The notes: generated by a model not told the origin, from the letters alone. DNA of 64,000 nucleotides from Kudoa neothunni (GCA_964304625.1 OZ199838.1:12405843-12469842); one strand, 5' to 3'. Counted from the stretch's first letter, positions 1 to 64,000 are shown. Numbers and translations are program-made.

Positions 1-96
1 CTTGAAAATGAATGTAATGCGGAAAACCAAATCAACCCAATACTTGAAGCGAATCAATCACACCAACACGATAAATACAAAGCCGTGGATGATTAA
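1..96 (+). CDS. 3' end of an unidentified gene entering the window (LENECNAENQINPILEANQSHQHDKYKAVDD*)
   Basis: Frame 1 is open from base 1 to TAA at 94-96, with protein-like composition, followed by AT-rich UTR-like sequence. Confidence 0.45.
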   Translation, partial: LENECNAENQINPILEANQSHQHDKYKAVDD

Positions 97-611
97 GTGC
101 TATCGATGTAGATTCAGCAATTTAAATAATATTCAAACCTTAGCATTTATCGTTTGTTTATATTTTCAATTATTGAATTTTTTTTCTATTTTATCATTAT
201 TTTCTAATTAGTAGTAGAATATCCAGCCGTTTTGATTTATTGAAATAAACTATACTTTGTTTTTAAAAATTTTCTGCAAGTAAAGTTTTAATGAACTTTA
301 AACAATTTAGATTCTTTACTTCAAGAGATCCAATTTTCTAAAGCTTAAACTTTGTCATCCGCCTAGGATAAAAACTCGCGTGAAAATGGTTATATGGGCG
401 TATTATGATCGGAATATAGATCATAATTCAAATTTAAAATTACTAATTAAAAAAATTAAAAATACTCATAAAAATGATAGTTTAAATCTTCATTCAAATA
501 CAGGGAACCTTTTATCCATGATTAATTCTTTCAATGATTAATTAAAGAAGAGGAAAACGATAGGTAAAGCGTCCATAGAAGACAATCTTTGCACTCAGCT
601 ATTGTTTTTTA

Positions 612-745
612 GCCTGGACAATATGACATGGAGGTGTTAGGTAGAGATCGCATGCCACGAAGTTGCGAGTTCGATACCTAGTCCTGACGTTCCTGTACTC
701 CTCATTCGAAATTAAGTAGGGAGGCTGTATTATTTAAATTACTGA
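612..745 (+). mobile_element. tRNA-derived SINE, truncated copy
   Basis: GCCTGGACA...TGGAGGTGTTAG (A-box-like)...GAGTTCGATACC (B box). Homologous to the inverted copy ending at 60070, including the downstream AAATTAAGTAGG.AGGCTGTA. Confidence 0.7.
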
Positions 746-1707
746 TCAATACTGGAAAAAATTAGAGTTGCCTGATACCAATAAAATTTCTTTTTTTTAA
801 CTAGTATATAATTAAGAATGGTGTCTCAAAATAATAGCTTTCAAATTTTAAGAATTTTTCATCCCAACGCAGTTGGATACATGTGTAATCTCCATTATTT
901 TTCAACAAACATTGAATTGATCTCTAATTTGTTGTTGATAATCATTCATAAATTGGTTCTATTTCGTATTATTTACCATATAAACACAAATTTTATAATA
1001 TTAAAATTAAATATACTGGTTTTTTTAGGTTTTAAGCATGAATAGTTTAAAGGCGAGAAGACAACTACGTGCTCTCAAAATATATTTTATTAATTATCTT
1101 TGAGCTGATGAGTTTTTTCAATAATTAATCAACATTATATTTGAGATCAACATTTAATTTCAATGGTAAAATAACTTAAGGCAGATTTTAGGAAGTTCAT
1201 ACTTTTTAGGAATAATTCTCACATGTGTGTTTAGTTTTGCACTCGATAAACGTAAAAATGTAGTTATAAAAAAACCTAAAAACGAAAAAACTGTTAATTC
1301 TATAAAATTATTTGTTTAAATCAATTATGTGTGTACCGATAAAAATAATAACGCTAGTTAACACATTGTGTTTACATCTTGTGGTATTCTCAATTCGTAT
1401 ATTTAGCCGAATTTTTTGTTACCAAATTTTGACATATAAAAAATATTTAAAAAACAATAAAAATATGGCTTAACACTTTTTTCGATATTTTGCAAATACT
1501 GCAAGGTAAAATAATTTAATATTATCGTATTATAAAATTAGGTTACTGAATTTTAATAATAAAAATTGGATAAATTCTTAATTTCTAATAAAAAATTAAA
1601 TAAAACAAATTGTACGACATCAACATCTATTCTTAAAATTCAAAAAGTATTTTCATTATAGTGAAAAATGGGATATTTTTGGCATGTGCCTAATATGTTT
1701 TCTTTGT

Positions 1708-1746
1708 GACCTTGGGTTTTTACCGATAGTCTCATTGGACGCCCCG
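1708..1746 (-). mobile_element. terminal fragment of a hAT-like MITE family
   Basis: Reverse complement CGGGGCGTCCAATGAGACTATCGGTAAAAACCCAAGGTC is nearly identical to the left end of the element at 34461. Confidence 0.65.
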
Positions 1747-2108
1747 GTTGGCGAGTAGTCGCCGTGTCTATTATACCGCCAGTTGCCACGCATGACTAAA
1801 ATTAACGCGTTTTCCAAGTTTCGATTGTAGGAGAATTTTACTGGGAACATTGAACCGTTTCTAGCTAAGGATTTGTTGTATATCATAACGAATACAACAA
1901 TCCCCTTCGATATATATTTGAAGAGTAAATTATTGGGAGCATTGTAAACCGCATAAACATAACTAATATTTGAGGAAATATTTTAAAATTACTTAGAAAT
2001 TTTAATACAAAGACAAAAAACACCAAAAAATTTAAATGATAAAAATATTTAAAAATAAAACGAGCGAATTTCTTTAATTTTATACAAGTTTGAATAATGT
2101 TGACCACT

Positions 2109-2595
2109 TCAATCCTCGTCTGAGCAGGATAGGTCAACTTGATCAATTTTGAAGGCAGAGGATCTTGATATCTCATACAAAAATCCAGTAGGTATATTGA
2201 CAGAAGCCGCCACACAAAGAATGTATTTGGAAAGTTGAACAGCTGATATCACTCCGTTCTAACAACGAATTAAATTTGTTGACCATCGAATCAAACACTA
2301 ACTGACCTTGCATTTAGTGATAATAATGTTGTTATGGTTTTTCCAAACATTTATTCCTGAGGTTGATGACCTAACACATTCCAAAACACCAGAAACCAAT
2401 TCGACGTAGACGCCACGGCAATGTTCCTCGCGCGACGATCTTTGTATGATATCTCCATTAGCGGTGATTAGCCTAATGTTAGAAAAGCCATAATCCAACC
2501 AAGTATTTTTTTAATTACATGGCTATTGCTACGAAATCATTCTCGATTAATTCATCTAAAGCAGCCTTCACAGCAACGATATCCTCTGTGCACAT
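2109..2595 (-). CDS. LAMTOR2: Ragulator subunit LAMTOR2 (p14, roadblock fold), 3 coding exons
   Basis: Spliced product MCTEDIVAVKAALDELIENDFVAIAMLITANGDIIQRS...IIITKCK|NGVISAVQLSKYILCVAASVNIPTGFLYEISRSSAFKIDQV follows the LAMTOR2 pattern (LLLNNEG...ILMDCMEGRVAITRVANLLLCMYA...GML). Both introns are GT-AG. Confidence 0.8.
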
Positions 2596-2920
2596 GAGCA
2601 ATGTTAACAAAGTCAATAAAACGATTGAATAAGTTAAAACGATCCTCAGTAAACTTGAGTAACACTCCAGAAATAAATAATCTCAATACTGTTGATAAAA
2701 AATTGAGACAAGAAGAACTTGCCGTTTATTTCTGCGCACGTCTAACTCACTGTTAGATCCCATCTATCATACATGCAAAAAATTGTTATCTCCATTTATA
2801 TACACTTTTCTTTTATTTGATAAGTTAAACAAAAATATGCGCGTATACGCTAACCAGTTATAGCAAAAACAATAAATATCAAATATTCCATAATAAAATC
2901 TACAAATAGTCATTAAGCAA

Positions 2921-3395
2921 TCATTGCCGTAAAATTTTTAGGCTGGTGCCGATTGAAAGTTGAGGATTCCACATACCTTGAAGCGATCTATCCTTACCGT
3001 AGATATCTCTCAATCCGCGTTGCCTAAAGTCGTTGCCAGAATATTCCGCCAGTTCATAAATCAAATCTTTAAATTCTTCGTACGGTTTACGGTCTAAGCA
3101 AATTTGTATGGCTGTTTCGTTCAGATACTTAGCTATCACCACATTTCGTCCGTATGTTGGATTCACATAGAACACGCAGGTTGGATATTTGTTACAAAGA
3201 TTTTCAAGCTCCTCCCTCGCGAATTTTTCCATGACAGGACTTTTTTTTGTTGACAACAAATACATTCTTTTCAGCTGAAAGACATATCTACCTAGTTTGG
3301 TGTAATCGATACAATTAGGGCTAGCGACCAACGCCCTGTAGAAGGCCATTTCGATTCTGCGCGTATCCGTACCCACTCGTTCGAGGGGTCTCCAT
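2921..3395 (-). CDS. MRPL43: mitochondrial ribosomal protein L43 (mL43), 2 exons, 37-nt intron 3292-3328
   Basis: Spliced METPRTSGYGYAQNRNGLLQGVG|RYVFQLKR...YVNP...VIAKYLN...SLQGMWNP matches mL43 motifs (GLGRYVQQLQR, AEYLN, SIQGQWHP). Confidence 0.9.
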
Positions 3396-3950
3396 CGTTT
3401 GAAGTTTTTCTCAAGCTAGATCATAGGTTTTTTGTTTTAAATCAAAAATATAAAGATGTACAAAATACTCACAGTTTTATTACCACATCAAATTACAAAA
3501 TTTCTAATACTTCAATTGCGTCTCAAATTTGGGGAAGTAACTCTTTCTCCCAAACGTTATCTAGAGATTGCATTTTTATGCATGAGTTATCGAATTTTAT
3601 GACTAATTTTACCATTATTCAGCATTATTTTTTCAAAACTAAAAGTATTTGTTATTTAATAAATCTCGAGGTGATGAAGCAAACCGATTAATTTAAAGAA
3701 GTAAATAGTAAAATGTATACAGCTTACAAAATAATCAATTAGGCGAAATAATAATGACGCGTGCATAACATGAAAACTGCCAAAAAATTATTAGAAGAAG
3801 ACAGCGATAGTGCCGTGAGTCGAAAATATTTTATGAGCTTAAAATATCAGAGAAAATCATTGAAACAAGAATGAGAACAAGAGGACGATGATTAACCGAC
3901 GGTGTATATTAGAAAAAAGAATTAAATATAATTTAAAAAAAATTATAATA

Positions 3951-5362
3951 CGGTGCAACCTCGGAGTTCGATCAAAAATTTTGAGTCAGAAACCCTTTTG
4001 AGTTCGAACCAGCGTTGCAAACCAAAATCTGACATTTAGCGAAATTTTTACCGGACAAAATCGGAAAAATCAGAATTTTTTGTAAAAAAACTAATATTTC
4101 ATTATATGTATAGGTATTACGTTAATTTGTAATTAACTCAGAAACTTCAAATTTATGACATCATTTTGTCGATGTATTGAATAATGTCCTCATTAGAACA
4201 AGGTTCTCTAATGTAGAGCACAACATTCTACTTCTTCGGATGTTTTCGATAATTCAAAAAGAGAAAATGCTCTTTCGGAGAAGCGTGAATCAGAATTAGT
4301 TAAAGTAAAGATGTGTTATATTTTCCGATGGAATTAAAAATACTTTGCCGATAATCAATGCTCAAAAAGGCGATTATTGATAATTTAATTAATCCAACTA
4401 TATTTTTGAACCAGTTCAATTCCTTTAATTTCAAACAATTGTATTACAGTATTTCTATAGACTTTTGAATAAAGCATAACATTATACCTAAAATTAGAAT
4501 TTTTTGAAAATTGATAACAAACACTTGTAATGATAACTTAGCATTGGATATCACCAACATCAGAGTCTTTTTTTTAAATTCAAGCACAAAAATCTCTTCG
4601 TAAAAATTCCCAAAATAATTGATGGTCATGATGAAACTGTGTCTTGTCGTTAATAATAGTAAGAAAATCCAAAATGTTGGTTGAACGGGAGCATAACATT
4701 TAAAAATGTGTTCATTTTTATAAAGTTTTGGCATGTATTTTTAAGCTCAATTTTTGTATTATATGGGCTTTAAGAATTATTAAAATTTCTAATTGTATCT
4801 TGCGTTTGGTGAACTTCCATTGCAGATACTTTAATTTGAAATAAATCATTGTTCCAAGTATAAAATGATCTACTTGAAGATTTCTCGTAATGAAATCCGC
4901 AACGATTAATTTCCATTTTTTGTGAATTTGCAATGACTTTTTACGTTTGAAACATTGTTTTGCGATTATTCAATCTTTCGAATAACAACAATAAAAATCG
5001 AACAAAAAGACAAATAGAAAGGATATTCAGAACGAATCCAGTTGGACAACAAAATAGAGAAGAAAAGAAATTCTGGAAGAAGAGTCGCTCAACCAAATTG
5101 TGCGAATGTCATCGAAAAAGAACCCTGTATAATCTATCGTATGACAACCAAAAAATATTATACTTTATTTAATTTTTATTATTACATTTGATATTTATAA
5201 ACACAAAGTATTCACGTTTTTCATAAATAAGAATAAAAATAGTCATTAATTGGATGCACGGTAACGGATTAAACTAATTTTCATTATTTTGCATGAGAAA
5301 CATTTTTCGCAATTCGAACAAACTTCTAGAACGAATTATGGTCGAAGTCCTAGGTTGCATCG
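3951..5362 (-). mobile_element. degenerate pogo/Tigger-type DNA transposon
   Basis: TA-flanked TIRs CGGTGCAACCTCGGAGTTCGATC and GGTCGAAGTCCTAGGTTGCATCG. Broken transposase-like remnants on the minus strand. Confidence 0.75.
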
Positions 5363-5667
5363 TATTTTTAATTCTTGAATTTTTATCAATGATCTCATTT
5401 TAAGTCCTGGTTGCAAGTTGATCTTGAAATACTGTATTTGTAAATTAATTATTTAATAAGGCTTAATGTAGTTAAATATTAGTGTAAGTAATTAAAGACA
5501 TGTAATAATTTTTATCAAAGAGTGGTTTGATTGATCTTCGAGAGCTTGCAGGAACAGATTACCATCGTATTTTACTGGGGATGCGTGCACCACTAAGAAT
5601 GTCTGAAAAACTAGCTACCTGGTGTGATGGACTATTTCTATGGGTGTGTAGTTGTGTTTGTAGATTA

Positions 5668-5674
<7 letters not shown>

Positions 5675-5700
<26 letters not shown>
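5675..5700. repeat. (TA)n microsatellite
   Basis: Direct reading. Similar TA runs near 9947, 14034 and 43890. Confidence 0.9.
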
Positions 5701-6150
5701 CTGAACAACAACGATTACTTAGTTCCCTATCGAATTTTAAATGATTGACTAAAAGTGGAAATAGACAACAGAATAACGGCCATCAGTAAGAATCATTCCA
5801 TGTTATAGCTATTGTTACATGGAATTGATGTAATATTTAAAAACTATATAACCTTGATTTTTTATTTTTGTTTGGAATATTACCGTAAAAAATTATACAC
5901 GTAAGAACGAATTTCCAAAAAAATTCGCCTACACTAATCGACCAATCTATTACCACCCTCATAAAACATATTAATTTGCGCATGTATTTCCAAATTTACT
6001 TACTAAAATTATCCTAATAGTATATGTGAGTTGATTTGACCAAAAATAAAATTAAATTTCGATACGCAATAGGATTGCGCAACAGCTTACAGGTACAACA
6101 ACGTTAATCGTTCTAGGCTGAGTGCGTGCTTCGACACTTATCCCAGAAGA

Positions 6151-9100
6151 ATGTCCTCTACAGATGTTGAAGATTTTAACATGATCTTTTCAAAAATACA
6201 AAATCAAGAAAAAAATGGTGACGTTGCTATGGCCTTAACTGTGGATATGTTGAAGCAATTTATGAGCCAGTATTTGGAAAAATACACAAAAAATGTCCAA
6301 GTCAAAGATGTGAAAAAACCGGATACAACACATCAAGTGAAAGTTCTCGAAATCGATACTGACCAGCAATGTGACTATAGTCTATTTTTGGAAGCAGTTG
6401 ATTTCATTAACACATTTAGTAATGAATCAAGCCCATTTGAATTATTTTGTCGGAGTGTTAACAGGTGAACAGAAGACACTGGAGTTGTTGGTGGTTAAAA
6501 GTGTTGCAGAATTTTTGAGTGCACTGTCACGATTTGGTAATTATTTTCTAATTATGGTGCGAACATACTCACCAAATATAACACATTTAATATATCAATA
6601 ATTCCACTTTATTATTATTATTATATATTAAATAGTCCAGCCTATCTTTAATTTTGGTATCTATGTAATGAGTTCACTAAACTAATGATTTTTATTTTGT
6701 AGAGTTGTATCGAAATATGTTAATCGAGGCAGGAATGGTTACAAAAACGATAGATCAATTGATTGCTACTGATCATTCGATGACTGCAGCATCATTTTTT
6801 AAACTGCTGAACAATCTCTGCTTTAATTCGAGTAGCTCTTTATTCTATCTACTTTTGGTGTGGTTGCTGTGGAGATTTTCCCTCATTTTGGATTGACTAA
6901 TAGTCGAAGCCCAAGATCAGTTGGTCAACTCTGGAAAAATCGATAAAATCCTTAGAAAATTCGTTCTAATTAGTGAAGACATTACAGTCGGACAATTGTT
7001 TGATGAACAAGAAACAGTTGAAGTAGTCTCCTCTGTTTATTTGATTTACAATCTTATTCGATATTGTTAGAATGTTGCTTCCGACAGTATGATGCATTTG
7101 ATGGCTGATAATGGTGTGTGTCGCTTTTGCTTCACATTTTCATGATTCCATACATTTAGTTGTCTTGAGTCAAAAGTTGATTGAAAACAGTGCCATCGAA
7201 TTGCTGTCAGATATTGTGAGAAAACATTTGAATTCGAATCCATTGTTGGTGCTGGAATGCAGTGGGTTGCTTCAATGGCTTATTAGTTTGGGTAAGAATT
7301 TTCGTTTATTTAATAAAATACGGGTTTGTATTTTTGTGTTCAGATAATGGTAAAGAGCGGGCCATTAAATGTCTATTGTCTGTATTCGGAATAATGGATT
7401 TCAATAAAATCTTTGATGATGCATTGTTATTTGAACAACTGACGTTGAAATGTCCCAACGAAAGTAACCAAACCCAACAGCAGTCCGAGGAATCTGTTTG
7501 TGAGAATCAACGTTTTCAAACGTATCGTCAATCATTCGTCGATGCGTATATTGCTGTTTTTGGGTTGGTGGAACAACTTATTCAAGATCGTAAGTCTATA
7601 TTTCACTCAGTCGTTTGCTTGTCATTATATCACTTGCTTACTTATTTACGTGCCTAATTGAATGGTTAATAACCCTCTAAATTGTTTTACCGCGGCAACT
7701 CCCATCAACAAGCCTGTCTGAAAAGTATCCATATTGTTAAGGTTTTACTTAAAATATGCGCCTAATTAAATGTAACATTTTGTAATCAGAACATCTAGAA
7801 TGTCATCAATTAAGCATTGATTAATCCAGTTTTCCACATGGGATAATATCGTTAGAATTTGGATAGTTTTGTCGATAATTTAAATTTTATTATTCTCTAT
7901 ATAATATGTATACACTCATAAAGAAAATATAAAAATATTATCAAAGTTTATTTCGATATATTTATCTCGATTATTGTAATAATACTATGAAAACCTTGTA
8001 AAATAGAGGCCTTATTTTTTGTAATCTGCACAGCGCCCGAATGTTTCAAAATTATTTATATATACGATGTTATTTCGTCTCACCGTTTAATTCTTGTTCA
8101 AATGTTATGTTTGAGCATTTTACTTTATAAAATTCCTGTCTTTTTTATCCTATCAAATCTTATTTGCCATTTGAGTATTTTTAATTAATTCGCGAAAGAA
8201 TATGTGATTTTCAATGATTTGAACCAGTTTTAGATTGGCGTGCCAGCATCTTATGAATAGGGCGAATTTTGTGTCTACCACAACAGCCTTAAATAAATCC
8301 TTATCTTCTTTCTATACTTATTGTGCTGTAATTAGTTTTTTTATTATGTAGGTGTTATCCACTTGATTATTATTTAGATCATAAGTTATAAATAGAAAAG
8401 GGTTGGAAATTTTCGACGTTTATTTTTCTGTAAATCGACAATTTCCAACGCTAGTTATAAATGTTTCTCAACTCATCATTTTTTTGTGTTAATATTGTTT
8501 TTAAATTACAAATTTAAAACAATTTTTGTTAAGTAAAAAAAATGCAAATTCAACCCTAAAAATATTTGACTAATAATTATACGTTTGGGGTTTAAGAAAA
8601 GCCACGATATATGTGCCTAATTATGTAATATCAGACTGAATAGTGTTAATAATAACCGTGTTGTGTTTAGAAAGCTATGATTTTAAATTAACACTGGCTA
8701 CTAAAACCGATATTTTTTATCCCAAACAAGGGCTGCCAGGGCTTGGGTTTTCCCTAAGATCGTGAGTTTTTATGGTCACCTTGAATTCTTGGAGGGTTTT
8801 TTCGTTTTTAAAAAATCCTGGGTTATTATTTAAACCTGTAAACATAGAATAATAATTCAAATTCTTGTATGTGCGGCATTATGATTTATATTTTTCATAA
8901 CTTGTCCCATTCAGACTATATCATGCAGGGTTTAAACGTTTACAATGCTGAACGACAGCACGTTAGATTGTTTAACGTGAAACAATTACATAATTATTCA
9001 GTAAACATTATCGCACATTTTTAGAAAATCTAGACGGTATTTTAAAATATACCTTGAACTATAAATAATAATTGTGTGTGTGTGTGTGTGTGTGTGTTGA

Positions 9101-12100
9101 TTCATATTAGACATTAAGTATGAGCGAGTGTTCGCGTCAAAAAATTGCAATAATACGGCAATACGTTTAAATTTAATATCTGGAGACGTAGTTATAGGAT
9201 TGGAAGAAGATTAAAAACTTTAATAGATACGATTCTGTTTTTTTCGTTTCATATTAAACTAGCGTTTTTCTCTTCCTTGTATTTTTTTATTTAACCTTCT
9301 AAATAAACTGGGGTAGATTTCTACCCCAAGTGAATTTTACCAACAATATTATAGTGTATACATGGAACATAACTCATCTCCGCTTTTTGTAAACTTATAT
9401 CTTTATGGAAACTTTCAGAAAAATGAGTTAAAGTTTTTTTTGTCATATATCAAGAAAGTTAATCTAAAAACACCTTCCAAATAAAATTAATTAAAATATT
9501 GATACATATGATTTTTAAGACTTAACGGAAATTCTATCGAGTAAATAATAAATAAATAACGTAACACTATAAATGCGACCCCATCACGCACGCGTAACAC
9601 AGATTAAGCATGTGGTTCTCTTCAGAATACGATAGCTCCTTATTCTCTCATTAATCTTATACCAGCTATTCAAGATACGATGACTTTTCATCAGTCTGCT
9701 TAATTCTGCGTTGTAGAGAGCGTCCAAAAATATGTATGAAAATTGTTAATAAATATTCTTAGTTTCGTATTGTAGAGAGCATTAAATAGACGTATGACAA
9801 CTTTTTTGTGAATTAAGCACTGTTTATCATCATGTTGTGTTTTTCTGCACAGTTTTACACTGGGTTGTTTAAAATAAGATAAATTAATTGGCGGCTGTTA
9901 TAAAAGTTGAATTAAGTATTAAAACTAAAAAACCGCAGAAATGCGCATATATATATATATATATATACAATCGTAGTCCATGGAAATGTAAAAAACATAA
10001 ATATTCGCGCACGCGTGGGTAGATTATATCTTTAATAATTTGTCATCTATTCGAAATTTACTCAATGAATTTTCCTCATATTTTGTGAGTCAATCATGAA
10101 TTTTATTTGAGACAATTTTATAAAATAAAAAAATAGGGTAGATTTCTACCCTATTTTTACTTGGAGGGTGTAAATTTTTCAGCTACTTAGAAGGCTAAAC
10201 TTTTTTTCTGACCGTTCATCGTTGGATTTTTTTAACCCCACTGGCGGCTCTGTCCCAAATATCACACACGCGTGCCCAGGTTCGATTTTGATCCCAGCAA
10301 TTCCTATTTTAAATTTATGTAAAAAGTTTATTTTTTAGAATTTGCGATATTTAATTATTTTCGGTCAATTGTTACCACTGTTAAAGACGTGGAGTAATTT
10401 GCTAGTGTCAAAAGTACACTCACTTGAATAGTATGACATACACGGGTGATCAAAAAGTATCGAGACTTTTTAAATAAAAAAATATATACAAATATATAAT
10501 GAATTTTTTTTAATCTCCTTCGAAATACTCTCCGTCTGCATCAATACATTTTTTCCGGCGTTGCTTCCACTGAAGGAAGCATTCTAAAAAATCATCTTTA
10601 TTCAGCGTCTTAAGCTGCTCCGTCGCATTCTGTTTTATTTCCTCAACGGAGTGGAACCTCCTTCCTTTAAGTTGGAATTTAATTTTTAGGAATAGAAAAA
10701 AGTCGCATGGAGCAAGGTCTGGTGAGTATGGAGGATTCTGTAGCTGGGTAACGTTCATCTTGGCTATAAACTCTTGAATTTTTAATGACTTGTGTGAGGG
10801 GAAATTATCGTGATGAAGTATCCAACGTCCAGAGGAATTCATGTGGGGTCGTTTACGACGGATGGCATCCGTAAATTCCGCAACACTGAGGTAATACTCA
10901 CTTGTAACTGTACAAGCGCGTATTCATAATAAATTAACCCCTGGATGTCAAAAAATACTGAGTAACACTTTAATTTTACTCCGAACTTAGCGTGCTTTCT
11001 TTGATCTGGGCGACGATGGTGTTTTCCAAATGGAAGATTGAACTTTTGTTTCGGGATCATAACCATAAGCCCACGTTTCATCACCTGTTACAATAAAATT
11101 AATGAATTCATCGTCTGTTGATGAGCGTTGAAGTAGATCTTTTGAAGTAATAAGCCGCAATTCTTTTTGCTCGGATATGAGCACTCGCGGGACAAATTTG
11201 GCGGCAACTCTTCTCATACGAAGATCATCAGTCAAAATAGTTCGACATGATCCAAAAGATATTCCAACATCATTAGAAATTTTCCTAATGATAAGTCTAC
11301 GTTCGGAATCGATCATATCCTTAACATCATTAATCTCTTCATGGTTTCTGTTAGTTAAAGGTCGACCAGAACGATCCAAACTATCAATCGAATTTCTAAC
11401 TTTTTGAAATCGTTTATTCCACTCAAGCACTCTACTTCGACTCACGGAATTGTCTAAAAATGCTTTTTTAATCATTTCATAAGTCTCGGTACTGTTTCTC
11501 CCTAGTTTTACACAGAATTTAATACAAATTCTCTGCTCGTGGTTTTCTGACATTCACGCGAGCGACATCGGCCGATTTCGCGACTAAAACAACTAGCTGC
11601 CATATTTTATTTTATTATTCATTCGTTAAATTGTTGTTGCAAAAATATGCGAATATATATTTTTTATAATATTCTATTTTTTAAAAATATATCTTTGTCG
11701 TACCGGGAGATATTTAAAAAGTCTCGATATTTTTTGACCAGCCCATGTATTTCGATAGTCACATTCTTTTAAAATATAATAATTTATTTCTTCTTTTTTT
11801 CAAACAGAATTCTCAGATGTTTAACTAATGAACACCAATTAGAATTTCCATAACCCTTTTGTATAACTTCTCAATCTAGTTCATCATTTGATTTCATGAA
11901 ATTTTCGAGAAAATATTTTTAAATGTTGATAATGTGACACATTTGACTGTTATTTTTGACTTTTATCAATTACACCAGTACTACAAATCTTCTTTCACAA
12001 CAAATTTAAATGTATTTATGCGTAAACCTACGTTATTTAAGGTTTATATGATTTATTTATGGTGTCAAAATATATCACTTAAATTGAATAGAGAGTTTAT

Positions 12101-13751
12101 TCCGTCATCATTTACATTTACGTTTATGATAATTTATTTCTTGCCTTTGGTTGAAAATGCTCATTTAAAATAATACGGTTTTTTAATTTAGCTAAAACAA
12201 GCAAACTCCTTTTTGAGGAAGATGGATTCGAATTCTGTTGCAATCTCATCAACAAATATACCATAGCTCCCTTCGATGACAAACTTTTGGCTAAAATATG
12301 TGATATTAGCGTGCTTATAACATTAAATGGTAAAGAATTTCCTGCTTTTTTTTTGCAAAATAAAATTCTTTGTTATATAGATGAGGTGGGTGACTTGATT
12401 TTTATCGATAAAAAACGACTGGAAGAGATCAAAACATTGTTGACCTCCAGTAACAATTGTGTCAGTAGTAGTGCGGCGTTAATTGTTGGAAATTTGTGTC
12501 GTTCTGGTATACTCAATAAAATTTACCCAGTGATTAACATGCTTTTTAGCTGATCGAAGTGAATATTTTGTTGAACACGGTTATCATAACATTGTTATTA
12601 GTAACATGTTGAAAGTGCTTCCACATGTTGCTGATGTAGTTTTTATTTCTCAGATAATTTATTCTAATAAAAATTAAGACTCCAAAACATGTTGATTATA
12701 TACTGGCAGACATGAGTTGCTTAAAGAATTTTCTTGTTCCGGGTAAGGTGTTTTTTGCGTTTCGAACTTTACCTCGAATCTTTGTTGCTCATGTTTGATT
12801 GACCTAAATGCGATTTTGTCAATATAGTGAAATGTCGTCAAAATGCGATCACTTCTTCAAATATTGAAGAAACGCTGCGGTGTTTCGAACAGATTTTTCT
12901 TCAAGATAATAAACTACTTGTTGTAAAAGCATATGTAGTTCTTCGTATGGTTATCAGTTGTAATGCTGGTAATATTGTTGTGGAAATGTGCTTTTTGCCA
13001 GTTATAACGGCCGTTGTATTGTAGCTGGTATTTGCAAGAAAGTTCTAGATTCCCCTTCAATAATGAATTGTATTAAACGAGATTGCTTGGTCGATAGCGC
13101 GCTTGGAGTAAATATTGAATCGCTTAGGGTTGTACTTACTCTTGCTGTCCATTGTGATAACGAGTGTATTCAAAATAAGCACTGCGATAATAGTTGATTG
13201 TAATTTTTGTTGTTGTAGTGCTCATTCCTCAAATATTCAACAAAGATCTATTCCAATCTATTGCGAGAAATAACGCTCCTCCTAACAACCAACTTTTTAT
13301 TGACTTTTCCAATATTTTTAATGTGATTGTCTCCAAGAAACATTTAGGTATATGCTTGTTTGTTAATGATGGTTTCCAACGTTAACTCGAATTTTATTGT
13401 CCCATCATCTAGATATGCTCCCTATCGTTGCTGAGAGCGAAATACTATCAAATCTCAAAAATACACTGGTTGAAAGTAAAAATGGTGTCCCATTTCCTTT
13501 TCTCGTTTCTACTATTACTACATTTCTGCTTGCACTCCGAACAAGTACCATTCTTCCCACAATCCATCATTGTTTCATTAATGGTGGTTTTGAGTAAAAT
13601 TGTTGTAGATTTTAAAGACCAATTTTATCAACAAATCAAGGGTATTGACCTTCTGGATACTCTTCAATTTTATACCAGATTTAATCATCCTGTTGTTATC
13701 CAATTGACTACACAACTCAGAAATGCCTTGAATGAATGCTCACAATCCTAA
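6151..13751 (+). CDS. RAP1GDS1: SmgGDS / Rap1 GTPase-GDP dissociation stimulator 1 (armadillo repeats), multi-exon, with a 4.6-kb intron 7590-12191
   Basis: All exons join in phase through GT-AG introns. Motifs ICDISVLITLND, AALIVGNLCRS and MSCLKNFLVPV correspond to SmgGDS ASDLMVLLLLGD, GALAIANFARN and LSALRNLAIPV. Confidence 0.85.
9073..9096. repeat. (TG)n microsatellite
   Basis: Direct reading. Confidence 0.9.
9291..10198. mobile_element. piggyBac-type non-autonomous element nested in the hAT
   Basis: TTAA-CCTTCTAAATAA ... TACTTAGAAGG-CTAA ends, with the subterminal palindrome GGGTAGATTTCTACCC near both ends. Absent from the sister hAT at 33055. Confidence 0.7.
10441..11747 (-). mobile_element. 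full-length mariner element (1307 bp) with a frameshifted DD34D transposase (10510-11553)
   Basis: TA-flanked ~35-bp TIRs (CACGGGTGATCAAAAAGTATCGAGACTTTTTAAATA). Motifs FVPRVL, TGDETW, HHDN and YSPDLAPCDFFLF are split over three frames. Confidence 0.95.
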
Positions 13752-14100
13752 CCACTATAGATATATTGTATGGTGTCATTTATTAATGTAATTCGATCGA
13801 CCTTTTATTAAGGAATGCTTCCTTCAAATATTTTTTGCTCATAGGTTTTGTCTTGTTTTTATTGCAGTCTGATATTTGTGTATAAGCGCGATTTTTATCC
13901 TCATGAAAATTCAAAATAATTTGGCAATGCATTCCTATTGCATTTGTTTTTGTCTGTGCGTGTGAAGAAACATTCGGCAGATTTTTTGATGTGATTTGAT
14001 TTAGTTTAGTAGAATAGTTAGTTTTATTTTTAAATATATATATATATATATAGATTTCCTATATTTAAAGTTGGACTGCGTTTGTTTTAAGATGAGATAT

Positions 14101-14270
14101 AGGGCGGTAAAATTTAATCCTAAATGGCATGTACGCTGGCGCGGCGACAATTTTTAATCTCACGAGCTGTATACATATTTATTTTGTAGAATCTGCTACA
14201 TTTAATTATTAGGGCGCCCTAATAGAGAAGTGACGGGCTAAAAATAATTAAATATCGTTAAAACTAGCGT
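14101..14270 (+). repeat. dispersed repeat, second copy at about 59383-59570
   Basis: Shared AAATTTAATCCTAAA...GACAATTTTTAA...AAATAATTAA...AAAACTAG. Confidence 0.55.
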
Positions 14271-14340
14271 CACCTGAATATTATTTACCGTGCCAAGAAT
14301 GACTTCCCTATAATAATCCGATGGTCACGCATGCGTCCGT

Positions 14341-14408
14341 TGCAATGATGATATGCGAGAGAATGATGTGCGTGAATACACCTATGATTAATAATCTTCT
14401 CTCTGAGC
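14341..14408 (+). ncRNA. SNORD7: box C/D snoRNA guiding 2'-O-methylation of U6 A47 (mgU6-47 / SNORD7 homologue)
   Basis: C box ATGATGA at 14345-14351 and D box CTGA at 14403-14406. The 11-nt guide TAATCTTCTCT is perfectly complementary to U6 AGAGAAGAUUA. The D+5 rule gives A47 (human numbering). Confidence 0.85.
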
Positions 14409-17316
14409 GTTCTTATACACATAACAATAATGAGTTTGTATTATTAGAAACAGTGGAATAACCTAGGAGTTAGACATCCACTCTAGTCATTGCTCGAATC
14501 AATTCTTGACATTATCAAACAGACTCTTCATTTTTTTACCTCGAATAAAATTCATTTATATGCTTAGCAAAAATTCCCCTATCATTCTGAGTGTTAGAAT
14601 TCTATATTAGTAAGTGATGATGTCGTTGACAGTATTAAAGTGAAATCTGCGCAACAAAATAACCTGCTTTGACTGTATTTTTGTAAAATATTAAGCACGT
14701 AACTATTCTTATCATTTTTATGCAGTGATATGGGTATAACTCTACTAATGTAGGTGATTCGATTTCGATCTACTTTGTTATCACGGGAAGAAACACAAAC
14801 CTCGGACCTAGTCAGTCCTTAAATTAAATTTTATTTGCCCTGCGATGGATAATGAATTAGTAAAAATTATTGAAGTACTTTTAGGTTTTCAGAACTATTA
14901 AATTTCACCAGGAATATGGACCCGAGCTTTGTTATTTTGTCTCTCGACTCGAGAAGTAAATGTACCGATACAATATAACAACTTTAGAAGTTTAACTAGC
15001 TAGTTTCGAACGTAATTTTTATTCTTGCCTTATAGCACCTTAATAAATAAGAATGGATAATTAATTTCTCATTCTATGCATAAACAAAATTCGGGCCTTT
15101 ACTAAAGAGTGCAGAGAGATATGCCAGGAAAAATTTCTTTTTAAATGTTTTGTCGAGGTTAATTTTTTAAATCTACTTAATTCGATAGTTGCGATAAATT
15201 TTAAATGATTTAGGTCAAAAAATTCGTTAGCATTATTTAAGTTGGGGAAAAAGCTATTTTATTTATGATGTTGTTGTTACCTAGTATTTTGTGGGAAAAA
15301 AATAGAACAAAATAAAGAGATCTATATTTTATAGTGTATTAAATATACAAACTAGACAGGGAATCAACTTTGAATCTACTAAATAAAAATAAGCTTTGAT
15401 TTATTATCCTTTTATGTCTTTTGTAATCATACGGCTATCCTGTATAATTATATTAAAAAATTATATATTAACAATTATTGTAATTATTTTTATATTTATT
15501 ATAAATAAAATAAAAATAATTTCAAAACAGTTTTTATGTAAAACATAATAGCATATAATTACACAACGAAAATAATTATATATCATATACATTCATTATA
15601 ATTTATAATGAATACAATCTTAATGTCGAAATGTGTATAATTCCTTCAAATAATCACAAAGAACGGTTTTTAAAAATTGTTTCCATAGTTTAACCTAAGA
15701 AAAAATATTTATTTTATGTAAATCATTCTTATTTTTGACATTTTACTCCAAAATATTCAGGAAATAAATTTCAATAACCCTTACTTAGTGCAACGCTTAT
15801 GTCACAAATTTTAACGTCCTTTTAAACGGAAATTTGTAGGACAAAATTTTAATTTTTTATTTAAGTTTCAGATAAAATTGAATAATATTAATATCTTTTA
15901 AACTAAATATTACACTTCTTTGATTTATAATAATCTTTTATAATGGAAAACAGAAAAGTCAATCTGATCTTTATAAGATAATGCATTATTGATTAATTCA
16001 TCACATTATGTTTTATCATACCTGGTAATGCTATGATTCTGTATCCCAACTTGATGTTCTATCTTTTATATTCTGCTGTGAAAAATATAGTAGAATTTCT
16101 CATTTTGAATCAAAAATATGTTATTAATACATTATTTTATACATGTATGAGAATTTATTAATAAGCCGCTTATGTAACTTGACTCACTCTTAGTTGACTT
16201 TCTGTATTATTCTAAGATAAACACTGATTGGTAAATACAATAGGTGCCCACGACCCATCATGACACATGCCAACAAAGCGAAATTTTAATGTGGCTCTTG
16301 CAATTTAGTCTCTCTTATTTATCGCTATATTTGCATTTATATTCAAAACTATATAAATAAAAAGAAATTTTTTATAACAATGAAGTAAAGGTTAAATGCG
16401 ATTAATCTAGTCCATCCTTGACTTTAATTTGTATAACCAAACCATTTAGGCAATGTAGTGATAATACTAATGATTTCTATCAACAAGAATTTAAAAAAAT
16501 GCAATTCAAACATCCAATTTTATTACAATCAAAATTATTTTTTATTTTAATCATAAGGTTTGGACGACTTTAAATATAAACATACAGGAAGCCTCCTTAA
16601 TGAATCATTATATCTTGACGAAGTGTTGCGTAACAAATAAATTATTTCCTGTGCTCAAGAGAAGTAGGAGTAAGAATTAATAATCAAGATAAATTTCATA
16701 TATATTGATATGCATAATTTCATAAAATTAATTAATATACTCAATAAAATTTAACTAAATGTTTTTATCATACTTATTCGTTGGATTTTGCTTTGAAAAG
16801 TTATTAATATTTTACTGGTAAAACTCTGACTTTCTTGAGTCGTAAATCGTCGTTTCTAGATCTATGACCGTAGATAACATTTGATATTTTCGTTTTCTGA
16901 AAAATTTGTACATTTTGTTAAAATAAATTAGATCATCATTCATAGAAAGAGTAAATTTTTTGAATTTTTTGTGATTATTTGTAATTTTCATTCCATTATG
17001 AAACTTCATAACGGGTTCTTTATAACCTGAAATCTTATTTAAAGAGGATAAGGATTTTAAATTCAAATAATTGAGAATTTTAGTTTTCCTGTTTTTCCCA
17101 TTCGATATTCTTTTATAATATGGCATTATATCCATTTTATCTTTCAAAGAATGAAGCTTCTTGGTTCTCTTCAAGTGTCCACGGGTCGTAAATTTGAGCT
17201 AATTCCTAGTTCCAGTGAATTAAAATAAAAACTGAGGTTTTAATAATTTATAATAATTGTTATGCTTTTATTCAATTCACTTAATTAGTAGCAGTATTGT
17301 GTAAGTCATTAAATCA

Positions 17317-17408
17317 TGGCGGGTGCTCCTAAGTGACAGTGCGCAGGAGCCATCACCTACTGTAGTTAGGATCAGGAAGGTACGCTCTACCACATTAACT
17401 AAGCGATA
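17317..17408 (-). repeat. GC-rich island with a tRNA A-box-like head, possible second SINE fragment
   Basis: Reverse complement GCTTAGTTAATGTGGTAGAGCGT. No clear B box or cloverleaf. Confidence 0.25.
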
Positions 17409-18139
17409 TCACATTAAAGGAATCCTATGATGTTTAATTGTCCTTTTATTTTATTATTCAGGAATAATTTAATTTCTTAATTTAAAAAATAAATTAAGTG
17501 ATTTTATTAAATATTATTAATTATAAAATTTTGATAATATTTCAAGTAACAAATATCTAGCCGGTAATTGTAAAATAATATATTGGATCATTATTTTATG
17601 TCTAATCCTCATTTTTAACAAATTTATTTATTTGTTCACTTTAGTTCCCATTAAAAAAACTAATTAATATAAGTTATATATTTCTACATTATTAATAACT
17701 CGCTTTCTCAAATCAAATTCAATATAACTTTTGTATTATCCAAAAACAATAACCTTATTCTTGTCTAAACATTAAGCTAGGGCATATTAACCAAATATCC
17801 ATTTTTTGAAACAAACATTTACGTTGACAAAATCAAAAAATTAAATTAACTAGAAAAAAAGGAATTAAGATATTTTATTAAAAAACTCAATCAAGATCAT
17901 CTCTAAAAAAATTTAATTGCCTTTATTTTATATTAACAAATAAAATTTTGTTGGAGCTAGGGCTTAACAATATTTTAGATAATACAATTTTTCCTAAAAT
18001 TAATACAATTAATTTACAATATACGAAAACGTAATCTATTTGGACAATTATGAAATAATTAAAGTAGGACTTTATATATAAGAAATGTTTCAACTCAATT
18101 AACAAGAATACGATAGAAATAAAATTATAAATGTAGGTA

Positions 18140-18721
18140 TTAACCCTCTAAGGTATCAGAAAACGAACTACCTCCAAAGATTGTGGGTTGAAATTCATCC
18201 TGTATTATTTTAAAATAAATTTAAACAAAAAATTGTTATAAATTTATTCCTATAACAGTATGTGGTTTTACGCATTATATTCAGAGAAAAAAGTGTCATT
18301 ACTCACATTACTAATCCTCATAAAACCTTATACGGCATAAGTCATAATTCACCCATTCTTCGGTAACGCACAAAGGAAAAAAATGTAACTGTTATGTATT
18401 TTATTTTAATCCCTAACTTAATTTACTTTTTTTAACATAATGAGTTTATATAGAATTCATTTTGAACAATAAATACATTTCTTGAATGAATAATTAAGTA
18501 AAAATTATGCTGGAGTGAATTTCATTCCAAAATCTTTGGAGGGTGTTTTTTATTTTTGAATTACTTCCTACATTTTTTAAAACCTAAACACTCACAACTT
18601 TTACTTAAAATAAATTTATAGGTATAGCGATATTTTCATACGCAATAAAAAACAATGAAGAATATATGATAGGATTAAAATTTGTTTGGGATGAATTTCA
18701 TCCCAAAATCCTTAGAGTTAA
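18140..18721. mobile_element. piggyBac-type MITE with TTAA TSD
   Basis: TTAA-CCCTCTAAGG ... CCTTAGAG-TTAA, plus inverted subterminal repeats at 18171-18200, 18512-18542 and 18688-18717. Confidence 0.8.
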
Positions 18722-20773
18722 AGAATGGGGCTGACAACATCGCCTCTACAGCCGCGAAGGAACATTCCATCTTAACCAATCGTTTGTGTCGGCGATATTT
18801 GGTTCAAAGGTTTCTATCAATGGTCCATTGTCAATTACTCTAGCACTTTCTTTTCTCTAATAAAATATAATTACTTAAGAGATTGGGCTTAATTTTTTAA
18901 ATATCAGTGATTTCTTTCTTCCTCAAATTATATGTAGATTTGAAACTAAAAAATAAATACTTTTGGCATTGAATGATGAGGCATAAGACACTAAACAATG
19001 TTTATAAATATGTTTTGTGGTGATTACGTATTGACCAATGAGGAACATTATGGTGGAAATTATCAAAATTCGCTTTATGAATTCAGTTTTGTAAAATGCC
19101 ATATTCGCAAAAATTATAGAACTTGAAATATCAATTATTACATCTCGTATAAATAAAGGTACTACACAACGAGCGTAAAATTCATTGATTATAAAAGTTG
19201 GACACCAAATAATAAGATGAGATAAAGTTTATATTCTTTCCAAACAATTATATTTCCCTCGACCTAATCATTGCTTACTATAATTTTGAGTAAATTAGCG
19301 GCCAATTTAACCAGTTTAAAATAATAATGTTTATTTAATTAGGATCCATATAGAAATATAAGTGGTTTTATTTTGATTAGTTATCATTACTATCTCTAAG
19401 AGAACAATACCACATTTTATTTTCGTTTTATCTTCATAATAATTATATAGGAATTATAAACATACAAATGGATGTATGATCAAGTATAACATACGTTATC
19501 TATCAATACTGAATATATATCATATCGATGAAATTGTCCAGAACAAATTCTTCCATAAATCCCCTATTCACAGATAAAAGAATAATTATTTTCCTATGAA
19601 TAATAGTATTATTTTCAAGTGATAACTAAACAACCAATTATATACCAAAATTTATTAAAATTTTCGTTAATTTATAAAATAGTTGCTATAGTGAAATATA
19701 TTATAAAACCAACTAGCGATTAGCAAGCCACTCCTACACTGGCTTTAATCCTGGGGTTGGCAACGACAGGCCGGGAGCTTTCCTCATCCGGTCCGCGAGG
19801 ATGGGTTAATAATAAAGTTAAATTGTTTTTTGATCGGACGGAAATTGTATTATTTACCATATTTTCATAATCAATCCTTTCAGCGCATAAGGACGCTTAA
19901 TAGCAATATAAGCAATGTTAATGAAATATTATCTCTCGTTTTCTAAATATAAATGTGTAGAAAACAAAATAAATCTCAAAATACTCCCCTAATCAGATTT
20001 CTCATTTATTTTTACTTATTGTATGATATTAGTCTTATATTGACGAGTGGAAACCTTTAACTATCGTTTTTAAATATTTTGAATCATCATTTAATTATAT
20101 GAAATATTAAATCCAATATAAATAAAATAGGTAAGTTTTGAATGAATAATTGTATAAAAATAACTATTCTCCCCTAAAAATATGCCAAGCGTTAGATATT
20201 ATTTTCTGGAATTGTAATGGAAATGTATTATTTTAAAGATCAAAATATAAATTTACCACGCTAATTTTCAACTGTATTGTGAAAAATTCATTACATCGAA
20301 AGGATTTATATATATTCTGGCCCTCCTTCTAGGTCAGCATGACAATCAGGCTCGACAATCTAATCGGGTTGTCGACCCCTGCTTTAATCTAATAAAAATG
20401 AATAAAAATGTTTAATTAATTCTACTACAATAAGAGGATATTTAAAACATTAAAACCCATTCTGATAAAAGATATTATTTTATATAAAGTTGGATTTTTT
20501 TGAACCAATTCTATTATTCCTTGATATATTGATAAATTAGGCTGGCTATGCTTCATATCCAGCGTGAAATTTTCTTGGGATATTGACATGAAACGAACAG
20601 CGATTTATATTTGTTGTAAAATTAAATATTATTTTCACGACTACAACAAATATTGAGATATTGGTTGTAAAATAAACGCACTGGAAAATGTAATATAGAA
20701 TATTAGAAAACAATTAACACACTTAGATGTAAGCTATTAATAATTGTTCTATTTTCAAAAACGAAATTTTTAT

Positions 20774-23700
20774 CTAAGAATTAAAAACATGAGATGATGA
20801 TTGGTTTGGACTCTTCCAGTTTTTGTAGGAAAGTATCGCTAGTAGTGAGAAAACGGAGAGACCAACTACGCTGACACCGATTGGTATATGGCTAAATTGT
20901 ATAAAAATAATATCATTTTAATTTTTACTTGTTTGAATTTTTACTCCTAAAACACATAAAAAATTTAACACAAATAAAAGCATGCTTACGCTGAAATATT
21001 TTCATCTAGTAATAAATTAGATTATGGTTAATTTAAGTTATTGATTTACCTTCTATGTCAATTTCGCCGCTTATTGAACTGAATTTCTGATGTTTGACGA
21101 CAAGTCTAAGACTGTTTGTTGCTGGAACGTTACGAATAACAAATTTATTGCAATTTGGAAATCCATCTGAGCAACCATAATCATCATCTTCTGAACATTC
21201 CAAGTGGAACGAAGGATTGGGGTTGATTTCATAAAGCTCAAAGGTACACTTAGGGTCCTCATCTAGCGAAGGAGGTAAAACGCTTGTGATTGTTAATGTT
21301 AGGCCAACTCTCTCCACTTTTAGCGATATTCTTTGAGCTATTGGAACGATTTTAAAGCATTCAACAATTACGCTTTTTATTTTACTGGTCGCTATTTCAG
21401 GGGGTTCCATATCATCTTTTTGAGTGGGGGGTCTTATTGTAGTTTCTGTTGCGGTGACTATGGGTGGATCATTATTTGGTGCTTGTTGAATAGTATCAGA
21501 GTTCACATCTGTATTGACAACTTTAGCTGCACGTTCATATCCAGTAACCTCTTGAGGTGAGTGCTTATTTACTGGCTCAGGATTATCGTTAATTTTGTAG
21601 ACATTAGGTTGGTCATCTTCACTCGTGCTTGGTTTAGGCCCATCGTTTCTAACCTCATGAGATGCTGGAGGCGGAACTGTCTGGAAATCACTAGTTACCG
21701 TTTGTGACTGCTTATTTTCATTATTAGAAATTTTATCAGTCGCACTGCTTCTGTTCTTATCATTTGCATCGATTTCAAGATTGGTTCCAGTTTCTTTTTG
21801 AGTATCCATTGGTGGCACCGTAATGGATTCTATTTCTTCAATAGTATCTATTCCCAAAATATTCAAAGGGTCGAAAAAGCTTCCATAGATATTTTTAGGA
21901 GGCTGTAATGTTGTAGAAATAACGTCACTATCATCGTCGGTATCGTCTCCATTATCATTATCACTCTCAGTATTATCCTCGTTAGAAATAAAATCATTGT
22001 AATAACCATCTTTATCGTTTCTTTCAGTGTCTGATACCACATCTTTCTGGTTATCAGCTGTTGACAACGATCTGGTATTGTCATGGTTTGACTGAGGTGG
22101 AATTTCATAGGTAATTTCATCAGTGATGTCCATTGCATCAATTCTTAATCTATAACTCTTAGTGAAGTCTTGTGTATCTTCAATTAGGATTTCATTATCG
22201 CAATAAACATAGCATTCTATCGTTTGGCCTCCATAACGATCTCTGCAAGAATGGAGTGGTAGGAAGTGATCCCCTTCCGAAATTTCCAATACGTACCTAC
22301 ATATGGAATCTTTTATGTATGTGCTTAATTGAATATTAATATAGATTTTATCGTCTCTATAGGTGTGAGAAATTTCAAAATTAATTTTACCTACATATAC
22401 ATATATAATATTAAATAATATACGGTTTAAATGAGGCTACCAGCTTTTAATGTAGCGTGAAAGGGTCTGTATATTTTTAGAGGGGTTATTCGTATGTCAT
22501 ACATGGTGTCTTTTTGTAAATTTTCTAGAACAACCGAATCTTTACATAACCCCCTACAGGGCGTGATGTTGTTGCATGATGCTCCGTAATATGAGTTTCC
22601 ATTAGACGGTTTTACCTCATAAATACATGATAATTCACTCAACTTTTGTCCTACATGTTGATATCGATTCACTATAATCTCAAAACCATCCTCAGTCGGT
22701 GTCACACGTTCAAATTCAATAGGGAAATTTAGTTTCCTCTCTATATTAAATATTAGATGATGTAAAGTTATGAGGAAATTACCCCTCTCGAACAAGAATT
22801 GTTGTGAAAACGATTTAGTTACAGGAAGGTGATGTTCTTCGATCTCCAATACCATCGGCCCATCAATCAATAAAATACTCACCCACTGAGTAATTCCACA
22901 TTGGTCTTTACAAAATGTGAAAAAATTATTATCTTGACAAAACGGTTTGTTGGTCGACTGAGGTTTCACATTAGCTGCCGAATAAATCTTCAGTTCGCAT
23001 CTACTGAATTTCAATGTCGAATCTGTCGGCATTAAATCTTGGGTATTCACAACTAAATGATGATTGGTTGCCTCTACTATGATTCCTGAATAACCGTTCT
23101 TTAAAACTAAATTATCATTTAACAAAATAATGATTGGTTTATTCTACCGTAATAAATTTGTGAGTTTCCGTCAACATCTGAGTGCACGTCATGTTGGCGT
23201 GTTTGAATGAGAACGGTTACAATTTCGGACGGTTTTCGGAGCGTTAATGCAACCCTATTACATAGTGAATAACAAAATGAGCCAGAATTATTATTTCCAC
23301 AGTTAGATTCAAACGGGTTGTGTTGGTCGGTGATAAGAGCAGTTTTTATTTTGAACAAACATATTTCTGACGAGTCTCCGTCTCCACCTTGGGCTTCAAA
23401 TACCAGAACATTTTTGTTGGTTTCATTTTTATAACTGGCTGTATATTTCGTGCTGAAAATCTCTATATTTTTTTTCATGTATGCGTTAGGCATAAAATAG
23501 TAAAATTTAGGGAGGTATTCGCATTTGATCCCATAGTATGGTAGAAATGGGTCAAACTTGACAAAACCTCGTAAATTTGGCATTAACGTTTGTAAACTAT
23601 CCTTTCGATTCAGAATCAAATCCTTATAACCCATTGTACATACTTCATCAATTCTGGAATCGATTGAAACATGAAATTCTCCCTTATCGTTTACTTCGGT

Positions 23701-24224
23701 GAATAGACGGGGTGTTCTTAAAACACCTAATCAAAAGATAGAGAATAACGATAAAAATAAAATTGTTACTTTGCTCTAAACCAAAAACATATGCAGTTGG
23801 TTGGTTTGTGTGATCCACAAAATGAACCCCATTCTCCTCTTGAATGAGATTAAAATATGTGCGATCAACAAACATATTTTGGTCAGTAAGAATAACACTT
23901 TTTTTGGAACATTTGATTTCACATAGAGTTTTGCCGTGAAAATCTCCACCTGAGCATTTATTGATATTGATGTACAAACGGGATTTCTGAGAATATGTCA
24001 TAAAACGACATGTTTCTTTTTTTATATCTATGTTGTTTATTGTCAACTTAAAACTTGGCTCAATCCTGTCTTCAAGTTTTTTCACGACTAAAAACTTATC
24101 GCAAGAGATATTGAGTTGGCATATCAAACCTTTAATATACATATATATTTTTTAAAAAAATTGAAATCCTGTAAGTTATACTTATGGAATGAAGCAAATA
24201 CCACCACAGAAATGTATTGTTCAT
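20774..24224 (-). CDS. large type I membrane protein (paralogue A): signal peptide, tandem four-Cys beta-rich domains, ~250-aa acidic S/T/P linker, C-terminal TM
   Basis: Exon 1 MNNTFLWWYLLHSIS|LICQ, then phase-compatible GT-AG joins through the 23684, 23119, 22427 and 21033 ORFs. Last exon HIPIGVSVVGLSVFSLLAILSYKNWK...NS*. Confidence 0.8.
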
Positions 24225-25012
24225 TGTAGTTGTATGAAAATCAATTATACCTTGAGCCACCACATCGATAACTAAATTCGCCTTCGGTCATTTTCCTATC
24301 GAACATTGAACAATCTTAATTAAAGTTATTTTGACCATATATAGCCCAAACTAATTAAAATGATGTTTCATTTAAAGTTGAATAAGTATTGTTTAAAAGT
24401 TTTGATTTTTCTCCCTCTTATCTATCAAACACAATTTCGCTATAATCCGTATAATTTGGGGTATTATTCCAACCATATTTATTTAAAATCTTTAAAATTA
24501 TATTAGATAATTACTGAAATCATATTTAAGTATAATTTCCAATCTTATCAAATATCTATTATAATGATTCCATTATGTAATATCTTGATTTATAATGGCT
24601 CATCGCATAAATCTTACCACTGAAAAGTATTTAAAATGTAATCAAATATCTCATACATAAATTTTTAATGAAATTTATATAATCAAAGCTATAGTTTGGT
24701 GTTTATTTAATTATTCATTTATTAATGATGAAAGTTTCAAACTATTAACTTTTCCTTAAAATTAATAATACAAACACTAATCTATTAAATAAAGCAATAA
24801 TAAATAGATTTTTGATTAAGTTTGTGATAAAAATTGATCTAAATTTAATATTTCATACAATTAGAAGACATTAAAATACTTTGGCATATTTACGAAACAA
24901 AAACAAGATATACACGTGATCAAATAATAATTTCGATGACATTGTTTATGATCGATTAGTCATTCGGGCTAGAAAACGGATTTATTGTAGATGATTAGAT
25001 ATGTAAACAAAT

Positions 25013-26030
25013 TTAACCCTCTAATAATCCCAAAAACATTGAGCGTGTAATGGACATTAGGCTAAAATTTACTCCACATTTTTTTTGAATTATAACACTT
25101 TAGAAAATCTAATAATCAATATCTTAGAATAATTTTTAATTCCTATGGATGAAACACTGACAAATGCATATTAAATTTAGACGTAATCCACGCGATAATC
25201 GGCTTCGTTTACTATCCGTCTTATGTTGGTACACATCGATGTTCATTAAGAAAGTAATTGCGTTAATTTAGCGGATTTAAACGTGTTGCGCCAGTTAGAA
25301 TATTAAAACAAAACATAAGAAGAATTCTTGAAAGTTACGCGAAATTAAAACAATTTTAAATGCGGTAATTGGACAACAAAACTTATAACAATTTTCGTAC
25401 CACTTAGAAGATTTTTTATCATTTTTCATCTCATTGTATCCCCATGTTTCTCGCTTTGCATTAAGAAGAGGTTCCTGTTTGAGGGGGGAAGGGGGCATAA
25501 ACAATGCCGAGACCTGTTTTTATTGCTTTGTTTGTGGACTTTGTTGTCAACAATGCTTTGTTTAATTGTTCAACGATTTCTTTAAGAAAATCGCGCATTT
25601 TGATTTATTGGGAACATAAGATATCAAAATATACTTTTAACGAAATACAAAAATGCTGCCACAACGAGCTCTATTTGGTGATGATTGGAGGCATGGTGGT
25701 ATCTCCAATTTTTAACGTAATGTCTCTATGGTCAATTTTTTCCAACAATGTTTCAGCAAGAAACACCGATAAGAAGACATTTTTGTCCACAACATGATGT
25801 TTATTCTTTGATAAACAAAATTCATCAATGAAATCATTAGAATCACCTATCTTCATATAATTTGCGCATTGGATTTAATTAATTTATCTAACATTTTTTT
25901 ACTTTCTATAAAAACTACTCATAGGAATTTTATTTGATTAAAGTTAGAAGTGGTTTACATTTTTTGAAATATTTTTAATCCAAAAATATATGGGGTAAAT
26001 TTTACCCCAAAGACCATTAAAAGATAAAAG
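25013..26030 (-). mobile_element. internally deleted piggyBac element
   Basis: TTAA-CCCTCTAATAAT left end, decayed right end with GGGGTAAATTTTACCCC. Remnants RDFLKEIVEQL and a Cys-rich tail ENCYKFCCP. Confidence 0.6.
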
Positions 26031-27609
26031 AAAAATTAAAACTTATACAATAACTTACATAAACAAATTTTTTCGTCAAACCAAAAGAAAAATTTATTAG
26101 AAGAATAATTGGAATCTATTAGATATTGGTTTACTGTATAAAGCGATGTACCATCAATAAAATCGTTTTGGGGTAAAAGAAGAGGTCAATCGAAACAAAT
26201 TTATTAATTTTAGTCGACTTTATGGTTATAGGCCGTGTCTTAATTTAAGAATGTTCACTTTTTATTTGGGAGTATATTATTCACTCACAATAGTTACAAG
26301 AACTGGCAGTCTTAATTGATCGATTTTGTTGCAACACCTTCTAAGGATGCCTTTGTACAATTTATGCTGAACTGTTCTATTCCATCAACAAAATTATTTT
26401 AAAAATTATTCCAACATGTATATATATTCGAAGACAAACTTCGATTTAAGTCCGGAATCCAATTCACATGTATAAAAGAAAACCTGAGCAGTGTTATGAG
26501 CTTCTTTTGTAAATCTGTATCTGGGAGTCGTTCAGATCGTCGTTTAATTTTCCATCGCATGGATCAATGATTTTTTAATAACGTTAAAAATTTACCCATT
26601 CAATTTGAGTTTAAATAATAAAGCCGAAGCGATAAATGAATGATTGGAAATATAACTAATTTGTTAAGATGGTCATTTCAAAAGTATGGTAAAAATTTTT
26701 GTTATATCTTAGTAATTCCATTTTCAACGATGAAATTAGGTTATATAAGTTCAATCTAGTATTTTTCAAAAATTCGGCAACCTACCTAAAATCTCCCAAT
26801 CAATGGGTAATTTATCTATTGAACTCCAACTATAAAAATATTACACTTAAACCCCAAATTATTAAAAAAAGGGAACGATATTAATGCAAAACCACCAGAA
26901 TTTCTCCAAACCATGTTATAAATATAAAATCTTGGCGTAAAGTATCAACAAACAACAATTACTTGCTTTAGAAAAGCCAATTTAAACGAATCAAATACAT
27001 TATATATAATATCCATTATTAATGCCAGGAAATCTTAATTTGTATGTGTAATAATTCTATCTACTATATTTCGAATGATTATATTTAATTCTTTCTCCTA
27101 ATAGGTATTAATTACGGATCAGAAAGTGGAAACGACGAAAATCGATTAATCAAATAGAACGGGTGATTTAATAAAAACCTCAAATTTTTTAGATAATAAA
27201 AATTTTTTGGTTAATAGAGAGGTTGGGTATTTTAAAGAGCTTAAATAAATTAGACAAAAATTCACAAATAAAACTGTCAACATTTGAACCTAAGAAATGT
27301 AAAAAGTTTTCTAAATAAATAATAATTTAAAAATTAATATAATATTTCTTCAATATAAAAACTTTTTATCGTTTGCACATCCATCAAAAAGTACATCAAA
27401 TCGATTAGGGGTTAATTTTTAATATATATTTTCTGATTCCAGAGACGGTGAATTATGGAAACTTGAATAACAAATCGTATACTATTATACACTAATTTTT
27501 ATAAACATTGTTATAAATTTTCCTAGAAAAATATTTATACAAAAACAACAAAATATTGTGTAAATAACTATATTTATTCATAGTTAAAAACATAAATATG
27601 CGATATTAT

Positions 27610-30393
27610 TTATTGGATATCTGGTATTTCATCTACAAAATCTAAGAAAAATTCAAAAAATTATAAAGGCTCTTACCCATCACTATAAACGTCCCAAAAA
27701 CGCTTTGATCATTGGCCAAGGCTACTTTTAGGAAAAATATTTTTGTCTTTGAAACATTTAAAATAATGAACTCGTTACATAAAGGGATTCCATCAGAGCA
27801 ACCTTGGGTCGAATTCTCATTGCAAAATAAAGTATTATCGTTTTCATTATTTGAACCAATCTCACGCAGTTCCCACGAACATTTCTCATTTGAATTTACT
27901 TTGAACGACATTTGAGATCTAATTTTTAAATCGTCACCATTTCTCGCAACATTCAAATAGATTTCTAAATTTATAAATAAATTAACATTACATAGAATGG
28001 AACATGAACAAACTTTTGGGTGAGGATGTCACATTGCGTGTGGATTGATCCCCATCGTTGTTATTTGTGATTGAAGTAGATAAATCATTCTCTGGAAGAT
28101 CTCTATATTCTATAATAATAGGGGAGGCCTTTCTACGTTTTCTAGTTTCTAAAAATTATTCTAAATTCAATTTCCTATAGAATGAAAAAAAATACTTTTG
28201 GTAGTAGATGTAATAATATCGATCGGTATTTCAGTGGTTGGAATGTTTTCAGGAGGTATCACATACGTTCCCGATAGTCCTAATTGAATTGCGTTTACTT
28301 GCACCATATATTGGTTATTATGACTATAGTGTTGGTTAAATTTTATTTGTGAGTTGCAATAAGTTTTGCAATCGTTTTCAGAGTTTTTCAAAGCAGAACC
28401 ACATGTTTGCAAAGTTTCATATTGTTCATTTACGAATTGGTATAAGTTGTAGTGACATACTTGCTGAGTATCGAACGGCTGTAACTCTATCGATATAACA
28501 GCGTAATTTTGGTGAGTGTTGTAGGTATGTGAAATGGATAAATTCATGGGGTCTAATAAAGTGAAAACAGGAGAAGAATACATAGAATTACGTGTTTTTA
28601 ATTGTCCTAGAATTAAGGGTCTATAGTTGAGAGTGTCAACTTTAATATCATATACTGTGTCAGAATCTAGGTCGATAATTTGAACCGGATGTCGGCATGA
28701 TGCTCGACAAGAAATAGCGTGCTTGCATTTCGCTTCAACGTATTGATCTTTTGACGCCCGACTTACATAATAAGAACAGGTCAGTTCATTTAGAATCAGA
28801 TTTGATTGAAGAGGAGTTTTCATTTCTACCATAAATCCATCACTTGTTGTCTGAATGACACTAGCATTGAGCGGTAAATTTGGAACAATTCCTGTGGAAT
28901 TGTCAGTTAACACGTGAATAAACCAGTTTAAAATTTAATACTTTTTGCAACATAATATTTATTCACAAAATTATAAGTTGTAGCCTGGTATTTGTTCGAG
29001 ACTTCTACAACAAATGGTCCTTCAATCCGTTCAATGGAAATCACTTTTATCTCGGTGCAAAGGTCGTTGCATTGTTGTAGATTGTCCGACACTTTACAAT
29101 AAACAGCCGTTTTCTTTTTTGGTTTAATTGAATTGGCGTTATAGATTTGAATATCACAATTTTTAAGTTCTAGATCTCTAGGATCAAACATGAAATTTTC
29201 ACCCTTTACAGTCAAAATTTCCCTGCTTACAGAATCGGGTGTTACTATTACATATTTCAATAAAAAATTCCTCATTATTTAGTTTTACCATAATGTGTTT
29301 GAATGTACCCATCATCATCCGAATTCACGTCATGAAAAGCTTTTTGAATAAGTACTGTGACAACAGTAGTAGACTGGTCAACAGTTATCCCCACATCCCC
29401 ACAAGGGGCGTAACACTGAGAAATGTTCATGGCTGCACCCGTACAATTCGACAAATAAGGCTTGGAAAAATCGGAAGCTATTGTATTTTTCACTTTAAAC
29501 AAACACATCTCTCCTGCCAAATTGTTTCCGCCTTTAAGAAGCATAATATTTTGCTTGTTAATATTCTTATATTTGGCCAAGTATTGTGGCTTGAAACTCT
29601 CTATATTATCTCGCATGTAAGCGTTAGGTAGAAAATAGAAGAGAGGAGGGGCACTGCTGCAGTTGATTTGATAAAACGAGATATATAGTAAAAAGGATAG
29701 TCTAATACTGTCGAGTTGATATTGTGAGCCTCGATCCCCAAAGTAAAATTCACCATCACTCATTACGGAGCATGGAGTGGGCAGGAAAAATTTTGTTTTT
29801 ATGAGCAGATTTTCTGTATCATGATCTACAATAGAAACTGTGAATGGAGGTGGTCTCAACTGCTCTAAATTTTTACGGTGATTAATTATTAGATCATCCT
29901 ATACTATACCATGGGTTAGGCCTAAAACTACCCCTCCTTTGTAGTATTTGGACGGAAATAGTCGCTCATCACGCCTGGACTTCTCTAAAGTCACTAAAAA
30001 TATCTCATGCACGTTTTTTTGGAGGTGAATGTATTTAGCAGTCATGAGTTGTTTGACTTCGCGTATATAAAAAGATTTATCATCACACCTGAAGGTACAA
30101 TATGGGTATTTGAGTCTTTCATTAGTCTCACAGTCTTGAACATTTTCGAAACCAGGGAAAGGACCGTCTGCTAACAATATTCGGCATTTCATATCATTTT
30201 TATATTGGGGTCCCTCAACTTTTAGATTATATTTTTTAACACCATTCACATAGGTTGGCGTCAAAGTCAACGATGTTTTGGGGCTTGCAACACATTTTTC
30301 CAGCCAATCTACAATAATAATATTATTTGCAGCCATTTTAGGTCTAATACCTGTAAAAATAAACACATAAAAATAGAGAAAAATTATTTTCAT
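27610..30393 (-). CDS. paralogue B of the four-Cys repeat protein; short linker, no TM segment found (predicted secreted)
   Basis: Colinear with paralogue A (FYFLPNAYMRDNIESF vs FYYFMPNAYMKKNIEIF; GCSDGIPLCNEFII vs GCSDGFPNCNKFVI), with shared intron positions. Last exon reads DEIPDIQ*. Confidence 0.8.
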
Positions 30394-32243
30394 TGGAGAC
30401 TTTAATATGAATAAATTTAATATTTAATTAAGCCCTAAGGCAAATATCGCGAAATTATATGGAATATATTTTGAAATTATATACTCAGTGTACTACGCCT
30501 TATCAATTATAATCATATAATTAACCCTCTTTGATGTGAAAAATTTAAAGTTGAAAATATAAGTACATTTAATTTAATACTATTCTCTTTCAATAGACCT
30601 ACAAGATAACTAGAGTTTAGATGGCATTAACCTATTTGAAACGGGAAAAACTTAAAAGGATCCTGATCTCATCATCAGCCTATTATTTATAAAATGATGA
30701 CGAGCTATAGATGATTGATTTTTAAAACTCCCATTATATTTTCAGTTTTTATCCTTTCTTAAATGAGATAATTTTATAATAATTAAAGAAAAAGGATGAA
30801 ATCATGGACGATATAGTTTAATAAGTATAATTGGTTCACTCACAATTATTCCGTCGTATAACTGTAAAGTTTCGAAATTTTGATATTTTCCATGTATATG
30901 ATTAAAAAAGTATGTCTTTAGGACTTAAAATATTAATAAAACTTAAAACAATTATAAGAAACACAAACAAGTGCAAATAATAATTTTAAGACTATGGCTA
31001 TCGACACACTAACGTATAATCCCTTGTCGGGACTGGTTATTCGTACGCTAGAGAATTTCTCTACAGTAACTCATTAATTTATATTAGTTCATTGCTTGTA
31101 ATAGTACGAACATTTTTTTCCTATATGATTTGAAACTTATGGAAAGAATTTTGAATATAATGTCGGACCGTTAAGCGTAGTTTTAATTTTTGTGGTGATC
31201 CGAAAGTTGTTAACACCAAAACCATTGTTGAATCACAAGTATAAACTAAAATTATTATGAAAAACTATAAAAATAATAATGAGTTAAATTTTAATGAAAC
31301 AACGATATTTTATCAGCGACGTTTAATTATTATTTGTAAAATAAATTATAAAAACTCTTTGAACTAACGATTTTCGTATTGAAAACTTAACCACACAAAG
31401 TAGAATTGTTAAATTTAAACTTTCATTAATTAAAAGAAATAAAAAGGATTAAATAACAATTTAAATGAAAATATACGTGGATAGTAATAGCGTCTTGCCT
31501 GACAATTCCGCAGCGGGTTTGTAAGCACTCTAAATAGAACTACGTTCTTAAGATAGCAATGGAGGATTAAAAACGTGGACTCTTAGTAATTGCCACTGTG
31601 AACATCAAGTAAAGATCAAGAAATTAAAATAAACCTCGGTCCGTAAATGTTTCAAACATGACAGCGTTGATGGCATGTATATACAATATCTTTAAAAAAA
31701 TTATTGTTTTTTTGATAATTATAACTACTCATAAACACTGGAATTACTTAACACATAATTAATACACGTCGAACAAAAATAAACCTTGTGTGTTGCTATC
31801 TACAAATAAAGGAGTTATTCATCATTTAAAGCCAAATTATAAAAGATGTTTACTGTTAATATGGATATTTTTAATTAAAAATTCAATTTATACAAGGTAA
31901 ATAAAAAAATTATTTATTCCTTGTAAAGATTTTGAAATGTGTGAAACAAAAAGAATATTAAGTTGTTTCAAAAAGGCTAAATTTAATCTCGTTAGTAGTG
32001 TTGACTTGGAATTACATTGGCAACTTGCGGGATTCAGAACTTTTCTCGTGATTTTTATTTATTAACAAAACAACCTCATTATTGCAAAGCACGTCGTTCT
32101 TCTACGAATAATGATAAATTTGAAGTATTGTTTTAGTCCAATTTGATTTATAAACATAATTCTTAAACACGAAAATCTATTTAATTTGTTAAAAATATCT
32201 TTTAACACCTATTATAGCTTCAAGATGCTACGCTGAATCTTGA

Positions 32244-32483
32244 TCATCTTGGAGAAAGAATATTACCACGGACAGAGAAAATTCTCTCGATGTCTGTCGC
32301 TCTTGGTCTAATTGATTTTAATAAATTTTCCATTAATTCAATTTTATTTAATATTTTCAATTTCGAAATAATGTCTTCTTGCATCAACATTCGAATAAAA
32401 TCAGTATCTTTTAAATCTTGATTCAGAAAACTTGTCTCTTCAATTAAGTAATCATTTATTGAATTTTTATATTCATCTATCAC
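32244..32483 (-). mobile_element. hAT transposase C-terminal dimerisation domain remnant
   Basis: LKSIRPRATDIERIFSVRGNILSPR resembles the hAT SIP...ER.FS..G motif. Confidence 0.65.
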
Positions 32484-33054
32484 ATTTTGAATGGATTATA
32501 TAAAAAACATATTAGTTGTAGTTGTTGTTAGGATGATGCTCATCACAAAAAACAAATAACAAAAGAAGCGACGATTCTTCTTTGTCTAAAACTGAAATAG
32601 ATATCTTGAAGAAGTTTTTTTGTCAAGCCTCCAGATATCATCGGAGATGACCAAAACTACATTATTGTCATAGATAAAATTCGTTTTCACCACTCTATCC
32701 AGAATTCTTATAACAGTTTTCCCTACAAAATTCATTCCCTACCGAGGTTTTCCTCTTTCTCAACTCCCGCTACGAGGTTGTTGTTCCAACAAATTCTCCG
32801 ATTCCAGATAGGAAAAATATTCTGATTAGAATGAGAAACGCTTCAGACAAGGTGACCGAGCATAATCTAAAGGGTGATTTTCGGCATTCGGAGACATATT
32901 TTGGTCAATGTTTTCCTCTTACGGATATCAACAGTAGTTTGATTAAAATAATATGTATATTTGATATTTATTCATATAAAGTTCTCTTTGTTCATCTAGC
33001 GCTATTAAATAAAAAGAACAAATTGTTATTAACCCCAAGCTAAGGTATACCGGA

Positions 33055-33635
33055 CGAGGCTGCCAACGGGGTTTTAAAAAAATCCCAAGGATGGACAGCC
33101 AAAAAACCCTAGTTAAAAGTACAACACAAAATATAATCATACCTATTAAAGTTTTAATCTTCTCCCGATTCGATAACTACTTTTTTAGACATTAAATTTA
33201 AATCTATCGTCGTAATATTGCAATTTTTTGGCGCGAACACTCACTTACTCATACTTAATGTCTAATATACATCAATATGTTCACACTTAATTACTTCATA
33301 ATTCTAGATATATTTTGAAATAAAGTTTAAATTTTCTGATAATGTGCGACAATGTTTACTGAGTAATTAGGTAATCGTGTCCCGTTGAATAATCTTAAGT
33401 ACTGTCGTTCAGCATCGTAAATATTTAAACCCTGAATGATATAATGCGAATAGCATACGTTATTAAAAATATAAATAATAATGCCGCACATCAAAAAAAA
33501 TTGTACTCTTATTCTATGTTTACAGGTTTTCAATAAAAACCCAGGATTTTATAAAAATGAAAAAATCCTCCAAGAATCCAAGGTGATCATAAAAACCTCA
33601 TGATCTTAGGGAAAACCCAAGGCCTGGCAGCCCTG
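33055..33635. mobile_element. non-autonomous hAT element, inverted sister of 8728-10252
   Basis: TIRs CGAGGCTGCCA and TGGCAGCCCTG, TSD ATACCGGA/ATACTGGG, about 500 bp of reverse-complement homology to 8729-9225. Confidence 0.85.
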
Positions 33636-33789
33636 ATACTGGGTTTGAATGCAAAACCCGGTATTTCATCTTTTAAAATCAATATTTGGTGATAAATCGA
33701 ACTGTTATCAAACTTTTGTATCCCTAATTTTTAATATTATTCGGGTTTTAAGACAAGCTAGGCCCCAAACAAAATTCTCGACCCCTTAA

Positions 33790-34425
33790 CCCTTCCCGTA
33801 CCGAGCTCAAAAAAATCCGTGTGTGCCCATGGGGTCCCTGAGAGACCCCCAGTAGAAATCAGTTTTGAAAATATATTTTTATTTAAACAACTCAAAGCTA
33901 CTCAAAGCATATTTCTAAGATATTTAACCCATAAACATTTATCAAACATTCGGGTAACAACAGCACACGAGATCATCCATAGGTTATGACAACGCCTTAA
34001 TCTCAAAATCAGGTTTCTACTTCATGTTATTCATTAAATATCACTCAGAACTCATTACATGATTAAATTAAGTTTAAATATAATTACGTTGAAACTCTCA
34101 ACGAAACAACATTCACCAGACCATGATTGTTATGCATTAATCTTTGTTAATCCTTATCTTATAATTTAAATTTGAAAAATAATATAAATGAATATTTTGC
34201 AGTTGCAAAAATGATTATTATGAACGAAATCATCTGACCAATTAAAAATTTGAAGTCATACTTCTTGTCAAAGTTCAATATAAATTAAAATTTCTATGTA
34301 CTGATGTGCTAAATTAATAGGGGAGCATACATGAAATTTCAATAGAATAAATTTGGTTTGTTAGGAACTAGGAAGAAATTATCTTATTAGGGGTACCTAA
34401 TATATCTTGCCTGGTACCGGAAAGG
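33790..34425. mobile_element. piggyBac-type MITE
   Basis: TTAA-CCCTTCCCGTACC ... GGTACCGGAAAGG-TTAA. Confidence 0.8.
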
Positions 34426-34460
34426 TTAATCCCGAAATTTACAAGCCTATTCTGAAACAA

Positions 34461-35365
34461 CGGGGCGCCCAATGAGTCTATCGGAAAACCCCAAGATCGC
34501 AATGAAAACACAATAATATTATTGAAATAAAAATTTTTATTTTAAACGCGTTTTCTAATTGATGCCTTCAATTGAACCGTCTTCAACATCATCACAACCC
34601 TCAGTTAAGAAGGTTGATTTATTTTTCAAGCGCTCAAGGTATCGTTGTTTCACAGCACTGCTGATCACATCATGTATTAGTTTAGTTGTTGGATGCGACG
34701 TCAAACACGTATTATCTTTTCTTCTGAACAACTGTTTTGGAAGAAGTTTACATTTTACAGTTTTAACCTTTAATGAGTTAGTTTGGTTTTTATTGCGTTC
34801 ATTAATGAGAAAAATTGCTCAAAATTTGTAGTAGCTGGAATTGTTGTCCATAGCATCTTGATAAAGCCAATCTTTAAGAACTTCTACTTATAACCAATCT
34901 TGGTTGAAGCACATATTATTCCACATTCTTTTTGAGCTCCGTTTGAATTTTCAACCATACTTTTAAATAATATACGTTCAAAACTTTAAAATATATTATT
35001 CAAAAAAACTAGAAATGATTAGGAAAAAGTTAAAATCTCCAAATACAGTCCGAGAATAATAAGAATAATTGCTTAAATAACAATTATCCCAAGATGTGAA
35101 AACAGCATGTTGTCGACGATAGCAATATCTTTTTAAAACTTCGAAAAAATTTAATTCTCTCCATTACTAAAACAATAAATATGATTATTTTATCTAATTT
35201 TAAATCTTATAATTTATAAACTGATCTCAAAGAATTCAGTGATCTACAAGTATTGTAAATAAACAACAAATTAACATTTAGCTTAGAATAAAAAAACCCC
35301 CAATAACCCAAGGCTAGTAGAAAAATCCCAAGATCTTCGGTAAAACTCAAGGTTTGGACGCCCTG
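34461..35365. mobile_element. non-autonomous hAT-like element
   Basis: TIRs CGGGGCGCCCAA and TTGGACGCCCTG, imperfect 8-bp TSD TGAAACAA/TTAAACAT, subterminal CCCAAG repeats. Confidence 0.7.
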
Positions 35366-35722
35366 TTAAACATGAACAGCACGCAAGCGTAGGGAACGAT
35401 CTGAAAAGATATAGCGTAACGTCCCTCACTTACTGTAGCTGAGTTGAGATTAACAATAATCATTGAATTTGGACGCAAGACAATTAAGAAGCATTTTAAT
35501 TTTTGAATAAAAATAATCTCAATAGATTTTACTACGAACGAAAATTGTTCCACAGCATTATTGCTATTCTCTATGTCAAAAACTTCTAAAATATACACCA
35601 TTCTCTTCATAGAAACAATTAGATATTAGTTACATAATTTTCAACAATTAATGATGATGATAATAATAATAATAATGAGAATGAATGTTCAAGATATGAC
35701 GCAAAGCTAAATTGAAATCAAC

Positions 35723-36831
35723 ATGCTAAGTTTAGACTTCGAAGTTATGAATGCGCAAGCGCAGGAACACGAGATGTCCGTCGAGGGGTATACCCTTTTG
35801 CATATATTTTCACTGGTTAAACTAATTTTATTCAAATATATTTAGATATAAACTTTTAAGTACAAACTACATATTCCAGGATGTGGAGTTGGTGGATGAT
35901 ATGACCCCATCATCAACTGAGCCAATTTCAATAACTTATCCGACCTACCTAAAGGTTATTCAGTATGTGGCTAAGGCTGATCATAAATATGATCTATTGG
36001 AGAAAATATATCGTCAAGATTTGTCTGAGGAGATCGAACGACGCAAAGTACATTGATATTCGTTGGATCCACAAAAGTTAACCTCGATATTTCCTAACTT
36101 AGGCATTGCCAAAGTTTTACAAAGAAGAGATGGCGAAACAATTGCATTTTGTGAGGGTGGATGTCGTCAACAGCCAGGTTGGTTATAAGGATGTTTCTTT
36201 GATTGATGCCTATGTTATATCTGATATTATTGTAACAGATGGGTGGTGATACACAAGTTCAAATGGATAAGGTTGAGGAAACCAAACTGGTTGCAGGTGG
36301 CTGTAGAGTATGTGGTGGTGCACATTTCACTTCGAATTGTCCTCGTTCTGCCTCAGCATACGCTCCAAGTATTATTTGATCGGTTTAAATATGAGCAGTG
36401 TGATTAATTGGACAATTGTAGAAGAGTACGATTTGTCGGTGACTGACAATCACTCGATGAATCTCAACGTTGTAACCGATTATTGTTATTCGATAAGGGT
36501 GTTGAATTTGCCTCGAAATTGTACCGAGGACGATTGGAAGAAAACAATTCAATTGTTGCAAGAAAACGCTCAATTTAGAATACGTATGATTGGTATACGC
36601 AAGGGGAATTTTAATGTAAGTAGTTCTGTGTATCTGGTTTTATTGTCGATTGATAATTCGATTCAAATAATTCTCACTTATTTATCACTGTTAATTGTTA
36701 TTTTATAGGGTACCTGTATTGTGTCATACAAAAGTAAAGATGACGCCGACCGCGGTCTACGCATTTTCAATAAAATGAAATACGGAACCAGTATTTTGGA
36801 TTGCACGCTCGCCGATGACAATAGACGATAA
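35723..36831 (+). CDS. EIF3G: eukaryotic translation initiation factor 3 subunit G (divergent), 6 exons
   Basis: IERRK|ALPKF, zinc knuckle CRVCGGAHFTSNCP (cf. CRICKGDHWTTRCP), and C-terminal RRM IRVLNLPRNCTEDD...KYGTSILDCTLA. Confidence 0.85.
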
Positions 36832-36876
36832 CAATGAAAAACACAATAGAATTATTTTTATGTGAAATAATGCGTG

Positions 36877-38448
36877 TTAGGATGTTGTTATTGTGGATGA
36901 GAGTAGTTGACTTTTTAAAAATTCCCAGTATCCTTTTCTCACTGGGTCTATAATATTGGCGAGCATATCCATCGATTTCACAGTGAATTCGTTGGTGTAT
37001 GTTTGATCAGCATTGTTACTGTTGTGATTGTTGTTGTAGTAGTAGTGGGCCACAAAATCCAATTTTAATCTTCTTATGTCATTGTTTGTTGGAGGGTAAT
37101 CGTCAAAATTGAGTTGTTCTTTGAATTGTTGTATCGTTTCGAGTTGAGTGAGATTATCGATGTATTTAAATAACCTATGTTGCCATTTCAATTTGAAAAC
37201 AATAACAACAACAGATAGGACTATCGTTGGTATGGGGAATAATCTTAAGCCTGAAATTAGAAAATAGTTAGTAACGACGTAGAATCTAGCTCTACCGAAT
37301 TTGTAGTGTCTAACTCGAATTACTACAATAAACTATTGTCGCGTTGATTAGTGAGTTTAGTACCCAAACAACAGAAATGATATTAAATATCCTCCATTAT
37401 TGTTAATATCTTAAACATGAAAATATGACGAATTCAATACCAATACGCAGATTTTAAATTGACGACATCTAGTCCCATAAACATAAATTTTTAAACTACG
37501 TAAGCTTATCTGCGCATTAAACATATTTTAGTATTTAAAAGAGACCCTGTACCAACGACCATAATTTTAGTTTAATCAATGTATCAGACAATAACCCCGT
37601 CAAATAGTTCCACGCGCATTCATTGTCGGGGTTCATCTTAAGATGATAATCCACAATGTATTGGAGTTCATTTTGTAGGATGGCTTTGTTCGAAAACTCG
37701 TTATTGTGAAGCATAATTTGATAACGAAAATTCCACACACTGTTATTGTAGGGATCATCTTTGAGTTGTTGTTCTACCATTTGCATTTCTTGAACATTGT
37801 TCCACATTTTGAAATAATCCAGCAACCAATAACGATATTGCCAAGCATGATAATTTTTGGTATCCTCGATTAGCACCAAGTCGCAGAATTCGAATTCTCC
37901 ATCGGGACTGTCGAGTATTTTTATCAACTCCATTCGATGGTACCTAACAACCGAATGAATTGAAAAAAATCATCCCCACAGAATAAAATCGCACCATAAT
38001 TGGTACACTTTCAAATCATTTAGTATCAGTTTCGAAACGAATTTCAATTCTGCGCGTACATCTTTGTTGAGATGGTCCAACAACTCTCTACGATGTGACC
38101 TACATTCACGTATTCTAGTCGATCCATTTTGGTCACTAACAAAGAAATATACCACAGTGAGTAGTTGGCGAGGTTTTGATCGATCGCGTCAGTGACTAAC
38201 TCAAAAACACGCTCGCTTTTCTCACCGCTTGCAACCACGGCTTTGTAATAACCGAATATATCAAGGTCTAAAAAGGGCAAACGCTTAAATTACACCAATC
38301 CACCAAAACTATTAATTTTACATTTATCGCTGTACACAATTTGACAAATTGGAATATTAATGTCGTCCAATGGAAGTGGTTTCACATCACTCCACTCTGG
38401 ACGATCCCTATAGAATATATAACCACCCGATTGCATCGATTGCGTCAT
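36877..38448 (-). CDS. FNTA: protein farnesyltransferase/GGTase-I alpha subunit, 5 exons
   Basis: YRDRPEWSDVKP, IVYSDK, EKSERVFEL, PFTA repeats (NYSLW, KNYHAWQYRYW, DPYNNSVWNFR, NECAWNYLTG) and DPVRKGYW. Confidence 0.95.
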
Positions 38449-38592
38449 TTGCAGCAGTGAGGTTTTGCGCACCTACGAACCTAGCTGATATATTTTCCTG
38501 CGTGCGCTTATTTCCTCTGATCGTTTTGCTTTACATTGGACAAAGCAACGTTAATAGTGATTAAAATTCTTGGTTTGATTTTACATCTTTTG

Positions 38593-38606
38593 CCCCCCCC
38601 CCCCCC
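38593..38606. repeat. C14/G14 homopolymer between the Ig gene stop and the FNTA start
   Basis: Direct reading. Confidence 0.85.
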
Positions 38607-38636
38607 TAATGTTTAGAAATTTTCTTATTATGATCG

Positions 38637-40596
38637 TTATTTAACGACAGGTTGCTGATCGCACTCGTTAGGCGATTTCTGACTGGGCTTCGATTTTATC
38701 ATGCTCTAAAAATATAAATTGCAATTATTATGGCTGGTTTAATGATTAGATATATTAATTTTAGGCGCCAAAAATGTGCCACTAATAATCAATAAACATT
38801 ATATATATATAGAAATCATACAAAGGCACTGTTGGAAACATTAATTTTTTTGATTTTCTGTTTCTGACATTGATTTGTGGGTGGTGTTTGTTTTTTCTGT
38901 TTTTTATCGCATGTTTTATCGCGCTGTCGCGTCTCTTTTATTGATTTTTTACCCACTACAGGTGATGCAGGTGGAGAATGCGATATGACAGGAGTTTTGC
39001 ACTGGGTCGTTATGTTGGTCTGCTTACCCCTCCCGGTTGTTTTTTCGTTGGTTTTTGGCTCGTTGTGACTATGCTGTTGCATAACGTTAATTATTTGTTG
39101 TGGGTAGTAGTGAATTTTAGGGAGAGGGGCAACTTGAGGAGGAGGAGTATGATGGGCTTGGTTTTGGCACAGTTTCGGAGGGGAGCCATTAGCTTTACCA
39201 GTATCACATTGGGCTTGCTTAACGTTTACTTGGTGATTATAATTCACCGGATAACAACTTCTGCCCTAGCATTAATAAATAATGGCTTATTCCAGTAATC
39301 ATAATATATTTAAAACTACCACAGGCCTTCCTTTTGGTGCGGGCGGTTTTTTATTGTGGTTGTTAAAATTTGGAGGTGCTCGATTTCCTCCTGCATCATC
39401 ACAATCATTTCTATCAATTATCATTATTTATCATGTTAATCAATATCAATGATCTTACATCTTCATGCAGTAATAAGCTTCTAAATTAAATCAAATTAGA
39501 TTAGATTAAAATATATTTGAGGGTGATGAATATACTACCTCGCTCGCTTTTCCTCTTCATGTACATCACAAGACCCCAACATCATAGAGGCCATCAAAAA
39601 TGCACCCAAAATCGAACATACTACAGCAACTGTACTCACAGTTTGATCGTCATATACGATGGATTCATTGTATCCTACACGCGAAAAATATTATAATATG
39701 CAGAAATTAATACAAACGGTTGAAACTCGGTAAGAGAACAAAACAACCCGCATAAATCTAAGCTCTTACTTTTCACAAAAACTTTCATCATTTTTTCTCG
39801 GTATATTGTATCATCAGTGAAGACCTGACATTTAACTTCCTCGTCCTTCCATGATACATCAATGTAGTTGATCATACTCACGTATTTTATAACACGCAGA
39901 GTTTCATTTGGTAAAGACAACAGTCTAGTTTCAAAAGGCAGGTAGAAAGGCGGCGTAAATTTCACATTTGGAAATGGATATCCTGACACAATGCAATAGA
40001 TTTCCACTTCATCGCCTGTTATAGCTATGTCCGGACGTTGTTCGAGGTAATAGACTGGTTTTTTGGTGATTCTTAATCGGATACAACTGGTCTCCATCAC
40101 AAACCCTGCAGTAGCGAATCCACATACAAAACAATTCCCATCTTGTTCGTTTATGTTGCCACGAAGTGAAATCTGAAACTCTCCTTCAGCTCCAATGTCA
40201 CCACCTACCACATCGTAACGATCATCGTCAACAGATTCCAATTTTCCTGTGGTTGGATTTCGTGTAGCAAACGTCACATTGGAACCTATCCTACAAGCCA
40301 CTATGTAATCCAAAATGAAATTTTCATATTTGAAAATAAATGGTTCGCTAAAAGTGTCGTTTTCAAATTCGGCAAGTGTTTCCAACTCTGGAGATGCCAC
40401 ATATATTAGATCATCCGCCGATGGAACTATACTCATAAATCACACATTACAATTCAACAAATGCATAAAGATAATTATAATTTAATGAATGAATGAATGA
40501 ATGAAACCTACCAGCTAAAATAGTCGCAATATATGTCAAATTGAGCAGTAATAACAAATGAGGGATCTTAATTTTACAACGGCTGGCCACTTTCAT
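38637..40596 (-). CDS. type I membrane protein with two Ig domains and a P/K/Q-rich cytoplasmic tail; one frameshift at 39574-39577
   Basis: Signal peptide MKVASRCKIKIPHLLLLLNLTYIATILA, Ig motifs (DGNCFVC; GDEVEIYCIVSGYPFPNVKF...VKCQV) and TM VAVVCSILGAFLMASMMLG. Downstream exons are in phase only after removing one G. Confidence 0.8.
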
Positions 40597-41067
40597 TAGT
40601 TAGTATAGTTGGTGAGCAACGATTCTCGGTGCTATATAACAATGCCACACGGCAGGTCGGCTTTAAGTAAAGATTGGAGGTAAAGTTAAGATCCCTCAAA
40701 GGTGGCAATTATGATCATCATCTGTTAGCTATTAATTCTTTTACACAATAATCAGTGTATATGGAGATAAAAAACGAATGTAATAAAATGATGACTAGTC
40801 AACATTTGTGGAATACAATAAGTGTACAAGACAATCAACTCCTAAGGGACCTAAACCAGTCTTTGAGACGGTTAATAAAATTGAAGATCCCAACAACTAC
40901 AAGTAATTCAACTCATCTTTATTTGTAGGAGTAACAATAATTTCGTTAGCTTATTTGTTAGATGGTGTAAACTTATATTATTTTACGCAGCGACCTAAGC
41001 TTAGCAGGTATGTAGTTGATCAAATAAACACTCAGTTTTAACAATAAAAAATCTAATACAATTTTTA

Positions 41068-44000
41068 TCAAACTTTGTTGACACTCTCGATGTTAGGAGT
41101 GGAAGATATTTTCCGGAAAGAGCTCTCATCCAAGTGTAGTGTAATTCGTTCGAATGTGGTCCTTCTTTCGATGTAATAAGTTGCATAAATATTTTTCGAG
41201 GACAACTGATTTTCCTTCAGTGTCGCTGCTGAGTCGTCTGTAGCCGATTGAGGTTGATCGATCGAAACAGACGAAACTGCAGATTTATCATTTTGAGATG
41301 AGACTCTCGGCAAGTTTTCATTAGTGTCTTCAGATTTCGCTGCGTCACCTATTATTGGAATACACGTTAGAAAATGTTGATTCAGATGAAAAGCTGGCCA
41401 TTGTTTTAATATTTGTATATATGTATATATAAAGTATTACTGCTCCTGAGCAAGTTGGATGAGAGTTTTTTAAAATTGGGGATATTCTAAAAACAAACCA
41501 TTACACCCACAACAACCAAACGACTTCCGAACAATACCCCTGATATAATAGGTCGGCATTTAGCGAGAGTACCACTTTTTATAAATTTGTTTACAAATTG
41601 AGCAAAATTTAATTTTTTGTTAACTGAAGTTTCACTACGTCGATGCATGATCCGCGGTTTTCCGTCGGATCCATTATCGTCACCAGCGGTATTGTCTGAG
41701 CCTTGTACAGGCTTATTGGCTTTATCACAATTAGCAACAAATTTTTCATTAAGTGTTGCCGATCGTGAGTGCATTATATTTGGATCCATGTACTGCACAT
41801 GTTGAATCGAAAATGTACCAATAGAATCAAGTAGATCTTTGGTGATTTTTCCAATCAATTCATTATTATCTGAATAACCAACAAATTCAATAGTGTCGCC
41901 AACTTTCATATCCAATTCTTCTGATGTTTTATTTGTGATGCTTTTTATGGCAAGAAATTTGTCTCCATAATCTATTATTTCTCAACGTCAAACACATTTG
42001 TTAAATTCATCATTGAATACTGTATTCTGGTCGCGTTGGAAGGTTGTTTGTAGGGTTGGATTTCACAGAATAATCACTACTATTACGTCGGGAGCAATGG
42101 TCTATCGATTGCAAATCATCTGATGTGTTGTTTCTTTTGATACGTCCCAACATGTGCTTACCTAGTTTGTAGTTTGGATCACCCCTTAAATTTCCATTCT
42201 CGCATATTTTCTCCAATATTACACTGCTATTATTGATACATGTGGTAGCCGATCGTCTGTGAAACTTCATGTCCAACTCGCCTATTTATATGATAAATAT
42301 TTATGCTTGTATATGTGTGGATGTGAACTTGAAAGAGATTTATTTGTATAGGATTTGATGAATAGGGATCCGAGTGGCGAATGATTCAGCTTTGTATTGT
42401 CGGAAGTCTCAGTTTCACACCATCCACCTATTAAATATACAAATATACATCGCGTTTTATTATGTAAGAAAATATAAGTACACACTTTTTTCTTATTTTA
42501 TCTGATTATAATTAATTTTTGCGCATCAATTTGAATTACCTAATTAATCTAATCACTAACCATATAGCCTATCAGTTCGTAATTGTTTTTCGGTTCTATT
42601 AACAAACCGAAGAGGAGTGTTGAAGCATTTATCTATTAAAAGTAAATCTATTAATTTATCCAAGTGGTTGCCCAACTAAAATTTATCAGTTGTATCAGGT
42701 TATCTGGGTATTAGGAATTAGAAGAAAGTTGACTTCTTAAGAGCTTAACTATTCACCAATCTAAAATATAGGTTACATTAAGTCCTTTAAAGTTAATTAT
42801 GAATAATTCTCAAATATTTTTAATTTAAATTTATTTTTAGACGAAATAAATTTTCAAAAATAAATTAAAATCGATACAAAAGGAGCAATCAAAAATTCCC
42901 TTCCAACCCTTCAAATCCTTCCAATTTTATTAGAGTTCTTTTTTTGAAATAAATTTGATGCTTACTTTGAAAAACATTCTACCAATGGTTCTAATGTGAT
43001 AATCTAAGAGATGCCATATTTTACTAATCTCAGATTATTTATGAGGAAAAGGAAATTAAACTTCTAATATACTAAAAATTGATTACACTCCGATGAATTT
43101 TAATTTTAGTGTTAAAATAACTACCCAAGATTTTTATTTATCAAATCAAATCATAAATAATATTGAATTTAAAGGAACAAAAATAAATTTAATCTGAAAG
43201 CTCAATTCAGCTGTAAAACTAATAAAATTCGATCAATAATCCTCATGTTCCTATGATAAATACATTCGTTAGAATTCGTCAGATTTCGCTAGGAAAGTTT
43301 TTAATTTAAAACATAATATTCGAGAAGATTACTTATTAATATTGTGTTAAAAATATTTTATTTATTATATGAGCAAGTGGTGTAATATTTATTGAAATCT
43401 TGACGTAAAAATGTTCGTAGGGTGAATTTTGCAACAATTTTCCTTGGAAATATTTAAAAATCGCACATTTTGTTCGTGCACTTGGTGTAAAATATTTTGA
43501 AGTAATAGATAAGGTAGAAACCTTAAGATTTTGGATTATTCAAAAATTATCTTCTAACCATATTATCATTAGCGTTTTTTTGTATACAAAAAACGCATTT
43601 AAACGTTACAAATCAACTAAATGGAATAATTCCATCATAAGCCATCTTTACTTATTGCATATTTACCCGACTTCTCAGTGTTCATTCTCGTCAGATTCTT
43701 ACGACATATCAGTTGTAAAATACTCATAATCAATTTCAAAATAATTTAAATCATCATTATAACTATTATCAATTAAATCCATCTCCATTTCCGCAACAAT
43801 ATAATTAAACGGGAAGTCGCGTGACCTTTTTCGTTTGAATAATTACGGCATAACTTCAAGTTTATCCATCAGATAAACCTAACATTGGATATATATATAT
43901 ATATATATATAATGAGTAACATTTTATCTATCATTTTTGGTAGCATAAGTTTGAGTTAATTTTTATAATTTTTTATTTTTAGCGTTAAAATTTTAATACC

Positions 44001-45816
44001 ATGTAGTTCTTACTATTTTCGAAGATTAAAAAAGATCTTATATCGTATGAAGAGAAAATACATCACTTATACAACCCACAACTTCATGTTGAGGTTAAAA
44101 TTTACTCTAAATCCATTTGAGGAATGGTTTTCACCCGGTGATCCATGGATGCCAAGGGGTCTCCAAAGTTTGCTTAACACTCATACTGAGTTTGGGGTCA
44201 AAAGTGATCTCAGAGAAAAGTTAACTTCTTCAAAGCTATATTGATCAATATTAAAAACTCAAATTTATCGTTGTAAATTTCACCTTTATATATGCCATTT
44301 TATGTGCTAAAGTATTGTTTATTATATTTTAACACATTTCACTTTTATTCACGTATTAACTTAAATTCACCTTTAAATGAGTTTGGGGTCATTTTTTACC
44401 CCCAAAATAAATAATTATATTATGACATTAACAATTCGAAGTAATAAATAAATTCAAATATTATCTTTGATATTAAAATCTTTCCAACGTTTAAGATCCT
44501 TCTAAGGTTTTTAGAGGGATCCTGAACAGCGGTAGGGCATAACATGGTCCGTGGGCCGGGTCTTCCCCATGATATCCCATTCAGCCATCGGGAGCGATAG
44601 TATTTATACTATAGAATTCATCTATTCGTGATAGATTTAGTATTTAATTCCTCTTTAAGATATTTTAAAAGCCAGACTGATATTAATTCATCCGTAAATA
44701 TAAAATTGCCATATCTTTTTACACTCAAGTTTAATAACTGTTTACATTAGACTTACAATTAGAAACATGAATCATTATTGCATGTGGCTAACAATATTTA
44801 GAAAATTTAAAGAAATAAAGTATATGAATTAAAAGAAATGCGCGGCGTCACACAAGTTGTGCAAACTAAAAAAAAATAACGTTGTAGAAGGAGACCTCCT
44901 TATTTATATTTTTTGGGATGGCGCTTATTATAAACAGATTAGCCCTACTTTAAATAATAAAATTACTCCGCTACAAACTACCTGATTCAATAATCTATAC
45001 AAAAATCTATTGAAAAATGATCCATTTAATTTATTAATTTGTTTTTGAAAAATCATCGATAACCCAATTATACATGCAACTCCTTCACATGATGTTTAAT
45101 TTTAACCACAGCGGATACTGAAAAGCGAAAATTGATAACAAGTGCCTTGTTTTTAACAAAGATTTTGTTGAAATGTATTTATTTGTACATGTTGACCCAA
45201 TGCTGTTAGCCATATTTATCGCAATATCTGTGCAGTACTCAAAAAACAAAATTAATATTTTTTATTAAATTTTATTTAAAATTCAATTCAATTAATATTA
45301 ACTTCTTTTAAAATAATTACCTTCAGGCCTGTGATCAAATCTTTTTTATAAAAATCCGTCCCCGCAAAAATATAATTGTCCACCTCTTAACGAGAAGAAA
45401 ATATAATGTTAGTATTATTGAAGAATTTTCAAATGAATACAGCATTGACAACGTAGTCAGCCAGAATTAAATTTCGCGAAAATGAGAATTAAATTAAATG
45501 ATAAGATGGTCCATTTGTCCAAAAGAGCATAAAAAGAAACGTTCAACGAGCCATTAAAATTGTATGAAACCTATGTTTAACCCTCATATATCAATATTTT
45601 GTGAAAATCGCATCCAGAATTATAGTTAGATAATTATATTTTATAAATTTTAGTACTTTTGTCGTTTCTGATGGGGCAATTTATTCGTAAAACTACTATT
45701 CCTATCCTGGGGTCAGAAACGACACCAAACTCATTTATAGGTGAAAATCGTCGACTCAGTACGAGTGTTAAAGGATCCACAGAACCGAACGAATATTGGA
45801 AACTAATAATAGGCAT
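41068..45816 (-). CDS. SH3-domain protein, possibly a derived ARHGAP32/33 (CdGAPr)-like protein without a GAP domain; further 5' exons likely up to 52136
   Basis: Phase-compatible exons 45816-45657, 42427-42329, 42281-42021 and onward. SH3-like KFLAIKSITNKTSEELDMKVGDTIEF...IGK...IGTFSIQHVQYM is followed by KKLNFAQFVNKFIKS. Confidence 0.65.
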
Positions 45817-46178
45817 CTATTTAAAAATACACGTTGTTTAAGTCGTTAGCGATGTCGAACAAATTTTAAAAACAAGATATTTTATTTTTTTGTAGATAAA
45901 TGCATGCATATTTTTTATAAAACTTGTATTTTATTTATTCACAATTTTCTTAATATGTATGAGACCCGCATAACAATTTCACCTTGTCGGAGGCTCGCGA
46001 TTCCAAAAAGGTTGAGAACCCCTGTACTAGGAGGTTAATTCGTTTATTGAATTATTATATTCTCCAAAATTTTACTAAAAATATAAGATTCAGGGATAAG
46101 TGGGGATTATCGTAATTAGAGTAAAGCTGTGGAGAAGTTCAGGCAATACCTGAAGGGAAGGCCATTCATCATCTACAC

Positions 46179-46755
46179 CAGCGGTTCTCAAAATGGGTTC
46201 CATGAAACAAGGGCAGGAGTTTCACAAAGCTACAATGAAAAATAACATTTAATCATAACATAAGAAATCAGTAAAGATCTTATCTTATGATGTCAGTGAA
46301 TTTTCACTAATAGTTAAAGTTGATAACATTGGTGATAGCTGGCTTTCATCGTTTAGGTACATACGAATGCACCTGCAGTAGGATTGTACTGCTTTGCTGT
46401 TAACACAAGAATTTCTTCTATTCAAAAAATTATTTTAACTAGTATTAAAACTCTATAATGGATCGATGATTAGAAATGATATGTAAAGTCTCAACTAAAG
46501 AAGACACGGAAATAAATTAATTGACAAATGAACTATCCGCAAGCATTAATCAAAAAACATGGAACATGCCCCAATTTGTTATGTGCATTAAATTATTTTC
46601 TTTATTATATGTATTTGCGATTCCAATTTCTATGTGTTACAAATAAAACATTTTTTTTATTATAATAAGTATTAACTCATTAAAGTTAGTTCGATAAACC
46701 TTAATGGGTTAATTTAGATAAGGGTTCCAACGCATAACAAGTTTTAGAACCACTG
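46179..46755. mobile_element. hAT (Charlie-like) MITE
   Basis: TIRs CAGCGGTTCTCAAA and TTTTAGAACCACTG, TSD ATCTACAC/ACCTACAC. Confidence 0.85.
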
Positions 46756-47886
46756 ACCTACACGGATCACTAAGCCTTAATCTCGCTGCTAAGCACCCTA
46801 AAAAGACTCCCTTCCAAGACTTCTCTGTGAGTACAGAAATGGGAGATCTATCTATTTTTCTGCCGTAATATCTAATTGTATTTGAGAAACACATACAACA
46901 AAAGCTTTCCCTAATAAAAATAAATAAGCATTGCGTAATCTTTTCTTTTCTTTTTTTATTTTAAATATTTATTATTTGACCTTAAATTAGAGGTGAAATT
47001 CATCCCATCATATCATAAATGAAATTATACGTCCGATTTAAGCAAAGATTTGTTATGCTAATCATGAACTATTTGTTAAATTTTGCAATTATTATTTTAT
47101 AAGCGATATACATAATTTATTAATTAGAATCAGATTTAGTTATTCAATGTGATCCACCCCTACCTTTATATGATTCAAACAATTATCTATAATCAAAACT
47201 ACACAAAGCGAGGTTAAAATTTATTTTTATAACAAGAAATTTAGGCTTATGCAACATTAAAAAGTGGTTATTTTAGCTGAAGTGAATACTGTCTATTGTG
47301 CCGAGCTGAAGATTAAAATAAAAGATTTAAACGCTAATATAAAGGTTCGATGATGTATCACGAGGCCGTAGACTGTATCCGATAATTCAATACACAGGAA
47401 TACCTTACATAATAGTATTTATATTAATGCGAGTTTGCTACCTAATCAGTCCAATAATTTTATCATCTAATGCGAAATAATCAGCAAAATTATTAAAAGC
47501 TTCATGGTTTCTCACTTTCCTCTGTATACTGTCTGCGTGTTAATCTTTTTAGATGCATCTCCGTCAAATTTGTTTCATTAATGAGCCCATATCACGTGCC
47601 TCATCCACCTATGTATAGTGTATAGTCAGCTTTATTTTTAACTTCATTCTTGTAACTGCAATTATGAATGAAAATGACAGATAATGATGAAATAAAACTT
47701 TTGAAAAAATGTTACTAGTTGGATTAAGAAGATAATGAAAGCATTAATCACATTAATAGAGACAATGATTTGGTTGTGGAGATCAGTTAAATATATTGTT
47801 ATTATTCACCTTCAGTGGATTATTTTGTTTACCCGTAGAATTTAAAAAAAAATTCATTTTTTCGTAAACTTTATTCCAACTGCTAA

Positions 47887-49741
47887 CCATCTGGGTGCTT
47901 TTGGGGTCTAATAGACCCCACAATTTTATTTTATCGTTTTATGTATAAAATTATAATAAAATGGAATTGAGAATATGAGAAAAATGTATCGATGAAATAA
48001 AGAGAAAAAAGAGACATACTTTATAGCGAGTTTATACGCTTATACACGAACCGTGCTTATTACGGAAATTTGTCTTCATGGAGGCCTTTAACGAAGTATA
48101 TTCCGCTGATTGTAATTCCGACGTCAGTAAGATCATCGATTCCTCTGATTTTTTTGAATATGACGACAATAAAGCCTTATCTGGGCTGCAGAAGCTTTAA
48201 AACCCCCCAAAATACTACAAAAAAACTTTGTAAGTAAGGTATCTGGCCTTGCGCATATTGCAGTTCAAAGAATCCTTCGTATAACAGATTTTTGACATAT
48301 TTTTGGATGACAATTTTATCAGAAATGTTGCATGCAATGCCAATATAGTTGACTTTCATTATTATAATCGTGGTTGCAAAGAGATTTAAGTTATTGAAAA
48401 TTGCTCTTATTATGGTTAGAACATTTTGAGCTAATAAGAGGTATGTTCGGCGTATAATGAAAAGAAAATTCTAGCCTTTCGAGCCCATAAAATAATAAGA
48501 ATTTGTTAATTTTAGTCAATTCAACAGCTTATACAAATATACTGAATGATGAAAAAAAGAAGCCAGGTAGCATCAATTATTATAACAAAATTAAATGAGC
48601 TATTGATACGATTGATGGGATTTTCACCTCCACAAATTTAAAAAGATATTCCAGACGCCAGCCAGGAGTTATGTTTTAAAATATCGACATAAATCTCTTA
48701 AACGCATTTTGGTTATACAAAATCATATTCAATGATGGAGAAATCAAGAGAGCCTAATTTTTAGAGAATCTCGTTAGCAAATTTTGTTCCTTCAGCAGTT
48801 CATAGGCACTAAATTTATATTTAACCCAACGGCAGGAAATCCAAATAGCACCAATACTGTTGTGAAAAATCTCGTAAACAATGTGCTGTTAGCTCAAGAA
48901 ACAGTGATAGTAAGATAATGCATATGTGTTGTATGTAAGAAACATTGCTGCAAAGAACATTCCGAATGTGCTTGTTTTAATTGTTCATTGGACACAAATA
49001 AATGTCTGGATTACATTATAATTTTCATATTTTTGCGGAATGAGATTTCCGTTTTGACGCACATAATAAATTGTTAATTAAATACAGAGTATTTATTTTA
49101 TAATAGATCTGATATAAATAATGATATTACAGTTCTTTTAAACTCACAAAAAATAATTGAAAGGCTCATAGAAAGAAAATTTTAACTTTACATTGATATA
49201 TGCGTTTTAGTTGAACACTGGAGATCTTTTATTCCATTTTGTTGATAACTATTGTGCTTTATCGTAAAGTTTTAGTCCAATTCAATTGTTAAGATTGTTG
49301 CAACTATTATTCATAACACTATGATCAAAAATACAACAGTAATCTTCTTCGAGATAATAGTAGTTTATATATATAATAAAGTAATTAACTACTATCTTGA
49401 GGATTCTAATGCTTGATAATTAAAGGTCATTATTTTGTATTAATAGAATCCCATAGGTATTCTAACATCAATATATATGAGATAATCTGATAAACATTAT
49501 TTTAAATATTTTTAAAAGTTAATATTAAATATTATTTTGTAAAAATGTATAAAACAAGAATATACAGCCTTAACATCATTCGTGTGACGTCGGTTAATTT
49601 CGTCTCCTCATGTTTCTTGCCATTGTTGCGTGATTTTGTCGATAGAACTTTTTTATTTTTTCATGATTAAATTTAAAAAATGTTTAAATTCATAATGTAA
49701 TATAAAAAATGAGGTCCATTAGACCCCAACAGCACCAAGTG
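47887..49741 (+). mobile_element. decayed piggyBac element
   Basis: TIRs GGTGCTTTTGGGGTCTAATAGACCCCA and TGAGGTCCATTAGACCCCAACAGCACC. Remnants KKPGSINYYNKIK*AIDTID, IDINLLNAFWLY and a Cys-rich tail. Confidence 0.75.
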
Positions 49742-49926
49742 TATATAGTCGATTTTGAAGCGCCTGGAAGGTTAAATAAAAATTTACCTTAAAAAAACTA
49801 AAAGTGTAGACTTTATACGATGCATTTAATTCTTCTGAGTAATTAACCGAACCGCAGGAGTTTTTGGCATTATAATAATAAGAACAATATATTTTGCGAA
49901 AAAATACTCTCAACGAAACAAATGGT

Positions 49927-50932
49927 AAAGTAAGTAACCTATTTCACGCACTTTAAAGAGCCTATTTAATTAGAATATTGACTGATTATTGCTTCTATAA
50001 TATGTCCTTATAATATTTCAATCAAAATTTGTATAAAAATTATTTTATAAAGTTACGAAATAATGTAACTAAAAGTCACGTGCTTGACCAATTTCAGGCA
50101 CATTTTTCAGGTACTTCTTGTTTATTATTTAATTAAGTCGATATTTAATTCAAAAAACTCCTATAACTATACCTTTTGCCGAAAAGTACAATATTACTTA
50201 TTATTATGAAAATCTCCAATCGAATGACCCAAAAACTGCCACTATATCACGTCTTAAAGTATCTATTATCTCGATTCCAAATGGCATCCTAGCGATAAAT
50301 AATGAAATAATCAAAACCCATAAATGTTTTTAGAATCTAAAAATAGAAGTTATTTGCATGCAGTACAATGTAATTCTGTTGGTGAAGATGTATATGAGTG
50401 GATTGGATGGACACGAAGCAAAAAGATTGTAACAAGCGTCATCACAATAATTATCAAGAGAAATCAATTAGCCAAAGAAAAAGGTTTACCTTCATGTGCA
50501 ATTCGTTGAGGGTTTCGTTGTTTTTAGAAAAGGTCCAGCATTCAAAAATCAAATTTTATTAGCTAATCCGCGGATGCTACACTTGAAACTACTTCAGAGT
50601 GGACCAATCAAATCAAAACATTTTATAAAAGATACTCTGAAAATTGTATTTACAATGTAGACGAAACTGCCTTATTCTACTGATAGCAACAAGGGGAATA
50701 TTTCATAGATCGTTGAAAAATATTTTTATGCTGTTAACAAGTTTCCCGAGTTTTAATTATCTTTAAAAATTAATACAAAGTTAACTGACCTTTTTAAACG
50801 CAACTTAACTATTATTAGATGTTAATTTTTTCTAAAATAATCGCGCACACAAATATATGAAATTGGACGTGACCGATTTGACGCATTTTTTTCTTGGTCC
50901 GGAGGGGATTACGTGAAAATGGTTTCTTACGG
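49927..50932 (+). mobile_element. decayed pogo/Tigger (CENP-B-like) element
   Basis: TIRs GTAAGTAACCTATTTCACG and CGTGAAAATGGTTTCTTACG-GTA. Remnants VYEWIGWTRSK (HTH) and IYNVDETALFY. Confidence 0.75.
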
Positions 50933-51411
50933 TAATAGATTACATTAATTTTAATACAAAAAGACCAAACTTACATATTGGAACGAACCATTGCAATATA
51001 TTTATGCAGGAGTTGGTATTGTTTATAATAGCCAGAATAGATAATAAGTAGGTTAATCATCTAATACGTGAAAAGTGAAAATGACAAATCAAAGAGTTAA
51101 TGTTTGTCAGTACACTAACAAATCTAGTATTAAATAAAATCCTCCAAACGTTACATAAGTTATAATATTCGGTGAACAAATAATACAAAATAGATTATAA
51201 TCGTAGAACAATTATTATAAAGTTCATGTTGAACAATAATGATAATATAACACATTCGAAAAATCAAATCTAACAAATGGCTTTAAGTAATTGTGAGGTG
51301 TGACTTAATTTGATGAGTCAGTCACTCATTTATCTTCCATTGGTTTTCATTAATTCAAAAAAGATTTGATCCATTAAAATCGTACCATATTAGCAATCCT
51401 AATGTGAATAC

Positions 51412-52136
51412 TTTCTCGTAGAAAAAAATTCGCTGCGACTCGGCCAAAGTCGCCGAACAGGTAACATAATGAGCAGTGCTTAATCTAGCGCAATTCCCAC
51501 AAAACCATTGATATGATTAGATGGGTGGGGATTGGTTGGGAAAAATTTAGTATTAGTAATCCATCCAAGTAGAGCAGCACTTCACTCAAGTTCAAAATAC
51601 CCTGTGTATTTTAGGTTGGTAACAGATGAAAATAACTTTACACTAGGGCGTAATATTACACAAAGGTGGTGTAATATTGACAAAAGAATAACACCACTCA
51701 CAGCTATATCACATATGTATCAAATCGAATAGTTTGCTATTTCAAAGTTAAATAGTCCCCGATGTGTTGAATAAGTTTGAATATTCGATTATCAGCTTAG
51801 CTGTAATTGTTTGCGTTAACGAAATTGGCTTAACCCAAAAGCAATCTAATCCAATCCACACAACAAATGTTACACAAATGGTTGCACATAATTAACACAC
51901 AACCAAATATAGTTACACCGTAACTGCGACGCGACAGTGAGCGCATATGTACTCGGTCATCATCCGTAAAACCTATTTTCTAATTACCAGTAGATTCACA
52001 GTTGCCTAGCTTGTTAGAAGCAAAAAATATTCGAGATAAAATATATTAATGAGGCAGTGAAATCAACAAAACACGAATAAGTATATTTGGGCGAGGCTCG
52101 AGTTGCCGATGATCGTCGACGGTTTGACACGGACAT
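51412..52136 (-). other. probable 5' exons of the SH3 gene (MSVSNRRRSSATRASPKYTYS; FTDDDRVHMRSLSRRSY; LAESQRIFFYEK)
   Basis: Exon-like GC content with GT/AG boundaries, divergent from the hnRNP gene. The exact splice path is unresolved. Confidence 0.4.
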
Positions 52137-52534
52137 CCAATAATTAAGTCGAGAGGGCTGCAAGGATTAAGAGTAAGACATTTCACTACCTCAAACACTT
52201 TAATCAACAGTAATTTGAGTTATATTTGTGTGTGAGTATATTGATTGTTGAACATGCTGTCAATCTGTCGGATTTGTATTATATGGACGATACCGATTTA
52301 TGTGATAGCTCGTTTGGCTGACTAATAATTTTTAACGATTAACAATCAATCGAATATTTAACAATTTCAACACACCATAGTTTGTTCGATTTGATAATCT
52401 ATGTTGTGTTGGATAGATTTTTATCGTAATACATAGTATCAATCATTATTAACTTCGATTGAATCCAATAATTCCTAATAACATTGGAAGATTTGTACGA
52501 GTTTTTGTACGTTTTGTCATCAATCGTTCTAGGG

Positions 52535-54001
52535 ATGACATTGCCAGAAAGTGATGACCCCAATCAAAAACTCCCTAATGGCAAGTAACTATTTTTCCAT
52601 CTATCCACCTATCGGTGATGTTGGATGATCGTTGTGTATCATAGAATTTTATTGCTGATATGTTTTGGTTGTAGTAGTAGGAAGCTGTTTGTTGGTGGCC
52701 TGCACTGGAGTACCACAGAAAGTAACCGGCTGTTATTTGGTTGTATTATTGATTGACGTGTGTTTGTGTGTGTGGCTGTAGAGGCACTCGAGGAATACAT
52801 GAACCAATTTGGAACGACCGAATATGTAAAAATAGTTTATGACAATTATACTGGACGTTCAAGGTGATCTCGATTGTTGCAACTTATTTATTTGAATTAT
52901 TTTTAATTGTTATAGAGGATTTGGTTTTATTAAATTCATGGATGATTCTACGATCGAAAAAGTAACACCTACTATCCATTTTTTATTAAACCAACAACAA
53001 TTACTGACGTATCTCTCTACATTAGGTTATAAATAGCGGACCACATGTTTTAAACGATAAAAAAGTAACACAGATTGAGAGATGACGTTGTGGATTATTC
53101 TATCTAATAGATTGATCCTAAACCTGCGTTACCAATCACCACAGAAGCACCTGTTGATGATGTAACGATTTTACTATATTTTTTCTAATTCGTTATTTCA
53201 ATTGTGATTATCTAGTTGAATGAAAATAATACAGTTAGCAAAAAAATATTCGTCGGCGGACTTAAACATGATCTATCCGATGACTCTATTCACAATTATT
53301 TTAGCACCTTCGGAACGGTAGGTTTTTCTATTTTTTGACATCAACAATAATTATCCATCAATCTGCTATTTAATACGATTTACAATAGATTTCTGAAATA
53401 AAATTTTATTACCAAAAAAATACGAATATGAGACGTGGGTTCTGCTTCGTTGAGTATGAAGAAGTGGAATCTGCACAGAAAGCACTAGAAAATAGATATC
53501 ATAAAATTGATAATGAGACTGTAATTACGCCTATATCTTTGAACGTGAAGATTGTTTTGCCAATATTAATGTTGGTTTGTAGGTTGAAGTAAAGGTTGCC
53601 CAACGTAGACCTGTTAGATCTACCTAGTAAGAATTTCGAATGTATTTATGCGAACAAGTTTGTATTTTGTTTTCTTTCCTAGTATGAAAAATTTTAAAAT
53701 GAACCCATCGTATAATAACAATTTTATACCTTACTATGACTACTCACCGTACTACTATGTTGATCAACCTCATTCCAGTGCTTACAACAATCTCTATTAT
53801 GTGATGCCATATTATTACAGTATTACTCTTGTTTGGCATTATATATATTTAATTACGATCACATAACCAGATTATAATATGTCGCCAGCGGCTAAAGACT
53901 CGCCCAACCCACAACAGCTCTCTCCGAACAATTCAACCCTCTCACCAAAAACTTCTCCTAGGGGTTCTAAATCGGTATCTTTACCGGTAGCACAACAATA
54001 A
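52535..54001 (+). CDS. hnRNP A/B/D (squid/Musashi-related) two-RRM protein with a Tyr-rich low-complexity tail, about 11 exons
   Basis: KLFVGGLHWSTT, TGRSRGFGFIKF, IDPKPA, KKIFVGGL, RRGFCFVEY and VEVKVAQ. All joins are in phase. Confidence 0.92.
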
Positions 54002-54561
54002 TTGTTTTGGATTTTCATCCGATGAAATCTATTTGTTTTTTTGGCCTTTGCACTCTTTAATTTTGTAATAAACTTTCAAGTTTATTACAAGTAGCCCTTT
54101 ACTGCAACTTTAATAGTGGAAATCATTGCGCTTGTTTCAAACATTTTTCAGATGTTAGTGGTTCACATTATTTATTTTTGCCTCAAACTAAAGGATCTGG
54201 TGTTTAGTGTACACAAGCCGTAGGGAATGCTGTTGATGAGTGAGTAAAGAGTGGGGTAATTGTCTTCAATTTTAGGTGGTTTTCCTGCTGGATATTTTCC
54301 GAATAAATTAGATAATTAATTAAATATTTCAATGGTGTTGAATTTCACATATTAATAAAAGGATCATTTATAATCAGCTCAGAATATTCTGTTGCAACAG
54401 TACTCAGTAGATGCGCTGATAAATCGTTGTATTCAAATAAGTCCATTTAATGTAGAGTATAACATTTTATTTTACGGATCGTTCTGAAATCTCCATTGGA
54501 AAGAAATATTCTCTATTCAGAAGTATTACTGAAAGATTGTGAAAGTAGGGATATGCTAGAG

Positions 54562-57500
54562 CAGGGATAGGGATGGGCAAACTTTTTTGGTCCGGGGGTC
54601 ACACCCATAAAAAAATAACTTTTTGTACTGATATAAGATACAAAATGTTTTAAAACTCATTCTTTATCGATTACATGTTTTCATTAATTAAAATTAATTT
54701 TAATTTTTTCCTAAATATTTTTACGTATTACAACCCTAAATATGACTTACACAGGAAGAAATTTCCAAATCGTATGAACTTTTAAAATAACTCTCATTCC
54801 GAAAATTTGAAATAATTCGTCGTCTAAAAAACAACACAAAGTATTCTAATTATAAAATTTTACATAACAGTTTAGTTTAATTTAATTAGGAGATTTTTCA
54901 TTCGCGAGAAAATAAAAACAAACATCATAAAAAACATAATCCTAAATAAAAAGAACCAATACTAATGTGATTTATGGAAGTGGCAGTTATCGTTAATAAT
55001 TTCTTCAAAATCAGGTTTTTATGAGCTTGTACTTATTCCCAAAATCGAGCGCAGATTGGAGTCTGTCATTATCGCTCTAGTTTGAGACTTATTTATTTTC
55101 ATTACTGAGAACGTTTGCTCGCATATGTATGTTGATGCAAAAATAAAAAACATTCTTTTATCTAACATTTTCAAATTAGGGAATTTATCATTGTTGAGAT
55201 TAGGGTAAAAGCTAATCAAATTTTTTGTTTCGAACATTATTTTAGGGAAATGCCGGATTGCAGGTCTATTAATTCCAACTGCAGTTCTCCTGGGAATTTT
55301 TCAATGTCACATGTAACAGGCGAACAGAGCAGAGTAAAGTCACTTAGGATTAACCTAAAATCGGAAAATCTACTGGCGAACTCTTCTTTTAACGCTATTA
55401 GCTGGAAACTATAGCTATTATATAATTTTAATGTTTTGGGGGATTTTGAACCCTCAATGTGGGAAATAGTTGAAGTTTTATTTGGAAGGATTTAACTTCC
55501 AAATATTACTCGTGAGCAAATGAGCCTTTTCCTTGTAATTTTGCATTCAAATTATTAATCTTTTACATTATATCTACAACGAATGCGAAATCACATAACC
55601 ATGCATGATTTTTTATTTATTAACACAATCTCAACTAGTGTCCGTTATGATTAAAAAGAGGGAAATTTCGGTTTACAGGGCCCATACTTTACTGAGGACT
55701 TTACCCATACTTAACCATCGTATATTAGTGTAATAGAATAGAATACATCGGTAAATCAGATTCAATGTCCTCTAAAAAGCCCCTAAATTGCCTATGTAGA
55801 AGGTCTCTTAATCTTATCACATTAACAGTACACACTACAGCAATGGTTTCCAAACGGGGTCTGCAGCAGGAATACATATGAAAATTATTTATAGGCATCT
55901 AAATTTAAATAAATGTTGCCGATATATTTGACGATATCGAATATGAACAATTTTGTCCATTTTAATTAATTATTATTCTCATAACAAGTATCTAAATTTA
56001 GAATAATTTTAATAATAAAGGTTTTCAACCTTTCAATTTGTTAAAACACCACTGAATGCTATTAGCGGTACTCCAAAAATCTGAGTTCGTTTTTGAATGC
56101 AAGAGCTTGAATTTCATCAAATTTTGCTATCGTTTCATCTTTTTCCTTTTAAAAATTTTCTGCATAGCAAGTATTTTGCGATGTCAGGAATCGTGTTGTT
56201 CTGTCGCAATTGAAACAACAGAAAGTGAATGAGCCATGCTTGCTTTCACTTATGAACAACATCCAAAAAGTTATCGCTTTTGATTCAACGCTTTAACATG
56301 GAGACAAAAAATATCCAAATATTTTGGCTGTAATACGTAATCACAAATCACAAATATCATTTGTATTCATTTGTTTTTAATACAAAATAAACTATGAAAA
56401 TATCTCTGTTATTTTTGTTAATAAGCGCGAATGCAAATTTTAAAACGTGTATTTTCTTCATTTGGGTTTAATTTTACGTTTGGGGTTCTGCGATTCAAAA
56501 AAGGTTGAAAACCACTGCACTACAGGGTTCAAAACATGGTTGAATTTCAGTAAAGATCTGCACAAGCTTTCTTGGTGTATAATGCAATGAAATGACAAAA
56601 TTTTGCGTAATAGGAAATCTTCATTGATTTTATCAACCATCAGCTTTATTAACCCAGAGTGTTTTCTCACAAGTGAAGGCGCTCCACCAGTAGTGACACT
56701 GGTGAGTTTGTCCAAGCTTAAACCAGAACTGTTCCAACTATTCATAACGCTATCAAAAAAATCTTGTCCAGTTGTGGTATTCTTCAAGGATTCGAGTGAT
56801 AAGAGCTCCTCGGTAATTTTGAAATTATGGACAATTCCTTTTACAAAAATTAGTAATTGAGCGGTATCGGTAGCATCTGCACTTCCGACCAAAGTAATAG
56901 AATAATACTCAAGGTTGGCAATTTTTTCGAACAACATTTCTGGTACATTTTGAGAAATATTTTCAATTCTTCCTGTGACAAATTGTATCCAAAATTGGAA
57001 TGTTTGGTTTGATAATGGCGTTTCAAGTTGTATTCCTTGTACACAGTGATTGTATCACTGCAAATCAAACATACAGATACAGCCTTATTATTGATGCTGG
57101 TAAAAAAGCACTTTTCAGTCCACTCGTGATTGAAACTTCGACATTCGTCTTCAATTTTTCTTTTTTTACATTGACTGAAACTAGCCATCTCAACAAACTT
57201 TGTATACTAGAGAAAGTTTCGGCAAAAGTAAAAAAGGGGTAACCGCTGTTTATAGTGTCGTATTTTGGCATATTTTTCACCTTTTTTGAGAGCGATATGT
57301 TTTGTTAGTTTATTATATTTAATTTTGGTAAACAAATTTATTCCCGTGTATATAAAATCCGAAGTAATTTGAATAGAAAAATGCTCGTCGATCAGTAGAT
57401 CCATGAATGCCGGTTAAACGAAGTCAACATTACGTATTAAAGATTGGTAGAAAATAATTTTTAGCAAGCTTATTATCTCACAATTAATTAGCTTCTGAGG

Positions 57501-57930
57501 ACAAATAAGGTGTGATTTTTTAATTTTTATGACTGATGTTATCTATCAGATAGTTGAGATCATTTTTAATATATGTAGTCCTTTTTACAGTGATCCCTTT
57601 ATAGGTCAAACGTAAAAGTTAATATTTAGAAGTTACATTATGATGTGAAACGATTTTTATTGAAATTATTTCTTATTTTGTAAACTATATTCTCTCTTAG
57701 AACGATTCTTTGTAATAATATTAGAATTTTAATACTTAATTCACTTAGGCACGACGTTTGTGATGAATTATTTTAAACTTATTTAATACAATGTACATTA
57801 AAGTTCTTGAAACTAAAATAAGAATTTAAATTATGAGAGTTAAGAATATAAATTTAAATTGATTAGAAATAAAATAATTTTTGGCGACTGGTGTTGGAGC
57901 CTCTCATGGGCCGTAGTTTTCCCACCCCTA
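54562..57930 (-). mobile_element. hAT Charlie/SPIN (GTF2IRD2-like) transposon with a decayed transposase
   Basis: TIRs AGGGATGGGCAAACT and AGTTTTCCCACCCCT. KRKIEDECRSFNHEW, zinc finger CLIC...NLKRHYQTKH, DTAQLLIF, HCIIHQESLC and FASTYICEQTFSVMK. Confidence 0.92.
55841..56517. mobile_element. hAT MITE nested inside the Charlie transposase
   Basis: TIRs CAATGGTTTCCAAAC and GGTTGAAAACCACTG, perfect 8-bp TSD CACTACAG. Excision restores NHVLNPVVCTVNVIR...HRQF. Confidence 0.92.
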
Positions 57931-59574
57931 TGCTGTATTTTCCAATAAAACAAAAAATATTGTTCTGAAAAACAATTACTAATAATTAGATCGAATGAAA
58001 CGTTATGATATTTAATATATTGAATATTCCTTCCAGCCCAATTAGTTTAGTAAGTGATATTCCTTTTAAAATATTTAGTTTTAATGTTTCTTGAATAACG
58101 AGTGAGATAGTGATTCCAAAAAATTATGTTTGTTAATTCAAAGCTTTTCAATGTGATTAAAAATCCTTCTAGGCATCTTTAAGCTAAAATCTTGACGTTC
58201 AATTAATTCTTTCGTGCTCAATGTTCATCTAAAATTTAAACGAACAAGAGAAAAAAATTACACCTCCATGTTGCTTTATTTTTAATAGTTTCTCAAAAAT
58301 AGTTAGAAAATGGTAGTTATTTTCATTTATTTAACAATAAATTGAAAATTAATTTTATTGAATTCTAACACCATAATACACGTTCAAACATTTAAATTAC
58401 GTCATTTTAAAAAAAGTTACGTATGTTTATGCAAAATTTTTATTTGTTTCATGAAACGATTTGGTGGAAATGTGACATTTTATAGTTTAAAAATACTCAT
58501 ATATATTAGAAAAGTCGTGGAATTTATTTAAAAGAGTTATACAAGGATTATTGTGATGTATTATCTAGTAAATCATAATTGTCATTATATATAATTATGT
58601 AAAATATTCATTTAAAAGAAAAAAATGTACTAAAACTCAACCTGTTGTATCTATTTTAAAATGTTTTAACTTTAAATATTTTTAGTTACAAATTATTTTG
58701 GAAAGTGAGAAGTTGACCAAAAATTTGTGGGCATGCACAAAATATTAGATCGTTGTTAACGAATTCATTATATTAAGCCATTGTTTACAAATCTATTAAA
58801 AAATAAATTTACAATGTATTTTAAGACAACGTGAAAATTTTAAGTGGTTATGGTGCATACGGGTATGATTTTTATCTAATTTTCATTTTTCCAATAACTT
58901 GATAATTCTTGACAACAATTTTTGGCGAATTTTACCTTTTTATATGATTATAAATAATCATTTTTAAATTATATATTATCTTAATACTGAAAACAAAAAA
59001 TTTGGGCAAGGACGGATTAAGGGATAGATTGAATGAAATTATAATCGTAATCAATTTTATCAAGATTCCTAATTGAATTTTGCTTATTTTTTTAAACTAA
59101 ATTGTGAATAATCGATTAGATAATTATTCTATCGAATATACAAAGACTAATTGATCATATGTGTGTCTGCAAGCACACTCTTATACCGGGACTTTTATGT
59201 ATTTGTCTTGGTAAGTACACTTTCAAAGTTCTATTGATTAATTTTTCTAAGATCTGTCATGTATATATTTCACGACAATTAATTTGTATGGTCATTACAT
59301 TTACTTATTGAGAAGAAAGCGCCCAACGCGTACATGTTCTTTTGTAATATCGTATGACGTTAATATAAAAGGCGAATGTTATTGGCGCGATAAATTTTAA
59401 TCCTAAACGATATGTATGTATGCTCAATGACAATTTTTAACTCCAGCATATCTTATTCACAAACTATATCCAGACTTAATTCTTTAAACCTTGTTATATT
59501 TTATTTTATCTGGCCCACCGCCTTGTTCTTAGGGGTCAGAAATAATTAATATATAGTCAAAACTAGTTTTTTAC

Positions 59575-60070
59575 AAGGTCCAACCCCTGGCGCAACTTGT
59601 TAGGTTGTAAAGTGGGGCTTGTTAGGTCTTCTTCATGTACACTGTAGGCATTGCAGCGTCATATTAATAGGATTTACATTTATGCGGTAGTGTAACGTGG
59701 GATATTAACCCACTAAACATCCTCATTTTGGAGTAACTACCACCCCTAAACATACCATGGACTAACCTAGAATCAGTCTTGGAAAGCCGCCTGAATGCGG
59801 GCGTCGGCTCTACGGAAACTCTCTACTGGGTTTTATTTCGTTCCTATACCCCGGCGTTTATGAGCGCCCGCGAATTCTCTAACCCTTCCGTCAGACTCCT
59901 CTCCCAGCTGCAAGCGAGAAAGGCCACGATAAATTGTAGATCCTTGCAATTACTATACTACAGCCTTCCTACTTAATTTTGGATTAGGAACGCTCGGACT
60001 AGACTTCGAACTCGCAACCTCAAGGTAACATGCGATCTAGAACTAACACCACTATGTCGTATGTCCAGGC
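59575..60070 (-). mobile_element. tRNA-derived SINE, ~500-bp near full-length copy with a GC-rich body
   Basis: Reverse complement head GCCTGGACATACGACATAGTGGTGTTAG...GAGTTCGAAGTC is shared with 612-745. The 3' boundary is approximate. Confidence 0.7.
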
Positions 60071-60707
60071 TTAGTCAAAGCTAGTGGCACCCGGATATCA
60101 TTAACCATGCAAATAGCTCCTTTTTATTATAAATCATTGTCGATTTCTTGTAATTAGTATAGTAACTGTAATACTGTCGATCAGTATCATCTCATTTCAA
60201 CCGTTTTGTATTTATATTCGCGTCACACGATGATTTGACTATGACCACCCTAATAGCGGGAATCCCAGCATTCATCAGGAATTTGGCTTATTCCGATTTT
60301 TATTGGGAATTCGGGGTTTCGCATTAAAGCTTTTAAAACTGAACAAATTAAAATTCAAATGATCACAATATTCGAAGGTCGCATAACGATATATCTCGTT
60401 AATTAAAGCATTTAAAAGCGCAATTAAACGTGAAAAATTTCAAAATTCTTCACACTATGATATTGTCATGCTTTTTGCAAAAAATAATCAACCCTAGGAT
60501 GAAATAAACGTATCGTGCGCGCGCAGCAAACGTATAAAATGATTTTTATAATTTATTTTAATTATTTTTCAAATAATAACTCCAAACATAGGCTAACATA
60601 ATTTTAAATAATAGTAATGCCCATTTACCTGCCCAATTATAGTAAATATTAAATTCTATACCACGTGCACTGGTTTCCGATTTCTCCAAACTCATTGTGT
60701 GCATAGT

Positions 60708-63700
60708 ATGCAGGATTTGATTGACGCCAAATTAAGTTATCTGTATTGTTTAAAATTTTTTACTCCGCAGTTTTAATTTTAAAGTCACAACTACATTAGA
60801 TATGAAACAACGGGTGTTTTGATTAAGCCGTTGGTGAGTTACCCGAAATTCCAAGTATTTACTTTGATTGATGATCTTGTACTAACATTTTTATAACATA
60901 AAAAGTTGAGCCGAGATGAAAAATACATCGTTACTGTATATGAAGATAAAATTCAGATGATTGATCATTCTACAGGCAGATTGTTCCAATCATTTAACGA
61001 TGTGGATGAGGTTTAAATTATTCTTGTTCCATTAATCTAATTGTTTTTTATTAGAATATAAATGAGAATAAATCCAAAAACAAAGATGATGATGATGATC
61101 AAATTTACGATAGAGATAACATAAACAATTTTGTCATGGGCAATAACAAAAACCTCCTTGTAACCGTGTCCTTAGACCAGCTGATTCTAAAACAATGGGA
61201 TCTCACTCATTTCAAATGTGTTCAAACATGGAAAGTAATCATTTAAGTTGCGAAATTCTCTCGAAACTACGTTCTTCTATAGTCGTCACATAAACGCCTA
61301 ATATCTGCAATGGCTATCGATGGTACAGACACTCTCCTAGCGACGGGTTCTTCTGATAAGACTATAAAAGTATGGGATTTGAACAAACGATTCTATACAC
61401 ACAATCTTAAAACTGTGATTGGATTGGTGAACTTACTCAAATTCCATTCCGCTCCCGATCACATTTGGTTGGTGTCTTGTCATGATGATTGCAATATTAG
61501 AGTTTGGGACCTTCATGCTCGCAGTTGTATTGTTCAGTTTGAATCACATACCAGTCCTATTAGTTCCTTGGATTTCTTGAATGATGGATTAACCATGATT
61601 TCGTTTGGTAAAGACAGTCTCATAAATCTGTGGAATATTGACCAGTTGACCAACAACAAAATCATCAAATACACTGATGAGATAGAATATGGTCAGTTGG
61701 TTCCACCGACCGTGCTTAAAGCTCTCAATTTCGACGTCACCAAATTGTGTGTGATAGTTTGCAATAGCAAGGGTGAAATTGAAATTGTTCAACTGGATCC
61801 AATGGAAGTAAAATTACGGATGGCAGTCGGTTCAGCTACTTGTGCAGTGAAATTCTGCCAATGGTTGCACAGCGCTGAATGTACATGTGTTGTTGTTACG
61901 AGTGATTTGGATTTTTTGACCATCAATCTGTTTACAAAATCAATCGTGAATCAGGTAATTATTTATCATATATATTTTGGTTTGATGAATCATATTATTG
62001 ACAGTTCTGTGGCAACCTCAACGAAGTTATCGATGTAAAATATCTGCCAAACAGCAGATTAGCTTTGGCTACCACTGTTGAAAATATAAAAATTTACGAT
62101 ATGAGTGATCCAAATGAGATCGCATGTGAACAATTGCTATATGGACATCATGGTGAGTGTTCTTTTGGTTCTTCTATTAATCACCATTATAGGAACTGTT
62201 ATGAGTCTTGATTGCACAGAAGATGGATGTTATTTTGTTTCAGCCTCAAAAGTATTCCCACTAATAGAATCGAACAGAAATCATTTAATTGTTTCAGGAT
62301 AACAGCGTGCGAGTTTGGAAAAAAGATTTTAACAATTCCAACTATGAGCTCTGTGCTGTGGGTACTAGTCATATGCATGCAGTTAATTGTGTTGCTATTT
62401 CAAAGTCAAAGTATTTTGGTTGATTGAATGTAATGTGGGTTAATTTGTTGCTTAGAGAAAGTTCCTATTTTATTGTCACTGGTAGCGAGGATACCACCGT
62501 TAAAAAATGGTTATTTTCTTCGATTACCAACCAACAAATTTCACCTGAATGGACTAGCCATGTTCATCAAAAGGTATCATTATACTTTTAAACTTGTTAA
62601 GTAAAGAAGTAAACTGAGATCTGTTTGGACCTCATTTTTCTCTTTTTTTTACACGATTAAAGTCATTACTTGTATTTAAAAACGATAAATCGAGTTGATA
62701 AAAAATTAGATTTAAATAGCCCTTACACATTCATCCAATTTTTTATTTTTTAGACATGTAGTAATGATAATATTAGCATTTATGAAATCAAAATCTCATA
62801 ATTATTTTATTTGAATGGATTGAATTTGGATAAAATTAAGATTATTCTGTGGTCGTCTTGTACATATTCCTTCGATGGTTTTCTCCGATATTTTTATATA
62901 AATGTGAAGAAATATATTTGTAAAATGGTGTTTCTTGTTTAAGCGATATTTAACTATGTTTTGATTAAAAAATTGATTTTTAACATAATAGCTTTGAGTT
63001 ATGTGAATATCTAGCATTTTAAAGTAACTCACTTAATTACTAGTGTCTGAAAAATTTAATGTGAGTACAAAATCATTTTGATTCAAGATTTAATATTTTT
63101 TGCAAAAATATATAAAGAAATGTGAATTAAGCGTTTTTGGGGCCTGATTTCGGCGATATTCGAGGTTGCATAATGCATGAAATTTTTACCTTGGTTATTT
63201 TAAATGTTGTAAAATTTATTTTTAATTTTAGACAAATAAATTTAGTGAATTTTCTATTAATTATATTTTTTGAGGTTTTAAGAGTGATTTCCGTAATACA
63301 TTATTATTAAAAATTAATCCTCAGAAATATCGTCGTTTTGGCTGAATTCTTAAATTAATTAAAATTTTGTGGTAGACGAAAATTAAGCGTTTGAATAAAT
63401 GAAGTAGTTGTGCTACTTTGTATTGATCACTTAGTTGTATAAAATATTCGTTTAAAGCTTGATATAATTGATTTATTTTTTAAATTATGTAATAAAAGTT
63501 TAATTTATCGGATACACAAAAATAATCTCAACCAGTTGTATACATTTTTTGTGATATTTGAGGAATTGGATTATAAATGAGTGAATAGTTGTTAATTTTA
63601 TTACACATTTTATTCATGTGTTAAGGGGTCGCGAAAATGCTTGACTTTGTTTGGTAAAATTCAAATAATTATATTAACTCAAAAAAAAATTGAGTTCCAA

Positions 63701-64000
63701 GTGAGTCCGATTTTTACTCCTTGGGATATTCGTTTTCTGTCGTAAAAAATTAATAAATATGAACATGATGATGTTGTTTATCATATCTATCATTAATATC
63801 ATCATGATTTTCGAGATATTTATTTGTTGAATAGGGCATCAATTGTTGTGCTATATCTCCCAACAACAAAATAATTGCTACTGGATCTCATGATAAGCTA
63901 ATCATCGTATTTGTTGATTATTAAACCAATTAAATTATATTATATTCCATTTAAGCTGTGGAATACAAAAGGTAAGCAACATGGTCAGTTGGGCGGTCAT
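60708..64000 (+). CDS. TBL3: transducin beta-like protein 3 / UTP13 (WD40, SSU processome), continues beyond the window
   Basis: LLATGSSDKTIKVWDLNKRFYTHNLK, FCGNLNEVIDVKY, FIVTGSEDTTVKKW and INCCAISPNNKIIATGSHDK. A ~1.26-kb intron lies at about 62574-63834. Confidence 0.9.

Follow-up and report, generated by a model that had tools for sequence, protein, structure and literature searches.

What are the proteins encoded by a pair of adjacent genes in the genome of Kudoa neothunni, a tuna parasite that spoils the flesh, and could these proteins function at the parasite surface? Myxozoans, to which Kudoa belongs, are extremely reduced parasitic cnidarians, and we know of almost nothing that has been learned about their surface molecules. 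The two genes, denoted here A and B, are located within a 64,000-nt stretch of DNA (the window) and were described in a first-pass annotation as a tandem pair of surface proteins built from an unrecognized four-cysteine repeat domain, with the implication of a fast-evolving family at the host interface.

Gene organization and repeat architecture

Both genes are encoded on the minus strand, gene A at positions 24224–20774 and gene B at 30393–27610. The gene models were assembled from numeric GT-AG junctions, with splice sites predicted from the sequence and the frame checked. Under these models, gene B encodes 823 aa in 8 exons separated by introns of 35–50 nt, and gene A encodes 1026 aa, also in 8 exons, with introns of 41–98 nt; the junctions are all GT-AG, and every exon beyond the first starts in phase 1. 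Introns of about 45 nt, a genome of 40.26 Mb in 4 contigs and ~30% GC agree with the published K. neothunni assembly, which consists of 40.2 Mb in three chromosomes and the mitochondrion, with 30.4% GC and a median intron length of 49 bp (PMC12239612).

The pattern C-x(16-19)-C-x(5-10)-C-x(3-6)-C occurs exactly six times in each protein, in units of about 100 aa that are colinear between A and B, with spacings, in order, of 17/10/3, 19/8-9/3, 19/8/3, 16/5/3, 17/10/3 and 16-18/7/6; residue shuffles (5000) yielded a mean of 0.05 matches and a maximum of 2. In the alignment of the 12 units, the cysteine columns are conserved and the units of A and B pair one-to-one; a two-cysteine unit (T1b) precedes unit 2 in both proteins. 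The originally reported composition of six four-cysteine units and one two-cysteine unit per paralog is borne out by the pattern counts, the shuffles and this alignment, and the FN3-like motif noted in one unit is found in unit 4 of each protein. A hidden Markov model (HMM) built from the 12 repeats, as initially suggested, matched those 12 units and no others in the 64-kb window.

The modules follow the fixed order T1, T1b, T2, T3, T4, T5, T6 in A and B. In gene B, exon 1 (30351..30393, 43 nt) contains the start codon and the hydrophobic N-terminal sequence MKIIFLYFYVFIFT, which probably acts as a signal peptide; we infer the splice of this exon from the following 42-nt intron, which is in frame. 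Exon 2 (29910..30308) encodes the four-cysteine module T1 (17/10/3), exon 3 (29289..29864) the two-cysteine T1b and the four-cysteine T2 (19/9/3), which are modeled as two beta-sandwich domains (pLDDT 68), exon 4 (28942..29244) T3 (19/8/3), and exon 5 (28196..28891) T4 (16/5/3, with the FN3 motif LDSDTVYDIKV) and T5 (17/10/3; AlphaFold pLDDT 73). These are followed by a 45-aa linker without cysteines in exon 6 (28014..28148) and T6 (18/7/6) in exon 7 (27677..27964). The last exon is predicted in two versions: a short tail (exon 8, 27610..27641) that ends in DFVDEIPDIQ and a stop codon, without a membrane anchor, or an alternative exon (27484..27567) with the weakly hydrophobic tail VIYTIFCCFCINIFLGKFITMFIKISV.

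Gene A starts with an exon of the same length (24182..24224, 43 nt), which supplies the start codon and the hydrophobic N-terminal sequence MNNTFLWWYLLHSI, followed by T1 (17/10/3) in exon 2 (23770..24129), two-cysteine T1b and T2 (19/8/3) in exon 3 (23148..23726), T3 (19/8/3) in exon 4 (22783..23106) and T4 (16/5/3, with the FN3 motif LQKDTMYDIRI) in exon 5 (22441..22740). Exon 6 (21050..22390) combines T5 (17/10/3), a 240-aa linker rich in Asp, Asn, Thr, Pro and Ser, and T6 (16/7/6). A 16-nt mini-exon (exon 7, 20990..21005), part of a predicted splice path, connects T6 to exon 8 (20774..20891), which encodes the transmembrane (TM) helix IGVSVVGLSVFSLLAILSY and a 16-aa tail, KNWKSPNQSSSHVFNS, before the stop codon. 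The assertion that introns fall at matching positions in the two genes is correct for five of them (after the 43-nt exon 1, T1|T1b, T2|T3, T3|T4 and after T6), whereas three differ: the T4|T5 intron is present in A and absent from B, and the short linker exon of B is flanked by two introns, whereas the 240-aa linker of A lies within a single exon. Three RNA runs labeled with the species of the host yielded zero reads from the A/B locus; host RNA reads that map to the parasite have been reported to be very few (PMC12239612).

A cysteine-stapled variant of the FN3 fold

A Foldseek search of the PDB with the AlphaFold model of T4+T5 (pLDDT 73) produced 354 matches at E<=1e-3, the top ones all being tandem FN3 proteins (NCAM, fibronectin, neogenin, titin). 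T4 alone aligned with a titin FN3 domain in a VIA comparison (Z 9.9, rmsd 3.0 Å, 91 residues) and with an FN3 domain of Ihog (Z 9.6, rmsd 2.6 Å). Among the 25 matches listed for the T4 profile against PDB sequences, 23 were FN3 proteins, with titin at E 8.5e-5, and the E-F region was aligned by the profile to titin, Dscam, fibronectin, tenascin and NCAM2 (E 8.5e-5 to 0.04). The LDSDTVYDIKV and LQKDTMYDIRI motifs of T4 correspond to the tyrosine-corner pattern of FN3, L-x-P-x-T-x-Y-x-[IV]-x-V. The T1b+T2 model (pLDDT 68) resembles two-domain FN3/Ig receptors, with weaker matches than T4/T5. Profile comparison with hhalign connected T3 to T4 (E 7e-15) and T5 to T6 (E 4e-14), so that T3 and T6 would adopt the same type of sandwich through homology; certain module types are only weakly connected (E 1e-3 to 2e-2). 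ESM features indicated fn3 clusters. For T1, the ESM Atlas yielded no usable match.

At the sequence level, weak, sub-threshold matches to Pfam fn3 were detected in 24 of the 29 aligned family sequences. In a separate comparison, matches to fn3 scored 12–17 bits, below the gathering cut-off of 25 bits. When the window exons were compared to Pfam at E<=1, T4 of gene A was the only match to fn3 (12.3 bits, E 0.2), with none for T4 of gene B; the T4 modules of paralogs scored 14–17 bits. The tryptophan of FN3 strand B is absent, with no Trp in the consensus or invariant columns of the family alignment (A3) and only 4 and 2 Trp residues in the whole proteins A and B, respectively.

The domain, then, did not remain unrecognized: profile and fold searches identify it as divergent FN3, albeit with all sequence scores below the Pfam cut-off. 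The proposed FN3/Ig-like sandwich is directly apparent in the models of T4 and T5, more weakly in those of T1b and T2, and extends to T3 and T6 by profile homology; the suggested combination of AlphaFold and Foldseek, applied to T4+T5 and T1b+T2, returned FN3-type matches. Judging by the models, the domain is a cysteine-stapled, divergent FN3 variant and not a new fold. The cysteines of the units are placed in the C-C'-E part of the FN3 fold, where the four conserved residues probably form two disulfides around the C-C'-E face.

The similarity to FN3 proteins (Pfam PF00041; NCAM, contactins, titin, fibronectin) includes the seven-strand beta-sandwich of about 100 aa, the E-F-G pattern L-x-x-x-T-x-Y-D-I-K-V, the arrangement in tandem rods that comprise the ectodomains of type I membrane proteins, and phase 1-1 exons that encompass roughly one or two modules each. 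Unlike canonical FN3, which contains no disulfides, the Kudoa modules have four conserved cysteines, located in strands C and C' and ahead of strand E; they also differ by the lack of the strand-B tryptophan and by their sub-cut-off Pfam scores.

Two other systems were compared. In Foldseek, the T1b+T2 model (pLDDT 68) matched class I cytokine-receptor modules and IL-17RA best (E 3e-4 to 1e-3); like A and B, the class I modules (G-CSF receptor, IL-2R gamma) and IL-17RA have a pair of FN3-like domains in tandem that contain conserved cysteines. Assignment to class I cytokine receptors was rejected: neither A nor B contains WSxWS, even in relaxed form, and cysteines are present in every module, at different positions; A and B also have no signaling tail, in contrast to these receptors. 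Plasmodium 6-Cys (s48/45) and Toxoplasma SRS proteins are a functional analogy only, being large families of secreted or anchored tandem, disulfide-braced beta-sandwiches. No s48/45 or SRS Pfam match was found at E<=1 among the window exons or the 29 sequences of alignment A2, and A and B differ from these families in the FN3 fold class, the cysteine count and anchoring by a TM helix rather than GPI.

Membrane anchoring

Signal peptides and membrane topology were read solely from hydrophobicity. The TM exon of gene A (20774–20891) is of the same position and type as those of the paralogs; the connection from T6 requires the predicted 16-nt mini-exon, with several in-frame paths available, and the paralogs contain 1–2 mini-exons at the same site. 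On the basis of hydrophobicity and predicted splicing, the gene A product is predicted to be membrane-anchored. Retention of the intron after exon 7 would yield a protein ending in DENISA, without an anchor. For gene B, both C-termini are candidates: the alternative last exon is in frame when exon 7 joins it directly (109-nt intron), and its Kyte-Doolittle value is 2.18, compared to 2.6–3.4 in the TM exons of the family. The description of A and B as a pair of surface proteins is accordingly overstated: A has a clear TM exon, and B has a weak hydrophobic candidate or none. The C-termini of many paralogs carry KKxx-like tails; if this signal works, those paralogs would be retained in the ER and would not reach the surface.

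A large Kudoa-lineage family

Beyond the window, a profile search of the same genome produced 433 candidates; all 150 that were scored were full-length matches at E<=1.8e-73, and 143 of these 150 have T1b-T2 exons free of stop codons. A second search added ~50 loci beyond the first 150, for at least 150, about 200, intact family copies among 427–433 candidates. Family loci form numerous tandem arrays, as judged by their coordinates. The T1-T2-T3-T4-T5-T6 order was found in 27 of 27 other sampled loci, and 25 of these 27 have a clear terminal TM exon with a short basic tail. Thus, rather than being a private pair, A and B represent one branch within a family that numbers at least about 200 genes, a relationship that the first-pass annotation missed. 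Its proposal of a lineage-specific family agrees with our exhaustive search, in which relatives elsewhere came only from contigs of AT-rich relatives. We found no published description of this seven-module Kudoa family.

A and B share with the family the module order, the four-cysteine framework and the exon plan, along with the TM exon in gene A, but are outliers, with at most about 47% identity to any other copy. Unlike the rest of the family, they lie outside any array, among housekeeping genes, and lack signs of gene conversion; a further difference is the orthologue-like relative that each possesses in another species. Gene A additionally has a longer cytoplasmic tail and the 240-aa acidic linker. 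T1b in the family contains four cysteines (KTC-x-x-V-x-CP ... C ... YEMRC), of which only two are retained in A, B and their relatives from other samples, P0003 and P0007, so that these four comprise a separate sub-branch.

Age of the duplication and selection

In exon 3, A is 58% identical to P0003 over 189 aa (SH-aLRT 96) and B is 51% identical to P0007 (SH-aLRT 99), compared to 37% identity between A and B in T1b-T2. Neither gene has a close paralog in its own genome, the best match being ~47% identical and covering only part of the exon. Because A and B lack close paralogs and yet have orthologue-like relatives in other samples, the duplication is old; by this sequence evidence, A and B are old, divergent duplicates, which is new here.

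The dN/dS values are 0.27 for A vs P0003 and ~0.22 for B vs P0007, with no value above 1 in any comparison, those between paralogs included. Values of ~0.2–0.3 point to purifying selection, not to rapid diversification, at odds with the earlier characterization as fast-evolving. The postulated variable loop fared better: in the suggested comparison of loops with strands, performed here on paralogs, dN/dS was 0.43–0.62 in the inter-cysteine segments vs 0.21–0.39 in the framework, that is, the former evolve about twice as fast.

Proposed function and alternatives

We estimate at roughly 60% the probability that A and B are intact, ancient duplicate genes encoding FN3 rods, with gene A anchored, within a large membrane-protein family of the Kudoa lineage. 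Under this interpretation, both would be intact, intron-containing genes of a myxozoan encoding secretory-pathway proteins, in which a signal-peptide exon precedes a rod of seven beta-sandwich modules (T1, T1b, T2, T3, T4, T5, T6), six of them of the fibronectin-III type with four conserved cysteines tying the C, C' and pre-E segments; the C-terminal end of A would be a single-pass membrane anchor, and the pair would represent a divergent branch of type I membrane proteins (at least about 200 genes, 427–433 candidates). Most likely, the rod would project from the parasite cell surface and bind a partner via the less constrained inter-cysteine loops, with a role in adhesion or recognition, between the parasite and the host muscle cell or between parasite cells. 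We can only infer a host-interface role for A and B.

Alternatively, A and B could have a structural or developmental role within the parasite, in plasmodium or sporoblast cell adhesion or in the spore valves, without host contact. FN3 rods typically mediate adhesion between cells or build structural arrays (NCAM, contactin, titin), and the purifying selection and cross-species conservation of both genes fit such a role; nevertheless, we consider it unlikely, given that several hundred diverged paralogs are rarely needed for purely structural work.

The size of the family, the mostly intact state of its genes, their many tandem arrays, the variable inter-cysteine loops and the predicted type I topology are all features expected of variant surface antigens, a repertoire for antigenic variation or immune evasion from which one or few of several hundred genes would be expressed at once; such variant surface families have been proposed for another myxozoan in a preprint (10.64898/2026.02.11.705288). 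However, A and B sit among housekeeping genes, outside the family arrays and without a close paralog, and have one-to-one relatives in other samples at dN/dS ~0.2–0.3, nowhere above 1. Furthermore, Kudoa plasmodia grow inside muscle fibers, where antibody pressure is doubtful. Being each conserved across species under purifying selection, A and B resemble family members with a fixed function, not variant antigens, and we regard the latter as quite improbable. Equally speculative is a broader version, in which the several-hundred-gene family would be the animal counterpart of protozoan variant coats, with A and B as an ancestral anchored-plus-soluble founder module that gave rise to the variable repertoire.

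The clear TM exon of A and the anchorless end of the simplest B model (DFVDEIPDIQ) could also suggest a receptor and its decoy, with B secreted as a soluble competitor for the same ligand. This is very unlikely: the 37% identity between A and B in T1b-T2 does not imply a shared ligand, B could instead end in the hydrophobic, in-frame alternative exon, and A itself could yield a secreted form through intron retention. Finally, repeats account for 45.6% of the genome, with genes predicted from protein hints only (PMC12239612), and a family of hundreds could be masked as a repeat, but the possibility that A and B are decayed, non-functional copies of a dispersed repeat that resemble genes is already largely refuted by reading frames open across 8 exons with canonical junctions, the cysteine framework intact in 12 of 12 units, relatives in other species at dN/dS ~0.25 and the 143 of 150 stop-free T1b-T2 exons.

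Implications

The family of FN3-rod membrane proteins, with at least about 200 intact genes, is large relative to the 5,316 genes predicted in K. neothunni (PMC12239612). Gene families and fibronectin do not figure in the genome paper, in which annotation was guided by protein hints with repeats masked (PMC12239612). The family could therefore have been missed. If the variant-coat interpretation were true, a several-hundred-gene family, roughly 4–8% of the 5,316 genes, would comprise a repertoire for host-cell recognition or immune evasion. At the domain level, the Kudoa modules are a clear example of FN3 re-engineered with two probable disulfides. As a conserved, single-copy branch, A and B can be used as an outgroup for dating the expansion of the family and are the simplest target for studies of expression, localization and structure. 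The family as a whole is an obvious candidate for contacts between parasite and host or between cells, and may also be of use in diagnostics.

A cysteine-stapled FN3 domain

The proteins encoded by the neighboring genes A and B are composed of modules in the same order, T1, T1b (with two cysteines), T2, T3, T4, T5 and T6, and their domain represents a known fold in a new, cysteine-stapled form. Nine exon pieces from the window produced nothing meaningful in Pfam at E ≤ 1, and the first-pass annotation had described the domain as unrecognised; this was an overstatement, given that both structural and profile matches identify the fibronectin type III (FN3) fold. From an alignment of 29 sequences (A2, comprising the T4+T5 exon of gene B, the T4 and T5 pieces of gene A and 26 paralogous exons), AlphaFold2 predicted two beta-sandwiches (mean pLDDT 73). 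Foldseek comparison of this model with the PDB yielded 354 matches at E ≤ 1e-3, the top ranks being occupied exclusively by tandem fibronectin-III pairs (NCAM, fibronectin EDB-8, neogenin, titin and cytokine receptors), so the originally proposed FN3/Ig-like sandwich holds. With a second structural aligner, T4 alone was superposed on the FN3 domains of titin (Z 9.9, rmsd 3.0 Å, 91 residues) and Ihog (Z 9.6, rmsd 2.6 Å). At the sequence level, Pfam fn3 matches 24 of the 29 aligned sequences at 12–17 bits, against a cut-off of 25, and 23 of the 25 listed matches of the T4 profile to PDB sequences at E ≤ 1 are FN3 proteins (titin, 8.5e-5), with alignments that span the E-F-G region, the site of the LxxDTxYDIxV motif; fn3 clusters were also indicated by language-model features. 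For T4 and T5, the FN3 fold is shown at the level of predicted models. The T1b+T2 exon was modeled as two sandwiches at lower confidence (pLDDT 68), resembling IL-17RA, G-CSF receptor and OSCAR; ESM Atlas features gave no usable match for T1.

Each protein contains six matches to the pattern C-x(16-19)-C-x(5-10)-C-x(3-6)-C, colinear and with near-identical spacings in A and B, compared to a mean of 0.05 and a maximum of 2 in residue shuffles (n=5000); in both proteins, the two-Cys T1b stands ahead of unit 2. Alignment of the 12 four-Cys units showed conserved Cys columns and one-to-one pairing between A and B, and an HMM built from these units recovered only the 12 themselves, with no further match within the 64-kb window. 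In the predicted model, the first Cys lies on strand C, the second one in C', and the CxxxC pair directly ahead of strand E, in agreement with the cysteine-tied region suggested at first reading. The concept of the 12 units as one uniform repeat was replaced by a division into six different types of module, with A, B and the rest of the family having orthologous copies of each. Profile-profile comparison strongly links T3 with T4 (E 7e-15) and T5 with T6 (4e-14), and moderately T1 with T5 (1.6e-4), the remaining pairs being weakly linked; judging from these profiles, clear linkage holds for some module types only.

Gene models

The genome consists of 40.26 Mb in four contigs, and the window has a GC content of ~30% and GT-AG introns of 35–50 nt. 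The published K. neothunni assembly, derived from yellowfin-tuna sequencing data, comprises 40.2 Mb in three chromosomes and a circular mitochondrion, with 30.4% GC, introns with a median length of 49 bp and 5,316 predicted proteins (PMC12239612); the two sets of values agree. Gene models were assembled from open-frame pieces together with numeric enumeration of frame-keeping GT/AG pairs, and the spliced frames were then checked as open. Both genes are on the minus strand and have 8 exons: gene A (24224–20774) encodes 1026 aa and gene B (30393–27610) encodes 823 aa. In both, the first exon measures 43 nt, and all exons downstream of it begin in phase 1. Five intron positions are shared and three differ: an intron between T4 and T5 is present only in A, and a 45-aa linker exon in B is bounded by two introns, the corresponding linker of A (240 aa, rich in Asp, Asn, Thr and Pro) lying within one exon. 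Taken together, the gene models, the units and the intron comparison indicate that the pair had been described accurately at the outset. Searches and structure predictions were run on single exons; translations of the spliced proteins served solely for frame checks and motif counts. Three metatranscriptomic runs carrying the host's species label contributed 0 reads to 20700–26600, which is no test of expression, and a DNA run covers this interval in full.

A large family of paralogues

Of 343 candidates from a six-frame genome search with the T4+T5 exon of gene B, 150 are scored matches; all three chromosomes are represented. At all 27 other loci sampled, T1, T2, T3, T4, T5 and T6 follow in identical order over ~2.6 kb, and in 25 of the 27, a terminal exon encoding a transmembrane (TM) helix lies 150–190 nt downstream, with a tail of just 3–6 residues (for example, ...FVVFKKKN or ...GYWKNKG). 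When the genome was searched with a T1b+T2 exon profile (A1), there were 433 first-look candidates; all 150 scored matches are full-length at E ≤ 1.8e-73, and 143 of these are stop-free. Among the matches listed in the gene A exon search, there are ~50 further loci, with 149 of 150 matches open. These exon and profile search counts lead to an estimate of at least 150, and about 200, intact family members, and possibly around 400, a large number relative to the 5,316 predicted genes. The family is undescribed in the literature: the K. neothunni genome paper makes no mention of gene families or fibronectin (PMC12239612), and literature searches on fibronectin type III in Kudoa, on FN3 gene families of myxozoans and on the five sample accessions yielded no account of it.

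Five paralogous loci (L004, L012, L020, L022 and L028) encode a membrane-proximal stalk in one or two mini-exons of ~16–22 nt between T6 and the TM exon; these are flanked by ordinary GT-AG introns and could easily be missed by gene predictors.

Relatives and genomic setting of the A/B pair

A and B are outliers in the family by sequence comparison. Within the genome, the nearest relative of gene A is gene B (43% identity, over T2 only), and other copies reach at most ~47% identity, over just part of the exon. A profile searched exhaustively against 1.84 billion representative proteins gave only 21 matches, of which 20 are real; P0018, a low-complexity repeat, was dropped. All these protein matches are singletons from ENA or Logan contigs, and the six that were looked up represent five samples, with contigs of 21–37% GC, so that the proposed lineage restriction stands. 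Two compared contigs come from other, related organisms because their DNA identity to this genome is at most 73–77%.

In the tree of the T1b-T2 exon, A groups with P0003 (SH-aLRT 96; 58% identity over 189 aa) and B with P0007 (SH-aLRT 99; 51% identity over 164 aa), two orthologue-like relatives from other samples; both pairs fall outside the clade of all 25 sampled paralogues, and all four proteins share the two-Cys T1b. Because of this pairing, the A/B duplication is older than the split from the species that carry P0003 and P0007.

On a Logan contig (L034, from SRR31175926; 7256 nt, 20.6% GC), another protein match, P0008, adjoins a ribosomal S14 gene and split exons of SNF5/INI1, so public read sets contain genomes of related AT-rich parasites with short introns that have not been annotated. 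These neighbors (SNF5 exons and ribosomal S14) have no counterpart within the window.

The A/B pair sits between housekeeping genes and transposon remnants, outside any family array. Exons of these ordinary housekeeping genes on either side of it code for protein prenyltransferase alpha-subunit repeats (37535–37933, minus strand, E 9e-24) and WD40 repeats (61310–62038, plus strand, E 4e-16). A 188-aa ORF (10987–11553, minus strand) contains an HTH_48 domain as in Mos1-type transposases (E 3e-7, exceeding the Pfam cut-off) and probably represents the remains of a mariner-like element. Between genes A and B lies a dispersed repeat of ~1.15 kb (25030–26180) with inverted ends of ~74 nt (25039–25112 and 25955–26028, 73% complementary) and at least 40 near-full copies (79–87% identity) on all three chromosomes; containing no convincing ORF, it resembles a MITE-type non-autonomous DNA transposon.

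Selection

The dN/dS values, calculated by the Nei-Gojobori method for the orthologue-like pairs, are 0.27 for A and P0003 (dS about 1.0) and about 0.22 for B and P0007 (dS near saturation, which makes this value descriptive). Together with the tree, these substitution estimates show an old A/B duplication and purifying selection on the pair. For paralogue pairs with dS of 0.05–1, the per-module median dN/dS is 0.14–0.38, the inter-Cys segments evolving at 0.43–0.62 versus 0.21–0.39 for the framework, with the exception of T6, where dN/dS is raised in the C2-C4 segment only; paralogue pairs are non-independent, so these values are descriptive rather than a hypothesis test. The difference between loops and framework that had been suggested as a check is thus present, T6 being a partial exception, and the pattern fits a conserved scaffold bearing loops under looser constraint. 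No paralogue comparison or orthologue-like pair gave dN/dS above 1; gene-wide positive selection is rejected for the sampled paralogues and both orthologue-like pairs, and 'fast-evolving' was too strong a term.

Membrane anchoring and possible function

The N-terminal exons are hydrophobic (MNNTFLWWYLLHSI and MKIIFLYFYVFIFT), and gene A encodes a C-terminal helix followed by a 16-aa tail; these features would make the product a predicted type I membrane protein, with a seven-module rod facing outward. Retention of the intron after the mini-exon could yield an unanchored form of A. Gene B would have either an anchorless end (...DFVDEIPDIQ) or a weakly hydrophobic alternative last exon (27484–27567, minus strand), so that 'surface pair' claimed too much.

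Many paralogues end in ...KKKN, ...KKRN or ...KKKRD directly after the TM helix (L003, L006, L009, L010, L012, L014–L016, L020, L021, L023, L024, L027 and L028). With Lys at positions -3 and -4 (or -3 to -5) relative to the C-terminus, such tails have the form of a KKxx ER-retrieval signal, and if the signal works, those paralogue proteins would be kept from the surface; gene A lacks a KKxx-like tail.

The rod would most likely function in adhesion or recognition via the inter-Cys loops, the proposed partner being host muscle or another parasite cell. What the analysis of A and B adds is a conserved, single-copy branch of the family.
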